DNA of 64,000 nt, from the NCBI GenBank assembly GCA_963712245.1, contig CAVQHE010000004.1, positions 34,602 through 98,601 of the forward strand, read 5' to 3'. The notes under the pieces are model-generated. The model saw only the letters and a list, made by a program, of their open reading frames with translations. It was not told the origin of the DNA and did no database searches. A program made the translations under genes and the position numbers. Origin of the DNA: an uncultured Actinomycetota bacterium (GTDB taxonomy: Bacteria > Actinomycetota > Actinomycetes > Actinomycetales > Demequinaceae). Below are positions 1 to 64,000 of the stretch, piece by piece; within the stretch, counting starts at the first letter, position 1, and each line of letters opens with the position of its first letter.

Positions 1-1494
1 GCCGTGGGGCGTGGTGAACACGCGCTCGAACGCCCCGGGCTCGGATTCGGCGTGTTCGAGCCCGCGGAAGATCGAGCCGCCGCCGTCGTTGAGCACGACG
101 ATGCGCACGCTCGGCCGTCGTTCCCGCGTACCGACGAGCAGACCGCCCGCGTCGTGCAGGAAGGTCAGGTCTCCGACGAGGGCCGTGACGAGGGCCTCGG
201 AGCCGAGGGCGACGCCCAACGCCGTCGAGAGGGTGCCGTCAATCCCGGCCAGCCCACGATTCGCGATCACGACGCGCGTCGGCGTCGCGAAGTCCGCGGG
301 GATCGCGGCGTCGACGGCCCGAATGGCGCGGCTCGACCCGACGACGAGCGGTCCGTTCGCCCGCCTCCGCCAGCACCTCCGCCGCCACGGACTCCACCGA
401 CCAGGCCCGGGCGGACGGACGGGCTCGACCGCGCCGACCCACCGCTCGACCCACTCCCGTCGACGCGGGCGTTCCCGGCGCGCGGATCCACCCGAACGGC
501 ACGTCGGGAACGACGACCTCCGCGCGAAGGGGCGCCTCGCGCCACGGGGCGCCGTGGCGGGCGACCCACAACCGCGGAGCGGAGTCGAGGAGCGCCCGGA
601 CGCCGCGGGCGAGCGTCGCGCGGCCGACGAGCAGCACGAACTCCGCCTCGGCGACCAGCGCGCGACCGGCGTCCGTCGCGACGAACCGCGCATAGTCGGG
701 GACGACGGACGGCCCGCGCGCGCGACCCCGACGTGGGCTCGGCGAGCAGGGGCCAGCCGCGGGCGGCGGCGATGGACGCGGGCGCCGATCCGGCCCGGTC
801 TCCCGCGACGACAACGCCCCTGGCGACATCGGGCAGCGCCGGGGAGTCGGGCGTCCGGCGCGAAACTCCAGGTCCGCCGGTGTGCCGCCGACGGCCACGG
901 GCCGCGATCGGGTCCGAGCGGGTCGGCGAACTGCACGTTGAGGTGGACCGGCCCCGGCCCGAGGCTTCCGTCCGACGGGCGTGCGCCCCGGCCGAGAAGG
1001 CGATCGCCGCCCCGACGGCGAGCCGGCGCCTCGTCCTCGAGGTCCCGCCCCGGTCCGGGGGCGAGGACGTCCTGTGCGTGACGGACGAAGGGGCCGAAGA
1101 GGCGGCGCTGGTCCGTCGTCTGGTTCGCGCCGGTCGCGCGAAGGTCGAAGGGCCGGTCCGCCGTGATGGCGATCAGGCGCACACCCGAGTGGTGCGCCTC
1201 CATCACCGCGGGCAGCAGGTTGCCCGCGGCCGTCCCGGACGTCGTGACGACGGCCGCGGCTCCCCCGTGCGATCGCGAGCCCCAGCGCGAGGAATGCCGC
1301 CGATCGCTCGTCGATGCGGACATGAAGGCGGATCTCGGGCGCGCCGAGTCGGCGGCGCGGCCGATCCGCCTCGGCCAGCGCGTGGGCGAGCGGCCCCGAC
1401 CGCGAGCCGGGGCACAGCACGATGTCGCGCGACGTCGTTCGCCGCGAGGTGCGCGACAGAGCGCGCGGGCGAACTCCATCGAGGGGTTCGTCAC
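1..1494 (-). pseudogene. menD: SEPHCHC synthase MenD. The 3' end runs off the window and the reading frame is broken several times.
   Basis: The reverse translation of 1-120 reads [43 protein letters not shown] 239..1420(-) contains [13 protein letters not shown]...[17 protein letters not shown]. The GTG at 1494 overlaps the menC stop (GTGA). MenD-like peptide segments are spread over all three minus frames, giving at least 4 breaks. Confidence 0.85.
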
Positions 1495-2396
1495 GCCGTC
1501 ACCTCCGCGGTCCTGGGCTCCAGGATCGCCACCGCGCGGCACGAGCGGGTCGGCGACGACGTCGTCCGCGAGGAGGGCGCCGGTTCCGAGCCCGCACGCG
1601 TACGGAAGGTCGGGCAGCGCAAGCGCGAGCGCGAGGCCCGACGCGAGGCCGATCGACGTCTCCATCGCGCTCGACACGACGACGGGGAGCCCCGCGACTG
1701 CTCGCCACCTCCATGCAGGCGCGGACGCCCCCGAGCGGCGACGACCTTGAGCACGAGCACGTCGGCCGCGCCGGCGCGCGCCACGGCGAGCGGGTCGGAC
1801 GGCACGCGCACAGACTCGTCCGCCGCGATCGGCACGGCGGTGCGCCGCCGGAGCGCCGCGAGCTCGTCGATCGTGGCGCACGGCTGCTCCGCGTACTCGA
1901 GTCCGTCGACGCCCCCCGATCGCGCGGCCCGCTCGAGCGCCGCGAGCGCGCGGACGGCGTCGTCGACGGCCCAGGCGCCGTTCGCGTCGACCCTCACCCG
2001 AGCCGACGGCCCGCCCGCCGCGGCGACGGCCGCCGCGACCGCCTCGACCCGCGCGACGTCGTCCGCGGGCGTCGAGCCCGGCCGCCGACCTTCACCTTCG
2101 CGACGACGCATCCGCCGGCGACGGCGAGGCGCGCCGCGTCCTCCGGACCGACCTCCGGGACGATGCTGTTGACGGGCACGCGATGCGCGCACGCGGAGCG
2201 GGCCAGTCGCCTCGAGCCGCCTCCATCGCCGCGGCCCACCACCGCGAGGCCCGCGCGGCGTCGTAGTCGGGGAACGGCGAGTACTCGCCCCACGCGTCGG
2301 CCCGTCCGGCGCTCGCCCTCGGATGAGCACGCCCGAGCGCTCGGTCACCCCGCGGAAACGCGTGGCGAGGCGTACGCGGAACGGTCGGAACTCCAT
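1491..2396 (-). pseudogene. menC: o-succinylbenzoate synthase MenC (enolase superfamily), with a multiply broken frame
   Basis: ORF 1491..2396(-) has MEFRPFRVRLATRFRGVTERSGVLIRG and [22 protein letters not shown]...[32 protein letters not shown]. Other conserved pieces lie in other frames: VPVNSIVPEVGPEDAARLA in ORF 1994..2293, and [25 protein letters not shown] by hand translation. Confidence 0.8.
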
Positions 2397-2428
2397 GGCG
2401 CCAGGCTATTGCCTCCGGGCCCGGGGCC

Positions 2429-3689
2429 CTACGGGTGGAGAATCGCGCGGTAGCCCTCGGTACCGATCACGTGAAGCGGAAAGGCGTCCCCCGCGCCGGG
2501 GAGAAGCTCGACGGTCAGCCCCGTCGCGAAATCCGTGTACCACAGGAGCCCGTCGCCGCTTACGAGCGCGGCGGTGCCCGACGCGGCGAGGCAGTGGCGG
2601 AACTCGTACGGCGGTTGCGCGACGGGCTGAAGCGTGCCGTCCCGAAGGACGCCGAGCCGACTCTTGTCGGACGTCACCTCGACCACGCGCAACGGGCTGT
2701 CGGCGCAGTACCCCGACACGAAGTAGTCGTCGGGCCCGGGTATACCGAGAGCGAGCCGGAAGCGCGTCGAGCTGGTCGGCGGCGATGACCTGCGTCGGCG
2801 AGGATCCGTCGACGGGGAATTCCCACACGTCGAGCGCGCCGGCGTCCGTGTAGCAGTAGGCGACGAAGGTCGGCCCGCGGCCCTTCCCGATCATGTAGCA
2901 GTCGCCCGCCATCGACGACGGGATCGTCGCCGAAGTCCCGTCGGGGTAGAACGCCGTGAATCGCTCGTCTGGCGCGGTCTCGAACTCGCTCTGGACCTGG
3001 ACGTCGCCGACGTCGAAGACCGTGTAGCCGAAGCCCTGGCCGACGATCGAGCTCGGGATCTCCACCCCCGCGTCCGAGTAGATCCCGTCGATGCCCTCGC
3101 CGTCGCAGCTTCCGCGGACGAGCCACGCGCCGTCGCGCGCGGAACCGCGCACGTATCCCTGGTTCGCACAGAACGACCACGTCGAGTCGATCTCGCCCGA
3201 GACCATGTCGAAGACCTCGAGGTCGGTGAGTTGGTTGACGAGGAGGATCTTCTGGCGCGCGCCGTCCCACGCGACGATGTCCGGCTTCGTCAGGCCGAGC
3301 ACGTCGAGGTTGCCGAGTTCGTAGCGCGTGCCCTCGGGAGAGATGAGATAGAGCACGCGCGGCCCGGGCGTCTCGACTCCCGCGTCGTCGATGGACGTGG
3401 CGTCGTGGATGGCGACAACCCAGCCGGTCGACACCGACTCGAGGACCGGCTCGGTGAGGAGCTCCGCCGAGGGGAGGTGCTCCGCGACCGTCACGGGGCG
3501 TTCGGCGAAGACCGGCGCGGGCGTCGCGGAAGCGGTGGGCGTCGGCAAGGTCGCCGTCGCGGTGGGCGAGGGGCTCGGGGTCGGGCTCGAGAACGGACCC
3601 CACGACGCGAGCCACGCCGTGAGCGCGGCGGCGATCACGACGAGCACGACTGTCGCCCACACCCAGAACTTCGCGACCGCCCTGGCCAT
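2429..3689 (-). CDS. Membrane-anchored hypothetical protein: N-terminal TM helix, Pro/Thr/Ser linker and an extracytoplasmic domain. There is one frame break near 2755.
   Basis: MARAVAKFWVWATVVLVVIAAALTAWLASW at 3689 is followed by SPTPSPSPTATATLPTPTASATP. The C-terminal 96 aa continue in ORF 2429..2719(-). I recognise no family. Confidence 0.55.
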
Positions 3690-3753
3690 CCCCGCTCCTC
3701 TATCGGCCGAGTCTCGATCCCCCGTCTCCACCCGGGCGTCGAAGGCTAGGCTC

Positions 3754-4689
3754 GTGGACGTGAGCGATCTTCCCGTCCCGGTCTCCCAGACCTTCGATCC
3801 CGCGCGTTGGCGCGCCATCGATGGTTTTCCTAATGGTGACATTACCTATCATCGCGCCGTAGACCGCGCAGGGCGCGGCGCCGAACGCGACCTTCCCGCG
3901 GTGCGCATCGCCTTCAACCGTCCGGAGGTGCGCAACGCGTTCCGCCCTCAGACGGTGGACGATCTGTACCGGGCGCTCGACCACGCGCGCCAGACGCCCG
4001 ACGTCGCCGCCGTGATCATCACGGGGAACGGTCCGTCGCCCAAGGACGGCGGGTGGGCGTTCTGCTCGGGAGGCGACCAGTCCGTCCGCGGCAAGGACGG
4101 GTACCTCTACGACGCGTCGTCGGCCCCGACGGCCGCCGGGCGTCTGCACGTCCTCGAGGTCCAGCGACTCATGCGCACCATGCCGAAGGTGACGATCGCC
4201 GCGGTGAGCGGGTGGGCGGCAGGAGGAGGGCACAGCCTTCACGTGGTGGCCGACCTCTCGATTGCGAGCCGCGAGCACGCGCGATTCAAGCAGACCGACG
4301 CGGTGGTCGGGTCGTTCGACGCGGGCTACGGCAGCGCTCTCCTCGCGCGACAGGTCGGCGACAAGCGCGCCCGGGAGATCTTCTTCCTCGCGCGCGAGTA
4401 CTCGGCGGACGACGCGGAGCGTTGGGGTGCCGTCAACGAGGTCGTCGACCACGATCGCCTCGAGAGCACCGCGCTGGAGTATGCCGCGCTCGTCGCGGCC
4501 AAGTCTCCCCAGGCGATTCGCATGCTGAAGTTCGCGTTCAATCTCGCCGACGACGGCCTTGCGGGCCAACAGGTATTCGCCGGCGAGGCGACTCGCCTGG
4601 CCTACATGACCGACGAGGCGCAGGAGGGTCGAGACGCGTTCCTCGAGAAGCGCGACCCGGACTGGAGCCGGTTCCCGTACTCGTACTAG
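3754..4689 (+). CDS. menB: 1,4-dihydroxy-2-naphthoyl-CoA synthase
   Basis: The crotonase-fold DHNA-CoA synthase signatures RIAFNRPEVRNAF, GGWAFCSGGDQSVRG and EGRDAFLEKRDPDW are present. The in-frame GTG at 3754 (or 3760) follows the divergent upstream gene. Confidence 0.9.
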   Translation: MDVSDLPVPVSQTFDPARWRAIDGFPNGDITYHRAVDRAGRGAERDLPAVRIAFNRPEVRNAFRPQTVDDLYRALDHARQTPDVAAVIITGNGPSPKDGGWAFCSGGDQSVRGKDGYLYDASSAPTAAGRLHVLEVQRLMRTMPKVTIAAVSGWAAGGGHSLHVVADLSIASREHARFKQTDAVVGSFDAGYGSALLARQVGDKRAREIFFLAREYSADDAERWGAVNEVVDHDRLESTALEYAALVAAKSPQAIRMLKFAFNLADDGLAGQQVFAGEATRLAYMTDEAQEGRDAFLEKRDPDWSRFPYSY

Positions 4690-4695
4690 AGCGAC

Positions 4696-5820
4696 CTACC
4701 GCTTGGTCGTGATCGTCGTCGAGTCGAACTTGAGAACCTGGATCTCGCTCGTTCCCCTCGAGGGAAGGAGCTCGACCCAGGTGTTGCCGGGCGCGAGGTA
4801 GACGGGCGTGCCGTCGAGGGTCGTGAGGTGGAACTTGTCACGGCGGTCGGCCTTGCTCCACCGGATCTCAACGTACTTTCCGTCGGTGGCGATGTAGCCG
4901 ATGCCGTTCTCGGTTCCGGCGAGAAGGGTCTCCGGGTCGTCGTGGAACTTGTAGCGCACCCGCGCGCGAAGGATGACGATGTTCGTCGCCTTCAACTGGC
5001 CGCTCGACTGCTGAACGTGCGGGGTGGAACCCTGGTATCGAAGGAAGGCGCCCTTGGATTCGCTCCACTTCCAGTGCTGCGTCTGCGTACGCGAGAACTT
5101 CAGCGAGATCTCCTTGACCGGCTTCCCGGTGACGATGGCCGTCGCGTTCTCGACCGGATAGGCGTAGTCGAACTGTTGCGGAGCCGGCTTCGCGCCCTTC
5201 GCGGTCCCGCACTTGGCGATGTTGTCGAGGTGGAGGTACGTCGCGTACGGCCGGTACTTGCCGCTCTTCAGGTAGAAACCCGAACGGCAGTTGCGGAGGT
5301 CCTCCGCGACGTACGGCTGATCCTTGATCTTGAGCGCGTCGTGCAGCGTCGGCCTCGCGGCGCCGGAGAAGGCGATCGTCCCATAGAACGATCCGAAGAT
5401 GTACGGGTCCATCGGCCGCAAGGACCGGATGTTTCCGACGACCTTCGGGTAGTGCGAGTGGAAGACCGCGACGAACCGCGTCCACCCGCCGGTGGCCATG
5501 TACTCCTCGAACACGATGTCCGCGTACTGCAGGCCTTCCTGCGGTATCGCGTGCGTATTCGTGCTGTTGTCGATCTTCGCGGCGATCGCCTGCCGCTGGA
5601 TATCGGCGGGATCGGCGTCCGTCGCGTCGAGTCCCGTCAGCGGCCAAATCACCGCCGGCATCGGGTCCTCGGGCGGGGTGGGGATCGTATTCCGGTGTTC
5701 GGAGGGCACCTGCGTGACGGTGGCATCCGGTTGGGAGAGCTCCTGAGGGGCACACGCCGCCAGGGCAAGAACGGCAAGAGCCGTCGCGGCAGCACCGAGT
5801 CGACTGGCGGTCCGAGTCAT
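4696..5820 (-). CDS. DUF3048-family (YerB-like) lipoprotein
   Basis: The signal peptide has the lipobox LALAAC. The motif IDNSTNTHAIPQEGLQYADIVFEEYMATGGWTRFVAVF is typical of DUF3048. Confidence 0.8.
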   Translation of the reverse strand: MTRTASRLGAAATALAVLALAACAPQELSQPDATVTQVPSEHRNTIPTPPEDPMPAVIWPLTGLDATDADPADIQRQAIAAKIDNSTNTHAIPQEGLQYADIVFEEYMATGGWTRFVAVFHSHYPKVVGNIRSLRPMDPYIFGSFYGTIAFSGAARPTLHDALKIKDQPYVAEDLRNCRSGFYLKSGKYRPYATYLHLDNIAKCGTAKGAKPAPQQFDYAYPVENATAIVTGKPVKEISLKFSRTQTQHWKWSESKGAFLRYQGSTPHVQQSSGQLKATNIVILRARVRYKFHDDPETLLAGTENGIGYIATDGKYVEIRWSKADRRDKFHLTTLDGTPVYLAPGNTWVELLPSRGTSEIQVLKFDSTTITTKR

Positions 5821-5853
5821 AGCGGACAGTCTAGGCGCGCCTACGCTGGGAGG

Positions 5854-6924
5854 GTGACCTATACGAGTGTCGCCGACGATCCTTTCGGGGCTGCCGAGGC
5901 AATCGTTGCGGGGCGCGCAGGCGGCGTGAGCGTCGCGACGTCCGGATCGTCGGGCGAGCCGCGAGCCGCGTTGATCGGTGCCTCGGCGCTACTCGCGTCG
6001 GCCGAGGCGACGCTCGATCGCCTCGGCGGGCCGGGCGCGTGGCTCCTCGCCGTCCCCCCCGATCGGATCGCCGGTTTCCAGGTGCTCGTTCGATCCGGTC
6101 TCGCGGGCTCGCCTGCCGCGCGGATGCCCGACGGCCCCTTCACCGCCGCCGGATTTGCCGACGCCGTCGCGCGCCTCCGATCGACCGCGCCGGCGGGTAT
6201 GCGCCTGTATTGCTCGCTCGTCCCGACGCAGGAGCGGCGCCTCCGGTCCGACGCCGACGGCGCGGCGGCCCTCGCGTCGCTCGACGCGGTTCTGATCGGC
6301 GGCGCGCCGGCCACGCGCACCGAGCGGGTCGCGGGGGTGGTCGAGACGTACGGGTCAACCGAGACGTCGGGCGGATGCGTGTACGACGGGACGCCGCTCA
6401 AGGGCGTGCGAATCGACGCGGACGCGGACGCGAGGATCCTTGTCTCCGGCCCGACGCTGTTCGACGGATACGCCGACGGCGACGACGACGGGACGTTCAC
6501 GCGGGGCGGGATCCGCTGGCTTCGGATGCCGGACATCGGTCGGGTGGTCGGCGGGCGCCTCGTCGTGCGGGGCCGGGCGGACGACGTCATCGTGACCGGC
6601 GGCATGAAGGCTCATCCCGGCGACGTCGAACGGGCGCTTCTCGCGCGGGGCGACGTCGGCGAGGCCGTCGTCGTGCCCGTGCCGGACGAGGAGTGGGGAC
6701 AGCGCGTCGTCGCGCTCGTCGTTCCCGCCGCGGGTTCCGGGCCCGTCGACGAGGCGGCGCTCCGCCGGGATCTCGGCGACGCCTTGCCCCGGCATGCGGT
6801 TCCGAAGGAGATCCGCGTCGTCGAATCCCTGCCCCTCCTCGAATCTGGCAAGATCGACCGCGGGGCCGCCCGGGCCCTCGCCCGTACCCCGACCGGAGGT
6901 CCCCGTGCCCGCGACGACGCGTGA
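5854..6924 (+). CDS. menE: o-succinylbenzoate-CoA ligase (short actinobacterial form)
   Basis: Adenylate-forming motifs TSGSSGEPR, YGSTETSGG and the C-terminal SGKIDR are present. The GTG at 5854 is in frame with ORF 4828..6924. The part of that ORF upstream of 5854 is antisense to the lipoprotein gene. Confidence 0.85.
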   Translation: MTYTSVADDPFGAAEAIVAGRAGGVSVATSGSSGEPRAALIGASALLASAEATLDRLGGPGAWLLAVPPDRIAGFQVLVRSGLAGSPAARMPDGPFTAAGFADAVARLRSTAPAGMRLYCSLVPTQERRLRSDADGAAALASLDAVLIGGAPATRTERVAGVVETYGSTETSGGCVYDGTPLKGVRIDADADARILVSGPTLFDGYADGDDDGTFTRGGIRWLRMPDIGRVVGGRLVVRGRADDVIVTGGMKAHPGDVERALLARGDVGEAVVVPVPDEEWGQRVVALVVPAAGSGPVDEAALRRDLGDALPRHAVPKEIRVVESLPLLESGKIDRGAARALARTPTGGPRARDDA

Positions 6925-7780
6925 CTGGATTCGCGGTGCGCGCCCGAAAACCCTGACCACCGCGATCGCTCCCGTCGCCGTCGGCACGGCGTCCGCGAAC
7001 GCCGTCGGGAGCGCGAGATGGGGGGTCGCCGCGCTCGCGCTCGGCGTCGCCCTCGCCCTCCAGGTCGCCGTGAACTTCGCCAACGACTATTCCGACGGCG
7101 TGCGGGGAACGGACGCGAACCGCGTCGGACCCGAGCGGTTGGTCGCGTCCGGGAAGGTTCCTCCCCGGCGCGTCCGCCTCGCCGCCCTCCTGGCCTTCGT
7201 CGTCGGTTCGCTTCTCGGGTTGGCGATGACGCTGATCTCGGGTCAGTGGTGGCTCCTCGCCGTCGGGGCGGCCGCGATCGTCGCCGCGTGGACGTACACG
7301 GGCACCTCCCGCCCGTACGGATATACCGGGTGGGGCGAGGTCAGCGTCTTCGTGTTCTTCGGACTCGTCGCGACGCTCGGGACGATGGCGGCGCAAGCCG
7401 GCGGGGTGACGTGGTGGGGCGTGGTCGCGGCGACGGGCGTCGGCCTCTATTCCGTCGCGATGCTTCTGGTGAACAACATCCGCGACCTCGAAACGGACGC
7501 GCTCTCCGGTAAGCGCACGCTCGCCGTCCGCCTGGGGAACGTGCGGTCGCGGGCGCTCTTCGCGCTGATGGTGACGCTGCCGCTGGTCGCGTCGTGCGCC
7601 GTCGCCATCGCCCGGCCCTGGGCGCTCGTCACGGGCGTACTGATCCTGCCGGCGGTCGTGCTCGCGCTCGCCGTCACGGTGGGACTCAGGGGACGGCCGA
7701 TGTCGGTCGTGTTCGCGGGCACGAGCGCGATCGGTCTCGCCTACGGCGTCCTGCTCGCCCTCGGGATCGCCTGGGGCTGA
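6905..7780 (+). CDS. menA: 1,4-dihydroxy-2-naphthoate polyprenyltransferase (UbiA family)
   Basis: The protein has ARPKTLTTAIAPVAVG, the UbiA motif NDYSDGVRGTD and multiple TM helices. It overlaps the menE 3' end by 20 nt. Confidence 0.85.
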   Translation: MPATTRDWIRGARPKTLTTAIAPVAVGTASANAVGSARWGVAALALGVALALQVAVNFANDYSDGVRGTDANRVGPERLVASGKVPPRRVRLAALLAFVVGSLLGLAMTLISGQWWLLAVGAAAIVAAWTYTGTSRPYGYTGWGEVSVFVFFGLVATLGTMAAQAGGVTWWGVVAATGVGLYSVAMLLVNNIRDLETDALSGKRTLAVRLGNVRSRALFALMVTLPLVASCAVAIARPWALVTGVLILPAVVLALAVTVGLRGRPMSVVFAGTSAIGLAYGVLLALGIAWG

Positions 7781-7802
7781 TCCGCCCGCGACGCCCGGCG
7801 TG

Positions 7803-8075
7803 CTACGCGGCGCGCGGCTTCTTCCCGTTGGCCGCGATCTCCGCGTCCTCGGCCGCCTCGTCCTCGCGCGTGGACGAGAAGCGCTTCGCCAGCCAGCGCT
7901 CGAGCTGCTGCGCGGCCGCGTCGTGCAGCGAACCGAACATCGCGTACGAGATGAGCCACGCGATCAGCGCGGCGGCCACGACGGCGACCCAGCTCTGCCA
8001 CCCGAGCATCCACAGCATCACCAGCACGGCGAGCATGAGAGCGGTCCGCGCGAGCCAGTAGAGGAAGACATGCAC
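7803..8075 (-). CDS. Small two-TM membrane protein (DUF4229-like)
   Basis: This 90-aa ORF has two hydrophobic helices (ALMLAVLVMLWMLGW and VAVVAAALIAWLISYAMF) and a charged tail. The family call is from memory of the actinobacterial menA neighbourhood. Confidence 0.55.
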   Translation of the reverse strand: MHVFLYWLARTALMLAVLVMLWMLGWQSWVAVVAAALIAWLISYAMFGSLHDAAAQQLERWLAKRFSSTREDEAAEDAEIAANGKKPRAA

Positions 8076-8109
8076 AGCGCAACTCTATCGCTCCGGCTAC
8101 GCTCGTCCT

Positions 8110-8391
8110 ATGCGCACCGCTTTGTTGACGCTCGCGTACGTCGGCCTCGCCGCGTACTGCATTTCGGACGCCCTGCAACACCGCGATCACGAACCGTACG
8201 GTCTCCCGAAGGTCCTCTGGGTGTTCATCATCCTGCTCTTCCCGTACCTGGGGGCGGCGACGTGGATCGCTCTGGCGATTCGCTCGCGTCTGAACGCGGA
8301 GCAGCCGCGTCCCCCGCAGGCTCCGGACGACGATCCCGATTACCTGGTTTGGCTACGGGAGCAGGAACGCCGGAGGAAGCTCGGCAACTGA
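8110..8391 (+). CDS. PLD-nuclease N-terminal domain (PLDc_N) small membrane protein
   Basis: LPKVLWVFIILLFPYLGAATWIALAIR matches the PLDc_N small-protein pattern. The ORF is 93 aa. Confidence 0.65.
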   Translation: MRTALLTLAYVGLAAYCISDALQHRDHEPYGLPKVLWVFIILLFPYLGAATWIALAIRSRLNAEQPRPPQAPDDDPDYLVWLREQERRRKLGN

Positions 8392-8398
8392 CGGGCGA

Positions 8399-9532
8399 CT
8401 ACTCGCCCGCGTAGAGCCGCTCGATCCGGGGTCCGACCGCGGAGACGTCGAAGTCGCGCACGCGCGCCGCCTGCTCGTCCCGAATGCTCGCTCGCAGGTC
8501 CTCGTCGTCGATCAGGCGCGCGAGCGTCGCCGCGAATCTGCCGCGATCGCTCGGGCGGACCAACGTGTCGGGGCGGTCCCCCAGGACGCTGCGGTAACCG
8601 GGGTTGTCTCCGCCGACCACGACGTCCGAACCGGACGCCATCGCCTCGATCAACACGATGCCGAAGCTCTCGCCGCCCGTCGCGGGGAAGACGGCGATGT
8701 CGGCGGCGCCGTAAAACGCGGCCTTCTCCTCCTCGGCGACGAAACCCGTCATCTCGACGATGTCGCCCATTCGCGCCTCCTCCACCACCTTCTCGACGTC
8801 CGCCGCGAGCGGACCGCGGCCGCCGATCGTCACCCGAATGCGCGCGCGCGAGGCCCTCGGCAGCGCGCTCACGGCCTCGACGAACTCGATCGCGCCCTTG
8901 CGGGCGACGAGGCGCCCGAGGAATGCGAGCCGTACCGCGTCCGATCCACGCCGCGACTCGCGTCCGCGCTCGCCCGCCGTCGCGAGCGCGTCGACGTCGA
9001 TGGGTATCCCGATCACGGTCGGTTCTATGCGGAACGCGTGGCGCGCGAACTCCGCGGCGGGCGCGGACACCGCGCAGAACCGGTCGAACTTCCGGAGGTT
9101 GCGCCGCAGCAGAAGCCCGAGCGCGCGCGTCGCGACCGACGCGAGGCGTCCGTTCGGGAGGATGTGGAACGTTCCGACGATCGCGACGGCGTCCCCCTGC
9201 ACGCGCCGGGCCGCGGCGACGAGCCGGCCCGAGAACAGCGGCGAGTGGGGAGTCTGGACGTGGATGACGTCGAAGCGCTCACGCGCGAGGAACGCTCGGA
9301 GCGACCGCCGGGACACGGGAAGCGGGATCTTCAGCCCGTTGCCGTTGAACCGGACGTGCACGTTCCGCGCGAGCGAGTGGAGAGACCCGCCCAGGTCCCC
9401 GCGCGTCGCCTCCGAGCAGACGTAGTGGACGTCGTGACCCGCCGAGGCGAGGTAGCGCCCCACGCTCAGGACGTACTGCTGGACGCCGTCGGGCCGGTCG
9501 AGGCTGTCGTCGAGGACGAGCGCGATCTTCAT
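8399..9532 (-). CDS. GT4-family glycosyltransferase
   Basis: The MKIALVLDD start is typical of GT-B enzymes, and the C-terminal domain has FPATGGESFGIVLIEAMASG (E-x7-E region). The start at 9532 lies 4 nt after the ccsB stop. Confidence 0.8.
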   Translation of the reverse strand: MKIALVLDDSLDRPDGVQQYVLSVGRYLASAGHDVHYVCSEATRGDLGGSLHSLARNVHVRFNGNGLKIPLPVSRRSLRAFLARERFDVIHVQTPHSPLFSGRLVAAARRVQGDAVAIVGTFHILPNGRLASVATRALGLLLRRNLRKFDRFCAVSAPAAEFARHAFRIEPTVIGIPIDVDALATAGERGRESRRGSDAVRLAFLGRLVARKGAIEFVEAVSALPRASRARIRVTIGGRGPLAADVEKVVEEARMGDIVEMTGFVAEEEKAAFYGAADIAVFPATGGESFGIVLIEAMASGSDVVVGGDNPGYRSVLGDRPDTLVRPSDRGRFAATLARLIDDEDLRASIRDEQAARVRDFDVSAVGPRIERLYAGE

Positions 9533-9536
9533 CCGC

Positions 9537-10427
9537 CTAGACCCCCGCATACGAGTGGAGGCCCTGGAATACCAGATTGACGAGCGTGAAGTTCACGATG
9601 ATCGCGCCGAACCCGACGAGCGCGAGGACGGACGCGCGACGGCCCTGCCAGCCTTGGGTCGTGCGCGCGTGCAGGTACGCGGCGTAGATCACCCAGACCA
9701 CGAACGACCACGTCTCCTTGGGGTCCCAGCCCCAGTACCGCCCCCACGCGTGCTCCGCCCAGATGGCGCCCGCCATCACGGTGAAGGTCCAGAGGATGAA
9801 GCCGACGGCGTTGAGACGGAAGGAGAGCGCCTCAAGGGAGCGGGGCTCCGGGGCGGCGTCGAGTCGCCGCCACGCGCGCCTGCCGAAGAACGACGAGCCG
9901 CCGTCGCGGGCGGCGCGCGCGAGTTGGATGAGCGTCGCGAGGAACGCGACGGAGAGCACGCCGGTCGCGATCGTCGCGACGGACACGTGGATCGCGATCC
10001 ACGCGCTCTGGAGGGCGGGCTGGAGGGTCGTCGCCTCGCGGTACAGGACGGCGAGCGCGAGGCCGAGCGCGATCGTCGCGAGGCCCGTCACCGCCGGGCC
10101 GAGCCACACGGCGTCGCGAAAACGCCGGATGACCGCGTACGCGGTAACGGCCGCGAGGGAGAACGTGATGGTGAATTCGTACATCGTCGACCACGGCACG
10201 TGCCCGGCGTCGATCCCGCGCGCCACGACGCCGATCAGGTGCAGGGCGAGGCCGACCGTGACCGACGCCCGCGCGATGCCCGACGCGCGATCGGACGCGG
10301 GAACCGCCGCGCCGTTGTCCTTCGCGTCCGCGACGCGTGCGAGCCGGACGGACGAGGCGACCATGGCGATCGCGTACAGGGCGGCGGCGCCGTACAGCGC
10401 GGCCACGCTCACGTTCTGGGGGTCCAC
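9537..10427 (-). CDS. ccsB: Cytochrome c biogenesis protein CcsB/ResC (heme handling, WWD motif)
   Basis: The Trp-rich motif WAEHAWGRYWGWDPKETW and multiple TM helices are present. The GTG at 10427 is preceded by GGAGGAAGC. It overlaps the resB 3' end. Confidence 0.85.
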   Translation of the reverse strand: MDPQNVSVAALYGAAALYAIAMVASSVRLARVADAKDNGAAVPASDRASGIARASVTVGLALHLIGVVARGIDAGHVPWSTMYEFTITFSLAAVTAYAVIRRFRDAVWLGPAVTGLATIALGLALAVLYREATTLQPALQSAWIAIHVSVATIATGVLSVAFLATLIQLARAARDGGSSFFGRRAWRRLDAAPEPRSLEALSFRLNAVGFILWTFTVMAGAIWAEHAWGRYWGWDPKETWSFVVWVIYAAYLHARTTQGWQGRRASVLALVGFGAIIVNFTLVNLVFQGLHSYAGV

Positions 10428-11956
10428 GCTTCCTCCCGCTCGTCGGTCATCGCCGCGATCACGCGCTCGACCTCGTCGCGCAGGCCCTCGTCCTGGCCCG
10501 GTCCGAGCGCCGCCGCGGTCACCACTGTAGTTCGGCCGCGCGCCTCCGCCACAACCCAGACCCTCCGCTGCGAGGCGAACAACGTCAGCGCGAGCCCCAC
10601 GAGCGCGAGCACCGCCGACGCGAGAAGCCACGGCAGCGTCGGGTCCGCGCGCAGGTCGAAGGCCACGAAGCGGGGCAGCGCGTCCCACGTGACCGTCCCG
10701 AGCCCGTCGGGAAGGTCGACGGACTCGCCCGGCGTGATGGTGAAGGTCGCCGGGGCCCCGTCCGCGTCGCGCACCACGCTGAGGCGCGTCGTATCGAGCA
10801 CGTAGACGTTCTGCGGGATCCCGGTGTCGAGCCCGAGGTCGCCCGTGAACACCTGGAAGACGATCACCGGGTTCAGCGGTTGCGGCGCGAGGGATACCGG
10901 GCTAGCCACACCGGACGACGCGGTGGGCAGGAGCGTCGCGCGGATGCCGATCTGCGGTCCCGTCGTCACGTCCGGCACCTTGAGCACGCCCGTCGACGTG
11001 TACGCCGCGTCCTGCGGAAGGAACGGGACCGGCCCGGACAGCGCCACCTCGCCGGCCGAGTCGCGCACGGTGAGCGACGGCGCGTAGCCGTTGCCCTGCA
11101 GGTAGACGTTCGCCCCGCCGACGCCGAGGGGGTCGTTGACGCGGATCGTCGCGTCGCGCGGGTCGCGGCCCGGCTCGGTGAGCGTCACGTCCGCGCGGTA
11201 GTCGGTCGGCGCACCCGTGGCCGAGAAGTCGGCGTGGAAGGCGCGGAGGGTGAGGGTGAACGGCTCGAGGCTCTCGGGTCGGAATCCGCGGCCGGCCGAG
11301 AATGAGTCGTACGAGACGACGGCGTTGGTGAACGTCCGCCCCTCGACGACGATGGCCTGGCCCCGGTACGTCAGGAACGACCCGAGGGCGACGCACGCGA
11401 GCACGCCGACGAGCGCGATGTGGAACGCGAGGTTCCCCCACTCGCGCAGCGCGCCCGCCTCGGCCGCGAGCGCCGCCTGGCGCCTGCCGCGCACCGTGCG
11501 CTCGTCGACCCGGACGCGATATCCGCCGAGGCGAGCCCGGACGCCCGGCCACCCGGTCGTCGGCCGTAGCGTCGCCGCGGCGCGGGCGATCGCATCCCCG
11601 GCGTCCGCGACGCGGGCGTCCGCCCGGGGCTCGTACCGGGCCAGCGAGCTCGGCGCCGGCGAGGGCGGCCGCCGGATCGCGCGGGCGTACGTGACGGTAC
11701 GCGGGATGATGCACCCGATGAGCGAGGCGAATAGCAGCAGGTAGATGGCCGTGAACCACGCGGAGCCGTACACGTCGAAGAAGCCGAGCCGGTCGAGCCA
11801 CGGACCCGCCGAATGGTCGGCAATGTACGACGCGACGGAGGCGGGGTTGCGGGGTCGCTGCGGGAGGATCGATCCCGGGATGGCGGCAACGCCGAGGAGC
11901 AGGAGCAGGATGAGCGCGACGCGCATCGAGGTGACCTGGCGCCACATCCAGCGCAA
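10409..11956 (-). CDS. resB: Cytochrome c biogenesis protein ResB/Ccs1
   Basis: WRQVTSMRVALILLLLLGVAAIPGSILPQRPRN and FDVYGSAWFTAIYLLLFASLIGC are typical of the ResB N-terminus. The start is uncertain: TTG at 11956 or ATG at 11947. Confidence 0.8.
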   Translation of the reverse strand: MRWMWRQVTSMRVALILLLLLGVAAIPGSILPQRPRNPASVASYIADHSAGPWLDRLGFFDVYGSAWFTAIYLLLFASLIGCIIPRTVTYARAIRRPPSPAPSSLARYEPRADARVADAGDAIARAAATLRPTTGWPGVRARLGGYRVRVDERTVRGRRQAALAAEAGALREWGNLAFHIALVGVLACVALGSFLTYRGQAIVVEGRTFTNAVVSYDSFSAGRGFRPESLEPFTLTLRAFHADFSATGAPTDYRADVTLTEPGRDPRDATIRVNDPLGVGGANVYLQGNGYAPSLTVRDSAGEVALSGPVPFLPQDAAYTSTGVLKVPDVTTGPQIGIRATLLPTASSGVASPVSLAPQPLNPVIVFQVFTGDLGLDTGIPQNVYVLDTTRLSVVRDADGAPATFTITPGESVDLPDGLGTVTWDALPRFVAFDLRADPTLPWLLASAVLALVGLALTLFASQRRVWVVAEARGRTTVVTAAALGPGQDEGLRDEVERVIAAMTDEREEAWTPRT

Positions 11957-12024
11957 CCATCCGCGCCAGCCGAGGCGCGGCGCGTCGGCGACGGCGTAGT
12001 TGTCGAGCCTCGCGCGGCGCGCCA

Positions 12025-12789
12025 CTAGACGCCCACCCAGTACCCGTCGATCCATCCCTGGATCACGGACGTCAGGTGCTGCCACAGGCCCGACACCAGG
12101 AGGAGCCCGAGCACCACGAGAAGTCCTCCCCCGACGCGCATCAACGCGAGGCGGTGGCGCCGGAGCCAGCCGAGCAACCCGCGTGACCTCTCCATGAGCG
12201 CCGCGACCGCGACGAACGGGAGCCCGAGGCCGAGCGAGTACGCGACCGCGAGTATCGCCCCGCGCCCGAGCGTCGCGTCGTCGAGCGCGAGCGCCGTCAC
12301 GGCCCCGAGCGTCGGCCCGATGCACGGCGTCCACCCGAGCCCGAACGCCGCGCCGAGCAGCGGCGCGCCCCAGAGGCCGGCCCGGGGGCTCACGTGGAGG
12401 CGGCGCTCGTCCTGGAGGAACGGAACGGCTCCCACGAACGCGAGCCCGAGGAGGATCACGACGACGCCGAGGACGCGCGTGATCGCGTCCCCGTGATCGG
12501 CGAGCGCCGCGCCGGCGGCGGAGGCGCCCATCAGCAGCACGACGAAGACGACCGTGAAGCCGAGGACGAACAGGAGCGCGCCGAGGATGAGGCGCGGCCG
12601 GGAGCGGGGCCGCGAGGACGCGTCCGCACCCGCCATCCCCGTCACGTACGCGAGGTAGCTCGGCACGAGCGGCACGACGCACGGCGACGCGAACGAGACG
12701 AGCCCCGCGACGAACGCGACGCCGATCGCCGCGACGAGCGACCCCGTCAACGCGGTCGAGGCGAAGGACGCGGGGACCGTGGCGATCAC
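12025..12789 (-). CDS. ccdA: Cytochrome c biogenesis thiol-disulfide transporter CcdA (DsbD family)
   Basis: It has FASPCVVPLVPSYL and the second Cys motif GWTPCIGP, with six predicted TM helices. Confidence 0.85.
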   Translation of the reverse strand: MIATVPASFASTALTGSLVAAIGVAFVAGLVSFASPCVVPLVPSYLAYVTGMAGADASSRPRSRPRLILGALLFVLGFTVVFVVLLMGASAAGAALADHGDAITRVLGVVVILLGLAFVGAVPFLQDERRLHVSPRAGLWGAPLLGAAFGLGWTPCIGPTLGAVTALALDDATLGRGAILAVAYSLGLGLPFVAVAALMERSRGLLGWLRRHRLALMRVGGGLLVVLGLLLVSGLWQHLTSVIQGWIDGYWVGV

Positions 12790-13337
12790 GCGGAGCCCGC
12801 CGCCTCGTCGACGAGGGCCGCGAGGGTGGACGGGTCGACGCGCCCGATGATCCGCGCGGCGACGCGCCCCTCGGGATCGAGGACGAGGGTGGTCGGGACG
12901 GCGTTGAGGGCGACGAGCCCCTGGAGGGCGGCGATCGCGCGCCCGTCCGCGTCGTCGATCGACGGGTAGGAGAGCGCGAAGGTGCGCTCGAACGCGAGCG
13001 CCGTGCCGGCGTCGTCGCGCCCGTTGACGCCCACGACCTGGACGTCAGACCGCGCGTCGAGCGTCGCGAGATCCGGCGCCTCCGCGCGGCACGGCGGGCA
13101 CGCGGCGTACCACGTGTTCACCAGCACGACCTGGCCGCGGTAGTCGGCGACGTCGACGGACGCGCCATCGAACGCCGTGCCCGCGAGCGCGACCGGGGCG
13201 CCGCGCTCGCCGACGTCCCACGTCGTCACCGTGCCGTCGCCCGAGACGTAGCCCGTGTCGACCGTCCCCTTCCCGGCCACGCATCCCCCGAGCGCGAGCG
13301 CGAGCGCGACGATCGCCGCGAGCCGGAGCCGCCTCAT
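12786..13337 (-). CDS. resA: TlpA/ResA-like thioredoxin-fold lipoprotein
   Basis: It has the lipobox LALALGGC and the CxxC site WYAACPPCRAE. There are ATGA/GTGA-type overlaps with both neighbouring genes. Confidence 0.8.
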   Translation of the reverse strand: MRRLRLAAIVALALALGGCVAGKGTVDTGYVSGDGTVTTWDVGERGAPVALAGTAFDGASVDVADYRGQVVLVNTWYAACPPCRAEAPDLATLDARSDVQVVGVNGRDDAGTALAFERTFALSYPSIDDADGRAIAALQGLVALNAVPTTLVLDPEGRVAARIIGRVDPSTLAALVDEAAGSA

Positions 13338-13954
13338 CGCGGCACCTCGACGGCGGCGGCCGGATCCGCGTAGGAGACGCCCGTGATCGTCCCGTCCTCG
13401 ACGGTGAGGCTCGTCACCGACGCGAGCGCGCATTCCCGGCGCGACGGGTGGTGCGCGAGGCGCCTGCCCTCGGCGGCGAGTCGCGTCACCCAGATCGGCA
13501 GCTGGTGACTGACGATCACCGTGTCGCGGACCGGCTCGGCGGCCGCGGCGGCCCGCACCGCCTCGAGGACGCGGTCGCGCTGCTCGGCGTACGGCTCGCC
13601 CCACGAAGGGCGGCACGGGTTGCGGATTCGCCAGAGCAGGCGGGGGTCGAGCAGGAGTCGGGAGATCGGGCGGATCCGCTTGCCCTCCCAGACGTTTCCG
13701 GCCTCGATGACCCTCTCGTCGGTGTCGAATTCGAGGCTCAGGGCGTCGCCGATCACCGCCGCCGTCTGACGCGCGCGCAGGAGGGGCGAGGACACGAGGC
13801 GCCCGAATTCGCGCCCCGTGTCGCGGAGGTACGACGCCGTCGTCCGCGCCATCGACTCCCCGGCCTCGGACAGCCGGAAGTCCGGAAGACGGCCATAGAG
13901 GACGCCATCGGGATTGTGGACGTGGCCGTGGCGAACAAGGTGGACGGTGGGCAT
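13334..13954 (-). CDS. Histidine phosphatase (phosphoglycerate mutase family) protein
   Basis: MPTVHLVRHGHVHNP contains the RHG motif. The gene sits in the usual actinobacterial position upstream of resA. Confidence 0.8.
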   Translation of the reverse strand: MPTVHLVRHGHVHNPDGVLYGRLPDFRLSEAGESMARTTASYLRDTGREFGRLVSSPLLRARQTAAVIGDALSLEFDTDERVIEAGNVWEGKRIRPISRLLLDPRLLWRIRNPCRPSWGEPYAEQRDRVLEAVRAAAAAEPVRDTVIVSHQLPIWVTRLAAEGRRLAHHPSRRECALASVTSLTVEDGTITGVSYADPAAAVEVPR

Positions 13955-13988
13955 GGCTCTAGTCTCTCCCAAACGCGCGGCGCGCCGG

Positions 13989-14225
13989 TCACCCCAACGC
14001 GCGGCGCAGCCGATCCGCGTCGATCTGCCAGAAACCCCGCCGCACGCCGTCGACGAGGACGACGGGGACGAAGTCGCCGTGCTCGGCCCGAAGCGCCGCG
14101 TCCGCGTCGACGTCGACCTCGCGGAACGCGACGCCCGCCTCCGCGCACACGGACGCGACGACGTCCCGGGCCTCGTCGCAGAGGTGACACGCGGCGCGGG
14201 TGAGGAGCAGGACGCTCGGGGGCAT
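13989..14225 (-). CDS. Glutaredoxin-like small protein (DUF836 type)
   Basis: This 78-aa ORF has the CHLC redox motif and a PVVLVDG segment. Confidence 0.7.
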   Translation of the reverse strand: MPPSVLLLTRAACHLCDEARDVVASVCAEAGVAFREVDVDADAALRAEHGDFVPVVLVDGVRRGFWQIDADRLRRALG

Positions 14226-14276
14226 GGGGTGACCCTACGTCACACCCGCCGAAGTCGCGTCTGTAGGGTGGGACCC

Positions 14277-15105
14277 GTGACGTCGACGGACAGCGTGCCG
14301 GCCGAGGACGAGCGACGAACGATCGCCGCGTTCTTCGACGTCGACAACACGATCATCCGCGGCGCGAGCGCGTTTCACATCGCGCGCGGCCTCCGGCGGC
14401 GCGGCTTCTTCTCGCGGCGCGACTTGGTCCGCTTCGCGTGGGAGCAACCCAAGTACCTGACGTTCGGCGAGAGCCCCGGCAGATGACGACGTGCGCGCCG
14501 AGGCGCTGTCGATCATCAAGGGGTGGTCCGTCGCGGAGATGGCCTCGATCGGCGAAGAGGTGTACGACGAGGTCCTCGCGATGCGGATCTTCCCGGGACC
14601 AAGGCGCTCCTCGACGAACACGTCAGCAAGGGCCACGAGGTGTGGCTCGTCACCGCGTCGCCCGTCGAGATCGGGCGAATGATCGCGCGGCGCCTCAGGG
14701 CGACCGGCGCGCTCGGCACGATCGCCGAGCACAAGCGCGGGCACTACACCGGCGCGCTCGTCGGCGACCTCATGCACGGCGAGGCCAAGGCGCGCGCGGT
14801 GCGCACGCTCGCCGAGGAACGCGGGCTCGACCTCACCCACTCGTACGGATACGGGGACTCGCTGAACGACGGCCCCTGCTCGAGGCGGTCGGCAACCCGT
14901 GCGCGATCAATCCCGACATTCGGCTTCGGCGCTACGCGAAGAGGCGCGGGTGGGACCTGCGCGACTTCCGGGGCGCAAGGGCAACGGGAGGCGGAGCATC
15001 GCCGCGCGGACGAGCGCGGGCGCGCTCTGGGCGTTCCTCGCGGTTCTCCGTGGCCTCAAGCGGACGCTCGTCGGAGCGATCCGGGGGCTATTCCGACGCC
15101 GATAG
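14277..15105 (+). pseudogene. HAD-IB family hydrolase (SerB-like), four frame changes
   Basis: FFDVDNTIIRGAS (DxDxT) is in frame 0. GWSVAEMASIGEEVY is in frame 1. HEVWLVTASPVEIG...GYGDSLNDGP is in frame 0. LLEAVGNPCAINPD is in frame 2. The hydrophobic tail ALWAFLAVLRGL is in frame 1 and ends at 15105. Confidence 0.75.
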
Positions 15106-15123
15106 CGTCGGGCGTACGGGTCC

Positions 15124-15222
15124 CTACTTCTTGTTGCGGCGCTGGTGGCGCGTCTTGCGAAGGAGCTTGCGGTGCTTCTTCTTCGACATGCGCTTGCGGC
15201 GCTTCTTGATGACGGAACCCAC
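15124..15222 (-). CDS. 30S ribosomal protein bS22 (32-aa actinobacterial micro-protein)
   Basis: Hand translation gives [37 protein letters not shown]. This is below the 60-aa cut-off of the ORF track. Confidence 0.85.
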   Translation of the reverse strand: [32 protein letters not shown]

Positions 15223-15302
15223 GGAACCTACATTGTTCGATGCTGGACGTCTGGCGGACTCGGCGCGCCCGGCAAGACGGGCCCGCGAGACGGGACCTTA
15301 GC

Positions 15303-15547
15303 CTACAGCGCCCGCGGCGCGCACCGTCGTCCTCGGCCGGGTAGCCGCCCGCGAGGGCGGCGTGCTCCATGAAGACGTCGACGGCCTGCTGGGGCACGCG
15401 GAAGGAGCGGCCGAAGCGCACGGCGGGCAGGTCGCCCGCGTGGACCCAGCGGTACACGGTCATGCGCGACACGCGCAGCATGTCGGCTACCTCCGCGACC
15501 GTGAGGAAGTCTGCGGGGCGCGGCGCCGTCTGCCATGTCTGTTTCAC
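15303..15547 (-). CDS. Excisionase-family helix-turn-helix DNA-binding protein, the conserved neighbour of bS22
   Basis: The HTH is LTVAEVADMLRVSRMTVYRWVHAGDLPAVRFGRSFRV. The GTG at 15547 follows GAAGGGG. The 3' end is uncertain: the listed frame runs on over bS22, while a 1-nt shift stops at 15303. Confidence 0.6.
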
Positions 15548-15710
15548 CCCTTCGATGACGTTCGCCCACGATATCGGCCGAACGTGTTCCCCACTGTAGG
15601 GGCGTTGTGACAGTTGTGAAGAGCAGGAAGGGGGCGGATGGCGCACATCACGGCGGCCACGGAGCGTGGCACAGTAGGACGTGGGCGCGTCGGCGCCGTG
15701 GAGGAGTGGG

Positions 15711-17088
15711 ATGGAGAGACTTCGTCGCGCGCGCGCCGCCGCGAGCGAGCTCTTCGACCGCGTCGCCCTTGCATTCGCCCGCGCGGCTCGCGATCGGCGC
15801 GTTCGGGCTCGTCGTCGCGGCCGTCACCGCGCTTCTCGTGCTCCCGGTGGGCACCGCGTCCGGGGTGCGCGCGCCGTTCGTCGACGCGCTGTTCACGGCC
15901 ACGTCCGCCGTGTGCGTCACGGGGCTCGATCACGGTCGACACCGGCACGTACTGGTCGGTCACCGGACAGGCCATCATCATCGTCGCGATCGCCGTCGGC
16001 GGCCTCGGGATCATGACGCTCGCCTCGGTCCTCGGCCTCGCCGTGTCGCGCCGCCTGGGCCTGACCCAGCGCATCCTCGCGGCGGGCGAGAGCCGCGCCT
16101 CGGGGCTCGGCGAGGTCCGGTCGATGCTCCGCACGATCGTCGTCATCTCCGCGATCGTCGAGGTGGGCATCGCCGGGGTCCTGTTCCCGCGGCTGCTCCA
16201 CCACGGGTTCAGCATGCAAGCACGCGGCGTGGCATTCGATCTTCTACGCCATCTCCTCGTTCAACAACGCGGGCTTCGTTCCGACGGACAGCGGGCTCGC
16301 CCCGTTCGCGAACGACGTGTGGGTGCGCGCGCCGATCGCCCTCGGCGTCTTCATCGGCGCGCTCGGCTTCCCCGTCTACCTCAACCTCGTCCGCCATTGG
16401 CGCCGCCCGCGCGAGTGGTCGCTGCACACCAAGCTGACGCTCCTCATGGTTCTCGTACTCACGGTCATCTCGACGATCGCTGCTCGCGATCTTCGAGTGG
16501 AACAACCCCAAGACGCTCGGCCAGCACAGCTCGCGAACCCGACTCTCCGAGGTCTTCTTCATCGGGATCAACCAGACGATCCGGCGGCTTCGCGGCCGTC
16601 CAGCACTCCGGCATGCACGAGCACACGTGGCTCTCGAGGACGTGCTGATGTTCATCGGCGGCGGCTCGGGAGGCACGGCCGGCGGCATCCGCGTCACGAC
16701 GCTTCGCGGTGCTGGTGCTCGCCATCTGCGCCGAGGCGCGCGGCCGTCGCGACGTCGAGGCGTTCGGCAAGCGCATCGGCACCGAGGTCGTGCGCGTCGC
16801 CGTGTCCGTCACGCTCGTCAGCCTGTTCATCGTCTTCTCGGCACCGGGATCGTCACGGCCCAGACCGGGATGCGCCTCGACCAGGTGCTCTTCGAGGTGG
16901 TCTCCGCGTACGCGACGTGCGGCCTCTCGACCGGCATCACCCCCTATCTGCCCGCGTCCGCGAAGGTCACCATCACTATCCTGATGTTTGTCGGCCGTCT
17001 CGGGAGCGTCACCCTCGTGGCAGCCCTCGCGCTCAACCGACAGCGGCGCGTCATCCGGTACCCGTCAGAAAGGCCGATCATTGGCTAA
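15711..17088 (+). pseudogene. trkH: Trk/Ktr-type potassium uptake membrane subunit TrkH, at least 6 frame changes
   Basis: TrkH-like segments alternate between the three plus frames. They include FVDALFTATSAVCVTGL, GQAIIIVAIAVGGLGIMTLASVLG, FYAISSFNNAGF, LMFIGGGSGGTAGGIRVTT and VVSAYATCGLSTGITP. Confidence 0.8.
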
Positions 17089-17744
17089 CAACGACACCGC
17101 CAACAGCGTCCTCGTCATCGGGCTCGGCCGCTTCGGCTCCGCGCTCGCCGACACGCTTGGACAACCTCGACATCGAGGTGCTCGCCGTCGAGCGCGACCC
17201 CGACCTCGTCGAGCGATGGTCCTCGCGCCTGCCCGTCGTCGAGGCCGACGCGTCCGACCCGCGCGCGCTCGAGCAGATCGGCGCGAAGGACTTCCACTCC
17301 GCCGTCGTCGGCGTCGGCACCTCGCTCGAGGCGTCCGTGCTCATCACGGGCAACCTCGTCGACATCGCCATCCCGGAGATCTGGGCGAAGTCCATCAGCG
17401 CCGAGCACGCCCGCATCCTCACCCGCATCGGTGCGCACCACGTCGTGCTGCCGGAGACGGACTCGGGGCGTCGCGTCGCGCACATCGTCGGCGGCAAGAT
17501 GCTCGACTACATCGAGGTGGAGGACGGCTTCACCATCGTGAAGATGCGCCCCCCGCAGGAGACCCACGACTTCACGCTCGAGCAGCTCGACCTGCCGGAC
17601 AAGTACGGCGTCCAGGTCATCGGCGTGAAGTCGCCCGGCGTCGAGTTCGAGTACGCGACCCCGGAGACGCGCATCCACAAGGACGACCTGCTCGTGGTCG
17701 CCGGCGACAGCGAACTGCTCGACCGCCTCGCCCAGCGTCCCTAG
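17081..17744 (+). CDS. trkA: Trk/Ktr potassium uptake NAD-binding (RCK) subunit, one frame break near 17158
   Basis: The TTG start overlaps the trkH stop. VLVIGLGRFGSAL (Rossmann GxGxxG) is in one frame. The remainder, from DIEVLAVERDP to DDLLVVAGDSELLDRL, is in ORF 16317..17744. Confidence 0.8.
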
Positions 17745-18508
17745 GAGGCCCGGGAGGCGGCCTTGCCGAACCGCGCCGACCACCACCGCGTGGGGACGTA
17801 GCGGGCCATCGTCATCAGCGCCGCCATGGGCCACGGGAAGACGATCGCGAGGCGCCCGCGCTCGATTCCCCGGACGATCGACGCCGCGGCGCGGTCGACG
17901 TCGATCATGAACGGCATCGGGAAATCGTTGACGGCCGTGAGCTCGGTCCGGACGAATCCGGGGGCCACCGTCGTCACGCGGACCCCGCGCGTCCAGAGCG
18001 AGGCCCGGAGGGATTCGAGGAGCGCGATCAGCGCGGCCTTGGTCGAGCCGTAGGCCTCGGCGCCGGGGAAGCCCCGGAAGCCCGCGACCGACGCGACGCC
18101 GACGACGTGCCCGCGGCCGCTCTCGACCATCGCCGGCAGGGTCGCGGCCAGCAGGTTGTTGAGCCCGAGGACGTTCACGTCGTAGTGGCGCGCGAAGGAG
18201 TGCGCGTCCCAGTGGAGGGCGTCGCTCTTCTCCCAATACGCGGCGCACCACACCACGGTGTCGATGCCCCCGAGCTCCTGCTCGACGGTCGTCGCCGCGC
18301 GACGCATCGCCGCGGCGTCGGTCACGTCGACCGGCACGACCGCCATCTGATCGCCCGCGACCTCCTCCAGGAGCTTCGTCCGACGTCCGGTGATCGCGAC
18401 CCGGGCCCCGCGCTCGGCGAGTAGCCGCGCGGTCGCCGCGCCGATGCCGCTCGAGGCGCCGACGAACCAGACCCTCTGCCCCCGGAGGTCGCGCGTCCAG
18501 TGCTTCAC
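17741..18508 (-). CDS. Short-chain dehydrogenase/reductase
   Basis: VGASSGIGAA and YGSTKAA (YxxxK) are present. The GTG at 18508 overlaps the upstream stop (GTGA). Confidence 0.85.
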   Translation of the reverse strand: MKHWTRDLRGQRVWFVGASSGIGAATARLLAERGARVAITGRRTKLLEEVAGDQMAVVPVDVTDAAAMRRAATTVEQELGGIDTVVWCAAYWEKSDALHWDAHSFARHYDVNVLGLNNLLAATLPAMVESGRGHVVGVASVAGFRGFPGAEAYGSTKAALIALLESLRASLWTRGVRVTTVAPGFVRTELTAVNDFPMPFMIDVDRAAASIVRGIERGRLAIVFPWPMAALMTMARYVPTRWWSARFGKAASRAS

Positions 18509-19746
18509 GCCGCCCCCTCGCGCTCGAACCGGAACTGCGCGACGTCGAGGTAATCCGTGGCGAATCCCGCCTCGCTGTAGGAGAGGTAGAACTCCCAGAT
18601 CCGGCGGAACCGCGGCTCGAACCCCAGCGCCTCGACCGCGTCCCAGTGCTGGAGGAAGGTCGAGCGCCAGCGGCGCAGGGTCTCCGCGTAGTGGTGGCCG
18701 AAGTGTTGCCGGTCCGTGATGCGCAGCGACGTCCGGGCCGTGCACTTCTCGATCGCCTTGACCGAGGGGATGATCCCTCCCGGGAAGATGTGCTTCTGGA
18801 TCCAGCTGAGCGACCGGCGCGTCACCCGGTAGCGCGCGTGCGACATGAGGATCGCCTGCACGACGGCGACGCCGCCGGGCGCGAGGAGGCGGTCGATCGC
18901 GTCGAAGTAGGTCTGCCAGTACTCGTCGCCGACGGCCTCGATCATCTCGACGCTGACCACGGCGTCGTACTCGCCGTCGACCTCGCGGTAGTCCTGGATC
19001 CGGATGTCGATGCGGTCCGCGACCCCCGCGGCCTCGGCGCGCTTCGACGCGAGCTCCGCCTGTTCGACGGACAGCGTCACCGTGGTCACGGTCGCGCCGC
19101 GGAGCGCGGCTCGGATCGCGAGCGTTCCCCACCCGGTGCCGATCTCGAGGAGACGGGTTCCCTCCCCGACCTCGGCACGGTCGAGGGCCGCGTCGACCTT
19201 GCGCTCCTGGGCCTCCTGGAGCGTCTGCTCCTCCCACGGCCTCGCGTCGTCGAACAGCGCGGAACTGTAGGTGAGCGACGGGTCGAGGAACTGGGCGAAC
19301 AGGTCGTTGCTGAGGTCGTAGTGCGCCTCGATGTTCTTCTTCGCGCCCGTCAGGGAGTTCCGCATCGATCGCGGCACGCGCCGCTCGGCGAATGCGCTGA
19401 TCCGCTGCACCCACATCGGAACGGCGTGGTCGATGACGCGGGCGAACGGGTACATCGCGACCGACAGGTCGGTGCCCTCCCCGGGCCGCCAATCACCCTC
19501 GATGTACGCGTCGCCGAACCCGATCTTGGGCTCGTGGCCCACGCGCCGGAAGAACGCGTCGGCGTCCACGAGGTCGATACGCGGCGCGTCGGCGCCGCCA
19601 CCTCCCATGACCGTGCCGTCGTCGAGCACGACGCGCGCGTCGACCTTCGGCAGGACGATTCGCGCGACCTTCTTCGCGACGAAACCGTGGAGGCACGGGC
19701 GGCGGGAGTCGCCGCGCATGCAGCGGGGGTGATTGGTGGCGCTCAT
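18505..19746 (-). CDS. Cyclopropane-fatty-acyl-phospholipid synthase family SAM-dependent methyltransferase
   Basis: NIEAHYDLSNDLFAQFLDPSLTYSSALF and the SAM motif LLEIGTGWGTLA are present. The ATG at 19746 overlaps the DUF1365 stop (ATGA). Confidence 0.85.
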   Translation of the reverse strand: MSATNHPRCMRGDSRRPCLHGFVAKKVARIVLPKVDARVVLDDGTVMGGGGADAPRIDLVDADAFFRRVGHEPKIGFGDAYIEGDWRPGEGTDLSVAMYPFARVIDHAVPMWVQRISAFAERRVPRSMRNSLTGAKKNIEAHYDLSNDLFAQFLDPSLTYSSALFDDARPWEEQTLQEAQERKVDAALDRAEVGEGTRLLEIGTGWGTLAIRAALRGATVTTVTLSVEQAELASKRAEAAGVADRIDIRIQDYREVDGEYDAVVSVEMIEAVGDEYWQTYFDAIDRLLAPGGVAVVQAILMSHARYRVTRRSLSWIQKHIFPGGIIPSVKAIEKCTARTSLRITDRQHFGHHYAETLRRWRSTFLQHWDAVEALGFEPRFRRIWEFYLSYSEAGFATDYLDVAQFRFEREGAA

Positions 19747-20501
19747 CGGACGGCCTCCTTCGGGTGCGGGGAGCGAGGGTAGAGGGGAAGACGGCGCGCC
19801 CACAGCACGAGGGCGTGGACGCGGATCAGGAGCGTGGTGAGGTGGGGCATGAATCCGTGAGTCGCGATCACGCCGGCGACGGCGCGGGGCGTGGCGGGGC
19901 GGGCGGCTCCCCCGACGGTCGCGTCGATGATGCGCTGACCGTCGCGCTCGAGCCGGACGCCCACGATGAGGTCGCGGGACGTCACGCGCAGCCGCATCTC
20001 ATAAGTGCCTCGCATGTCGTTGAAAGGCGACACGTAGAAACTCTTCTCCACGCTAGCGCGGGCGGCCTCCTCGGGGGAGAGCAGGTAGGCGTGGCGCTCG
20101 CGGTACGTGTTGTGGACCTCGACGATCGCGGCGCGCAGCGTGCCGTCCGCGCGGACGATCCAGAACGCGGAGAGCGAGTCGAAGGCGTACCCCAGCATGC
20201 GGGCGTGGGCGAGCATCAGCACGCGGTCCGTGTCCTCCATCTCGACGCCGCGGCCCCGGAGGAAGCGTCCGACGTCGCCGCGGATCCCGCCCCCGAGGCG
20301 AGCGCCGTCGAGGTGGTCGCGGGGGTCGAAGCGCGCGATCCATCGGAGGCCCCGCGGCAGCTGGGGCAAGCGGTCGACGTCCACGAGCCAGTGGTAGTGG
20401 CGGTACGAGAACGAGTGGTGCTTCGGGCGATGACGCGTGTGGGCGACGCGCCCCACGATCAACGCGGGGACGGCCGGGGCCTCGAAGGCGACGCCTACCA
20501 T
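19743..20501 (-). CDS. DUF1365 domain protein
   Basis: GRVAHTRHRPKHHSFSYRHYHWLVDVDRLPQL is a typical DUF1365 N-terminus. It overlaps the upstream gene by 7 nt. Confidence 0.85.
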   Translation of the reverse strand: MVGVAFEAPAVPALIVGRVAHTRHRPKHHSFSYRHYHWLVDVDRLPQLPRGLRWIARFDPRDHLDGARLGGGIRGDVGRFLRGRGVEMEDTDRVLMLAHARMLGYAFDSLSAFWIVRADGTLRAAIVEVHNTYRERHAYLLSPEEAARASVEKSFYVSPFNDMRGTYEMRLRVTSRDLIVGVRLERDGQRIIDATVGGAARPATPRAVAGVIATHGFMPHLTTLLIRVHALVLWARRLPLYPRSPHPKEAVR

Positions 20502-21805
20502 CGCGCCCCCACCGGATCGCCGACGCCCGAGCGGCGCCCACGCTGCCACTCGGCCTCGAGCCGCGCCGCCGCCTCGACGCCGGAGCGGCACCCGTCCTCG
20601 TGGAATCCCCATCCCAGGTGCGCGCCCGCGAACGCGAGGGACGGGCCGCCTGCCTCCCGGAGGCGCGACGCCGCGTCGACGGCCTCGTGCGTGAAGATCG
20701 GGTGGCGGTACGTCATCTTCGCGATGACCGCGTCCTCGTCTACCCGGTCGCCCGGATTGAGGGTGACCGACAGATCGTCCGGCACGTCGACGCGGTGGAG
20801 GTTGTTCATCCAGTAGCTGACGAGCACGCGGTCGGCGCCCTCGTCGCACTCGCGCATCCGGTAGTTCCACGATCCGCGCGCGGCGGGGATCTCCGGCAGG
20901 ACCGACTCGTCCCGGTGGAGGTAGGTGATGTTCTCGGAGTAGCCGACGGATCCGAGGTCGGCGCGCTCCGCGTCGGTAGCGTCGGTGAGCATTGCGAGCG
21001 CGTCGTCCGCGTGGGTGGCGATGACCGCCTGGTCGAACTCATCGACCGTGCCGTCGGCAATCGTCACCTCGACGCCGCGGGGCGTTCGGCGCACCGCCGT
21101 CACCGCGCTGTCGGTGCGGACGTCGTCGAGCGCGGCAAGCAGCTTCTCGACGTACACGCGCGAGCCGCCGACGACGGTGCGCCATTGGGGGGCGCCGAAC
21201 AGCCTGAGCAGGCCGTGGTGGTCGAGGAAGGCGAAGAGGTGGCGCGCGGGATAGTTGCGGGTGTCCTCGTCGCCCGAGGACCAGACGCACGAGACGAGCG
21301 GGACGGCGAAGTGGCGGATGAAGTACTCGGAGAACCGCCCCTCGTCCAGGAACTCGCCCCACGTCTGGCGGTTGTCCTCGCGGGCGAGCGCGCGTCGCGC
21401 GCGGCGGTGGAAGCGCGGTACCTCGGTCAGCATGCGGAGGAAGGGCAGGCTGAAGAGACGACGCGGCTGCGCGAATATCCCCCGGATTCCGCGCGAGCCG
21501 ACGTAGGAGAGGCCGCACCCCTCGCACGTCACGCTCATGCTCATCTCGGTGTCCTGGGTCGGGACGTCGAGCTCGCGGAAGATGCGGAGGAGGTGGGGGT
21601 ACGTACGCTCGTTGTGGACGATGAACCCCGAGTCGATCGCGACGTCCGTCCCGTCGGTCAGGGGCACGTCGTGGGTGTGCGCGTGGCCCCCGAACCGGCG
21701 GTCAGCTTCGAAGAGGGTGACGCGGTGGGTCGCGCGCAGCGTGTAGGCGGCCGCGAGTCCGGATATCCCGGACCCGATGACGGCGACGGTCGGCGTGGTG
21801 GACAT
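20495..21805 (-). CDS. FAD-dependent oxidoreductase (amine-oxidase / desaturase-like)
   Basis: VAVIGSGISGLAAAY is the dinucleotide-binding motif. The 436-aa protein is the first gene of a four-gene overlapping operon. Confidence 0.85.
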   Translation of the reverse strand: MSTTPTVAVIGSGISGLAAAYTLRATHRVTLFEADRRFGGHAHTHDVPLTDGTDVAIDSGFIVHNERTYPHLLRIFRELDVPTQDTEMSMSVTCEGCGLSYVGSRGIRGIFAQPRRLFSLPFLRMLTEVPRFHRRARRALAREDNRQTWGEFLDEGRFSEYFIRHFAVPLVSCVWSSGDEDTRNYPARHLFAFLDHHGLLRLFGAPQWRTVVGGSRVYVEKLLAALDDVRTDSAVTAVRRTPRGVEVTIADGTVDEFDQAVIATHADDALAMLTDATDAERADLGSVGYSENITYLHRDESVLPEIPAARGSWNYRMRECDEGADRVLVSYWMNNLHRVDVPDDLSVTLNPGDRVDEDAVIAKMTYRHPIFTHEAVDAASRLREAGGPSLAFAGAHLGWGFHEDGCRSGVEAAARLEAEWQRGRRSGVGDPVGARW

Positions 21806-21833
21806 GAGCACTCCCTGGTGGGTCGAACAAACG

Positions 21834-21885
21834 TTAGACACGTACCTTAGACATTCCCTGGACAGAATGTCAAGGGTTTGTCTAA
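21834..21885. promoter_or_regulatory. Repeat-rich operator/promoter region between the divergent operons
   Basis: TTAGACA occurs at 21834-21840 and 21847-21853 (13-bp period), with its inverse TGTCTAA at 21879-21885. The imperfect palindrome CCCTGGACA-GAA-TGTCAAGGG lies at 21856-21876. Plausible -35/-10 pairs exist on both strands: TTGTCT-17-TATCGT on plus and TTGACA-18-TAAGGT on minus. Confidence 0.4.
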
Positions 21886-21920
21886 GATGAGGGTGTTCAC
21901 TATCGTTCGACAGGGAGCCC

Positions 21921-22358
21921 ATGATGAAACTCGAGATACGCGTGCCGACGACCGCGGACCCGTCGGCGGTCTTCGCCTACCTCTCCGATTTCACGACGAC
22001 GACGGAGTGGGACCCCGGCACCGTCGAGACCACCCGCGAGTCCGGGCACGGCGGCGTCGGGACCGTCTACCGCAATCGCTCGACGTTCGCCGGGCGCACG
22101 AGCGAGCTCACCTACACGGTGATCGAGCGCGACGAGCCGCGCCGGATCCGGCTTCGCGGCTCGAACGAGACCGTCACCGCGATCGACACCATCACCGTCG
22201 AGGCCTCCGAATCTCCCACCGTCGTCCGGTACGAGGCGGACTTCACGTTCCGCGGGGTCGCGAAGCTCGCCCGCCCGTTCCTCGGTCGCGCCTTCGCGAA
22301 GCTGCGCGACGACGCGGAGCGCGGCCTACGCGAGGCGCTCGCGCGGCTCGAGGGATAG
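21921..22358 (+). CDS. SRPBCC (START/polyketide-cyclase-like) ligand-binding protein
   Basis: This 145-aa ORF has VFAYLSDFTTTTEWDPG, typical of SRPBCC proteins. The RBS AGGGAG lies upstream. Confidence 0.7.
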   Translation: MMKLEIRVPTTADPSAVFAYLSDFTTTTEWDPGTVETTRESGHGGVGTVYRNRSTFAGRTSELTYTVIERDEPRRIRLRGSNETVTAIDTITVEASESPTVVRYEADFTFRGVAKLARPFLGRAFAKLRDDAERGLREALARLEG

Positions 22359-22371
22359 GGTCCCGCCCGGC

Positions 22372-23370
22372 ATGTACACGATCAAGCGCGCGGCCGAGCT
22401 GACGGCGATTCCCGTCGCGACCCTGCGCGCCTGGGAGAAGCGGTACGGCGTCGTCAGCCCGACGCGCTCCGACAACGGCTACCGCGTGTACAGCGAGGCG
22501 GATCTCGACGTCCTCCGCGCCATGAACGCGCTCGTGGCCGATGGGTGGACGCCCGCCCAGGCGGCGACCAGGATCGCGCGCGACGGCGGCGCGGGATCGC
22601 TCGCTCCCGCAGCCGCGGGGTCGGTCGCCGCTGTACCCATCCCCGCCGAGCCCGCGGCGTCTGGTCCCCTGCCGCCCGCCCCCGACGTTTCCCGGCCGCC
22701 CGTCGAGCGCCTTCCCGCCGAGCCCGCTCATCGGGCCCCGGCCGTCATCCCGGCGGATATCGAGGAGTTCCTCGACGCGGCGGAGCACATGGACGCGGAG
22801 CGACTGGTCGCGATCCTGAGCGACCGGTTCATGCGCGCCCCGTTCGAGACGATCGTCGACGAGTGGCTGCTGCCCACGCTGCGAGCGCTGCTCGAGGCGT
22901 CGAGCCGGGGCCGCATCTCCGCGATGGCGGAGAACCTCGCGACCCATACCGTGATGAGGCGGGTCGCGATGGCGTTCGAGACCACCCCGCCCCATGAGAA
23001 CGGGCCGCGGATCGTCGTGGGGCTCGCACCGGGATCGCGGCACGAGCTCGGCTCGCTGTCGATCGCGACGACGGCGCGTCGCGCCGGCCTGTCCGTGACC
23101 TACCTCGGCCGCGACCTGACCTACGAGAGCTGGATCGAGGCGGTCGACGCGCGTCAGCCCGCCGCCGTCATCCTGATGGTGGTCGAGTCGAAGGACGCGC
23201 CGGCCGTCGCGGAGGTGCTCGAGGAACTGCGGGAGGGGCATCCCGGGCTCCGGACGATCGTCGCCGGCCGATTCACGCACCTCGTCCCGGACCCCGTCGA
23301 GCGCTTCGGCCCCAAGTTGGGCCACGACACGAAGGCCCTCGCCGAGCAGCTCCTCGCCGCTCACCGTTGA
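22372..23370 (+). CDS. MerR-family regulator with a C-terminal B12-binding-like domain (CarH/LitR-like architecture)
   Basis: The N-terminal MerR HTH is YTIKRAAELTAIPVATLRAWEKRYGVVSPTRSDNGYRVY. The C-terminus has RIVVGLAPGSRHELGSLSIATTARRAGLSVTYLG, an xHxxG cobalamin lower-ligand-type motif followed by a Rossmann strand. Confidence 0.7.
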   Translation: MYTIKRAAELTAIPVATLRAWEKRYGVVSPTRSDNGYRVYSEADLDVLRAMNALVADGWTPAQAATRIARDGGAGSLAPAAAGSVAAVPIPAEPAASGPLPPAPDVSRPPVERLPAEPAHRAPAVIPADIEEFLDAAEHMDAERLVAILSDRFMRAPFETIVDEWLLPTLRALLEASSRGRISAMAENLATHTVMRRVAMAFETTPPHENGPRIVVGLAPGSRHELGSLSIATTARRAGLSVTYLGRDLTYESWIEAVDARQPAAVILMVVESKDAPAVAEVLEELREGHPGLRTIVAGRFTHLVPDPVERFGPKLGHDTKALAEQLLAAHR

Positions 23371-23465
23371 TCCGGCGATCCGGGCCAGCGGCCCGGGTCA
23401 CGGGGAAGCCACGAACGAGTAACGGTTGCCCCCAACGGTCGCGCCCTCCCAGGCGTCTCCCTACT

Positions 23466-24458
23466 ATGACAATCATGACGACGCACACGCATACGGCCCC
23501 ACGACGCGCCCTCCGCGGCGCCTTCATCGCCTCACTCGTGGCCGTCGCCGCGGTGCTGGCGGGCTGCTCCTCTTCGGCAGACGCCGCATACCAGAACACC
23601 ATGGACGACGCGGGCTACGCGGGCGAGCCGGCCGCGCCGAACGCGGGCGGCGCCGACACCGACCGCTCGTTGACCGAAGACAAGTCATCGACCGGCCAGA
23701 ACGCCTTATCCGCCGATCGCGCCGTGATCATCACGGGCTCCATGTACATGACGGTCGAGGACCCGATCGTCGCGGCCGACCGCGCGGCGGCCATCGTCCG
23801 CGGCGCCGGCGGGCGCATCGACGCCCGCCGCGAGACCGCGCCCGACGAGCACTACGGGGGCTCCGCCGCCCTCACGCTGCGCATCCCTTCCGACCGACTC
23901 GACGGGGTGGTCGAGGACCTGCGCGACCTCGGCACGGTGGACCAATTCACCACCGACTCGTACGACGTCACGACCCAGGTGACGGACCTCGAGGCTCAGA
24001 TCTCCACGCTGAAGGCCTCGACGGGGCGCATCGAGGCGCTGCTCGCGCAGGCCAAGGACATCTCCGACATCATCACGCTCGAGAACGAGCTGGATCGCCG
24101 CCAGGCGCAGCTCGAGAGCCTCGAGGCGCGCCAGCGCGGCCTCGACGACCAGGTGTCGATGTCCACGATCGACCTCTCGCTCACCACCGAGCCGGTCGTC
24201 GTCATCGTTGAGGAGGACGAGCCCCAGACGTTCTTGGGCGCCCTGACGTCCGGATGGGACGCGCTCGTCGGCTTCCTCTCGGGCGTCCTCATCGTGCTCG
24301 CGGTCCTGCTGCCGTGGCTCGCGCTGATCGCGGTCATCGGGGTGCCGATCCTCCTCGTGGTCCGCGCCCGGAAGGCCCGCGAGGCCCGCGAGGCCGCCGC
24401 CGCGTTGGCCGCGTCCGCGAAGCCGACGACGAGGCGGACGGCGGCGAAGAAGGCCTAA
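23466..24458 (+). CDS. DUF4349 domain lipoprotein with a C-terminal TM anchor
   Basis: It has the lipobox LAGCSS, the segment ITGSMYMTVEDPIVAADRAAAIVRGAGGRID, a coiled-coil stretch and the C-terminal hydrophobic segment VLIVLAVLLPWLALIAVIGVPILLVV. Confidence 0.75.
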   Translation: MTIMTTHTHTAPRRALRGAFIASLVAVAAVLAGCSSSADAAYQNTMDDAGYAGEPAAPNAGGADTDRSLTEDKSSTGQNALSADRAVIITGSMYMTVEDPIVAADRAAAIVRGAGGRIDARRETAPDEHYGGSAALTLRIPSDRLDGVVEDLRDLGTVDQFTTDSYDVTTQVTDLEAQISTLKASTGRIEALLAQAKDISDIITLENELDRRQAQLESLEARQRGLDDQVSMSTIDLSLTTEPVVVIVEEDEPQTFLGALTSGWDALVGFLSGVLIVLAVLLPWLALIAVIGVPILLVVRARKAREAREAAAALAASAKPTTRRTAAKKA

Positions 24459-24492
24459 CGCCGCGAGCCGTCGGCGCGCCACACCACGCGAC

Positions 24493-24543
24493 AAGGGCGG
24501 GCCCGCATCGGACGAGAGATCAAGTCCGAGCAGGCCCGCCCTT
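24493..24543. terminator. Bidirectional terminator-like hairpin between convergent genes
   Basis: AAGGGCGGGCC (24493-24503) pairs with GGCCCGCCCTT (24533-24543). An inner CGGAC/GTCCG stem is also present. Confidence 0.5.
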
Positions 24544-24561
24544 CTGCGGGGTCCAGCCAAT

Positions 24562-26985
24562 TTAGACCGTCGCGGTCACCTCCACGGTCGCGCCCGCTGG
24601 CGCGTACGGAACCGTGTTGCCCTCGATCGACTCCCCATCGACCGTGAGCCTCGCGCCCTTCCCACCGGAGTTCTTGACGGAGATGACGTACGTCGCGCCG
24701 CGGATCTGGCGCCGCACGGTGAATTCGGAGACCTCCGCGCCGATGCAGGGATCGACGACGAGGCCGTCCCAATCCGGGCGGACGCCGAGCAGATACTGCG
24801 AGACGGCGACGAAGTTCCACGACGCGGTCCCCGTCAGCCACGAGTTCTTCGCCTCGCCATGGCGGACGGCGTCCTTGCCCGCGATCATCTGCGCGTACGC
24901 GTACGGTTCGAGACGGTGGACCTCGGAGATCTCCTCGCGATACGCGGGGTTGATCTGCTTGTAGTACTCCCACGCGCGATCGGGGCGACCCACGATCGTC
25001 TCGGCGATGATCACCCACGGGTTGTTGTGGCAGAAGATGCCGCCGTTCTCCTTGTAGCCCGGGGGGTAGGTGGAAACCTCCCCGTACGCGACGTTGTACG
25101 CCGTGAACGCCGGATTGAGGAGCACCATGCCGTGGGGCGTGTTCAGCCGCTCTCGCGCGGAATCGAGAGCCGTGACCGCCTTGCCGTCCTCGACGCCGAT
25201 GCCGCCCATGACGCAGAAGCCCTGGGGCTCGATCCAGATCTTGCCCTCGTCGTTCTCGCGCGAGCCGACCTTGTTGCCGAAGTAGTCGTACGCGCGCAGG
25301 AACCACTCCCCGTCCCAGCCGTGCTCCGCGACGGTCGCCCGCATATCGGCCACCGCCTTCTCGGCCCGGGTCGCCTCCGCCTCGTCCCCGCGCCGTCGGG
25401 CGAGCGCCGCGTACTCGGGTCCGATCGCGCAGAACATCCCGGCGATGAAGACCGACTCGGCGACGCCGCCGACCTTGTTCTCCGTGGTCTGGAACGACTC
25501 GCCGGGCGTCGTCGAGAAACAGTTGAGGTTGAGGCAGTCGTTCCAGTCGGCGCGTCCGATCAGCGGTAGCCCGTGCGGACCGACGTTGTCGAGCGGGTAG
25601 TCGAAGGACCGACGGAGGTGCTCCATGAGCGGCCGCGCGCGCGACTCGTCGTTGTCGAACGGCACCCTCTCGTCGAGGATCGCGAAGTCGCCAGTCTCCT
25701 TGATGTACGCGGCCACTCCGAGGATCAACCACAGCGGGTCGTCGTTGAAACCGGACCCCAGCGCGTGGTTCCCGCGCTTGGTCAGAGGCTGGTACTGGTG
25801 GTACGCACTCCCGTCCTCGAACTGCGTGGACGCGATGTCGATGATGCGCTCGCGAGCGCGCTCGGGCATCAGGTGGACGAAACCCAGGAGGTCCTGGTTC
25901 GAGTCGCGGAAGCCCATCCCGCGCCCGATGCCCGTCTCAAAGTACGACGCCGAACGCGACATGTTGTACGTCACCATGCACTGGTACTGGTTCCAGGTGT
26001 TGACGATGCGGTCGAGTTTCTCGTCGCCAGACTCGACCGTGTACGACCCGAGCAGACCGTCCCAATACGCGTTGAGCTTCGCGAATTCGGCGTCCGTCGC
26101 CTCGGTGGTCGCGAAGCTCTGGAGGAGCGCCTTCGCGCCCGCCTTGTTGACGACGCCCGGCGACTCCCACTTCTCGTCCTGCGCGTTCTCCAGGTACCCG
26201 AGTACGAACGTGACGCTTGTCGTCTCGCCGGGCCCGAGCTCGACCTTGAGGTGGTGCGAGGCGCACGGGTACCACCCGGACGCGATCGAGCCCGTCGACT
26301 CGCCGGCGAGTGGCACCGCCGCCTCGTGGAATCCGTTGCCGTACCCGAGGAACGTGTCGCGATCGGTGTCGAAGCCCGCGATGGGAGCGTTCACACCGTA
26401 GACGGCGTAGTGATTCCGGCGCTCGCGGTACTCGGTCGTGTGATAGATCGCGCCTCCGTCGACCTCGACCTCGCCGAGCGACAGGTTGCGCTGGTAGTTC
26501 GTCTGGTCGTCCTCGGCGTTCCACAGGTTGAACTCGACGAAGCTGAAGAGCGAGAACGACTTCGCGGCGGTCGTCGTGTTGGTGAGCGTCACCTGGTGAA
26601 TCTCGGCGTTGACGTCGACGGGAACGAACATCAGCACCGACGCGCGCAAGCCCCCGCGCTCGCCCGTGATGCGCGTGTACCCCATCCCGTGGCGCGTCTC
26701 GAAAAAGTCCAACTCCTTCTTGTACGGACGGTACGACGGGCTCCACACGTCGCCGCCGTCGTTGATCGAGAAGACGCGGCCCCCGTCGTCGACCGGCGTG
26801 TTGTTGTACCGGTAGCGCGTCAGGCGCCGCAGTTTGGCGTCCCGGTAGAAGCAGTAGCCGCCCCCCGTGTGCGACACCAGTCCGAAGAAGTCCCGGGATC
26901 CGAGGTAGTTGATCCAAGGAAACGGCGTGTGAGGCGTGGAAATCACGTACTCACGGGCCGCGTCGTCGAAGTGACCGAACTTCAT
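24562..26985 (-). CDS. GH94 glycoside phosphorylase (cellobiose / chitobiose phosphorylase family)
   Basis: The 807-aa protein has [29 protein letters not shown] and [10 protein letters not shown] and shows full-length GH94 similarity. The frame is intact. Confidence 0.9.
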
Positions 26986-27042
26986 TGTTGAGGCGCCTTC
27001 CGGGGTCGGGCCGACTTGCCGGGTACAGCCTACCCTCATTCG

Positions 27043-27056
27043 TGGGAGCGCTCTCT
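27043..27056. promoter_or_regulatory. CebR/CelR-type LacI-family operator-like site upstream of the GH94 gene
   Basis: TGGGAGCGCTCTCT matches the Streptomyces CebR box TGGGAGCGCTCCCA at 12 of 14 positions and lies 58 nt upstream of the ATG. A second LacI-like half-palindrome, GATAACGTTTTC, is at 27101-27112. Confidence 0.45.
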
Positions 27057-27238
27057 CGGAATTTCGCAGGGGGTGCTCGACGAAGGGAAAAAACCGTCAG
27101 GATAACGTTTTCGGAGGATCCGATCGACCATTCCAGGGACGAAATCACCGACCGGATGCCCGTCGCCGAGGCCGTATTCGCGGCCGTCGAGGACGGCGCC
27201 GGGGCGTGGCGTTCGCCGCCGAATTCGCGCTCGCGGGG

Positions 27239-28726
27239 CTACGACGCGCCGGTCGCGCGGACGATCGCCATGAGTTGCTCGCCGAAATAGCTCTCCTCGC
27301 GCGTGCTCGAAAACACGTCGGATCCGGGACCGATCGCATATACGGGAACGTCCGCGCCCGAGTGGGCCTCACCCTGCATCGTCACGAGCGCCTGCTGGCG
27401 GAAGCTGGGGGCCGTGGTGTCCACGCCTCGCAGGCTCGGTCGCCCGCACGCGACGGGCCCGCCGAGCGATTTCGAGCCGCCGACGCCCGCGGGTCCGGTG
27501 AGGTATCCGAGCATGGTGTACGGACGTCCGCACTGGTCCTTGCGGGAATTCGCGAGCCCGAGGATGTCGCGGCCGCGGGTCGAGTACCCGCCGAAGACGA
27601 ACGTGCTCCCGTGGTCCGCCGTCACGACGATGACGGTGCGGCTCATGTCCGCGTGCTCCATCGCGGTGCGGACCGCGTTCGACATCTCGATCGTCTCCGT
27701 GAGCGCGCGATACGCGTTGTTGACGTGGTGCGCCTTGTCGATCAGGCCCGACTCCACCACGAGCGCGTACCCGCGCGGGTTTCGTTCGAGCTGATCGATC
27801 GCGACCGCCGTCATCTCGCTCAGCGATGGCTGATCCAGCTTCTTCGCGCGGCGATCGTGGTCGTATGCCATGTTTCCGGCGGCGAAGAGCCCGAGAAGGT
27901 GGTCGACGCCGTCGAGATCTGCGCTCGCGAGTTCCGACGCCGAGGCGGCGTATGCCCAGTCCGCCCCGCGGGACGTCCATTCGTCGACGAGGTCCCGGCC
28001 GTCGGTCCGGTCGCCGCCGTTGCCCTTCGTTCGAAAATACGAGCGCCCTCCTCCCAACGCGACTTCGAGACCGCCGCCGTCGCCTCCGAACGCGAGGAGC
28101 TGTGATGCGATGTCCGGGTAGCCGGCGCACCGGCCCGGGACCTCGCCGTCCCGCCGCCAGCCGCGATCGGGGCTGATGGCGTAGGTGCCGGCGGGCGTGG
28201 CGTCCGTGAGGCTCGCGGTGCTCACCACCCCGGTCGACATCCCCTGCGCCTCCGCCACGGACATCCACGTGGTCAGTTCGTTGCCGTCGACGGTGGTGCA
28301 GTCGCCGCGCTTCGCGCCCGGACCGAGGTTGAGGATCCCCGAATTCGTCTTCGTCCCCGTCATGAGCGCCGTGATCGTCGCCGCCGAGTCGGGCGTCTGG
28401 GCGTCGACCGCGTACACCTTCGAGAGCCCGGTGTGGGGAAGGGCCTCGAAACTCAGGACGTTCTCCTCGCCGGTGTCGCCTCGCTGCTGTCCCTCGAGGA
28501 TCCTGGCCGCCGTGACGGTGTCGATATTCATCCCGTCGCCGACGACGAGGATGACGTTCGTCGCCCGGGGTTCGGGCGGCGGCGACGGCGTCGCCGTGAC
28601 GTATACGTTCGTGGTCCGATACTCCGTCGGCTGCTCCGTCGCGAGCGCGACGGTGCCCACGATCGCCGCTCCGGCGAGCACGCCTGCGGCGAATCCGATC
28701 CAACTCCGGCTGGGTATGCGCGCCAT
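27239..28726 (-). CDS. phoA: Alkaline phosphatase (PhoA family), N-terminally membrane-anchored
   Basis: VVGDGMN, the TPDSAATITALMTG Ser-nucleophile motif and TADHG are present. The RBS GAGGAGG precedes the ATG. Confidence 0.9.
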   Translation of the reverse strand: MARIPSRSWIGFAAGVLAGAAIVGTVALATEQPTEYRTTNVYVTATPSPPPEPRATNVILVVGDGMNIDTVTAARILEGQQRGDTGEENVLSFEALPHTGLSKVYAVDAQTPDSAATITALMTGTKTNSGILNLGPGAKRGDCTTVDGNELTTWMSVAEAQGMSTGVVSTASLTDATPAGTYAISPDRGWRRDGEVPGRCAGYPDIASQLLAFGGDGGGLEVALGGGRSYFRTKGNGGDRTDGRDLVDEWTSRGADWAYAASASELASADLDGVDHLLGLFAAGNMAYDHDRRAKKLDQPSLSEMTAVAIDQLERNPRGYALVVESGLIDKAHHVNNAYRALTETIEMSNAVRTAMEHADMSRTVIVVTADHGSTFVFGGYSTRGRDILGLANSRKDQCGRPYTMLGYLTGPAGVGGSKSLGGPVACGRPSLRGVDTTAPSFRQQALVTMQGEAHSGADVPVYAIGPGSDVFSSTREESYFGEQLMAIVRATGAS

Positions 28727-28832
28727 GATCGAGCCTCCTCGCCGATCGACGAATGCGGATGGCTAGGCGCCTCCGACGCCGACCGTTCCAGCGTATCCGC
28801 GCGACGCCGCGCGAGGTAGGGAGAAGACCGGC

Positions 28833-30095
28833 TTATCCGCCGCGCGCGATGCGCGACCGAAGGGCCGCGACGCGATCCCGTCCGAGGACGCGACGGGCGA
28901 CCCGACCCGCGAGGCTGCGAGCGCGGTGACGCAGGCTCCGCGCCGCCCGCGGTACGAAGCTGGGCAGGGCTCGCGACGCGCGAGCCAACCGCCAGGGCCC
29001 CGGGTGGAACCCCGGGAGTCGGCGCTGGAGAGACGCGGCGCGCCTCCGGTCGAAGTACACGGACGGTTCGGGAAGCGTGATGCGGTAGCCGCGATCACCC
29101 ATCCACCGACCGAGGGCATCGAGCGCGGCGTCTTGGTCGAGGCGACTTGAGTCGTCGACGAGGCCGGACGGGCCGAGGGCGCGGAACGTCTCGACGTAGT
29201 CGGGGGCGATCTCGCGCTTGTGGATCAACGCGTGGTAGAGCAGGCCGTGCAGGTGGTCGTCCGGGGAGACCGTCCGTACGCCGTTCGACGACACGGCGTC
29301 GCGGATCATCGCGGACTCCCAGGCGGCGTCGTAGTAGCCGTCGCCGATATGGCGGAAGTCGAACATGACGTCGTCGCCGCCGACGCTGACCGCGACGTGC
29401 ACGCGGAAATCCTCCGCGAACGCCTTGCGGGCTCCGGTGACGAACACCGCCTCGTCGACGTTGTCGACGATGAGGTCGATGTCGCCGTGCGATCCGGCGT
29501 AGTACGCGTCGGGAAGCACGTCGAAGTTCCTCATGACGGCGTAGGGCACGGTGCTCCCCAGCACGTGGAAGAGATGCCGCAGGCTAATCCAACCGCCGCG
29601 GCCGGCAAGGTCGGCCGAGATCGCGTCGCCGCCGTCGTCCATCGCGTACTCCGAGAAGACGCCGTCCTCGAATTCCCGTGCGTTGCGACCGAGGAGCAAG
29701 GTGATGTCGTGGTCGAACTCGCGGGGGGAGTTGGTCGCGTGGACCTTGTGACCGCCGCCCGTCCACTCGCGGTGGAGGCTCTTCGCCTCGAAGAGGTTCG
29801 TGTTGACCGTCTGGATGCCGCGGGACGTCTCCGTCGGCGCGTAGCGCGGGTGACGGTCGCGGACGACGACCACCAGCATCGGGCCGGTCCCGACGTGCTC
29901 CTCCTTATACGATCCAGCCGGAAGGAGGACGCCGTAGAACCGGGTGAGGTTCTCGCTGAACGCCTCGGCGCTCCACGTGATCTCGACGACGCGAACGACC
30001 TCGAAACGGTCGGCGATGTCGGCGAGGATGCGCGACTCTTCGCGACGAGCCTCCGACCACAGGATGAAGAGGTGGAGCTCCGATTCCTCCGTCAC
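28833..30095 (-). CDS. Hypothetical two-domain protein: N-terminal NDK-like domain plus a nucleotidyltransferase-fold domain
   Basis: The 420-aa protein starts at the in-frame GTG at 30095. The NTase motif is YYAGSHGDIDLIVDN. N-terminal segments resemble nucleoside-diphosphate-kinase motifs by eye: LHLFILWSEAR, GPMLVVVVRD and HKVHATNSPREFDHDITLLLG. The remainder of ORF 28833..32489 is antisense noise. Confidence 0.65.
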   Translation of the reverse strand: MTEESELHLFILWSEARREESRILADIADRFEVVRVVEITWSAEAFSENLTRFYGVLLPAGSYKEEHVGTGPMLVVVVRDRHPRYAPTETSRGIQTVNTNLFEAKSLHREWTGGGHKVHATNSPREFDHDITLLLGRNAREFEDGVFSEYAMDDGGDAISADLAGRGGWISLRHLFHVLGSTVPYAVMRNFDVLPDAYYAGSHGDIDLIVDNVDEAVFVTGARKAFAEDFRVHVAVSVGGDDVMFDFRHIGDGYYDAAWESAMIRDAVSSNGVRTVSPDDHLHGLLYHALIHKREIAPDYVETFRALGPSGLVDDSSRLDQDAALDALGRWMGDRGYRITLPEPSVYFDRRRAASLQRRLPGFHPGPWRLARASRALPSFVPRAARSLRHRARSLAGRVARRVLGRDRVAALRSRIARGG

Positions 30096-30269
30096 GGGCG
30101 CGGCTTTCCGCGTGACGCCCCGCCGTCCACGAATGCCCGTCGCATGGCAACGGATACTACCGGACGCCCGCGCCCACCTCGCGGGCTCGCCCGCCCGTCC
30201 GTGGGAGACTCGGACCGTGCACTGGGCAGAAGGGCCGCGTCGAGGCGGCCGGACGTGGGAGCGTCGGTC

Positions 30270-32054
30270 GTGACGCGGGTCGACACGCCCCTTCGCGGCC
30301 GAGGCGAGCCGCGCCCAGGGGGATGGCGGCTCCTGTCGGAGCGTCCGTCGACCGTCCCCGACCCCGACGATCGCGTGCTCGCGGCGCTGACCGCCGCGCC
30401 CGACGTTTCGCTCGCCACCGATTCGCTCGCGGCGGACGCGGCGAACGACGAGGTGCGCCGCTTCCTCGATCCCGCCGGCGCGAATGTCGTCCGGGCGCTC
30501 GCGATTCCCGCGGGCGCGCGCGTGTTGACGCTCGGGGGCGTCGGCGGCGTGATCGCGAGGCATCTGGGAGAGATCGGCGCGGTCGTCGACGCGATCGAGC
30601 CGACGGCCGCTCTCGGGGCGATCGCGCGGGAGCGCAATCGCGATATCGCGAACGTCGAGGTGTTCGTGGGCGCCCTTGAGGACGTCCCGGACGAACCGGG
30701 ATACGACCTGATCGTCGCGATCGGCGTCCTCGAGGAGGCCGCGGGAGGAGTGGCGGATCGCGCCGGATACGTCGACTTCCTCGCGCGCCTCGCGCGCCGG
30801 CTGGTCCCGGACGGGACGCTCGCCCTCGGCGCCGAGAACAAGATGAGCGTGAAGGCGCTCGTCGGGGCGCCAGACGAGCACTCCGGACGCGTCTTCGATT
30901 CCGTCGAGTCGTACCCGTACGGGACGACGGCGCGGTCGTTCTCCCGACGCGAGCTCGAGGCGATGATCGGCGACGCGGGTCTCCGCCCTACGACGCTCGG
31001 CGTCTTCCCCGACGTCCGACGCGCGCGATCCGTCCTGCACCCTCGCGCGTTCCCGGAAAAGTACGAGTATCTCCTCAGCGAGATCCCCGGATTCCCCAGC
31101 CCGGACGCGACGGGACACCGCCCCCGGCTCGCGCACGAGGGGCTGGTGTGGGGATCGTTCGTCCGCGCGGGTTTGGCCGCGGACGCCTCGAACGCCTTCC
31201 TCGTGCTGGCGTCGAACGCGTCCGGCTCGTCCCTGTGGCCCGACGACCTCGGCGCGGTGTACTTCTCCGAGGGACGCCGCTCCGTCTGGTCGACCGTCAC
31301 GCGGGTGCGGACGCGGGCGGACGGCGTCGCCTTCGCATGCCGACGCCTCGCGCCCGGCCCGTCGGATCGCGGGTTCGTGCTCCGCGAGTACGACGAGAAG
31401 GTCGTCGACGGCGAGAACCTCGTGACGTTCGCGCGCGCCGCCGCCGACGAGGAGATCGCCGACGCGCTCGGCCGCTGGTCGACCCTGCTCGATCGCGAGG
31501 CGGAGGAGGCGGACGGAATCCCCCTCGACTTCGTCCCTCACAACATGATTCGCCGCGCGGATGGGTCGCTCCAGGGCTTCGATCAGGAGTGGTACGCCGA
31601 CGCCACGACGGGCTTCGGGATCGACGACGTGAGGAATCGCGGCGTGCTCTGGTTCGCCTCGCGCCTGGCGACCGTCACCCCGCCCGAGCGGTGGCCCGAC
31701 TGCCGCACGGTCGGCGACCTGGCCCGACGGCTCGGATCGATGATCCCGGTGCTTGACGCCGCGTGGATCGACGACGTGCGGAGGTCCGAGTCGCGCCTGC
31801 TGGCCGAGGTCCGGCCTCGACCCTCGGCCATGACGGATACGGCGTGGCGGCAGCACATCGGACGAGACATCGACGCGCTCCTCGCGAGCCCGCTCGCGTA
31901 CGCCCCGCTCGGCCAACGCGACATCGACGCCCGCGGGGGGATGAGGTCGACGATGGCGCGCCTGGGAGGGCACGTGAAAGCGGTCGCGCGACTGGGAGCG
32001 CGGGCCGTCCGATCGGTACGCCGTACCGCGAGCCGCAGGCGCCCGGTACCGTAG
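30270..32054 (+). CDS. Class I SAM methyltransferase fused to a protein-kinase-like domain with a basic C-terminal tail (WbdD-like architecture)
   Basis: The MTase motif I region is [15 protein letters not shown]...DAIEP and post-I is [12 protein letters not shown]. The kinase-like catalytic loop is [25 protein letters not shown]. The start is uncertain, with in-frame candidates GTG 30270 and ATG 30144. Confidence 0.65.
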
Positions 32055-32058
32055 GCCC

Positions 32059-32634
32059 ATGCTCCTCTCCGACCGCGACATCCGTGCCGAACTCGACTCC
32101 GGTCGCGTCGTCCTCACGCCGTACGACCCGCAGATGATCCAGCCCTCGTCGATCGACGTGCGCCTCGACAAGTTCTTCCGGGTGTTCGACAACCACAAGT
32201 ACGCGGCGATCGACCCGGCGGTCGAGCAGGACGAGCTGACCCGCCTCGTCGAGGTCTCAGGCGACGAACCGTTCGTTCTCCACCCCGGGGAATTCGTGCT
32301 CGCGTCGTCGTACGAGACGGTGTCGCTCCCGGACGACATCGCCGCCCGGCTCGAGGGGAAGTCCTCCCTCGGCCGGCTCGGACTCATGACCCACTCGACT
32401 GCGGGATTCATCGACCCGGGGTTCGAGGGGAACGTCACGCTCGAACTGAGCAACGTCGCGACGCTGCCGATCAACCTCTGGCCCGGCATGAAGATCGGTC
32501 AGATGTGCTTCTTCCGGCTGTCGTCGCCAGCCGAGGAGCCGTACGGCTCGGGGAAGTACGGCTCGCGGTATCGCGGCCAGCGCGGTCCGACGGCATCGAA
32601 GTCGTACCTGAACTTCCACCGCACCGAGGTGTAG
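32059..32634 (+). CDS. dcd: dCTP deaminase (dUMP-forming type is common in Actinobacteria)
   Basis: Full-length Dcd similarity is seen: [28 protein letters not shown] and [10 protein letters not shown]. Confidence 0.95.
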
Positions 32635-32637
32635 GGC

Positions 32638-33564
32638 ATGCCGACGCGGACCCTCGTCCTCGGGGGAAACGGGTTCATCGGCTCACACACGGTCGACGCG
32701 CTCGCCGACGCCGGGCACGACGTGACCGCGTTCGACCGCGAGTTCACCAGACCCGAGTCGGCAGAGTCCGGGGTAAGCCGAGTGACGGGCGACCTCGGGG
32801 ACCGCGCGCTTCTCGCGGACCTCGTCGCCGGCAGCGACGTCGTCATCCACCTCGCCGGCGCCTCGACCCCCGCGAGCTCCGACGCCGATCCCGTCGGCGA
32901 CATCGTCGGCCCGATGGCCGACACCGTCGGGGTCCTCGACGTGGTCGCGGCGGCGCGAGCCCCCCGTCTGATCTTCGCGTCGACGGGAGGGGCGATGTAC
33001 GGCAGCACCGGAACGGAGCCGGCGACGGAATCGACGCTGCCGGAGCCCGTGTCGCCGTACGCCATTGGCAAACTCGCCGTGGAGGGATACCTCCGGTACT
33101 ACCGCGCGAAACACGGGCTGCGTTCGGTCGTGTTGCGCATCTCCAACCCGTACGGCCCGAGGCAGCGCCTGAACCGCGGGCAAGGAGTCATCGCCTCGTT
33201 CCTCACCAACATCGCCGAGGAGCGCCCCATCACCGTGTACGGCGACGGGTCGATGGTCCGCGACTACGTGTACGTCGACGATGTCGCGGCCATGATCGCC
33301 GCGGTCGCCGACACCGAACCCGCGCACGCCCTGTACCACGTGGCGAGCGGCACGGGCACGTCGATCACCGAGTTGATCGCCATCGTCGCCCGCGTGACGG
33401 GTCGCGAGGTGCGCATCGACCGACTCGCGAAACCCGCGACGTTCGTCGATCGCGTCGTCCTCGACATCGGCCGGTTCTCCTCCGAGTTCGGCCTTACCCC
33501 CGCCGTGACCCTGGAGGATGGGATCGCGGCGACGTGGCGCGCGCGCATCGAGGGCGTCGAGTGA
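32638..33564 (+). CDS. NAD-dependent sugar-nucleotide epimerase/dehydratase
   Basis: VLGGNGFIGSH (GxxGxxG) and SPYAIGKL (YxxxK) are present. Confidence 0.85.
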   Translation: MPTRTLVLGGNGFIGSHTVDALADAGHDVTAFDREFTRPESAESGVSRVTGDLGDRALLADLVAGSDVVIHLAGASTPASSDADPVGDIVGPMADTVGVLDVVAAARAPRLIFASTGGAMYGSTGTEPATESTLPEPVSPYAIGKLAVEGYLRYYRAKHGLRSVVLRISNPYGPRQRLNRGQGVIASFLTNIAEERPITVYGDGSMVRDYVYVDDVAAMIAAVADTEPAHALYHVASGTGTSITELIAIVARVTGREVRIDRLAKPATFVDRVVLDIGRFSSEFGLTPAVTLEDGIAATWRARIEGVE

Positions 33565-34481
33565 CGTCGCCCGCGGTCACCGTCGCGATCCTCACCTTCA
33601 ACGGCGAGCGGCATCTCGATCGGTTGCTCGACGCGGTCGAGGATCAGGAGTACGACGGCCCCGTCGAGATCCTGGTGATCGACTCGACCTCGACTGACGC
33701 GACGCCCGCGATCCTCGCGCGCCACCCGAACGTCCGCGTCCACGTCATCCCCCAGAGCGAGTTCGGCCACGGGAAGACGCGGAACCTCGCCGCGACGCTC
33801 GCGTCCGGCGAGTTCGTCGCATACCTCACGCAGGACGCGATCCCCCTCGGCCGTACGTGGCTCGCCGAGCTCGTCGCCCCCCTGATCGACGACGAGCGCG
33901 TCGGCGGCGTCGTCGGCAAGCAGGTTCCCCGCGACGACGCTCCCCCGATCATCCGGTACGACATCCGTCGGGTCTTCTCGCGCCTCGGGCCGGACGACGC
34001 GTGGGCCGTCGTGGACGGCCGAGGGGTCGACTTCGACGGCCCAGACTCCTGGACCGCCGCGTTCTACTCGGACGCGAATTCCGCGACGCGACGATCCCTC
34101 GTCGTGGGCGAGGTGCCGTACCGCGACGTCGCGTACGCCGAGGACCAGCTATTCGGGCGCGACATCCTTCGCAGTGGGCGCCGCAAGGTGTACGCGCCGG
34201 CGGCGAGCGTGGAGCACTCGAACGACCTGACGATGCGGACGGTGGGCGCCCGCATCGACGACGAGGTCACCGGGCTCCGCGCGATCGGCGCGCCCGTCCC
34301 GCGGCTCTCGCGCGCCGGCGTCGTCAAACAGGCGGTCCGCTGGTCTCTCGCGGACGCCGCCGCCATCGCGCTCGATCGGGACTGGGGTATCGCGCGGAAG
34401 GCCCGCTGGCTCCTCGCCAACCCCTGGTGGCACGTGAGGAAGTGGCGCGCGTTCCGGCGCGCGTCCACGCGCGACACCTAG
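33561..34481 (+). CDS. GT2-family glycosyltransferase
   Basis: VTVAILTFNGERHL and VIDSTSTD are present. The GTG start overlaps the epimerase stop (GTGA). Confidence 0.85.
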   Translation: MTSPAVTVAILTFNGERHLDRLLDAVEDQEYDGPVEILVIDSTSTDATPAILARHPNVRVHVIPQSEFGHGKTRNLAATLASGEFVAYLTQDAIPLGRTWLAELVAPLIDDERVGGVVGKQVPRDDAPPIIRYDIRRVFSRLGPDDAWAVVDGRGVDFDGPDSWTAAFYSDANSATRRSLVVGEVPYRDVAYAEDQLFGRDILRSGRRKVYAPAASVEHSNDLTMRTVGARIDDEVTGLRAIGAPVPRLSRAGVVKQAVRWSLADAAAIALDRDWGIARKARWLLANPWWHVRKWRAFRRASTRDT

Positions 34482-36319
34482 GGCGCAACCTCGGGCGGCG
34501 CGCCCGCGTTCTCGAACGAGAGAAGCCTGACGTAGTCGGCCATGAGCGGGACGCGTTCGGAGATGGACGCGAAGTCGCCGGACGCGATCCTCCGCCCCCC
34601 CTCGATCACGTGGACCGTGTCCGCGTGCTGGACGGTCGAGAGCCGGTGGGCGATCACGAGCACGGTGACGGATCCCTTGAGTTCCTGGAGGCTCGCCGTC
34701 ACCTGGGCCTCCGCGCCCGCGTCGAGTCCGCTCGTCGCCTCGTCGAGCACGAGCAGCGCCGGCTCGGCGTACAGGGCGCGGGCGAGACCGATGCGCTGGA
34801 TCTGGCCGCCGCTGAGCGAGTTCGCCTGACGGCCGACGGACGAATGGAGTCCGTCCGGCAACGACTCCATGAGTTCGCCGAGCTGCGCCTGTCGAACCGC
34901 GCGGTTCACCGCGTCCCAGTCGATCTGGTCGGGCGGTACTCCGAGCGCGATGTTGTCGACGATCGATCCGGAGACCAGGCCCGGGCGCTGGGGGACGTAG
35001 GCGACGATTCCGGGCCTGCTCGCGCACATCTCGCCCGGTTCGCGCCCCCCGAGCTCGACGACCCCCGAATCCGGCTCGAGCAGCCCGAGGATGAGGTCGA
35101 CGAGCGTGGTCTTCCCCGCGCCGGACGGGCCGACGAGCGCCGCCGACGTCCCGGCCGCGACGCGAAGAGAAATCCCGCGTATCGCGTCCGTCGACGCCTC
35201 GGGGTAGCGATAGGAGACGCGACTGAGTCGCACCGTGAGGCCCTTCGTCGACCGACGCTGGCTCGCCGGCCCGCGCGCCGCAGCGCGGACCCGAGCGACG
35301 GCGTGGAACTCGCGCTCCTCCCGCATGAGGCCGAGGGCGACGCGCGCCTGCTCGCCGTTCTGCTTGAGGTTGGCGAAGGCGTTCTGCAGCGGAAGGAGGG
35401 ACCCCATCATCCGCGCACCTCCGGCGATGAAGACGCCGACCGTGACGAATCCCTCCTCGAGGCTGTGCGCCGCCAACTGCTGGGCGACGAGGATCACGAC
35501 GCCGAGGATAAGGGTCGCCTCGAGCACGTAGCGCGGGATGCTGCCGAGGAACGTGAGGGAGGCGTTGGCGTGGGCGACCCGCGAGCGCGCGTCCCGGATC
35601 CGGTGCGCGAACTCGACCTGCTGCTGGAGCACCGAGATCTCGCGGTAGGTGTCGACGGTGTCGCTCAGGAGGTTGGTCGTCTCGATCGTCCCGGACGCGG
35701 CCGCCCTCGCGGACCTCTTCAGACGCCGCGTGATGACGACCTGGATGAGGACGACGACGCCTCCGAAGTACACGAGCGCGAAGATAGCGACGGGGGCGCT
35801 CACGACGATGAAGGTCGCCGCGATGACCGTCACGAGGAATCCCTCGGCGACGACGGCGGCGACGTTGTTGAGCAGGCCGGTGAACGCGTACGTCATCGAC
35901 CCGGTGAGGGCGAACTGGAATTGGGCCTTCGAGTAACGCCGGAGGTTGGACAGGGTTCCGCCGAGAAGGTAGCGCGCGACCTCTCCGACGTTCTTCGTCT
36001 CCAGTCGCGCGACGAAGTGCGCCTGCGCGCGGACGAGCACCCCGGCCGCGACGGCCTTGAGGATGAAGACCGCGAGCACCGCAATGACGAGCGCGACGAT
36101 CCCCCCGGACCCGAGGTGGGGAATCGTGTATCCGGCGATCGACACGGACGCACCGTCGGCGTTGGATCCATTCGCCGCGACGCCGGCGAGGACGCCGACG
36201 AGGACGATCCCGACCACGTCGAGGAGGCCGAGCAGAACCCGGCCGGCGATGATGACGGAGTAGGTGCCCTTCTCCGCGCGGCTGAGGCGCGCGACGACCT
36301 GCCTCACCGGCTCCCACAT
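34478..36319 (-). CDS. Fused TMD-NBD ABC exporter (MsbA/PglK-like half-transporter)
   Basis: The 613-aa protein has six N-terminal TM helices, Walker A GPSGAGKTT, signature LSGGQIQR and Walker B LLVLDEATS. The upstream part of ORF 34478..37342 is antisense to the next gene. Confidence 0.9.
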   Translation of the reverse strand: MWEPVRQVVARLSRAEKGTYSVIIAGRVLLGLLDVVGIVLVGVLAGVAANGSNADGASVSIAGYTIPHLGSGGIVALVIAVLAVFILKAVAAGVLVRAQAHFVARLETKNVGEVARYLLGGTLSNLRRYSKAQFQFALTGSMTYAFTGLLNNVAAVVAEGFLVTVIAATFIVVSAPVAIFALVYFGGVVVLIQVVITRRLKRSARAAASGTIETTNLLSDTVDTYREISVLQQQVEFAHRIRDARSRVAHANASLTFLGSIPRYVLEATLILGVVILVAQQLAAHSLEEGFVTVGVFIAGGARMMGSLLPLQNAFANLKQNGEQARVALGLMREEREFHAVARVRAAARGPASQRRSTKGLTVRLSRVSYRYPEASTDAIRGISLRVAAGTSAALVGPSGAGKTTLVDLILGLLEPDSGVVELGGREPGEMCASRPGIVAYVPQRPGLVSGSIVDNIALGVPPDQIDWDAVNRAVRQAQLGELMESLPDGLHSSVGRQANSLSGGQIQRIGLARALYAEPALLVLDEATSGLDAGAEAQVTASLQELKGSVTVLVIAHRLSTVQHADTVHVIEGGRRIASGDFASISERVPLMADYVRLLSFENAGAPPEVAP

Positions 36320-36418
36320 GGCTCCAACTCTACGGGTTTCGCCGGGAGTGCTCGCACGCGCCGTCAAGCACGCCTCCCCGCTCCCTCGGCCGCCCCCGAG
36401 CGCCACTACGATGGTGGC

Positions 36419-37420
36419 GTGAACGAGGAGTCGGACGACCCGCGGTCCGTCGCCGTCGCGCTGTGCACGCACAACAGCGTCCGCTACCTCGCCCCGCAAC
36501 TCGAGAGCATCGGCGACAACGCCGCGTACCTGAGCGAGGTCGTCGTGTCCGACGACGCGTCGTCCGACGCGACGGTCGACATGGTTCGCGAGTTCGCCGC
36601 GCGGATGGCGCGGAGCCTGAGCGTCCGCGTGATCGCGACCGAAAGCGTCGGCGGCACCGTGCCCAACTTCGAGCGCGCGCTCGCCGCGTGCACCGCCGAC
36701 TACGTCGCCCTGGCCGATCACGACGACGTGTGGACGGCCGATCGGATTCCCCGCGGCCTCGCGCCACTCGGCCCCCTCGTCTCCGCCACGCCCCCGGCGA
36801 TCTCGTTCTCGGACGCCCGCATCGTCGACGGAAACGGGGCGCCGACGGGGGCGACGCTCCTCGCGTCGATGCGCCTGACGCGCCGGGAGCGGCGCCGGAT
36901 CGCGCGCGGCGACGCCCTTCGGGTGTTCGTCCGCCGGAACGTCGTTACCGGGGCGACCGCCATCATCAACCGCCCCCTGATCGGTGTGGGCCTGCCCGTC
37001 GAGAAGGGCTGGGTTCACGACGAGTGGTTCGCGATCCTCGCGGCCGCGCTCGGCGAGGTCCATCTCGTCGACGCGCCGCTCATCGACTACCGGATTCACG
37101 GCGCGAACCAAATCGGAGTCCCGCCACCGGGCCCGGTCGCGCGCCTGAGGCGGATGCTCGCCGCTCGCGAGTCGCGCTACGAGCGATTCGCCGATCGGTT
37201 CGCCCGCCTCCTCGAACGCCTGTCCGCGCTCGACGCCCCGGAACCGGCTCTTGCGCTCGTACGGGAGAAGGTGGCCTTCGAACGGGCGCGCGCGCGCTAT
37301 CCGCGACGCCGCGTCGGCCGCGTCCTCCCGATCGCGCGCCAAGCCGTCGCCGGTCGCTACCGTCGCCTATCCAGCCAGGGCGACCTGGACGTCGTCCGCG
37401 ATCTTCTCCAGCCCGCGTGA
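36419..37420 (+). CDS. GT2-family glycosyltransferase
   Basis: VAVALCTHNSVRYL, VVVSDDASSD and ALADHDDVW (the DxD region) are present. Confidence 0.8.
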   Translation: MNEESDDPRSVAVALCTHNSVRYLAPQLESIGDNAAYLSEVVVSDDASSDATVDMVREFAARMARSLSVRVIATESVGGTVPNFERALAACTADYVALADHDDVWTADRIPRGLAPLGPLVSATPPAISFSDARIVDGNGAPTGATLLASMRLTRRERRRIARGDALRVFVRRNVVTGATAIINRPLIGVGLPVEKGWVHDEWFAILAAALGEVHLVDAPLIDYRIHGANQIGVPPPGPVARLRRMLAARESRYERFADRFARLLERLSALDAPEPALALVREKVAFERARARYPRRRVGRVLPIARQAVAGRYRRLSSQGDLDVVRDLLQPA

Positions 37421-37421
37421 C

Positions 37422-38684
37422 CTAGCGCGTCGCGCGACGCGTCGTCTCGCGCACGAGGGCCGACAGCAGCCGGTCGCCCGCCGTCGACCATTCGGCCTCG
37501 GCGACGGTCGCCGCGTTGCCCCGCGCGAGGGCCCCGTCCCTGTTGCGGTCGTACGCCTGAACGAGCGCCCGGGCGAGGGCCCCGGGCGACGCCTCCGACC
37601 ACGCGATGCTCGGTACGTCCGCGACGAGCCGGTTGTTCGGACCGTCGTTCACGACGGGGGTGACTCCCGCGGAGAGAAGCTCGAGGGGGAGCAGCGACAG
37701 GTTCGACAGGGAGATGACGAGACCCGCGGCGCACTCGTTGTACAACGCGTTGAGCTCCCCGAGCGGAAGCGAGCCGTGGTTGATGTGCGGAAACGGCGCC
37801 CGCGACGCGTCGAATCCCTCGCCCGCGAAGTGAATCGTGGCGTCGGGCCGCTCCTCGGCGAAGCGCCGGAGGGCCATGACCCCGAGATCGAACCCTCGAC
37901 GCGGCGTCGTGGGACGCGCGTAGAAGAACACGCCGCCGCGCGGCCGATCGTCGAGCACCCGGTACCGCGCCACGTCCGCGCCGAAGTCGTAGTGGTCGCA
38001 GGACATGCCGTATCGATCGGCGAGCATCGTCGACAGCCAGCCCCCGGCCGTCAAGCCGTGAAATCCGAACCGATACGTGTTCTCCGCGAGCACGTACTCC
38101 GTGCTCATCGGGTAGAACATCGGCTCGAAGTCCTGGACGAAGTAGAAGCGGCGCGCTCGCGAGCGGTCGAGGAACGACGGATACGCCGTCTCCCACCCGG
38201 TGGCGACGAGCGCCTGGACGTCGTCCGCCACGCCGCGCCCCGGGTCGTAGTCCTCGATCGACGCGTCGAGTGAGGAGAACGCGTCCGACGACTCGAGCAT
38301 CCGCCGCACGTCGGCGGGCCGTATTCCGAGGCCCTGTCGGTCGTATAGGTATATCCGGCACCGGTGGCCCGCCTCCTCCGCGAACCTGATGAACCGGAAC
38401 ATGTTCTGATGACCGCCGCTGTGCGGCCCCGGCGGCGACGTCAGCCACCCGATGCACAACGGTCCCTCGTCGGCGAACGCCGGCTCGCGGATCGCGTCCG
38501 GCGGCGACGTCCAGTCGGCGCGAAACGCGTCGTCGCCCGCCACGAGCATCGGCCTCGAGTAGCGCCGGGAAATCCGGCCCGCGACGCGCCCGACGAAGGG
38601 GCCGACGCCCTCCCGCACGAGGACGCGTCCCGGTCGTGCCACGCGCCACGCGACGCGGCGCAACGACGTCCGTAGCTTGGTCAC
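37422..38684 (-). CDS. Glycosyltransferase, possibly a WsaF-like rhamnosyltransferase
   Basis: RRFYFVQDFEPMFYP and the two-Rossmann GT-B layout resemble WsaF-type enzymes (from memory). The GTG at 38684 is preceded by AAGGGAG. Confidence 0.6.
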   Translation of the reverse strand: MTKLRTSLRRVAWRVARPGRVLVREGVGPFVGRVAGRISRRYSRPMLVAGDDAFRADWTSPPDAIREPAFADEGPLCIGWLTSPPGPHSGGHQNMFRFIRFAEEAGHRCRIYLYDRQGLGIRPADVRRMLESSDAFSSLDASIEDYDPGRGVADDVQALVATGWETAYPSFLDRSRARRFYFVQDFEPMFYPMSTEYVLAENTYRFGFHGLTAGGWLSTMLADRYGMSCDHYDFGADVARYRVLDDRPRGGVFFYARPTTPRRGFDLGVMALRRFAEERPDATIHFAGEGFDASRAPFPHINHGSLPLGELNALYNECAAGLVISLSNLSLLPLELLSAGVTPVVNDGPNNRLVADVPSIAWSEASPGALARALVQAYDRNRDGALARGNAATVAEAEWSTAGDRLLSALVRETTRRATR

Positions 38685-38809
38685 CGCGACTCCCTTTCCG
38701 CGCGTCGACGGCGTACCCGATCGACGCCCCCAAAGTAGCGCCATCCTACGGCGTGGTCGCCACGGCGCGTCGGCGCGGCCGCCCGCGCCCGCGATACACT
38801 GGCCGCGAA

Positions 38810-38914
38810 CGACAGGGGAGCGCCTCCGTCCACCGAGGACGGGCCAGGGCGCTGAGAGTGCGGATCGCCGCAGACCCTCGAACCTGATCCGGCTAGCACC
38901 GGCGTAGGGAGTCG
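38810..38914 (+). promoter_or_regulatory. TPP (THI-box) riboswitch with an SD-sequestering expression platform
   Basis: The aptamer reads CGAC-AGGGGAGCGCC...GGGCGCUGAGAG...ACCCUCGAACCUGAUCCGGCUAGCACCGGCGUAGGGA-GUCG. Downstream, CCUCCU (38925-38930) can pair with the SD AGGAGG (38935-38940), 8 nt before the ATG at 38948. Confidence 0.9.
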
Positions 38915-38947
38915 AGACTCGTCCCCTCCTGAGAAGGAGGCTGAACC

Positions 38948-39992
38948 ATGCGCACACGCGCGCACCGTCACCACCGCCACGGCGCTCGCCGTCGCGGCAA
39001 CCTGTCCCTCGGCGGGATGCTCCTCCGCCCGATCCGACCCGACGTCCGTCACCGTCGTCACTCACGACAGCTTCGCGGTACCGGACGACGTCGTGGCGGC
39101 CTTCGAGCAGGAGTCCGGCCTCCACGTCACGTTCGTCGCGCCGGGCGACGCCGGGACGCTCGTCAACCAGCTCATCCTGACCAAGGACGCGCCGCTCGGC
39201 GACGTCGTCTACGGGATCGACAACACGTTCGCCTCCCGCGCGATCGACGAGGGCATCTTCGCCGACTACACGAGCGAGCTACCCGCCGCGGCCGACGCCG
39301 CCGCGTACGCGGTCCCCGGAGCTCGCGCGCTCACCGCGATCGACTACTCGGACGTGTGCCTCAACGTCGACCACCGCTACTTCGCGGATCGCGGCATCCC
39401 CGAGCCCGACACGCTCGACGACCTGCACGAAGCCCGAATACAAGGGCATGCTCAGCGTCACCAACCCCGCGACGTCGTCTCCCGGCCTCGCCTTCCTGCT
39501 CGCGACCATCGCGGCGAAGGGCGACGCGTGGCCGGACTACTGGGCGCAGCTCCGCGCCAACGGCCTGCGCGTCGCCGCCTCGTGGTCGGACACCTACTAC
39601 ACGGACTTCTCGGGCCCCAACTACGGCGGCGACTACCCGATCGTGCTCAGCTACGCGTCGTCTCCGCCGTCCGAGGTCGGCGACGACGGGGCGCCCACCA
39701 CGGCGGCCTTGCTCGACACGTGCTTCCGCCAGGTCGAGTACGCGGGCGTCCTCGAGGGCGCGGAGAACCCGAGGCCGCCAGAAGGTGGTCGACTGGATGC
39801 TGTCCGACGCGTTCCAGGCGTCGCTCCCGGAGAACATGTACGTGTATCCCGTCTCGACCTCGCGTGTCGAGTGCCGGCCGAGTGGGCGGAGTACGCGCCG
39901 CTCGCCCGCACCCCTGCTCGCTCGACCCCGGCACGATCGACGCGCACCGCGACGAGTGGATCCGGACGTGGACGGAGGAGGTGCTCGGCTAG
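38948..39992 (+). pseudogene. thiB: Thiamine ABC transporter substrate-binding lipoprotein (ThiB/TbpA), at least 5 frame changes
   Basis: Frame 2 holds only the ATG. The signal peptide with lipobox SAGC and VVTHDSFAVPDDVVAAFEQESGLHVTF are in frame 0. GMLSVTNPATSSPGLAFLLATI is in frame 1. VVDWMLSDAFQASLPENMYVYPV is in frame 2. The tail DEWIRTWTEEVLG is in frame 0. Confidence 0.8.
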
Positions 39993-39999
39993 CGCGGAC

Positions 40000-41650
40000 C
40001 GTCCGGCGACCGTCCGAGCGCACGCCGCCAGCCGCCCCGCGCGGCGCGATGGGCCGTGCTCGCGCTGCCGCTCGCCTTCCTCGCGCTGTTCTTCCTGTGG
40101 CCGACGTCGCGGTGCTGTGGCGGGGCTTCAGCCGGGGCGTCGGGCAGGACGGTCGCTCGGCAGCCGCGCCGCGACGCTCGAGGCCATCGGGACGACGCTC
40201 GGTCTCGCCGCGGCGGGCACGCGCTCGTCCCTCGCGCTCGGGCTTCCCGCCGCCTACGCGCTGTTCCGGGTGCGGTGGCGGGGGCAGGCGTTCGTCCGCG
40301 CACTGGCGGCGTGCCGTTCGTGCTGCCGACCGTCGTGGTCGCGGCGGCGTTCTCGGCGCTCCTGCGCCCGCCGGGCCTGCTGGGCTTCCTCGGGGCCGAC
40401 CAGTCGATCGCGGCGATCGTGGCGGCGCTGGTCTTCTTCAACGTCTCCGTCGTGATGCGCGTCGTCGGCGGGGCGTGGGCGGGCCTCGACCCCGCGACGT
40501 CGCCGCGGCCCGGACGCTCGGGGCGAGCCCGCGCCGCGCCTTCGCTCACGTCACGCTGCCCGCGCTCGGGCCGCGATCGCGGCCGCCGCGGCGGTCGTGT
40601 TCCTCTTCTGCGCCTCGTCCTTCGGGATCGTGCTGGTGCTCGGCGGCACGCGGGTGTCGACGATCGAGACGGAGATCTACCTGCAGGTCAACCAGTTCCT
40701 CGACCTGCGCGCCGCGGCCCTCGCGCTCCTCCAGCTGGTGATCGTCGCCCTCGCGCTCTGCGCCTCGGAGTGGGCGCGCGCGCGGCGCGATCGGGCCCTC
40801 GGAGGTCGGACGCGGACGGCGACGCGCCGCGCGGGTCGGCGCGACGCCCCGGCCTCGTCGCCGCGCTCTTCGCCGTGGCTCGTCGCTCCTCGTCGGGCGC
40901 CCATCGCGGCCCTCGTCGAGCGCTCGCTGCGGACGCGGAACGGCTGGGGGCTCGACCACTACCGCGCTCTCGCGCCGCCCGCGCGCGCGGTCCTCGCCGG
41001 AGCCCGTCTGGCGCGGCCTGGCATTCGCTCGAGACCGCGCGATCGCCGCGGCGATCGCCAGGCCGCCGGGCCTGACGCTCGCCCACGTCGTCACCCGATG
41101 GCGGCGCACGGTTCTGGACGCGGGTCGCTCGCGATGCTCCCGCTGGGCGTAGCGCCGTCATGGTCGGCCTGGGCCTGCTCCTCACCCTCGAAGCGCCTCG
41201 TCGTGCGGCATCGACCTCGCGCCTCGTCGTTCAGGCTCGTGCCCGTCGGCCAGTCGCTCGTCGCGTTTCCCTTTGTCACCCGCAGCCTCGTGCCCGGCGC
41301 TCCGCGGCCATCGACGACCGCCTGCGAATCCGCCGCGTCGCTCGGCGCCTCCCCGTGCGAGGTGTGGGCGCTGTCGACTGGCCGCTCGTCCGCGGCCCTT
41401 CGGCGTCGCGGTGGGCTTCGCGTTCGCCGTCTCGCTCGGGGAGTTCGGCGCGACGGGCTTCCTCGCGCGGCCCGACCGCCCGACCCTGCCGACGGCGATC
41501 TTGCGCCTGCTTGGGCGGCCCGGGACGCCGACAACGTCGGCATGGCGTTCGCCGCGACGGTGCTGCTCGCGGCGATCACAGGGACGATCATGGTGGCGGC
41601 CGAACGGTTGCGCGCATCGGAGGGAGGCGGAGACTATGAGCGGGCTCGAG
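40000..41650 (+). pseudogene. thiP: Thiamine ABC transporter permease (ThiP), many frame changes; boundaries are approximate
   Basis: Permease-like segments are scattered over three frames: [69 protein letters not shown] and [19 protein letters not shown]. Confidence 0.7.
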
Positions 41651-42289
41651 CTGACGCGACGTCTCGGTGGCGTATCCCGGCCGGCCGCCGGTCCCGCCGT
41701 CCGCGACGTCTCGCGAGGTCGAGCCGGGCGAGATGGTCGCGCTGCTCGGGCCGTCGGGGTGCGGCAAGTCGACGCTGCTCGCCGCGATCGCGGGCATCGT
41801 GCCGTGCATCGGGCACGGTGGCGTTGGACGGCGAGGACATGGCCGCACGTGCCGATCCACCTCCGTGGATTCGGCCTCGTGTTCCAGGACGGCCACGCTC
41901 TTCCCGCACCGCACGGTCGCGGGAACGTCGCGTTCGGACTGGAGATGGCGCGCGCGCCGAGCGACGAGCGCGCGCGCGGGTCGCCGAGATGCTCGAATGG
42001 TCCGGCTCGACGCCTATCGCGATCGCGCCCGTCGACGAGCTGTCGGGCGGCGAACGCCAGCGCGTCGCGCTCGCGCGGTCGCTCGCGCCGCGGCCGCGCC
42101 TCCTGCTGCTCGACGAACCGCTTAGCTCGCTCGACGCGGAACTGCGGACGCGCCTCGCGGGCGAGATGCGTGACATCCTGGTCGCGACCGACACGACGGC
42201 GATCGTCGTCACGCACGATCGTTCCGAGGCGCGAGCGATGGCCTCGAGGGTCGTTGACGATGGACGACGGCAGGATCGTGCCGCGCTGA
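41636..42289 (+). pseudogene. thiQ: Thiamine ABC transporter ATPase (ThiQ), at least 5 frame changes
   Basis: Walker [14 protein letters not shown], the [16 protein letters not shown] region, signature [13 protein letters not shown] and Walker [13 protein letters not shown] lie in different frames. The tail [10 protein letters not shown] ends at 42289. Confidence 0.8.
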
Positions 42290-42394
42290 CCTCGCGTGCG
42301 GCGCCGTGTTCGGGACGAATGGGACGAGATCGGACGCCGAGGCGCGCGGATCGGGCCCGGGGCTCCTAGGCTGGGGGCAACGAAAAGGACGGCC

Positions 42395-43275
42395 ATGACC
42401 CTACCCCCCGCAAACTGGTATCACCGGATCCCAAGGATCCCGAGCCTGCAGCGCTACTGGGACGGCGCGGCGTGGACGGACTTCACGAACCCCGCGGGGC
42501 GGGCAGGGACGCGCCGCGCCCGCATCGCCCAGCCCGGTCGGGCTTCTCCGATCCGCCGCGCTCACGTCGGGGCACTGTGGATCGGTCTCGCCGCATCGGC
42601 GCGCGTCGCGGTCGATTCGCGCGTCGTGGTCGTCGGCATCGTCGCGATCGCCGGTCGCAATCTGCCGCCAGTCAGCACGCGAGTACACCGGCGCGCCCGT
42701 GACGGCGTCGCGACACCGCGCCCGAGGGCAAGATCGAGGTGATCTCGCCGAGCGAGAGCCTGGCACCGAGATCCCGACGGCGTGGGTCGAACGCGCGACT
42801 ACGTCGATATCGAGTCGCGCGGTCGGCGACCTTCCCGAAGGCGGCACGTTCATCGGCGCGTGGTACACCGAGGCGCGACGGCCACGACGATCCCCAGTTC
42901 CAGTCATGGTCGGTCGAGTTCGGGTCCGGCGCGGCCGGTCCGGGCACGCTCGACGACCTCCATCGCCAGGTGATGACCGGGGTCCGCGTTTCCTCGGCGG
43001 ACGTGACGATCACGGATGCGACGTCGACCGATCGACGATCGGCCTCGAGGGCCGGACGAGCGACGCGAGCTCGGATCGTCCTCACTCGAGGACTTCGCGG
43101 GCGGCATGCGCGTCACGACCGCTCGGGCACGGACGCCGCCTCGGGCGATGTTCACATGGACGTCGTACAGCAGGCCGATCGACGAGCAGGTCCGACGTCC
43201 TCGAGTCGATGCGCATCGACGCGTCGACCGTCGTCACCGTGCCCCGCGACGGCGAGCGCGCGAGACGCACGCGAC

Positions 43276-43279
<4 letters not shown>
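42395..43279 (+). pseudogene. Remnant of a DUF2510-domain membrane protein; the 3' limit is uncertain
   Basis: MTLPPANWYHRIPRIPSLQRYWDGAAWTDF is a DUF2510 motif and is followed by a hydrophobic segment. Downstream, only short protein-like stretches remain in alternating frames. Confidence 0.4.
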
Positions 43280-45230
<1,951 letters not shown>

Positions 45231-45281
45231 CCCGGAGCAGGGCGGGGGCTCTCGCCCCCGCCCCTTCGGCCGGAGGAGCAC

Positions 45282-45869
45282 ATGACCGACGACGACACGG
45301 GGGCCACCCCCGACGAGCGACCCGAGGGCGCGGCAGGATCCGGCGACCCCATGGCCGCCGACGACCAGCCCGACTCGAGCGACGCGGAATTCGAGGCGGA
45401 GCTCGCGAGCCTCACCACCGGAGAGGCCGAGGTGGACGACGCCCTCGCGCTCGCTCACGCGAAGGCCGCCGAGCACCTGGGCGACCTCCAGCGCCTTCAG
45501 GCCGAGTACGTCAACTACCGCAAGCGCGTGGACCGCGACCGCCAGGTCGCGGGGGAGGCGGCGTCGGCGAAGGTGATCGAATCGCTCGTGCCCGTGCTCG
45601 ACGACATCGCGGCCGCCCGCGATCACGGAGAGCTCGAGGGCCCGTTCGCCGCGATCGCCGAGAAACTCGAGGCCACGCTCTCGAGGCTCGGCTGGGCGCC
45701 GTATGGAGAGCCCGGCGAGCCCTTCGACCCCTCGATTCACGAGGCGCTGCTGTCCGCCCCCGAAGCCGGCGTGACCGAGCCGACCGTACGTGAGGTCGCC
45801 CAGCGCGGGTACCGGATGGGCGATCGCATCCTCCGACCCGCAAGGGTCGTCGTCGCGCAACCCGAATAG
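45282..45869 (+). CDS. grpE: Nucleotide exchange factor GrpE
   Basis: [29 protein letters not shown] and [16 protein letters not shown] are present. Confidence 0.9.
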
Positions 45870-45904
45870 GAAACCCGCCTAGACGAGACCAGAAGGGAGG
45901 CCCC

Positions 45905-46839
45905 GTGGCAAGCCAGGATTGGTTCAACAAGGACTTCTACGCCGTGCTGGGCGTCCCGAAGGATGCGGACGACGCGGCGATCAAGAAGGCGTATCGCAAG
46001 CTCGCGCGCACGCTCCACCCCGACGCCAACCCCGGCGACGCGAAGGCGGAGGCGAAGTTCAAGGACGTCGGCGAGGCGTACGCGGTGCTCTCGGACAAGG
46101 AGCAGCGCCAGCAGTACGACGCCGTGCGCGCCATGGGCGGGGGCGCGCGCTTCCAGCCCGGCGGCGCCGGATTCGAGGACGCGTTCAGCGGGATGTTCGG
46201 CGGCGGCGGGCGTCGGACAGCCGGGGCGCCCCGGGGTTCGAGGATCTGCTCGGCAACCTCTTCGGGGGCGGCGGGTTCTCCATGGGCCCTCAGCCCGGCG
46301 GCGACCTCGCCGCCGCGACGGAGGTGACGTTCCGCCAGGCCGCCGAGGGCGCGACCGTCCGCCTCAACGTCGGCGGAAGGAACGTGTCGACGCGACTGCC
46401 TGTCGGCGTGCGGGACGGGCAGCGGATCCGACTGCGCGGCAAGGGCCAGCCGAGCCCCAACGGCGGTCCCCCCGGCGACCTCGTCCTCACCGTCCACGTG
46501 GCGAAGCATCCCGTGTTCACCGCAGACGGATCCAACCTCCGCGTCCGCGTCCCCGTCACGTTCATGGAGGCGGCGCTCGGGGCGCAGGTCGAGGTGCCGA
46601 CTCTCGACGGCGGCAACGTGCGCGTCAAGATCCCAGCCGGCACGGCGTCGGGCACGACGCTCCGCGTGAAGGGCAAGGGCCTCGCCGGAAAGAAGGGCAC
46701 GGGCGACATGCTCGCCACCGTGGAGGTTCGCGTGCCCACGAAACTCAGCTCGAAGGCGAAGGACGCGCTCGCCGCGATCGCGGACGAGCTCGGCGACGAG
46801 GCCGTTCGCGCCGAGCTTTACCGGAAGGCGACGGCATGA
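45905..46839 (+). CDS. dnaJ: J-domain co-chaperone (DnaJ/CbpA type; no Cys-rich zinc-finger region seen); one frame break near 46205
   Basis: The J domain is [36 protein letters not shown]. The C-terminal substrate-binding domains are in ORF 45919..46839. Confidence 0.85.
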
Positions 46840-47255
46840 GCGAGCGGCCGCAGCCCGACGTCGACGAGCCCGTCTTCGCGGTGTCGGCGGCGGCAGAGCT
46901 CGCGGGTATGCACGCCCAGACGCTGCGCCAATACGACCGCCTCGGACTCGTCGTCCCGCGACGCCGTCGCGGGGGCGGGCGGCGGTATTCCCTTCGCGAC
47001 ATCGCGACGCTCCGCGAGGTGCAGCGGATGAGCCAGGACGAGGGAATCAACCTCGCCGGCATCGCGCGCATCCTCATGCTCCAGGAGCGGGTCGACCGCT
47101 TGGCCGCGGAAGTCGAACGGCTTCGCCCTCGCGCCGACACCGGCTCCCGCGTGTTCACCTCGGCTCCCGACGGGCGCGTCGTCATCGTCGAACGGGGACA
47201 GCGCATGGGTCGTAGCGAGGGGCGGGCGCTCGTGCTGTGGCGGCGCGGGCGCTAA
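46836..47255 (+). CDS. hspR: Heat-shock repressor HspR (MerR family)
   Basis: FAVSAAAELAGMHAQTLRQYDRLGLVVPRR...RRYSLRDIATLREVQRMSQDEGINLAGI is present. The ATG overlaps the dnaJ stop (ATGA). Confidence 0.9.
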   Translation: MSERPQPDVDEPVFAVSAAAELAGMHAQTLRQYDRLGLVVPRRRRGGGRRYSLRDIATLREVQRMSQDEGINLAGIARILMLQERVDRLAAEVERLRPRADTGSRVFTSAPDGRVVIVERGQRMGRSEGRALVLWRRGR

Positions 47256-47488
47256 AGACCGTCGACCACCACCGTCTTAACGCGCGCCGTCGCGCCGGCC
47301 GAGATGCGGATCGCGCGCTTCGGCACCCCGAAGTGCTTCGCGAGCGCCGCCTCGACCGCTCGGTTCGCCGCGCCCTCGATCGCGCGCTCCCTCACCGTGA
47401 CGACGAGCATCCCGTCGTCGCCTTCGGCGACTCCTGGGGCGGCGCGGCTGCCCGCCTTCACCCGCACTCGTATCCGACGCTCGGTCAC
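47252..47488 (-). CDS. DUF167 (YggU-like) protein
   Basis: This 78-aa ORF has IRVRVKAGSR...VVTVRERAIEGAANRAVEAALAKHFGVPKRAIRISAGATARVK. Confidence 0.75.
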   Translation of the reverse strand: MTERRIRVRVKAGSRAAPGVAEGDDGMLVVTVRERAIEGAANRAVEAALAKHFGVPKRAIRISAGATARVKTVVVDGL

Positions 47489-47543
47489 GTGTCCGAGGGT
47501 ATCGCTCGCCCCGGCGCGGGCGAGGTCAACCTAGACTGGCGCC

Positions 47544-48721
47544 ATGCCCATTGACGTCGCGCGAGTCCGCGCGGAAACGCGCGCCGCGGATACGGTGCTC
47601 CACCTGAACAACGCGGGCACCTCGCTGCCCCCGGCGATTGTCATGGACACCGTCCACGAGCAGCTCCGTGCCGAGGAGGTGTTCGGCGGCTACGAGGCGG
47701 AGGCGCTAGCCGAGCCCGCGTTGGAGCGCGCCTACGAGTCCATCGCGACGCTCGTCGGAGGGTCGGCGAACGAGGTCGCGTTCTTCGGCGGGGCCACGGC
47801 CGCGTGGCAGACGGCGCTGCTGTCGCTCCCGTGGAAGCGCGGCGACCGGATCCTTACGTCCAGGCGGAGTACCCCTCGAACGTCTACGCGTACGCGTACC
47901 TCAAGGACCGCTACGGCGTCCGCACCGAATACATCGCCGACGACGAGCACGGGCAGATCGACGTCGACGCACTCCGCGAGGCGATCGACGAGAAGACCCG
48001 ACTGATCTCCGTCACCCACGTGCCAACGTACGGCGGCCTCGTCAATCCCGTCGCGCGCGTCGGCGAGGTGGCGAAGGACGCCGGGATCCTCTACCTCGTC
48101 GACGCCTGCCAGAGCGTCGGCCACCTCCACCTCGACGTCGACGAGATCGGATGCGACCTTCTCACCGGCGCCGGCCGCAAGTATCTGCGCGGGCCGCGGG
48201 GGACGGGGTTCCTCTGGGCGAGCCCTCGGGCGATCGAGGTGATGAAGCCCCCGCTCGCCGACCAGCACTCGCAGACGTGGACGACGCTCACGTCGTTCGA
48301 ACCGGTACCCGGCGCGAAACGCCTCGAGACGTTCGAGCGGTCGATCGCTCTCCAGCTGGGTCTGGGCGCCGCCGCGCGGTACGCGACGGCGCTCGACACG
48401 ACGGTGATCGAGGCGCGAGTCTGCGCCCTCGCCGCGGCGTTCCGCGGCATGCTCTCGGAAATCCCCGGCGTGACGATCCGGGACCGGGGCGAGCGTCTGT
48501 GCGGGATCGTCACCTTCACGATCGAGGGATTCTCCGCTGAGGAGGTGCGCGTCGCGCTACGCGAACACCACATCAACACGTGGATCGTGACGCGCGCCGC
48601 GTCGATGCGCGACTTCGCCGCTCGTGGCCTCGACGAGGTGACCCGCGCTTCCGTGCACTACTACAACACCGAGGACGAACTCGCCCGCACCGCCGACGTG
48701 CTCCGCACGCTCGTCGAGTAG
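47544..48721 (+). CDS. Class V aminotransferase / cysteine-desulfurase-like PLP enzyme; one frame break near 47858
   Basis: LHLNNAGTSLPP is in frame 0. SVTHVPTYGGLVNP, LVDACQSVGHL and GAGRKYLRGPRGTGFL (PLP Lys region) are in ORF 47804..48721. Confidence 0.8.
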
Positions 48722-48830
48722 GCGCCGACAAGAAGCATCCCCGGGCCCCTGCGCGATCGAGCGCCGGGGACCCGGGGACTTAAGCACGTTGCACCGGTGT
48801 ACCGGGGGGAAGGGACGGGGGAGAGGTGGA

Positions 48831-49600
48831 CTACCGCTGCAACGTGTTCAAGAGTTCGACGGCGTACGCGTGCGTCTCGGGGAGCGCCTCGACCCACACC
48901 CGGGGCGGCTGACGCCACAGGTTGCCGACGCGCATGCTGGTCGCGCGCTCGTCGATGTGCTCGCGGAGCGCCGCGATGCCGGAGCCGAGGGCCTCGCCGC
49001 GGCGAACCAGCACCCCGTAGAGGCCGTCGCCGAGGTGCGCCATCGGGTGGCCGTCGCCGTACGCCGCGACCAACGCCGAGCCGACCGCCGCGTTGCGCGC
49101 GATGCGCTGCCACACGTCCGAGTCCACGACCGAGACGTCGACGACGACGAGCGCGTGCGTGTCGGCGACGCGCTCGTCCCGGCGCCTAGCCGCGCCGTAG
49201 ACCTCGACGAGACGCTGCGAGAGGTAGTCGACCGTGCCGAGCCCCGACTCGGGTCGGTCATCGTGCCCAGCGAGCCTCCAGCCGGGTTCCCGCCGGTCCA
49301 TCCCTCGCACAGCGCGCGGACGGAACGGATGGGGGTGTCCTCGTATCCTGCGGCGCGGAACACGATCGCGAGGTCGTCGATCGCCTCGGTGATTCCGACG
49401 CCCGCGTTGGCGCGAGCCGCGCCAAGCCTTGACGCGGAGGGAGCGGTGTCGAGTCCGGCTTCGATCGCCTCGACAAGGGCGTCCACCGCAGGCGTGTACC
49501 AGTCGCCCGGGCGGAGCCACACAGTCTGCACACTGGCCGCGCGCCACTCCTCGGTGAGGGCACTCGCGGATCCAGATCGACTCACATCGACGTCCGTCAT
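48831..49600 (-). CDS. Hypothetical protein with a degenerate GGDEF-like C-terminal domain; one frame break near 49290
   Basis: The N-terminal half is in ORF 48848..49600 and the C-terminal half in ORF 48831..49604. THALVVVDVSVVDSDVW...AHLGDGLYGVLV resembles a GGDEF fold in which GGDEF is replaced by GDGLY. This is my visual alignment only. Confidence 0.45.
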
Positions 49601-49776
49601 GCATGATGAGAGAGATTCGTCACTCCGTTATGACGCCGTTATCTCGAGAATTCTCCGAAACCTTCGCGAATCCGGCGCCGAAGGTGTGACAAACGTCGCA
49701 CTTCACCAGGTTGCGTACCGTCGCGCGCGACCAGGGACCATTAGATATGGGCGTCAGAAGCCCGATCGGAGCATCG

Positions 49777-52608
49777 ATGGACAACGCAAGGGTCGGTCTC
49801 TGGACCGACCAATCCAGCGACGCTGAACTCATCGCCGGCGTGCGCGCCGGGGAGTCGGCGGCGTTTGGCGTGCTGTTCGAACGCCACGGCTCCGCAGCGC
49901 GGCGCGTCGCCGCCATGTACTCCGGCGTCCCGTCGGACGTCGACGACATCGTGTCCGAGGCCTTCGCCCGCGTCCTCAAGGCGCTGCAGCAGGGCGACGG
50001 TCCCGACATGGCGTTCCGCGCCTATCTCTTCACCGTCGTCCGACGCACCGGCCTCGACACGATCGCCAAGGGCAAGCGGACGCGCCTCGACGAGGACATG
50101 ACGACGCACGACAAGGCGATCGGCTACGAGAAGCCGAGCGACGAGCCGGCCCTCGACAGCTTCGAGCAGGGGGTCGTCGCCGACGCCTTCAAGTCGCTCC
50201 CCGAGCGGTGGCAGGTCGTGCTGTGGTACACGGAGATCGAGAAGAAGTCGCCGGGCGAGGTCGCCCCGCTTCTCGGGCCTGAGCCCGAACGGCGTCGCCG
50301 CGCTCGCCTATCGCGCGCGCGAGGCGCTCCGCCAGGCGTACCTCCAACAGCACCTCGCCACGACCGACAACCTCGACTGCCTCGCCGTGTCCGAACACCT
50401 CGCCGCATACGTCCGCGGCGGGCTGACCAAGCGAGAGCACACGAAGGTCGAGGGCCACGTCAAGCGTTGCGACCGCTGCGCCGCGCTCGTGAGCGAACTC
50501 GAGGACGTCAACCGCGGGCTCCGCGCGGTGATCGCCCCGCTCTTCCTCGGCTTGATCGGCGTCGGCGCGCTCGAGACCGAGCCTCCCGATCGGCGGGGTC
50601 GGCGCCGGCAACGTCGCGGACGCGGTGCCGCTGGCGGCCGGAGGGGCTGGCGGGGTTGCGGGCGGAGTGGCCGCGGGCGCGGGTGCGGGCACGGTCGCGG
50701 GACTGAGCGGCGTCTTCGCGCGTATCGCCTCGTTCGGACACGGCGGAACCGTGTCGAGCACGGCGAGCACGGGCTTCCTCGCGAACACCTTCGGATCCGG
50801 CTCCGGGATCCTCACGGGTTTCGCGGCGACCGTCGGCGTGGCGGCGCTAGCCGTCGCCTCCGCCGGTATTGTCGGCACGCTCGGCTTCCACGGCGGCGCT
50901 CCCGCGGCGGACGACCCGTCCGGCACGGTACAGCTCTTCATCGGGGCCGCCCCGCGCTCGACACCACCGATCTCCCCGTCTACGTCCCCGACCTCACGGG
51001 TGGGTCCGACGCCCCGGCGACGCCCCCGAGCCGCGGCTCGAGTTCGGCGAGCTCGACTCCGGTCGGCGACTGGGTTCAGGGCGGACGGGTTCGACGGGCG
51101 GTACGGGTTCGACGGGCGGTACGGGTTCGACGGGCGGTACGGGTTCGACGGGCGACACGGACGACGTCACCCTCGAGCTCTACGCGGGTGGACTCAGCTA
51201 CATCGAACTCGCGCGGACGTCGCCCTCGATCCCGATTCGCGTGTCGAACACGGGGGCGGACGACTCGCAGGCGGTCACCGTGGTCGTCGTCCCGCCCGCG
51301 GGCGTCACCTTCGTCGGCCCGTCCGGCGGCGGCGTCGGCGCCAACGCCGCGACGGCGGACCGCCTGGCGGCGTGGCTCGGATTCGCCTCGGGATCGATGG
51401 CCGTGGGCGATTGGCTGTGCGACATCTCCGACACCCAGGCGACCTGCGTCATCTCCAGCGTTCCCGCGGGCACCGTCGAGTCGCTCAACCTCGGAGTCTC
51501 GGTGACCGGAACGCTCTCGACGGGAGCCGTGACCCAATTCACCGTCACCGACACCACCGGTTACTCGACAAGCCGCTCCATCCGCACGGGCCTGGCGCCG
51601 GCCGAGCGCAACGGCGACCTCCTCTACGCGGGCGAGGGCAACCTCGGCACCGCCATCGCCGGCGGATACACGATGTCGTGCGACCAGACCGATCCCAAGT
51701 GCCAGAAGGCGATGGACTTCAACGGGAACGCCGTCAAGTCGGAGAACAACAACAACGAGTGGGACATGCAGGAGGTCAACAACGAGGGTGGGACGCGCAA
51801 CTCCGCCTCGACGACCCTCACCATCCCGACCGACGCCGAGGTCAAGGCCGGGTTCCTCGTGTGGTCCGCGAACCACGGCCCCTCCGAAGGATTCACCGAC
51901 GCCACGAACGTCGCCCGCGTGCGACCCCCGGGCGCCTCGTCGTACATCGAGGTCGCGGCGGATTCGGTCTCGACCTGGACCGATCCGGGCGGTCGGACGT
52001 ACTACCAGTCGCGCGCCGACCTCACGTCGCTCATCCAGCAGTACGGAGGCGGCTCATGGGCGGTCGCGGACATCGCGGTCTCCGACGGGCGCGCCGACCC
52101 CAACCCGTCGTACTACGCGGGATTCGCGCTCACGGCGGTGTACGACCAGGCGATCCTGCCCAAGAGCAGCGTCGCCGTATACAGCGGCGCCGATCCCGTG
52201 ACGAAGGACGACGAGGCCGACTACACGTTCGCGACCGACGGAGAGAGCGACGTCGACGTCTCGGTGATCGCGTGGGAGGGCGACAAGGGGATCGACGGCG
52301 ACACCCTGACGCTCGACGGCGAGAAGATGACGCCGGAGCACACCACGAGCGGCGGGGCGATTTCGACCGGCGACAAGGACAACGCCTTCGACTCGACGGC
52401 ATTCGGGTCCGGCGCCGCGAACTCCCTCGGGACGGACGCGAAGGACTTCAAGACGGAAACCGTCGACGCGGGCGACCACACGCTCGTGGCGGCGACCGAC
52501 AACGACAACTACGCCGTCGGCCTCGTCGTGGTCCAGACGACGCCCACGGACGACACGTCCTCCGCCGACGACACGTCCTCGGCCGACGGCGCGTCGAGCG
52601 ACGACTAG
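49777..52608 (+). CDS. ECF sigma factor fused to a zf-HC2 anti-sigma motif, TM segments and a large extracytoplasmic domain. It appears to be one long gene, with at least 4 frame breaks between 50275 and 51080.
   Basis: Sigma region 2 (DIVSEAFARVLKAL...YLFTVVRRTGLD) and region 4 (WQVVLWYTEIEKKSPGEVAPLL / SPNGVAALAYRAREALRQAYL) are present. These run without a stop into HVKRCDRC (50456-50479, HxxxCxxC). A TM segment AVIAPLFLGLIGVGAL follows, then a Gly/Ala-rich segment, a second hydrophobic stretch and about 520 aa of beta-rich domain ending at 52608. Confidence 0.55.
51085..51156 (+). repeat. 18-bp tandem repeat x4 (ACGGGTTCGACGGGCGGT) encoding a (GSTGGT)n linker
   Basis: There are three perfect copies and one 16/18 copy, read directly from the sequence. 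They are in frame within the sigma-fusion ORF (…TGSTGGTGSTGGTGSTGGTGSTGDT…). Confidence 0.9.
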
Positions 52609-52617
52609 CCGCCGGCG

Positions 52618-53610
52618 CTATCCGCTCTTCTTCGTCGCCTGCGCGTTGACCTCGTACGACGTGTTCGTCGCCTCGAAGAAGTTCACCAACTGAAGCGTGT
52701 CATTCGCCGTGGCCATCCATTTGGCCGGGTTCGACACGTTGTAGTGCGGCTCGAACCCGAGCTCCTCGAGGCGGCGGTCGGCGAGGTATTTCACGTACTG
52801 GTTCACGTAGTCGGCGTTGAGCCCCAGGATCCCCGAGGGCAGGAGGTCGCGGTTGTACTGCTCCTCCATCTCGACGGCACCGAGGATCATCTGGCGGATC
52901 TCCTCGGCGAACTCGGGGGTCTGCAGATCCTCGTTCTCCTCGAGCACGGTGAGGATGAGGTTGATGCCGAACTGGAGGTGGAGCGACTCGTCGCGGATCA
53001 CCCAGTCCATGAGGGAGCCGAAGTTCCGCAGCAGGTTCCGCTGGCGGAAGCTCAGGGCGACCATGAAGCCCGAGTAGAACCAGATGCCCTCGAGGATGAT
53101 GTTGTAGGCGATGAGGTTGCGAATGAAGTCCTTCTTGCCCTCCGTCGTGGAGATGTCGAGGGTCTCCTCCGTCATCCGCTTGATGAAGCGGACCTCGAAC
53201 TCCTCCTTCTTCGCCATCGACGGGACGGAGACGTGGGACTCGTAGGCGGACTCGCGATCGATCGGGAACGTCTCGAGGACGTATTCGAACGACATGCAGT
53301 GGTTCGCCTCCTCCCACATCTGCTTGGCGAGGTAGAGGTGGCATTCGGGCGCGTTGATGTACGGGTACACCCCGAAAGCGAGCGCCTTGTTGACGAGTAG
53401 CTCGTTGGGGTTGAAGTACGACATGAGGAAGGTGACGGCGTGCTTCTCCTCGTCCGTCATCTTCTTGAAGTCGCTTAGGTCCTCGCCCAACTGGATCTCG
53501 TTGGGGAACCACGTGTTCGCGACGGCCTGGTCGTACAGGTCCATCGCCCAGGGATACGTGATGGGCTTGAGGAGCAGTCCGTCCTTGATGCCCGTGCCGA
53601 GAATGGCCAT
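52618..53610 (-). CDS. nrdB: Ribonucleotide reductase small subunit with class Ic (R2c, Phe-for-Tyr) signatures
   Basis: In WEEANHCMSFEYVLETF, Phe occupies the radical-Tyr position (H+4). In FNPNELLVNKAL, Glu occupies the first metal-ligand position. ILEGIWFYSGF and IRDESLHLQFG are also present. The protein closely parallels my recollection of Chlamydia trachomatis R2c. Confidence 0.9.
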   Translation of the reverse strand: MAILGTGIKDGLLLKPITYPWAMDLYDQAVANTWFPNEIQLGEDLSDFKKMTDEEKHAVTFLMSYFNPNELLVNKALAFGVYPYINAPECHLYLAKQMWEEANHCMSFEYVLETFPIDRESAYESHVSVPSMAKKEEFEVRFIKRMTEETLDISTTEGKKDFIRNLIAYNIILEGIWFYSGFMVALSFRQRNLLRNFGSLMDWVIRDESLHLQFGINLILTVLEENEDLQTPEFAEEIRQMILGAVEMEEQYNRDLLPSGILGLNADYVNQYVKYLADRRLEELGFEPHYNVSNPAKWMATANDTLQLVNFFEATNTSYEVNAQATKKSG

Positions 53611-53638
53611 GCTGTTCTCCCTCGTCAGAATGTGGTCG

Positions 53639-56470
53639 TTACTGGCAGGACTCGCACTGCAGGCGCTCCATGGGGTCGACGGGGCACGCGACCCCGTCCA
53701 CCTCGTCGGTGTCTCCGTCGGGGCCCGCGTCCGCGGTCTGCTCGGTGATGGGAAGCTGCGTCCGGCCAGCAGCCGAGTACGCCTCCGCGAACGCGCTGGC
53801 GACCACCGTCGCAGGCCCGTCCTGCGGGGCCGACGGCGCGTCCGGGGCGGCGTCCGTCGCGGCGGCCCGAGCCGGTGGCGCCTCGGGCATCGGCTCGGCC
53901 GACACGACCTTGGGCGACGCGATATTGGAGGTCGGCTCGGCGGTGTCCGTCGAGCCGACCGGACCAGCCGAGGCGGCGGAAGACTTCGGCGTCAGGCCCC
54001 CGAAGCCCTTGCGGGCCGGCCGCGAGGCCGGGGAGGGCGACGAGGACTTCGCCGTTCCCGCCGAGCCCGTCGTGTTGATCCGCTCGGTCTTGTTGACGCG
54101 CACCGTCGACTGCTCGGCCGTGTGGCGCGGCTTCATGTGGAGGTAATACGTCGTCTTGACGCCGCGTTCCCACGCGGCGGAATACAGGTCCATCATCCCG
54201 TCGACGTCGCGCGACTCGAGGTAGATGTTCCGGCTGATCGCCTGGTCGATCCACTTCTGGGCGCGCGCCGCGACCTCGATGAACGCGTACGGCGAGAGCT
54301 GGAACGACGTCTTGTACACGTCCTGGAGGTGCTGCGGCACCTCGGGGATCTGGCCAAGGTCTCCCTGGACCTCGAGCAGGCGGTCGCGCACCTTCTCCCA
54401 CATGCCGATCTTCTGGAGGTCCTTCACCAGGTTCCGGTTGACCTCGAGGAACTTGCCGGACGAGGTGGCCCGGGAGAAGATCTGCGAGAACTGCGGATCG
54501 AAGCCCGGCGTCGTTCCCGCGACAAGCCCGATGGACGCGGTGGGGGCGACGGCCATGAGGGTCGCGTTGCGAATGCCGCCCTTCACCTTGTCGCGAAGCG
54601 CGTCCCAGTCCTGACGCGTGGTCCGGTTGACGGCGATCGGAACGCCGCGGTCGGCCTCCGTCGTCGCGATCGTGTCGAAAGGCACCAGACCCTTCGACCA
54701 ACCCGACCCCTCGAAGTTGCGGTAGGACCCGCGCTCGCGCGCGAGGTTCGCCGACTCGTCGATCGCGTGGTACGAGACGAACTCGATGATCTCGTCGATC
54801 AGGTCGTACGACTCCTCGGACTCGTACGCCAGCCCAAGCCGTTCGGCGATGTCGGTGAATCCCATGACGCCGAGCCCGATCGCGCGGTTCTCGCTGTTCG
54901 CGTGCTCCGACTCGGGGACCGACGAGAGCGTGATGTCCACCAGGTTGTCGAGCTGGCGCACCGCGAGGCGCGCCGACTCCGCCATGCGCGTCCAGTCGAT
55001 CTTCCCGTCCACGAGGTGCGTCGCGAGGTTGACGGACGCGAGGTTGCACACGGAGATGTTGTCGCGGTCCTGCGGCAGGCAGATCTCCGTGCAGAGGTTC
55101 GACAGGTGGATCGTGCCGGTGTTCGTGTTGAGGGCGCGGTTGTTGATCGTGTCCTTCCAGGTGAGCCACGGGTGCGACGTGGACTGGAGCATCACGAGGA
55201 TCGCCTTGTACTGCTCGCGCGCGCGCATCTTGCGGAACGTCCGCAGCTTGCCCGACTCGGCGAGTGCGACGTACTCCGCGTAGCGGGCGGAGAAGGCCGA
55301 GCCGGTGAGCTCGACGAGGTCCGGGGTCTCCGCGGGGTCGAAGAGGTACCAGTCCTGGTCGTCGCGGACGCGCTTCATGAACTCGTCGGAGATCCAGACC
55401 GCCGTGTTCGCGGTGCGGGTCCGGCGGTACGGGTCGCCGGAGTTCTGGCGCAGGTCGAGGAACTGCGTGAAGTCGAGGTGCCAGTTCTCCATGTAGAAGC
55501 ACAGCGCGCCGAACTTCTTGCCGCCGCGGCTGACGGCGCGCAGCGTCGAGTCGATGGTGTGCATGAACGGGATGGGGCCGGTGGACGTCGTGTTGTTCGA
55601 CCGGATCGGCGAACCCTCCGCCCGCAGTTTGGTGACGCTGAGGCCGATGCCGCCCGTGCCCTTCGTCAGCCACATCACGTCGCCGACCGTCTTGGCGATG
55701 TGGTCCATGTCGTCTTCCATCTGCATGACGAAGCAGTTGCTCAGTTGCGGGTACGACGTCCCGGCGTTCACGAGCGTCGAGCCGGCGGGGAGGTAGTCGA
55801 GCTTGGAGATCTTGTCGTAGAACTTGATCGCCACCTCGGTCGGGTTCTTCTCGTTGAGCGACAGCCCCATCGCGACGCGCATCCAGAAGTACTGCGGGAC
55901 CTCGAGCGGCTTGCCGTTGCGCCCGGTGATCATGTAGCGGTTGCGCATGGTGACGGTGCCGATGTACTTGAGGAGGTCGTCGCGCGTGTGGTCGATGGCC
56001 GCGGCGAGCGCGTCGAGGTCGAAAAGGGATTCGAGGCGCGCGTCGAGCAGCCCCTCCTCGACGGCGTCGCGAATGTAGCCCGGGAAACGCGCCTGGTGCA
56101 GAAGCGCGAGCTCGAGGTCGGACTCGTAGTTGCCGAGCACGCGCTTGGCGATCACCTTGCGGAGAAGGCGCGCGGCGATCACGTCGAAGTCGGGGTCTTC
56201 CTTGACGTTCTGGATGGCGACGCCGATCGCGGCCTCGTCGAGCTGCTCGGTCGTGATGCCGTCGAAGAGCGTGATGGCGAGCTCGGACGCGACCTGCGTG
56301 ACCTTGGAGATCTTGTCGTCGAGGCCCTCCGCGGCGCGTTCGATCGCGCGGTTGATGCGGTCGGCGTTGTACGGCTCGCGCGAGCCGTCGCGCTTGGTTA
56401 CCTGGATACCGGTGTACGCCGGGACGACCTCGCTGGCGTCGGGCTGATGGGTCGGCTCAGTAATGGTCAC
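53639..56470 (-). CDS. nrdA: Ribonucleotide reductase large subunit (class I) with an ATP-cone and a long low-complexity C-terminal linker
   Basis: The ATP-cone is VTKRDGSREPYNADRINRAIERA and the active site is LSNLCTEI. About 150 aa of Ala/Pro/Ser-rich sequence separate the core from the terminal CPVDPMERLQCESCQ redox tail. The 943-aa frame is intact. Confidence 0.95.
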   Translation of the reverse strand: MTITEPTHQPDASEVVPAYTGIQVTKRDGSREPYNADRINRAIERAAEGLDDKISKVTQVASELAITLFDGITTEQLDEAAIGVAIQNVKEDPDFDVIAARLLRKVIAKRVLGNYESDLELALLHQARFPGYIRDAVEEGLLDARLESLFDLDALAAAIDHTRDDLLKYIGTVTMRNRYMITGRNGKPLEVPQYFWMRVAMGLSLNEKNPTEVAIKFYDKISKLDYLPAGSTLVNAGTSYPQLSNCFVMQMEDDMDHIAKTVGDVMWLTKGTGGIGLSVTKLRAEGSPIRSNNTTSTGPIPFMHTIDSTLRAVSRGGKKFGALCFYMENWHLDFTQFLDLRQNSGDPYRRTRTANTAVWISDEFMKRVRDDQDWYLFDPAETPDLVELTGSAFSARYAEYVALAESGKLRTFRKMRAREQYKAILVMLQSTSHPWLTWKDTINNRALNTNTGTIHLSNLCTEICLPQDRDNISVCNLASVNLATHLVDGKIDWTRMAESARLAVRQLDNLVDITLSSVPESEHANSENRAIGLGVMGFTDIAERLGLAYESEESYDLIDEIIEFVSYHAIDESANLARERGSYRNFEGSGWSKGLVPFDTIATTEADRGVPIAVNRTTRQDWDALRDKVKGGIRNATLMAVAPTASIGLVAGTTPGFDPQFSQIFSRATSSGKFLEVNRNLVKDLQKIGMWEKVRDRLLEVQGDLGQIPEVPQHLQDVYKTSFQLSPYAFIEVAARAQKWIDQAISRNIYLESRDVDGMMDLYSAAWERGVKTTYYLHMKPRHTAEQSTVRVNKTERINTTGSAGTAKSSSPSPASRPARKGFGGLTPKSSAASAGPVGSTDTAEPTSNIASPKVVSAEPMPEAPPARAAATDAAPDAPSAPQDGPATVVASAFAEAYSAAGRTQLPITEQTADAGPDGDTDEVDGVACPVDPMERLQCESCQ

Positions 56471-56576
56471 TTCTCTCCCCTGTTCCTTCGATCATGCCGT
56501 CGTCTACGCGATGCCTACGCGGCGCTGCGGGCCTTCCGACGGGCGTCCTCCGACGGTACACACAGGCCCGCTAGAA

Positions 56577-56624
56577 ACACAAGATGTTGCGGCGTGTCGC
56601 CCAATCGACCACTACATCTTGCGA
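56577..56624. promoter_or_regulatory. Two NrdR-box-like sites upstream of nrdA
   Basis: ACACAAGATGTTGCGG (56577-56592) and CCACTACATCTTGCGA (56609-56624) are mutually inverted, with centres 32 bp apart. Both resemble the NrdR consensus acaCwAtATaTwGtgt. Confidence 0.55.
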
Positions 56625-56628
56625 TTGC

Positions 56629-56660
56629 GGTGGACAATCCTGTGGATCTTCTGTGGATAA
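56629..56660. promoter_or_regulatory. Three phased DnaA-box-like sites in the tadA/nrdA divergent region
   Basis: GGTGGACAA (56629-56637; complement TTGTCCACC), TGTGGATCT (56641-56649) and TGTGGATAA (56652-56660; complement TTATCCACA, a perfect match) share one orientation with 11-12 bp spacing. Confidence 0.45.
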
Positions 56661-56737
56661 CAACCCCGCGCTGGGGACGATTCCATCCTCTCGTCCGGGT
56701 CCGACACCGAAACGTCGCCCCGCACTAACCTGGGCGC

Positions 56738-57196
56738 ATGGCACGCGCGTATGAGACTGCGATGCGAGAGGCGCTTCTCGAGGCGCGCCTGGCGATCGTC
56801 GACGGGGACGTGCCCGTCGGAGCCGTTGTTCTCGACCCCGACGGCACCGTCGTCGGCCGCGGACACAATCGCCGGGAGGCCGCACACGACCCCACCGCGC
56901 ACGCCGAGATGCTCGCCCTGCGCGAGGCGGCCGCGCGTCAGGGAACGTGGCGTCTCGACGGCCACACGCTCGTCGTCACGCTCGAGCCCTGCGCCATGTG
57001 CGCTGGCGCCGTGATCCAATCGCGCGTCGCGCGGCTCGTCTTCGGCGCGTGGGACGCCAAAGCGGGCGCCGCCGGATCCCAGTGGGACCTCGTCCGCGAC
57101 GCCCGCGGAACGTCGCCCGTCGAGGTGTTCGGGGGCGTTCTCGAGGCCGAGTGCGCGGCGCCGCTGACCGCGTTCTTCGAGGGGCGGCGCGACTAG
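56738..57196 (+). CDS. tadA: tRNA adenosine(34) deaminase
   Basis: The CDA zinc motifs HAEMLALREA and LEPCAMCAGA are present in a 152-aa protein. Confidence 0.9.
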   Translation: MARAYETAMREALLEARLAIVDGDVPVGAVVLDPDGTVVGRGHNRREAAHDPTAHAEMLALREAAARQGTWRLDGHTLVVTLEPCAMCAGAVIQSRVARLVFGAWDAKAGAAGSQWDLVRDARGTSPVEVFGGVLEAECAAPLTAFFEGRRD

Positions 57197-57247
57197 CGCC
57201 CGAGGCGGCGTTTGTGGGGCCCGCACGGGGGCTGTATTCTCGACCGC

Positions 57248-57337
57248 GGTGACGTGTCCGAGCGGCCTAAGGAGCACGCCTCGAAAGCGTGTGTGGGGGC
57301 AACTCCACCGTGGGTTCAAATCCCACCGTCACCGCCA
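57248..57337 (+). tRNA. tRNA-Ser (anticodon CGA), CCA encoded
   Basis: The acceptor stem GGTGACG/CGTCACC, anticodon loop CT-CGA-AA, long variable arm and T-arm GTGGGTTCAAATCCCAC are all present. Confidence 0.9.
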
Positions 57338-57394
57338 GGCGGGCCCGGAGCGTCGAAAGCGCTTCGGGCCGTCGGCGTCTTCGGCCCAGAACCG

Positions 57395-57820
57395 CTACAC
57401 CGCGATGGCGCCGGCGATCATCGAGGCGAAGAACGCGGCGAGCACCGTAGCCGCGACGATGAGCGAATACCCGATGATGAGCGCGGCCTTCGCGAGCCCC
57501 GCTCCCGACTCCCCCGTCCTGCGTATCACCGCCAGGGCGTGGTGCCCGACGATCACGGCGGCGATGTCGACGATCGGCGTGAACACGAGCCCGAGCAGCG
57601 AGAGGACGAACGCGATCACCGCCGACGTATTCGTCACGGAGGGGGCCGGCGGCGCGCCGTACTGCGGCGTGGCGAGAGGATTCGGCGGAGTCGCTTGGGC
57701 GGGGGGCGCGGCCGGCTCCGGCGGAGGCGAGGTGTACCCCGCCTGCGGCGAGTATCCCGGGGGAGGGCCGTACTCGGGGGGCGGCCCGGCCGGCGGATCG
57801 GACGAAGGTGGGTACGTCAT
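57395..57820 (-). CDS. DUF4190 domain membrane protein with a Pro-rich N-terminus
   Basis: The Pro/Gly/Tyr-rich N-terminus is followed by two TM helices (AVIAFVLSLLGLVF and ALIIGYSLIVAATVLAAFFA). Confidence 0.75.
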   Translation of the reverse strand: MTYPPSSDPPAGPPPEYGPPPGYSPQAGYTSPPPEPAAPPAQATPPNPLATPQYGAPPAPSVTNTSAVIAFVLSLLGLVFTPIVDIAAVIVGHHALAVIRRTGESGAGLAKAALIIGYSLIVAATVLAAFFASMIAGAIAV

Positions 57821-57827
57821 CTCTCGC

Positions 57828-58520
57828 CTATTCGTCGCTCGCCGACGGCGAGGCCGACGGCGAGGGCGACGCGAACGGGTTGTCCGGGAGCGTGCGGGGG
57901 GCCGGCTCCGGCTGGATCAGTCGCGCGTTGAGGCATTGCGCCCGGGCGGACAGCGGCAGGTCTGGGGCGAGGGACGAGTCGAGCAACGGGACGAGCTCGT
58001 TCTCGTACGCGTCGCCCATGACGATGTCGACCGTCGGGCCCTTGCGATTGTCGAGGACGAGCTCGTAGTCGGGGAAGTTCCGCGCGACCGTATACGCCTG
58101 CTGCACGCCGTCGACGCCGAACATGATGCGCGCCACACCGTCGTACGACCGCGACCAGTTCGTCGCGCCCAAGCCGTAGTAGCCGCGGCCCTCGAGGTCG
58201 CTCAGGACGGTTCCCGCGAGCCCGGAACGCTTCGTCCCGTTCATCACGCGAACCGCGACGTCGCCCGCGTCCATGGGTTTCGAATCCGAGGGGGGGCAGG
58301 GGAGCGTGATGTCGCTGTTGAAGTCGCCGGCGACCGTGACGAACGGCCGATGGAACGGGCCCTCGATCGTCCCGGTGTACACGGAGTACGCCCCGAAGGC
58401 GACCGTGCCGACGGCGATGACGAGGATGCCGAAGAACAGCATCTGCCGCTCGCGGCGACGCCGTCGAAGGACCTCGCGGCGCGTCCGGAACTTGCTCGTC
58501 GAACTAGTCGGATTGTCCAC
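57828..58520 (-). CDS. LytR_C (LytR cell-envelope-related C-terminal) domain protein with an N-terminal TM anchor
   Basis: The TM anchor is MLFFGILVIAVGTVAFGAYSV, followed by VRVMNGTKRSGLAGTVLSDLEGRGY, typical of LytR_C. Confidence 0.75.
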   Translation of the reverse strand: MDNPTSSTSKFRTRREVLRRRRRERQMLFFGILVIAVGTVAFGAYSVYTGTIEGPFHRPFVTVAGDFNSDITLPCPPSDSKPMDAGDVAVRVMNGTKRSGLAGTVLSDLEGRGYYGLGATNWSRSYDGVARIMFGVDGVQQAYTVARNFPDYELVLDNRKGPTVDIVMGDAYENELVPLLDSSLAPDLPLSARAQCLNARLIQPEPAPRTLPDNPFASPSPSASPSASDE

Positions 58521-58548
58521 GACACCACCCTAATCGAGACGGTCCCCT

Positions 58549-58636
58549 TGGCGGAGGATGGGGGATTCGAACCCCCGAGGGCTTGCACCCAACACGCTTT
58601 CCAAGCGTGCGCCATAGGCCACTAGGCGAATCCTCC
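58549..58636 (-). tRNA. tRNA-Ser (anticodon GGA), CCA encoded
   Basis: The reverse complement reads GGAGGATTCGCCTAGTGG...ACGC-TT-GGA-AA-GCGT...GGGGGTTCGAATCCCCCATCCTCCGCCA, with a long variable arm. Confidence 0.9.
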
Positions 58637-58720
58637 AGGGGCACCGATGCTACCGGAGCAACGTCGGGGATACGACCGCGGTTCCACCGGCGCCCGCGCG
58701 CGCCTCCCACAGTAGACTGG

Positions 58721-58816
58721 GAAGGACCCCTCACGCGGCGTCACCTCGCGGAACTCCCCCAGGGCAGAAATGCAGCAAGGGTACGCGGGCTCTGGCGGGT
58801 GCGTGGGGGGTCCTTC
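58721..58816 (+). ncRNA. ffs: Small (4.5S-type) signal recognition particle RNA
   Basis: It forms a long hairpin in which GAAGGACCCC pairs with GGGGUCCUUC. The apical domain IV motif is CCCAGG-GCA-GAAA-UGC-AGCAAGGG (GNRA tetraloop flanked by AGG/AGCA loops). It sits in the usual position upstream of dnaX. Confidence 0.8.
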
Positions 58817-58850
58817 GCGTCTCGGGGCGACCTGCCCTAGAGTCAATCGT

Positions 58851-60772
58851 GTGAACCAAGCCCTCTACCGCCGCTACCGGCCGGACACGTTCGCCGAGGT
58901 CGTGGGCCAGGAGCACGTCACCGAGCCGCTCATGCACGCGCTCCGGACCGACCGCGTCGCCCACGCATACCTCTTCTCCGGACCCGCGGGGTTGCGGCAA
59001 GACGACGTCCGCGCGCATCCTCGCCCGGTGCCTCAACTGCGCCCAGGGGCCCACCGATACGCCGTGCGGGACGTGCGACTCGTGCGTCGAGCTCGCGACC
59101 GGGGGGACGGGATCGGTCGACGTCGTCGAGATCGACGCAGCCTCGCACAACGGCGTCGACGACGCCCGGGAGCTCCGCGAGCGCGCGGCCTTCGCGCCCG
59201 CGCGGGACGCGTACAAGGTCTTCATCCTCGACGAGGCGCACATGGTGACCCCTCAGGGGTTCAACGCCCTCCTGAAGCTCGTCGAGGAGCCCCCGCCGCA
59301 CGTGCGCTTCATCTTCGCGACGACGGAGCCCGACAAGGTGATCGGCACGATCCGCTCGCGTACCCACCACTACCCGTTCCGCCTCGTGCCTCCGGCGGTG
59401 CTCACCGACTACCTCGCCACGCTGTGCGAGGCCGAGGGGACGACGGTCGCCGCGGGAGTCCTGCCGCTCGTCGTGCGCGCCGGGCGGCGGCTCCGTGCGC
59501 GACTCCCTGTCCGTCCTCGACCAGCTCATGGCCGGCTCAGGGGACGACGGCATCACCTACGAGCGCGCGATCGCGCTTCTGGGGTTCACGGACGCGGCGC
59601 TACTCGACGACGCGGTGGACGCGCTCGCGGCGGGAGACGGCGCGTCCCTCTTCGCCGTGGTCGAGCGCGTGATCCAGACGGGGCACGAGCCGCGCCGATT
59701 CGTCGAGGATCTGCTCGAGCGCCTGCGCGACCTCCTCATCCTCGCGGCGGCCGGCGAGGCCGGGCTCAAGGCCCTCGGCGCGGTACCGCTCGACCAGCTG
59801 GACCGGATGCGCGACCAGGCCCGCCGCCTCGGCCTCGAGCGCGCGTCGCGCGCCGCCGACCGCGTCAACGACGCCCTGACGTCGATGGTCGGGGCGACGT
59901 CGCCGCGGCTGCACCTCGAGTTGCTGTGCGCGCGTCTTGTCGCGGGCGAGAGCCCCGTTCGCCTCGAACCGGCGTCGACGGGCGCAGCCGACGCGGCCGA
60001 GGCGGACTCCCCCGCCCGGCCCGCGAGCCCGCTTGCGGCCCTCGTCGTCGCCAACCGCGAGCCCGCCTCGCCGTCATCGGCGACGCCCACCGGCGACGAG
60101 GACGCTCCTCCTCCGGCCGCCGAGAAGCCGTCGCCTCCCGACGACGCGACCACCGATGACGCGGCGACCGACGAGGACGACGCCGCCTTGGAACCCGCGC
60201 CCGCGTCTGAGTCGACGCCGGAGCCGGAGCCGGCCACGGAAACCCCGCCGCCGAGCGCGGAGGCGGCCGTCGACCTCCCGGCCCCCGACGCCGCCTCCGG
60301 CGACGCCGAACTCCTGCGACGTCGGTGGTCGGAGGTGCTCGGGACCCTCGAGCGTCGCCGCGTGACGTGGGTGCTGGTCAGCCAGAGCGCGCAGGTCGCG
60401 CGCGTCGACGGCGACACCGTCGTCCTCGCATTCTCGAGCCCGCCGCTCGCGGAGCGCTTCAACGCCGGTCAGCACGCCGAGAACGTCGCGCTCGCCATCC
60501 GCGAGACGCTCGGGCTCCAGGTGCGCGTCGCCGGTGAGCCCGAGAACGGGTCGGCCGCGCCGCCGCCCACGCCCCGGTCCGCGCCAGCCCCGACCCGGAC
60601 CGATCCGTCTCCCGCGCCCGCGCCGGAGCCCGAGCCGAAAGCGCCGCCGCGCCGTTCCGCGGCGACCGAGGACGAGGCGTCCGACGGCGACGCTCCCGCT
60701 CCCGACGCCGACCTCACCGGGGCCGACGCCGTGGCGAAGATGCTCGGCGGGACCGTCGTCGACGACGAGTAG
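58851..60772 (+). CDS. dnaX: DNA polymerase III subunit gamma/tau; two frame breaks (about 58990 and about 59483)
   Basis: [23 protein letters not shown] is in frame 0. Walker A GCGKTT appears only after removing one T in [35 protein letters not shown] and TRSRTHHY are in frame 1. [14 protein letters not shown] onward is in frame 2, after an extra G in CCGGGCGG. Confidence 0.9.
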
Positions 60773-60819
60773 GGAGCGCCTCGCGTGATGCGTCGCCCGC
60801 GCCGCTTACGCTGGGGACC

Positions 60820-61416
60820 ATGTACGACGGCGCGGTGCAGGACCTGATCGACGAGCTCGGACGCCTCCCGGGCGTCGGCCCCAAGAGCGCGCAGCGCATC
60901 GCCTTCTACCTGCTCGGCGCGGACGCCGAGGACGTCGCGCGGCTCGCGGAGGTGCTCACCACCGTCAAGGAGAAGGTCCGGTTCTGCGAGCGGTGCGGCA
61001 ACGTCGCCGAGGGCGAGTTGTGCCGGATCTGCGCGGACCCGCGGCGGTCGGACGAGGTGATCTGCGTCGTCGAGGAGCCGAAGGACGTCATGGCCGTGGA
61101 GCGCACACGCGAGTTCCGGGGGCGCTACCACGTGCTCGGCGGCGCGATCGACCCGATGGCGGGCGTCGGTCCCGACGACCTCCGGATCCGCGGACTCCTC
61201 GCGCGCCTCGGGGAGGAGACGGTGACCGAGGTGATCATCGCGACCGACCCCAACATCGAGGGAGAGGCGACCGCGACCTATCTCACCCGCCTCCTCGCGC
61301 CCATGGGGGTGACCATCTCGCGCCTCGCCTCCGGCCTCCCCGTCGGCGGCGACCTCGAGTACGCCGACGAGGTGACGCTCGGCCGCGCGTTCGAGGGACG
61401 ACGCGTCGTCACCTAG
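60820..61416 (+). CDS. recR: Recombination protein RecR
   Basis: [14 protein letters not shown] (HhH), the zinc finger [16 protein letters not shown] and the Toprim segment [15 protein letters not shown] are present. Confidence 0.95.
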
Positions 61417-61502
61417 CCTGACCATCGTCCCCGACCGCGCCCACTAGAATTGGGCGAGCCGGGCGCGCCGCGTTCGGATCGCCGCCCGACCCGGAGAACC
61501 CG

Positions 61503-63817
<2,315 letters not shown>

Positions 63818-64000
63818 TCGCGGTCCGTCCGCGACGCACACGCCTCAACTCTGACGCTTCCGCACGCGTGGCGTGCATGCATCCTTGGCCGGGGTGTTCG
63901 GCGCCTACGGTAGTTGCTCACCTCGTCGGGGTGTTCGCCGCCTTCGGCGGCTTCGACCCCTCCCGCGTTCGCAAGCCGCGAGAGCAAGCTCTCGCCCTTG

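Follow-up and report, generated by a model that had tools for sequence, protein, structure and literature searches.

A putative furan-lipid operon facing a CarH/LitR-family regulator with a remodelled cobalamin-binding domain in an uncultured actinobacterium

The repressor CarH, or class I LitR, represented in Thermus thermophilus (Tt), Bacillus megaterium, Myxococcus xanthus and Streptomyces, combines a MerR winged-helix domain carrying an RxWERRY-type helix with a four-helix bundle and a Rossmann cobalamin-binding domain, and its operators consist of 11-bp direct repeats in tandem and overlap elements of the promoter (consensus nnnnTnnACAn; PMC9304148). AdoCbl binding, oligomerisation and DNA binding all depend critically on the Wx9EH motif; its loss separates the B12-independent paralogue CarA of Myxococcus from CarH and explains the B12 independence of CarA (PMC9304148, PMC8156234). 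CarA is still built like CarH, with the His motif for B12 binding, and has been reported solely in Cystobacterineae, always alongside CarH. The class II LitR proteins of Pseudomonas (PplR/PmlR) have the helix bundle only and depend on short LOV photoreceptors; they control light-induced clusters with phrB and genes for a short-chain dehydrogenase/reductase (SDR), an FAD oxidoreductase and UfaM (PMC9758184). The C-terminus of class III LitR (Burkholderia) is unrelated to that of the regulators considered here. LitR-family control of the enzyme set described below is already known from the Pseudomonas class II proteins, and the statement in a preliminary description of our locus that such a pairing of regulator and operon is undescribed was too strong.

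The rv0445c-rv0449c cluster of Mycobacterium tuberculosis (SigK/RskA) presumably includes genes for a DUF1365 protein and an amine-oxidase-like enzyme besides the CFA-like ufaA1. It resembles the present locus as an actinobacterial cluster under stress-responsive control, but it is controlled by the ECF sigma factor SigK (PMC4854729) and has no MerR/B12 regulator. The operons RSP1091-1087 of Rhodobacter sphaeroides and RPA2571-2568 of R. palustris, under sigmaE/ChrR, encode UfaD, UfaO, a CFA-like methylase and an SDR. UfaO is the characterised DUF1365 protein; the products of the R. palustris genes ufaD-ufaO-ufaM are sufficient for furan fatty acid synthesis, and in R. sphaeroides the in-operon CFA-like protein RSP1089 and the SDR RSP1087 are dispensable for it (PMC7380195).

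The stretch analysed here (the window, 64 kb) contains six genes that form two divergent groups:

17741 to 18508, minus strand: short-chain dehydrogenase/reductase in an RSP1087-like position, 255 aa; Pfam adh_short, 2e-42
18505 to 19746, minus strand: CFA-synthase-family SAM methyltransferase (UfaM/RSP1089-like), 413 aa; Pfam CMAS, 8e-86
19743 to 20501, minus strand: UfaO-like DUF1365 protein, 252 aa; Pfam DUF1365, 2e-63, profile positions 1-233 of 235
20495 to 21805, minus strand: UfaD-like FAD-dependent amine-oxidase-family oxidoreductase, operon gene 1, 436 aa; Pfam Amino_oxidase, 3e-27, and NAD_binding_8
21921 to 22358, plus strand: SRPBCC (Polyketide_cyc2) protein, 145 aa; Pfam, 4e-18
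22372 to 23370, plus strand: predicted MerR repressor of the CarH/LitR family whose cobalamin-binding domain is remodelled, 332 aa; Pfam MerR_1, 1e-15, and B12-binding, 35.0 bits (cut-off 32.1)

The four minus-strand genes are translationally coupled: a GGGAG ribosome-binding site precedes the ATG of the FAD enzyme gene, which overlaps the DUF1365 gene by 7 nt (ATGGTAG), and the following junctions are overlaps of ATGA (DUF1365/CMAS) and GTGA (CMAS/SDR). The Pfam matches and junction overlaps bear out the four-gene operon facing an SRPBCC gene and a MerR/B12 regulator of the preliminary description, and the profile searches found the domains that it had named, with the exception of B12-binding_2, which scores 19.9 bits in the regulator, under its cut-off of 23. 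The SRPBCC and regulator genes, 13 nt apart from stop to start, are probably co-transcribed.

By sequence and predicted fold the regulator is a relative of CarH/LitR, as had been proposed. Its best NCBIfam match is the CarH model (5e-31) and its best PDB match TtCarH/LitR (2e-20). The layout comprises a DNA-binding domain (residues 1-71), a disordered linker (72-125), a four-helix bundle (128-204) and a Rossmann domain (213-331). TtCarH is the top Foldseek match of the AF2 model (pLDDT 87), and the predicted C-terminal cobalamin-binding domain superposes on that of TtCarH with a TM-score of ~0.8 and an rmsd of 2.6-3 A. In the alignment with TtCarH the DNA-recognition motif reads RAWEKRY, both residues of the dimer salt bridge (Tt R176/D201) as well as G192 are conserved, and the lower axial His is kept (His224 in SRHELG, within the peptide GSRHELG noted earlier). 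In contrast to CarH/class I LitR, the regulator gene follows a conserved SRPBCC gene and faces, as its presumed target, a lipid-modification operon instead of carotenoid genes.

The arrangement is widespread. Among 80 loci from GTDB species representatives (81 regulators including that of the window), about 70 have the FAD enzyme gene, joined by the DUF1365 and CMAS genes as far as the contig reaches, in divergent orientation to the regulator gene. The genera include Terrabacter, Janibacter, Humibacillus, Nocardioides, Actinotalea and others, and the flanking genes vary from locus to locus around the conserved module. The SRPBCC gene lies directly upstream of the regulator in ~68 of the 80. 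A gene for DNA photolyase is part of at least 42 of the related operons, a strong argument for control by light in this family, and in Terrabacter the regulator is flanked by genes of cobalamin biosynthesis; the 64-kb window itself contains no cobalamin genes. The functional pairing in this clade is the same as that of the Pseudomonas class II LitR proteins, but the clade belongs to Actinomycetota, has the SRPBCC partner and carries a full B12-type domain.

The two gene groups of the window are separated by a spacer whose elements are as follows:

21806 to 21920, no strand: divergent control region, 115 bp, 51% GC; both promoters and all operator repeats lie inside
21830 to 21864, minus strand: operator repeats L1-L3 (TGTCCAGGGAA TGTCTAAGGTA cg TGTCTAACGTT), over the spacer, -10 and expected transcription start of the operon promoter
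21844 to 21873, minus strand: putative operon promoter, -35 TTGACA (21873-21868), 18-nt spacer, -10 TAAGGT (21849-21844)
21859 to 21888, plus strand: sigma-70-like SRPBCC-regulator promoter, -35 TGGACA, 18-nt spacer, -10 TAAGAT
21868 to 21889, plus strand: operator repeats R1-R2 (TGTCAAGGGTT TGTCTAAGATG), between the -35 and over the -10 of the SRPBCC-regulator promoter

The spacer had been described as unusually AT-rich and indeed holds the global GC minimum of the 64 kb; the window averages 70.6% GC, and only 0.08% of 115-bp windows are equally low. The SRPBCC-regulator promoter is the sole promoter-like match of a scan across 17600-23600. The operon promoter was read by eye, including its -10 box, which falls outside the stricter rule of the scan tool and agrees with the actinobacterial TANNNT pattern. 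The five repeats are TGTC-type 11-bp direct repeats in two arrays placed head-to-head over both promoters. The double-repeat pattern TGTCNARGNNNTGTCNAAG has two matches in 64 kb, both in the spacer, with 0.00 expected by chance, and the reverse complement of R1-R2 agrees with the CarH consensus. A homologous repeat pair beside the SRPBCC start is kept in more than 60 related loci from many genera. The adjacency of regulator and operon is strongly conserved together with a CarH-type operator.

The enzyme families and gene order match the published ufaD-ufaO-ufaM set, as the preliminary description had suggested, and protective membrane lipids of the furan type are the probable product of the cluster. 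The RSP1091-1087 and RPA2571-2568 operons are also similar in gene order and protein sizes, except that the window has no RSP1088 homologue and has a CarH-family repressor instead of an ECF sigma/anti-sigma pair. It is possible, although unlikely, that the product is not a furan but another modified lipid (a mid-chain methyl-branched, methylene or cyclopropane acyl chain, further processed) or derives from a non-acyl hydrophobic substrate. None of the enzymes attains an NCBIfam equivalog cut-off, the best CMAS match being 261 bits against 600, and the nearest solved structure of the FAD enzyme is the amine oxidase LkcE (2e-35), which acts as a polyketide amide oxidase. The methyltransferase matches E. 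coli CFA synthase (6BQC, 8e-47) over its whole length including the N-terminal domain; as RSP1089 is dispensable in R. sphaeroides, it need not be the equivalent of UfaM. Branched and Delta9-unsaturated chains, rather than cis-vaccenate, abound in the membranes of actinobacteria, which also favours a different product. However, the DUF1365 match is full-length and UfaO is the sole characterised member of that family, the three-gene order is identical to that of the sufficient R. palustris set, and the co-occurrence of photolyase under a light-sensor family suits a lipid that scavenges singlet oxygen.

The regulator departs from its relatives in the adenosyl pocket. W..EH and GG are present in 78 of the 81 regulators, while SS..EN and AG occur only in the regulator of the window and in its two closest relatives (L008 and L009). 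The degenerate Wx9EH motif had been noticed before (EN for EH, in the peptide SSRGRISAMAENLAT, which is present), but the damage is greater, as the Trp is lost too. The equivalents of Tt W131, H132 and H142 are all replaced, with W changed to S and H to N; Leu and Met stand in place of Tt G128 and A139, and bulkier residues fill the pocket. Changes specific to the subclade of the window concentrate in the Ado-capping helices. Within this subclade the helix bundle is 86-90% identical and the Rossmann domain 77-84%, compared to ~50% for the linker; to judge from these values, the remodelled domain is still under purifying selection. By the field's own motif criterion the regulator would be classed as CarA-like and not as a canonical AdoCbl photoreceptor. 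It does not share its origin with CarA: the proteins most closely related to it are canonical CarH-like ones from actinobacteria (45-49% identity), and its motif loss is therefore independent of that of CarA, where EH is kept and Trp is missing, whereas W and H are both replaced here. The SRPBCC partner accompanies canonical regulators also and is therefore no specific compensation for the loss.

The proposed light or B12 control thus divides. Direct sensing is likely for the wider clade; for the window it is doubtful because both AdoCbl-CarH signature motifs fail in an outlier among 81 regulators, which probably responds to a different input signal now. As the lower axial His and the general fold are kept, some corrinoid binding could persist. 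We consider it improbable that the regulator still senses light through cobalamin, binding a corrinoid via His224, perhaps with a smaller upper ligand (methyl- or hydroxocobalamin), and leaving the operator on illumination. The CarH-like bundle modelled with high confidence, the selection on the domain and the canonical appearance of all other clade members, with their photolyase-containing operons, would fit such a sensor, but the pocket substitutions, the published importance of Wx9EH and the lack of cobalamin genes in the window argue against it.

That regulator and operon are neighbours by chance or shared ancestry, the regulator controlling its own transcription only, is very improbable: 36 of 65 related loci have a conserved ECF-like promoter element upstream of the operon, apart from the strongest repeats, so that a sigma factor could mainly drive the operon there, but the module is kept across differing genomic contexts, the repeats of the window lie symmetrically over the two promoters in a space of 115 bp, and a search of its control region found no ECF-like element.

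These results lead us to favour, with a probability of about 60%, a self-contained stress module in which furan-lipid enzymes are governed by a CarH/LitR-family repressor with an altered, CarA-like input that represses both promoters. The CFA-synthase-like methylase, the UfaD-like FAD desaturase and the UfaO-like DUF1365 oxygenase would convert monounsaturated acyl chains of phospholipids into methylated furan fatty acids; an SDR accompanies these three homologues. The operon would be transcribed from a sigma-70-type promoter, back-to-back with that of the SRPBCC and regulator genes. The regulator would bind the tandem CarH-type repeats (nCCTTnGACAn), and from the head-to-head position of the arrays on the spacer and -10 regions we infer that the bound oligomer silences both the operon and its own gene. 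The ancestral input was probably light via AdoCbl photolysis, since repressors of the wider clade keep all AdoCbl-photoreceptor motifs and their operons usually contain a photolyase gene. In the lineage of the window the adenosyl pocket has been rebuilt while purifying selection kept the domain, and the repressor most likely works without AdoCbl photolysis, with CarA-like, constitutive oligomerisation; its release would then come from another signal or partner tied to photo-oxidative stress.

All six genes that the preliminary description had read from the sequence are borne out by their Pfam domains, their junctions and the low GC content of the spacer that separates the two divergent units. 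They are as follows.

20495-21805, minus strand: FAD enzyme, 436 aa (Pfam Amino_oxidase/NAD_binding_8)
19743-20501, minus strand: DUF1365 protein, 252 aa (Pfam DUF1365, PF07103, 2e-63, full length)
18505-19746, minus strand: CFA-synthase-like methylase, 413 aa (Pfam CMAS, 8e-86)
17741-18508, minus strand: SDR, 255 aa (Pfam adh_short, 2e-42)
21921-22358, plus strand: SRPBCC protein (Pfam Polyketide_cyc2, 4e-18)
22372-23370, plus strand: regulator (MerR_1, 1e-15; B12-binding, PF02310, 35.0 bits against a cut-off of 32.1; B12-binding_2, PF02607, 19.9 bits, under the cut-off of 23)

The minus-strand junctions of the operon read ATGGTAG (a 7-nt overlap), ATGA and GTGA, and 13 nt separate the SRPBCC stop from the regulator start. 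The GC content of the spacer (21806-21920) is 51% compared with 70.6% for the window, and the lowest-GC point of the 64 kb falls inside it. The SRPBCC protein has a single NCBIfam match, to the Rv0910-family toxin model (43 bits against a cut-off of 100); we attribute it to generic fold similarity and reject a toxin-antitoxin reading of the SRPBCC/MerR pair.

The spacer contains 11-bp repeats of a TGTC type, together with a sigma-70-like promoter on the plus strand and a putative promoter on the minus strand.

21868-78, plus strand: TGTC-type repeat TGTCAAGGGTT
21879-89, plus strand: TGTC-type repeat TGTCTAAGATG
21864-54, minus strand: TGTC-type repeat TGTCCAGGGAA
21853-43, minus strand: TGTC-type repeat TGTCTAAGGTA
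21840-30, minus strand: TGTC-type repeat TGTCTAACGTT
21859-64 (-35, TGGACA) and 21883-88 (-10, TAAGAT), 18-nt spacer, plus strand: sigma-70-like promoter on the SRPBCC side, the sole sigma-70-like match of the promoter scan
21873-68 (-35, TTGACA) and 21849-44 (-10, TAAGGT), 18-nt spacer, minus strand: putative operon promoter from manual reading, symmetrical to the plus-strand promoter

Two copies of the double-unit pattern TGTCNARGNNNTGTCNAAG lie head-to-head in the spacer and none elsewhere in the 64 kb, against 0.00 occurrences expected by chance. On the opposite strand the repeat unit reads nCCTTnGACAn and fits the published CarH repeat nnnnTnnACAn, which forms tandem arrays of three or four over -35 or -10 boxes (PMC9304148). 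The -10 box TAAGAT falls within the second plus-strand repeat. A repressor bound at the repeats would occlude both divergent promoters, and we consider it highly probable that the regulator directly represses both of them through these repeats. An Rfam search at the gathering threshold gave zero matches in the locus and four related loci, and we rejected an RNA element such as a riboswitch for the spacer and for the relatives. The second-lowest-GC stretch of the window (52%, 49557-49717) is another divergent intergenic region, and it lacks CarH-type repeats.

The proposal in the preliminary description depended on the adjacency of regulator and operon being conserved, and the module is indeed kept across genera in differing flanks. 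Among homologues at 37–80% identity, every neighbourhood has the SRPBCC gene and the regulator divergent from FAD enzyme-DUF1365-CMAS, with varying flanks. A genome scan restricted to one genome per GTDB species, with arrangements determined by tblastn with the proteins of the window, yielded 80 loci from Terrabacter, Humibacillus, Intrasporangium, Janibacter, Terracoccus, Nostocoides, Nocardioides, Actinotalea, Kineosporiaceae and several MAGs. In 33 of these loci the region upstream of the regulator contains the SRPBCC gene with FAD enzyme-DUF1365-CMAS-photolyase-Rce1-like-NAD/TspO fusion, and 11 share the arrangement of the window, with the SDR gene last. Three loci have the photolyase and lack the lipid enzymes (one of them also has the Rce1-like and NAD/TspO genes), and further loci show mixed forms or a module cut by contig ends. 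None of the module genes and no carotenoid (crt) genes were found near the regulator in 7 of the 80 loci; as these seven related regulators without the module also have no crt genes close by, a carotenoid link was rejected. More than 60 loci keep the repeat pair TGTCnAAGGTn-TGTCAAAGGTT just before the SRPBCC gene begins, and a locus from Actinotalea (L011) has a canonical regulator while sharing its promoter-operator layout with the window. The recurrence of the module in differing contexts with conserved repeats indicates that the adjacency represents a conserved functional module, and its position between ffh and rpsP in Actinotalea (L003) indicates that it moves as a unit.

In most relatives (L006, 544-4046, and over 40 others) the operon extends beyond the methylase and adds genes for a DNA photolyase, for an Rce1-like (CPBP) homologue of membrane proteases and for an NAD-binding/TspO fusion. 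The presence of a photolyase in the same operon makes light control of the regulator family very likely. Many Terrabacter-type loci have cbiJ directly downstream of the regulator, and further cobalamin-biosynthesis genes adjoin in the Terrabacter locus for which a full gene listing was obtained. Homologues of cobD, cbiA and cobA flank the regulator in L006, and none is present in the window; the 64-kb window also contains no homologue of the photolyase, the Rce1-like protein, TspO or CbiJ.

A conserved promoter-like element, C(A/C)ATCC-N15-18-CGAAC, with a variable spacer, was observed on the operon strand 5' of the enzyme operon in a number of relatives (for example L020, 7370-7470, L022 and L038). 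Its place is between the start of the FAD enzyme and the repeats on the regulator side. It was present in 36 of 65 spacers; the figure for photolyase-type loci is 29 of 42, and the window lacks it. We take it to resemble promoters of the ECF (SigK/SigE) type. If it is a real promoter, those relatives would have dual control or a repressor-to-sigma cascade.

The rest of the genes in the window are housekeeping genes. On one side the module is flanked by trkH/trkA and by genes for cytochrome c biogenesis (Cytochrom_C_asm, DsbD_TM). On the other lies an 825-aa ORF (24562-27039, minus strand), which is in synteny with Glyco_hydro_94 fragments of the related locus L002, along with genes for alkaline phosphatase, dCTP deaminase, dnaK-grpE and ribonucleotide reductase. 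Downstream of the regulator lies a DUF4349 gene (23367-24458, plus strand, Pfam 7e-65), the longest ORF of which overlaps the regulator stop codon. It is also found downstream in L002/L009, its place in L001/L008 is taken by a 230-aa gene with no Pfam match, and tblastn gave no match to it in more distant loci; it probably lies outside the module. In the close relative L002/L009 (MAG CAVUPQ01, contig_49540) the operon and the regulator look frameshifted, with CMAS and SDR fused, the FAD enzyme shortened and the regulator 402 aa long with an aberrant tail; either the long-read assembly is in error or the module has truly decayed there. Elsewhere in the window, a TPP riboswitch (Rfam RF00059, 62.6 bits; 38804-38927, plus strand) falls within the 5' portion of the longest minus-strand ORF for a WsaF-like glycosyltransferase (37422-39125), whose domain matches start at residue 321, so that the true start is probably further downstream. 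Two tRNA genes and a small SRP RNA are located at 57248-57334 (plus), 58552-58636 (minus) and 58722-58818 (plus), the small SRP RNA just 5' of a dnaX-like gene (59495-60772).

The solved structures closest to the regulator are those of Thermus thermophilus CarH/LitR (2e-20). The top NCBIfam model is the CarH equivalog, with a score of 108 bits that is far under the 400-bit cut-off. An AlphaFold (AF2) model built from 24 homologues (pLDDT 87 overall and above 90 across residues 128–331) consists of a MerR domain (1–71), a disordered linker (72–125), a four-helix bundle (128–204) and a Rossmann domain (213–331). T. thermophilus CarH (TtCarH) ranks first in a Foldseek search, and the cobalamin-binding domain alone superposes on it with a TM of ~0.8 and an rmsd of 2.6–3 Å; the suggestion that the C-terminus is a cobalamin-binding domain thus stands, because the domain models as such. 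The DNA-recognition motif is retained (LRAWEKRYG, aligned with LRQWERRYG in TtCarH), as are the lower axial His aligned to TtCarH (His224 and Gly in SRHELG), the R176/D201 pair and G192 (Tt numbering). The first position of (D/E)xHxxG is Ser, and canonical members of the clade are also non-acidic there. Assignment to class V of the LitR proteins was rejected, as class V (Micrococcales) lacks a B12 domain (PMC9758184) and the regulator carries one.

Both signature motifs of AdoCbl-dependent CarH are altered in the regulator. Wx9EH is not intact, with S177 at the Trp position and E187-N188 at EH; relative to TtCarH the replacements are W131 to Ser, H132 to Ser and H142 to Asn. The GG that ends the classic B12-binding motif reads AG in the window and in its two closest relatives (L008 and L009), and GG in all other relatives. 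Both Wx9EH and GG are intact in 78 of 81 genome-translated regulators, the only exceptions being the window and the MAG loci L008 and L009. When the best 120 database homologues were aligned, all but one of the proteins outside the subclade of the window retained W..x9..EH, and all of them retained the RHE(L/I)G-type His motif and GG, whereas the four subclade members, mutually 78–100% identical, read SS..EN and AG. Counting positions where the family residue is conserved at 85% or more, the subclade-specific changes cluster in the adenosyl-pocket helices (G128L, W131S, A139M and H142N, Tt numbering), with more in the Rossmann domain (P203T, G247A and Q249T). Identity within the subclade is 86–90% in the bundle, 77–84% in the Rossmann domain, 80% in the DNA-binding domain and ~50% in the linker. 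The bundle and Rossmann domain are therefore as conserved as the DNA-binding domain, which argues that the remodelled domain is maintained by selection. Judged from these sequence comparisons, the motifs were lost in this lineage specifically, and the domain has not decayed. According to published work, Wx9EH is critical if the protein is to bind AdoCbl, oligomerise and bind DNA, CarH homologues are defined by both signature motifs, and loss of Wx9EH made CarA of Myxococcus B12-independent (PMC9304148; PMC8156234). On balance we lean towards a loss of canonical AdoCbl photosensing in the lineage of the window.

The enzymes point to acyl chains as the target. In Rhodobacter sphaeroides, UfaD corresponds to RSP1091 and the DUF1365 protein UfaO to RSP1090 (Lemke et al. 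2020). Furan fatty acid synthesis there does not require RSP1089 (402 aa, CFA-like), RSP1088 or RSP1087 (245 aa); the gene order in R. palustris is ufaD-ufaO-ufaM (RPA2571-2569) (PMC7380195). The gene order and protein sizes in the window (436, 252, 413 and 255 aa) match the ufa loci, with the RSP1088 homologue missing. The UfaO candidate is a DUF1365 protein (PF07103, 2e-63), the family of the FAD enzyme (Amino_oxidase/NAD_binding_8) and its position directly 5' of the DUF1365 gene would suit UfaD, an FAD-dependent desaturase, and the UfaM candidate is a CMAS-family protein in the R. palustris ufaM position, UfaM being the SAM-dependent methylase that forms 11-methyl-12-trans-18:1. Among solved structures, the LkcE amine oxidase is nearest to the FAD enzyme (2e-35) and E. 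coli CFA synthase to the methylase (8e-47); sequence searches found no solved relative of the DUF1365 and SRPBCC proteins. The operon probably modifies acyl chains by the UfaM/UfaD/UfaO route, and a furan-type product is our best-supported guess.

Five LitR/CarH classes have been summarised (PMC9758184). In Pseudomonas, light-induced genes under the control of class II LitRs include phrB and ufaM, and the conserved pmlR1 region contains phrB, SDR, FAD oxidoreductase and ufaM. The blue-light response of V. cholerae, which involves a MerR-like regulator and ChrR, includes a CFA synthase (PMC5241685). LitR-family control of this enzyme set is therefore already known, and the pairing is not as novel as first supposed. 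The literature searched contained no description of an actinobacterial CarH beside DUF1365 or CFA-like genes, of a B12-type LitR member controlling the enzyme set in Actinomycetota, of an SRPBCC partner of a CarH/LitR regulator, or of a CarA-like derivative outside myxobacteria.

The locus is an actinobacterial CarH-derived counterpart of light-induced furan-lipid clusters, with a sensor that has been remodelled in this lineage. The original interpretation is partly supported: it holds for the CarH/LitR family and the conserved module, and direct B12 or light sensing is doubtful for the regulator of the window. Compared with CarH and class I LitR, repressors that oligomerise with AdoCbl and leave the DNA on illumination, the regulator has the MerR domain, the cobalamin-domain fold, the axial His and the operator but lacks Wx9EH and GG. 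Like CarA, it shares the CarH architecture and the B12 His motif without an intact Wx9EH (as defined in PMC9304148). However, CarA forms a monophyletic Cystobacterineae clade coexisting with CarH and CarS, whereas the nearest relatives of the regulator are actinobacterial proteins with canonical motifs. We propose, tentatively (with a probability of about 0.4), that the CarH-to-CarA transition took place a second time, independently, in actinobacteria, where one lineage would have rebuilt the adenosyl pocket into a B12-independent or differently liganded repressor that kept the CarH operator and is released by another signal. Possible candidates for this signal are the conserved SRPBCC partner and a ligand, either a lipid or an oxidised lipid.

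CarH/LitR photoreceptors are known mainly for switching carotenoid genes and for their use in optogenetics. The clade described here would be a B12-type member devoted to another photoprotective output, a photolyase and a furan-fatty-acid-type lipid pathway, in common soil actinobacteria, and its regular SRPBCC partner is a further feature that sets the module apart from described systems. For producing furan fatty acids in a heterologous host, the locus offers a compact candidate operon. The regulator of the window is a natural variant that has lost the adenosyl cap and is still constrained, and comparison with its sister proteins (45–49% identity, predicted to use the same operator) may reveal the residues that give CarH its B12 and light dependence and how the sensor was rewired. 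If the CarH-to-CarA transition was indeed repeated, B12-independent CarH derivatives would be no myxobacterial peculiarity, and the lineage would offer a second natural system for studying sensor rewiring.

What the first reader, a model, noticed from the sequence alone, without database searches (positions are those of the whole stretch)
49777..52608. About 940-codon reading frame fusing an ECF sigma factor, a zf-HC2 anti-sigma motif, TM segments and a large extracytoplasmic domain
Seen in the sequence: sigma regions 2 and 4 are followed, with no stop codon in the corrected frame, by HVKRCDRC (the HxxxCxxC motif of ZAS anti-sigma domains). A hydrophobic helix comes next, then a Gly/Ala-rich stretch, a second hydrophobic stretch, a (GSTGGT)4 linker and about 520 aa of beta-rich sequence. 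That sequence starts with an Ig-like module (IPIRVSNTGADDSQAVTVVVVPPAGVTF). A second module has patterns such as KAGFLVWSANHG, YYAGFALTAVYD and VIAWEGDKGIDGDTLTLDG, which I cannot assign to a named family.

Established knowledge: ECF sigma factors with fused C-terminal regulatory extensions exist, and an actinobacterial group with a fused ZAS domain and TM helices has been catalogued. How a membrane-tethered sigma factor is released or acts remains poorly understood.

Inference: this would be a one-component trans-envelope signalling protein whose sensor domain is uncharacterised.

Caveat: the continuity depends on repairing at least 4 frame breaks between 50275 and 51080. The locus could instead be two or three genes (sigma, anti-sigma, surface protein), or a pseudogene.
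Basis: partly seen in the sequence, partly recalled or inferred. Interest (0 to 1): 0.65.

Follow-up and report, generated by a model that had tools for sequence, protein, structure and literature searches.

The report
Membrane-tethered sigma/anti-sigma fusion, assembly-broken
This is one gene for a known actinobacterial type of signalling protein, a sigma factor fused to its own zinc anti-sigma domain, a membrane anchor and an outside sensor domain; its four frame breaks are most likely sequencing errors, because similar one-base errors also split essential genes nearby.

Summary
Window 49777-52608 (+) carries ECF sigma regions 2 and 4, a zf-HC2/ZAS motif (HVKRCDRC, 50456-50479), two hydrophobic helices around a Gly/Ala-rich stretch, a (GSTGGT)4 linker, an Ig-like domain and a roughly 320-aa beta module. 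The coding frame changes four times.

The fusion is real. Uninterrupted orthologues of 900-1100 aa exist throughout Demequina (best hit 934 aa, 82% identical, same gene neighbourhood). Versions of 1200-1400 aa occur in Cellulomonas.

The frame breaks are probably assembly indels. Similar one-base indels split dnaK, dnaJ, dnaX (twice), an aminotransferase and the upstream neighbour. A trkH-like gene changes frame five times in 1.3 kb.

The architecture belongs to the catalogued class of actinobacterial ECF sigma factors with a fused ZAS-transmembrane extension (ECF48/52/53; SCO4117 is the only studied member). I could not assign the exact group.

The C-terminal module is a distant DUF3344 relative. 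It also forms the N-terminal head of secreted DUF11-repeat surface proteins, one of which ends in a sortase-type anchor.

New here: a divergent gene for a degenerate GGDEF-like protein lies directly upstream in 76 of 79 related loci.

Verdict: new member of a known kind, modest interest.

The parts
49777..50274 (+). Segment A (frame 1): start codon, sigma region 2 (49873-50079) and the first part of sigma region 4 (from 50179).
   Evidence: It is 95.9% identical in amino acids to orthologue P0001 residues 1-170.
50272..50281 (+). Frame break 1: one extra base (CTCGGGCC) inside sigma region 4.
   Evidence: MAFFT against L001. The Pfam r4_2 and TIGR02937 matches run across the break only after repair.
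50276..50575 (+). Segment B (frame 2): the rest of sigma region 4 (to 50329); the ZAS / zf-HC2 domain (50378-50482) with Cys at 50378-50380 and HVKRCDRC at 50456-50479; and the conserved hydrophobic helix 1 (50516-50575).
   Evidence: The four zinc-ligand positions C201/H227/C231/C234 are invariant in 34 homologues.
50574..50580 (+). Frame break 2: one extra base (GAGACCGAG against GAGA-CGAG in the orthologue).
50577..50954 (+). Segment C (frame 3): Gly/Ala-rich low-complexity stretch and the hydrophobic transmembrane helix (about 50799-50894).
   Evidence: hydropathy. The AF2 model of the orthologue is disordered here except for a helix at residues 355-368.
50950..50958 (+). Frame break 3: one missing base (CCCCG-CGCTCG).
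50954..51082 (+). Segment D (frame 2): extracytoplasmic Ser/Thr/Pro/Gly-rich linker.
   Evidence: It aligns with the orthologue's sequence LDTNDLPVYVPD....
51060..51085 (+). Frame break 4: a net -1 shift at the start of the tandem repeat. The exact position is ambiguous.
51079..51154 (+). An 18-nt tandem repeat, 4.3 copies, encoding (GSTGGT)4.
51166..51594 (+). Ig-like beta-sandwich domain (DUF11/CARDB type) carrying one invariant Cys pair.
   Evidence: AF2 model with pLDDT 90.6. DUF11, CARDB and TIG hits in homologues. Invariant C85/C94.
51595..52563 (+). All-beta module of about 320 aa, DUF3344-like, which is the presumed sensor head.
52606..52608 (+). Stop codon of the fusion gene.
49601..49776 (.). 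Shared divergent intergenic region with blocks conserved across Demequinaceae: TTATGACGC (49628-49636), GTGTGACAAAC (49684-49694) and CAGGGACCATTAG (49732-49744).
   Evidence: No function is assigned.
48831..49600 (-). Divergently transcribed conserved partner gene of 256 aa: an N-terminal helical part plus a degenerate GGDEF-like domain. In this window it is itself split by a 1-nt deletion at about 49253.

Best explanation
Window 49777-52608 is one gene. It is the orthologue of a 900-1100-aa protein conserved in Demequinaceae, with longer versions in Cellulomonadaceae and relatives.

The N-terminus is a complete ECF sigma factor (sigma2 plus sigma4). A class-I zinc anti-sigma (ZAS) domain follows directly. 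After that come a very conserved hydrophobic helix, a disordered Gly/Ala-rich tether, a transmembrane helix and a low-complexity linker. Outside the cell there is a DUF11-type Ig-like stalk domain and a DUF3344-like beta-sandwich head.

The four frame breaks are most probably single-base indel errors of the assembly, not biology.

Inferred mechanism: at rest, the ZAS domain binds sigma2 and sigma4 of the same chain and blocks binding to RNA polymerase, while the protein stays at the membrane. A signal perceived by the external head, or damage to it, triggers cleavage at or near the membrane. The anti-sigma part is then degraded and the sigma factor is freed. This follows the proposal for ECF52 and the demonstrated case of IutY. 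The freed sigma factor probably drives its own promoter and possibly the conserved divergent GGDEF-like gene.

Shown here: domain composition, the single-ORF state of orthologues, pervasive indels in the window, extracytoplasmic relatives of the head domain, and conserved gene pairing. Inferred: inhibition in cis, proteolytic release, the ligand and the regulon.
For: Single gene. There are 1417 homologues at E<=1e-5. The best is 934 aa, 82% identical over 98% of the query, and dozens of Demequina and Cellulomonas proteins are annotated as one sigma-70-family protein. The same position between the 256-aa gene and nrdB holds one 934-aa ORF in three independent metagenome contigs. Most of the Demequina isolate genomes fetched show one ORF running from the sigma motif to the C-terminal module.

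Assembly errors. One-base indels relative to the syntenic contig split dnaK, dnaJ, a class-V aminotransferase, the 256-aa gene and dnaX (twice), with 87-98% amino-acid identity on both sides of each break. A trkH-like gene changes frame five times in 1.3 kb. Most breaks lie in short G/C runs. GC3 stays at about 0.85-0.9 or higher in most of each corrected frame, less clearly in the Gly/Ala-rich stretch, and no in-frame stops occur.

Sigma and ZAS. C-x25-H-x3-C-x2-C is invariant in 34 homologues. In the AF2 model of the orthologue, the sigma part superposes better on anti-sigma-bound sigmas (1or7, 8z6g, 5wuq, 4cxf; rmsd 9.6-12 A) than on holoenzyme-bound ECF sigmas (6dv9, 9m9e; rmsd 21-25 A). 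This is weak support for a closed state.

Outside location of the C-terminus. There are two invariant Cys pairs. The same module follows signal peptides in P0197, P0204 and P0242, and P0204 ends in an LGDTG-TM-RRR anchor.

Literature. ECF48/52/53 are described as sigma factors with fused ZAS-transmembrane extensions, expected to be activated by proteolysis (PMC8999054). For SCO4117, the paper reports that the sigma domain alone can modulate development (PMC5826349).
Against: No reads or same-strain contig could be found to prove that the indels are errors.

Four breaks in 2.8 kb is somewhat more than the rate in the compared neighbouring genes predicts (1.2 expected, Poisson P about 0.04). However, the trkH-like gene shows an equally dense cluster.

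Two hydrophobic helices would place the C-terminus inside the cell. The model therefore needs helix 1 not to span the membrane, or a third membrane pass. No transmembrane predictor was available.

Nothing here shows proteolysis, zinc binding, sigma-ZAS contact, the ligand or the target promoter. No clear ECF-type promoter was recognised upstream.
Confidence: 0.75

Rival explanations
1. Genuine pseudogene. The four frameshifts are real mutations and this organism has lost the fusion protein. Break 1 alone would remove the DNA-binding helix of sigma region 4.
For: Four breaks fall within 0.8 kb, slightly more than the window-wide rate predicts. The same gene is also split in some other assemblies: L006, L018, L020 and L066.
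Against: The same kind of one-base indels split essential genes (dnaK, dnaX) and others in this window, so frameshifts here carry no information about gene decay. Codon bias is intact in most of each corrected frame, no stop codon has accumulated, and amino-acid identity to the orthologue is 79-96% in the flanking segments.
Confidence: 0.1
2. Two or three separate genes (sigma factor, ZAS anti-sigma, surface protein) that merely abut.
For: ORF lists show separate ORFs at 49711-50706, 50387-51505, 50625-52649 and 50869-52608.
Against: These ORFs overlap extensively, and their out-of-frame tails are Arg-rich nonsense. Sigma region 4 itself is cut by break 1. Orthologues in the same neighbourhood and in most of the Demequina isolate genomes fetched are single ORFs.
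Confidence: 0.02
3. Same single protein, different mechanism. The sigma domain is activated without proteolysis. Either the ZAS domain responds to redox or zinc, as in RsrA, or a conformational signal crosses the membrane. The long disordered Gly/Ala tether (60-200 aa in homologues) would let the sigma domain work while still anchored.
For: All four ZAS zinc ligands are invariant, with RsrA-like spacing (the RsrA comparison is from my own knowledge). A variable, disordered tether lies between the anti-sigma domain and the transmembrane helix. Conformational activation is known for other ECF extensions, ECF41 and ECF238 (PMC8999054).
Against: The reviews expect proteolysis for ECF48/52/53 (PMC8999054). 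The membrane-tethered fusion IutY is released by Prc and RseP (PMC8999054). A large external head would have no role in a purely cytoplasmic redox switch.
Confidence: 0.15

Closest known systems
ECF52 sigma factor SCO4117 of Streptomyces coelicolor (PMC5826349) and the ECF48/52/53 class (PMC8999054)
   Same: Actinobacterial ECF core followed in one chain by a zf-HC2/ZAS domain, hydrophobic or transmembrane helices, a low-complexity linker and an extracytoplasmic domain. No separate anti-sigma gene. Proposed release by proteolysis.
   Different: SCO4117 carries a Pro-rich linker and an NPCBM-type carbohydrate-binding module and lies downstream of atrA. This protein has a Gly/Ser/Thr linker, a DUF11-type Ig domain and a DUF3344-like head, with no NPCBM hit, and is paired with a divergent GGDEF-like gene. 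Its ECF group could not be assigned.
RsrA-SigR and other two-protein ZAS anti-sigma / ECF sigma pairs (for example RsiW-SigW, PDB 5wuq)
   Same: An H-x3-C-x2-C motif plus an upstream Cys at RsrA-like spacing. The modelled sigma2-sigma4 arrangement resembles anti-sigma-bound states.
   Different: Here sigma and anti-sigma are covalently linked and membrane-tethered. Redox sensitivity is unknown.
IutY of Pseudomonas putida (ECF243 sigma/anti-sigma fusion; PMC8999054)
   Same: A single polypeptide with an N-terminal ECF sigma, a transmembrane segment and an external sensor part. Activation by regulated proteolysis has been demonstrated.
   Different: IutY is a FecI/FecR-type system working with a TonB-dependent receptor in a Gram-negative envelope. 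It has no ZAS domain and an unrelated sensor domain.
DUF3344 (PF11824) N-terminal heads of predicted fibrillar adhesins, cluster 23 of PMC9210967
   Same: The C-terminal module gives sub-threshold DUF3344 matches in homologues. Its relatives sit at the tip of DUF11-repeat, signal-peptide-bearing surface proteins, one of which has a sortase-type anchor.
   Different: Here the head is at the C-terminal end of a membrane-anchored regulator, not at the N-terminus of a wall-anchored fibre. The window protein itself gives no Pfam hit. The function of DUF3344 is unknown (called 'ambiguous' in PMC9210967).
RsgI anti-sigma factors of Clostridium thermocellum (mentioned in PMC10766802)
   Same: A membrane anti-sigma factor whose external domain senses an extracellular polymer and signals by proteolysis.
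   Different: RsgI and SigI are separate proteins from a different sigma family, and the sensor domains are different.

Membership tests
ECF (group 4) sigma-70 factors | A sigma2 domain and a sigma4 domain, with no sigma3 or sigma1.1. | tested here: met
   PF04542 at E=7e-13. TIGR02937 sigma70-ECF scores 67.4 bits against a cut-off of 42.9 over aa 29-187. PF08281 scores 22.1 bits (cut-off 25.7) in the window product and matches in all 34 homologues at E<=0.05. This holds only after repair of break 1.
ZAS (zinc-binding class I) anti-sigma domain | An H-x3-C-x2-C motif with an upstream Cys or His ligand, and a zf-HC2 profile match. | tested here: met
   HVKRCDRC lies at 50456-50479. PF13490 scores 28.2 bits against 22.2. 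C201/H227/C231/C234 are invariant in 34 homologues.
ZAS (zinc-binding class I) anti-sigma domain | Binds zinc and sequesters its cognate sigma factor. | not testable with these tools
   There is only indirect support. The AF2 sigma part is closer to anti-sigma-bound than to holoenzyme conformations. No contact map was available.
ECF sigma factors with fused ZAS-TM extension (ECF48/52/53 class) | ECF core, ZAS and one or more transmembrane helices in one polypeptide; restricted to Actinobacteria; no separate anti-sigma gene. | tested here: met
   Orthologues are single ORFs. Nearly all named relatives are Actinomycetota; one MAG protein is labelled Brevundimonas. Hydrophobic helices lie at aa 247-266 and 341-372.
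ECF52 specifically (SCO4117 type) | Assignment by the ECF-group HMM or phylogeny of the sigma core. | not testable with these tools
   The ECF Hub models, the supplement of PMC7826278 and Huang et al. 2015 were not available.
ECF52 specifically (SCO4117 type) | A Pro-rich linker and an NPCBM-type carbohydrate-binding module at the C-terminus (PMC5826349). | tested here: not met
   No NPCBM or other carbohydrate-binding hit in the window protein. The linker is rich in Gly, Ser and Thr. The genomic context also differs: a divergent GGDEF-like gene instead of atrA (PMC5826349).
DUF3344 (PF11824) | A score at or above Pfam's gathering threshold (27.2 bits). | tested here: inconclusive
   The window module gives no hit. 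Homologues fall just below threshold: P0082 26.2 bits, P0242 26.8 bits, P0012 18.7 bits, and 3 of 34 family members at E<=0.05. It is therefore a distant relative, not a member by Pfam's criterion.
Pseudogene | Disabling mutations specific to the locus, with signs of relaxed selection. | tested here: not met
   One-base indels also occur in dnaK, dnaJ, dnaX, trkH and others. Codon bias is preserved in most of each corrected frame and there are no in-frame stops. That the indels are sequencing errors could not be proven without reads.

The most novel reading that the evidence does not exclude
The fusion and its almost invariably adjacent, divergently transcribed degenerate GGDEF-like gene form an undescribed two-gene signalling module. 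The module is conserved from Micrococcales to Pseudonocardiales. In it, an adhesin-type head (DUF3344-like, on a DUF11 stalk) reports surface contact or a cell-envelope or polymer ligand to a covalently tethered sigma factor. The GGDEF-like protein acts as the first target or as a co-regulator.
Probability: 0.25. Interest if true: 0.55.

Novelty: new member of a known kind. Interest (0 to 1): 0.3.

Why it matters
How membrane-tethered sigma factors with built-in anti-sigma domains are switched on is still largely untested. One member, SCO4117, has been studied genetically, and no ligand or protease is known.

This family offers a compact one-protein system in culturable Demequina and Cellulomonas. 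The sensor part models with high confidence and is related to adhesin heads. There is also a strictly conserved neighbouring gene that could serve as a reporter or partner.

For this particular window the practical message is different. Its sequence carries frequent single-base indels, so any pseudogene or split-gene call made from it is unsafe.

Tried and rejected
- **Source of the window.** An exact look-up of the window's NrdB and two metagenome scans with window-specific patterns, one allowing for the extra base at break 1, found nothing. The GTDB scan returned relatives at 80-87% nucleotide identity or less, not the window itself. The error hypothesis therefore rests on comparison with a congeneric contig.
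- **Fold assignment of the C-terminal part.** Neither the sequence nor an 18-sequence profile hit anything significant in PDB sequences. Foldseek with the 480-aa model and with the full-length orthologue model gave only generic multi-Ig or adhesin matches (integrin alpha legs, PrgB, MSCRAMMs) with TM-scores of 0.2 or less.
- **ECF group assignment.** The main text of PMC7826278 does not describe ECF48/52/53, its supplements are not held, and Huang et al. 2015 is not held.
- **Promoter.** The sigma-70 consensus scan found nothing upstream. An alignment of 20 upstream regions shows conserved blocks, but I could not fit them to a fixed -35/-10 pair or to the motif published for SCO4117, so I make no promoter claim.
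- **Programmed frameshifting.** Considered and rejected. There would be four shifts in both directions, with no slippery-site pattern, and orthologues lack them.
- **Read-through in frame 1.** Considered and rejected, because frame 1 has stops at about 50704 and 50848.
Full report

Yes. The window is about 70% G+C, so the third-codon-position G+C signal shows the coding frame clearly.

Three-frame translation and a GC3 frame plot show one continuous stretch of coding signal from 49777 to 52605 on the + strand. Its frame changes four times:
- frame 1 from 49777 to 50274
- frame 2 from 50276 to 50575
- frame 3 from 50577 to 50954
- frame 2 from 50954 to about 51082
- frame 1 from 51085 to the stop codon at 52606-52608

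Frame 1 has stops at about 50704 and 50848, so no single ORF exists. Joining the five segments gives a 943-aa product without internal stops.

The repaired product contains:
- Sigma70_r2 at aa 33-101 (E=7e-13)
- Sigma70_r4_2 at aa 135-184, running across the first break
- zf-HC2 at aa 201-235, above Pfam's cut-off
- the NCBIfam sigma70-ECF model, above its cut-off

HVKRCDRC lies at 50456-50479. Two hydrophobic stretches fall at aa 247-266 and 341-372. An 18-nt tandem repeat (4.3 copies, 51079-51154) encodes (GSTGGT)4. About 480 aa of beta-rich sequence follow.

**2. One gene or several?**

A search with the repaired product found 1417 proteins at E<=1e-5. The best is an uninterrupted 934-aa protein, 82% identical over 98% of the query. 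Many Demequina proteins of 900-1100 aa and Cellulomonas proteins of 1200-1400 aa follow. All carry Sigma70_r2 and nearly all zf-HC2, and those that carry a source name are mostly called 'sigma-70 family RNA polymerase sigma factor'.

The 934-aa protein sits on three independent metagenome contigs. Its neighbourhood matches the window: dnaK-grpE-dnaJ-hspR, a class-V aminotransferase, a divergent 256-aa gene, the fusion gene, then nrdB and nrdA on the other strand, and later dnaX and recR.

In a scan of one genome per species, most of the Demequina isolate genomes fetched show a single ORF running from the sigma motif through the ZAS motif to the C-terminal module.

**3. What are the frame breaks?**

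I compared the window gene by gene with the syntenic contig L001. One-base indels split the following genes, with 87-98% amino-acid identity on both sides of each break:
- dnaK, at about 43927
- dnaJ, at about 46231
- the aminotransferase, at about 47861
- the 256-aa gene, at about 49253
- dnaX, at about 58983 and about 59482

In the fusion gene the breaks are +1 near 50275, +1 near 50577, -1 near 50955 and a net -1 between 51060 and 51085.

Elsewhere in the window a trkH-like gene changes frame five times in 1.3 kb. A HAD-type phosphatase gene and a trkA-like gene also switch frame.

A free-living actinobacterium cannot have lost dnaK and dnaX. Most breaks lie in short G/C runs. Codon bias is undisturbed in most of each corrected frame. 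The most economical reading is that the assembly carries frequent single-base indel errors and that the fusion gene is intact in the organism.

Two caveats remain. Four breaks in 2.8 kb exceeds the 1.2 expected from the rate in the 13.8 kb of compared neighbouring genes (P about 0.04), although the trkH cluster shows that such local density occurs elsewhere in the window. I also found neither reads nor a same-strain contig to settle it. I put a genuine pseudogene at about 10%.

**4. Anatomy of the protein**

*Cytoplasmic part.* This is an ECF sigma core followed immediately by a ZAS domain. The four presumed zinc ligands (Cys201, His227, Cys231, Cys234 in the orthologue's numbering) are invariant in 34 homologues. 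From my own knowledge, their spacing equals that of RsrA.

AlphaFold2 models the orthologue's first 265 residues as helices with pLDDT 70-87. The zinc motif sits at the junction of the second and third ZAS helices. The third helix continues into the first hydrophobic stretch.

In the Foldseek output, the sigma part superposes better on anti-sigma-bound sigmas than on holoenzyme-bound ECF sigmas:
- anti-sigma-bound: sigmaE-RseA, AlgU-MucA, SigW-RsiW and CnrH-CnrY, with rmsd 9.6-12 A
- holoenzyme-bound: rmsd 21-25 A

This is weak support for a closed, self-inhibited arrangement.

*Membrane part.* The first hydrophobic helix (consensus IAPLVLG.LG.GAL..LP.GG) is far more conserved than transmembrane helices usually are. 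It is followed by a Gly/Ala-rich, disordered stretch of very variable length (about 60 to over 200 aa). A second, ordinary hydrophobic helix comes next.

In Amycolatopsis-type relatives the stretch between the two helices carries Lys and Arg. This favours a cytoplasmic location for that stretch and a single true membrane pass. I had no topology predictor, so the point stays open.

*Outside part.* The window's last 480 aa model with a mean pLDDT of 90.6. The model shows an Ig-like sandwich of about 140 aa followed by an all-beta module of about 320 aa. Each carries an invariant Cys pair.

Homologues hit DUF11, CARDB, TIG or NPCBM_assoc on the Ig part. Cellulomonas versions have several such domains.

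The 320-aa module has no Pfam, NCBIfam or PDB sequence match in the window protein. Several homologues, however, score just under the DUF3344 threshold (26.2 and 26.8 bits against 27.2).

A profile of the module finds 4572 representative proteins at E<=1e-3. In these it lies either at the C-terminus of sigma fusions or at residues about 40-370 of very large DUF11-repeat proteins. Three shorter relatives that I read (500-700 aa, each with DUF11) start with signal peptides, and one ends in LGDTG, a hydrophobic helix and RRRAG, which is a sortase-type anchor.

A published survey lists a DUF3344-overlapping cluster among N-terminal domains of predicted fibrillar adhesins, with 'ambiguous' function (PMC9210967). 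The sensor is therefore an adhesin-head-like domain on a short stalk, and it is extracytoplasmic.

**5. How it most likely works**

Reviews describe ECF48, ECF52 and ECF53 as actinobacterial sigma factors with a fused ZAS domain and one or two transmembrane helices. They are expected to be activated by proteolysis (PMC8999054).

For the only studied member, SCO4117 (ECF52), the authors report that the sigma domain alone can modulate development. They propose excision from the membrane by an unknown protease (PMC5826349). The unrelated fusion IutY is released by Prc and RseP (PMC8999054).

By analogy, I propose three steps. First, the ZAS domain inhibits the sigma domain in cis. Second, the external head senses a signal. 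Third, cleavage at or near the membrane and degradation of the anti-sigma part release the sigma factor. All three steps are inference.

The main mechanistic rival is activation without cleavage, through redox or zinc chemistry at the ZAS domain or through a conformational signal, with the long flexible tether letting the sigma domain act while anchored. I give that rival about 15%.

**6. A conserved partner**

The 256-aa gene transcribed divergently from the fusion gene is present in the same position and orientation in 76 of 79 related loci. These range from Demequina through Cellulomonas, Actinotalea, Cellulosimicrobium, Oerskovia, Sanguibacter and Luteimicrobium. Homologues at 27-33% identity occur in Amycolatopsis, Kibdelosporangium, Actinosynnema and Haloechinothrix.

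The gene product has no Pfam match. A profile of 13 members gives weak but consistent hits to GGDEF domains in the PDB: 7 of the 9 best, led by 7e6g at E=1.3e-3 and the degenerate GGDEF of FimX at 3.4e-3. The GG(D/E)EF position reads LGDGLY, so the domain is presumably inactive.

The shared intergenic region has blocks conserved across Demequinaceae (TTATGACGC, GTGTGACAAAC, CAGGGACCATTAG). I could not interpret them as a promoter.

SCO4117, by contrast, lies downstream of atrA (PMC5826349). This difference, together with the different sensor domain, suggests the present family is not the SCO4117 subgroup. The ECF group could not be assigned with the tools at hand.

**7. Comparison and novelty**

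The architecture is a known and catalogued kind, and public annotation already calls these proteins sigma factors. What is not in the literature I could search is twofold: the nature of this sensor head (DUF3344-like, shared with surface-fibre tips) and the near-universal pairing with a degenerate GGDEF-like gene.

I rate the finding a new member of a known kind, with interest 0.3. The most novel reading still open is a conserved two-gene surface-sensing module. I give it a probability of about 0.25 and an interest of about 0.55 if true.

For this window specifically, the practical conclusion is that its sequence contains many single-base indels, so split genes in it should not be read as biology.

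Noticed in passing
window 48831-49600 (-), and loci L004-L082 about 150-400 nt upstream of the fusion gene: A 256-aa protein with a degenerate GGDEF-like C-terminal domain (LGDGLY in place of GGDEF) is encoded divergently next to the sigma-ZAS-TM fusion in 76 of 79 related loci. These span Micrococcales and Pseudonocardiales. It has no Pfam family.
   Followed up: partly
window 49601-49776: The intergenic region has blocks conserved across 20 Demequinaceae loci: TTATGACGC (49628-49636), an A/T-rich palindromic block, GTGTGACAAAC (49684-49694; TGTGA-N6-TCGCA resembles a CRP-type site) and CAGGGACCATTAG (49732-49744). No function is assigned.
   Followed up: partly
window 43379-45224, 45905-46839, 47544-48721, 58851-60772: dnaK, dnaJ, a class-V aminotransferase and dnaX (twice) are each split by one-base indels relative to a congeneric contig. 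This indicates poor per-base accuracy across the whole window.
   Followed up: yes
window 14227-17741 (+): A HAD/SerB-like gene (2 frame switches), a trkH-like gene (5 switches in 1.3 kb, 15777-17081) and a trkA-like gene (1 switch) show the same problem. These were read directly from frame-wise translations.
   Followed up: partly
window 38804-38927 (+), 58722-58818 (+), 57248-57334 (+), 58552-58636 (-): Rfam matches above gathering score: a TPP riboswitch, the small SRP RNA and two tRNAs.
   Followed up: no
loci L006, L018, L020, L066: The orthologous fusion gene is also split, at different positions, in two uncultured-Actinomycetota MAGs and in the assemblies of Demequina sediminis NBRC 112286 and D. 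litorisediminis NBRC 112299. I did not examine whether these are errors or real.
   Followed up: no
loci L025, L027, L030: In these loci the ORF carrying the sigma and ZAS motifs stops roughly 170 aa after the conserved region-2 motif, and the loci lack the divergent GGDEF-like neighbour. This is possibly a distinct paralogous family.
   Followed up: no
window 53777-53953 (-), C-terminal tail of nrdA: The window's NrdA lacks 48 aa (four in-frame deletions of 12-54 nt) in the low-complexity tail relative to the 991-aa orthologue. The rest of the gene is intact and in a single frame.
   Followed up: no
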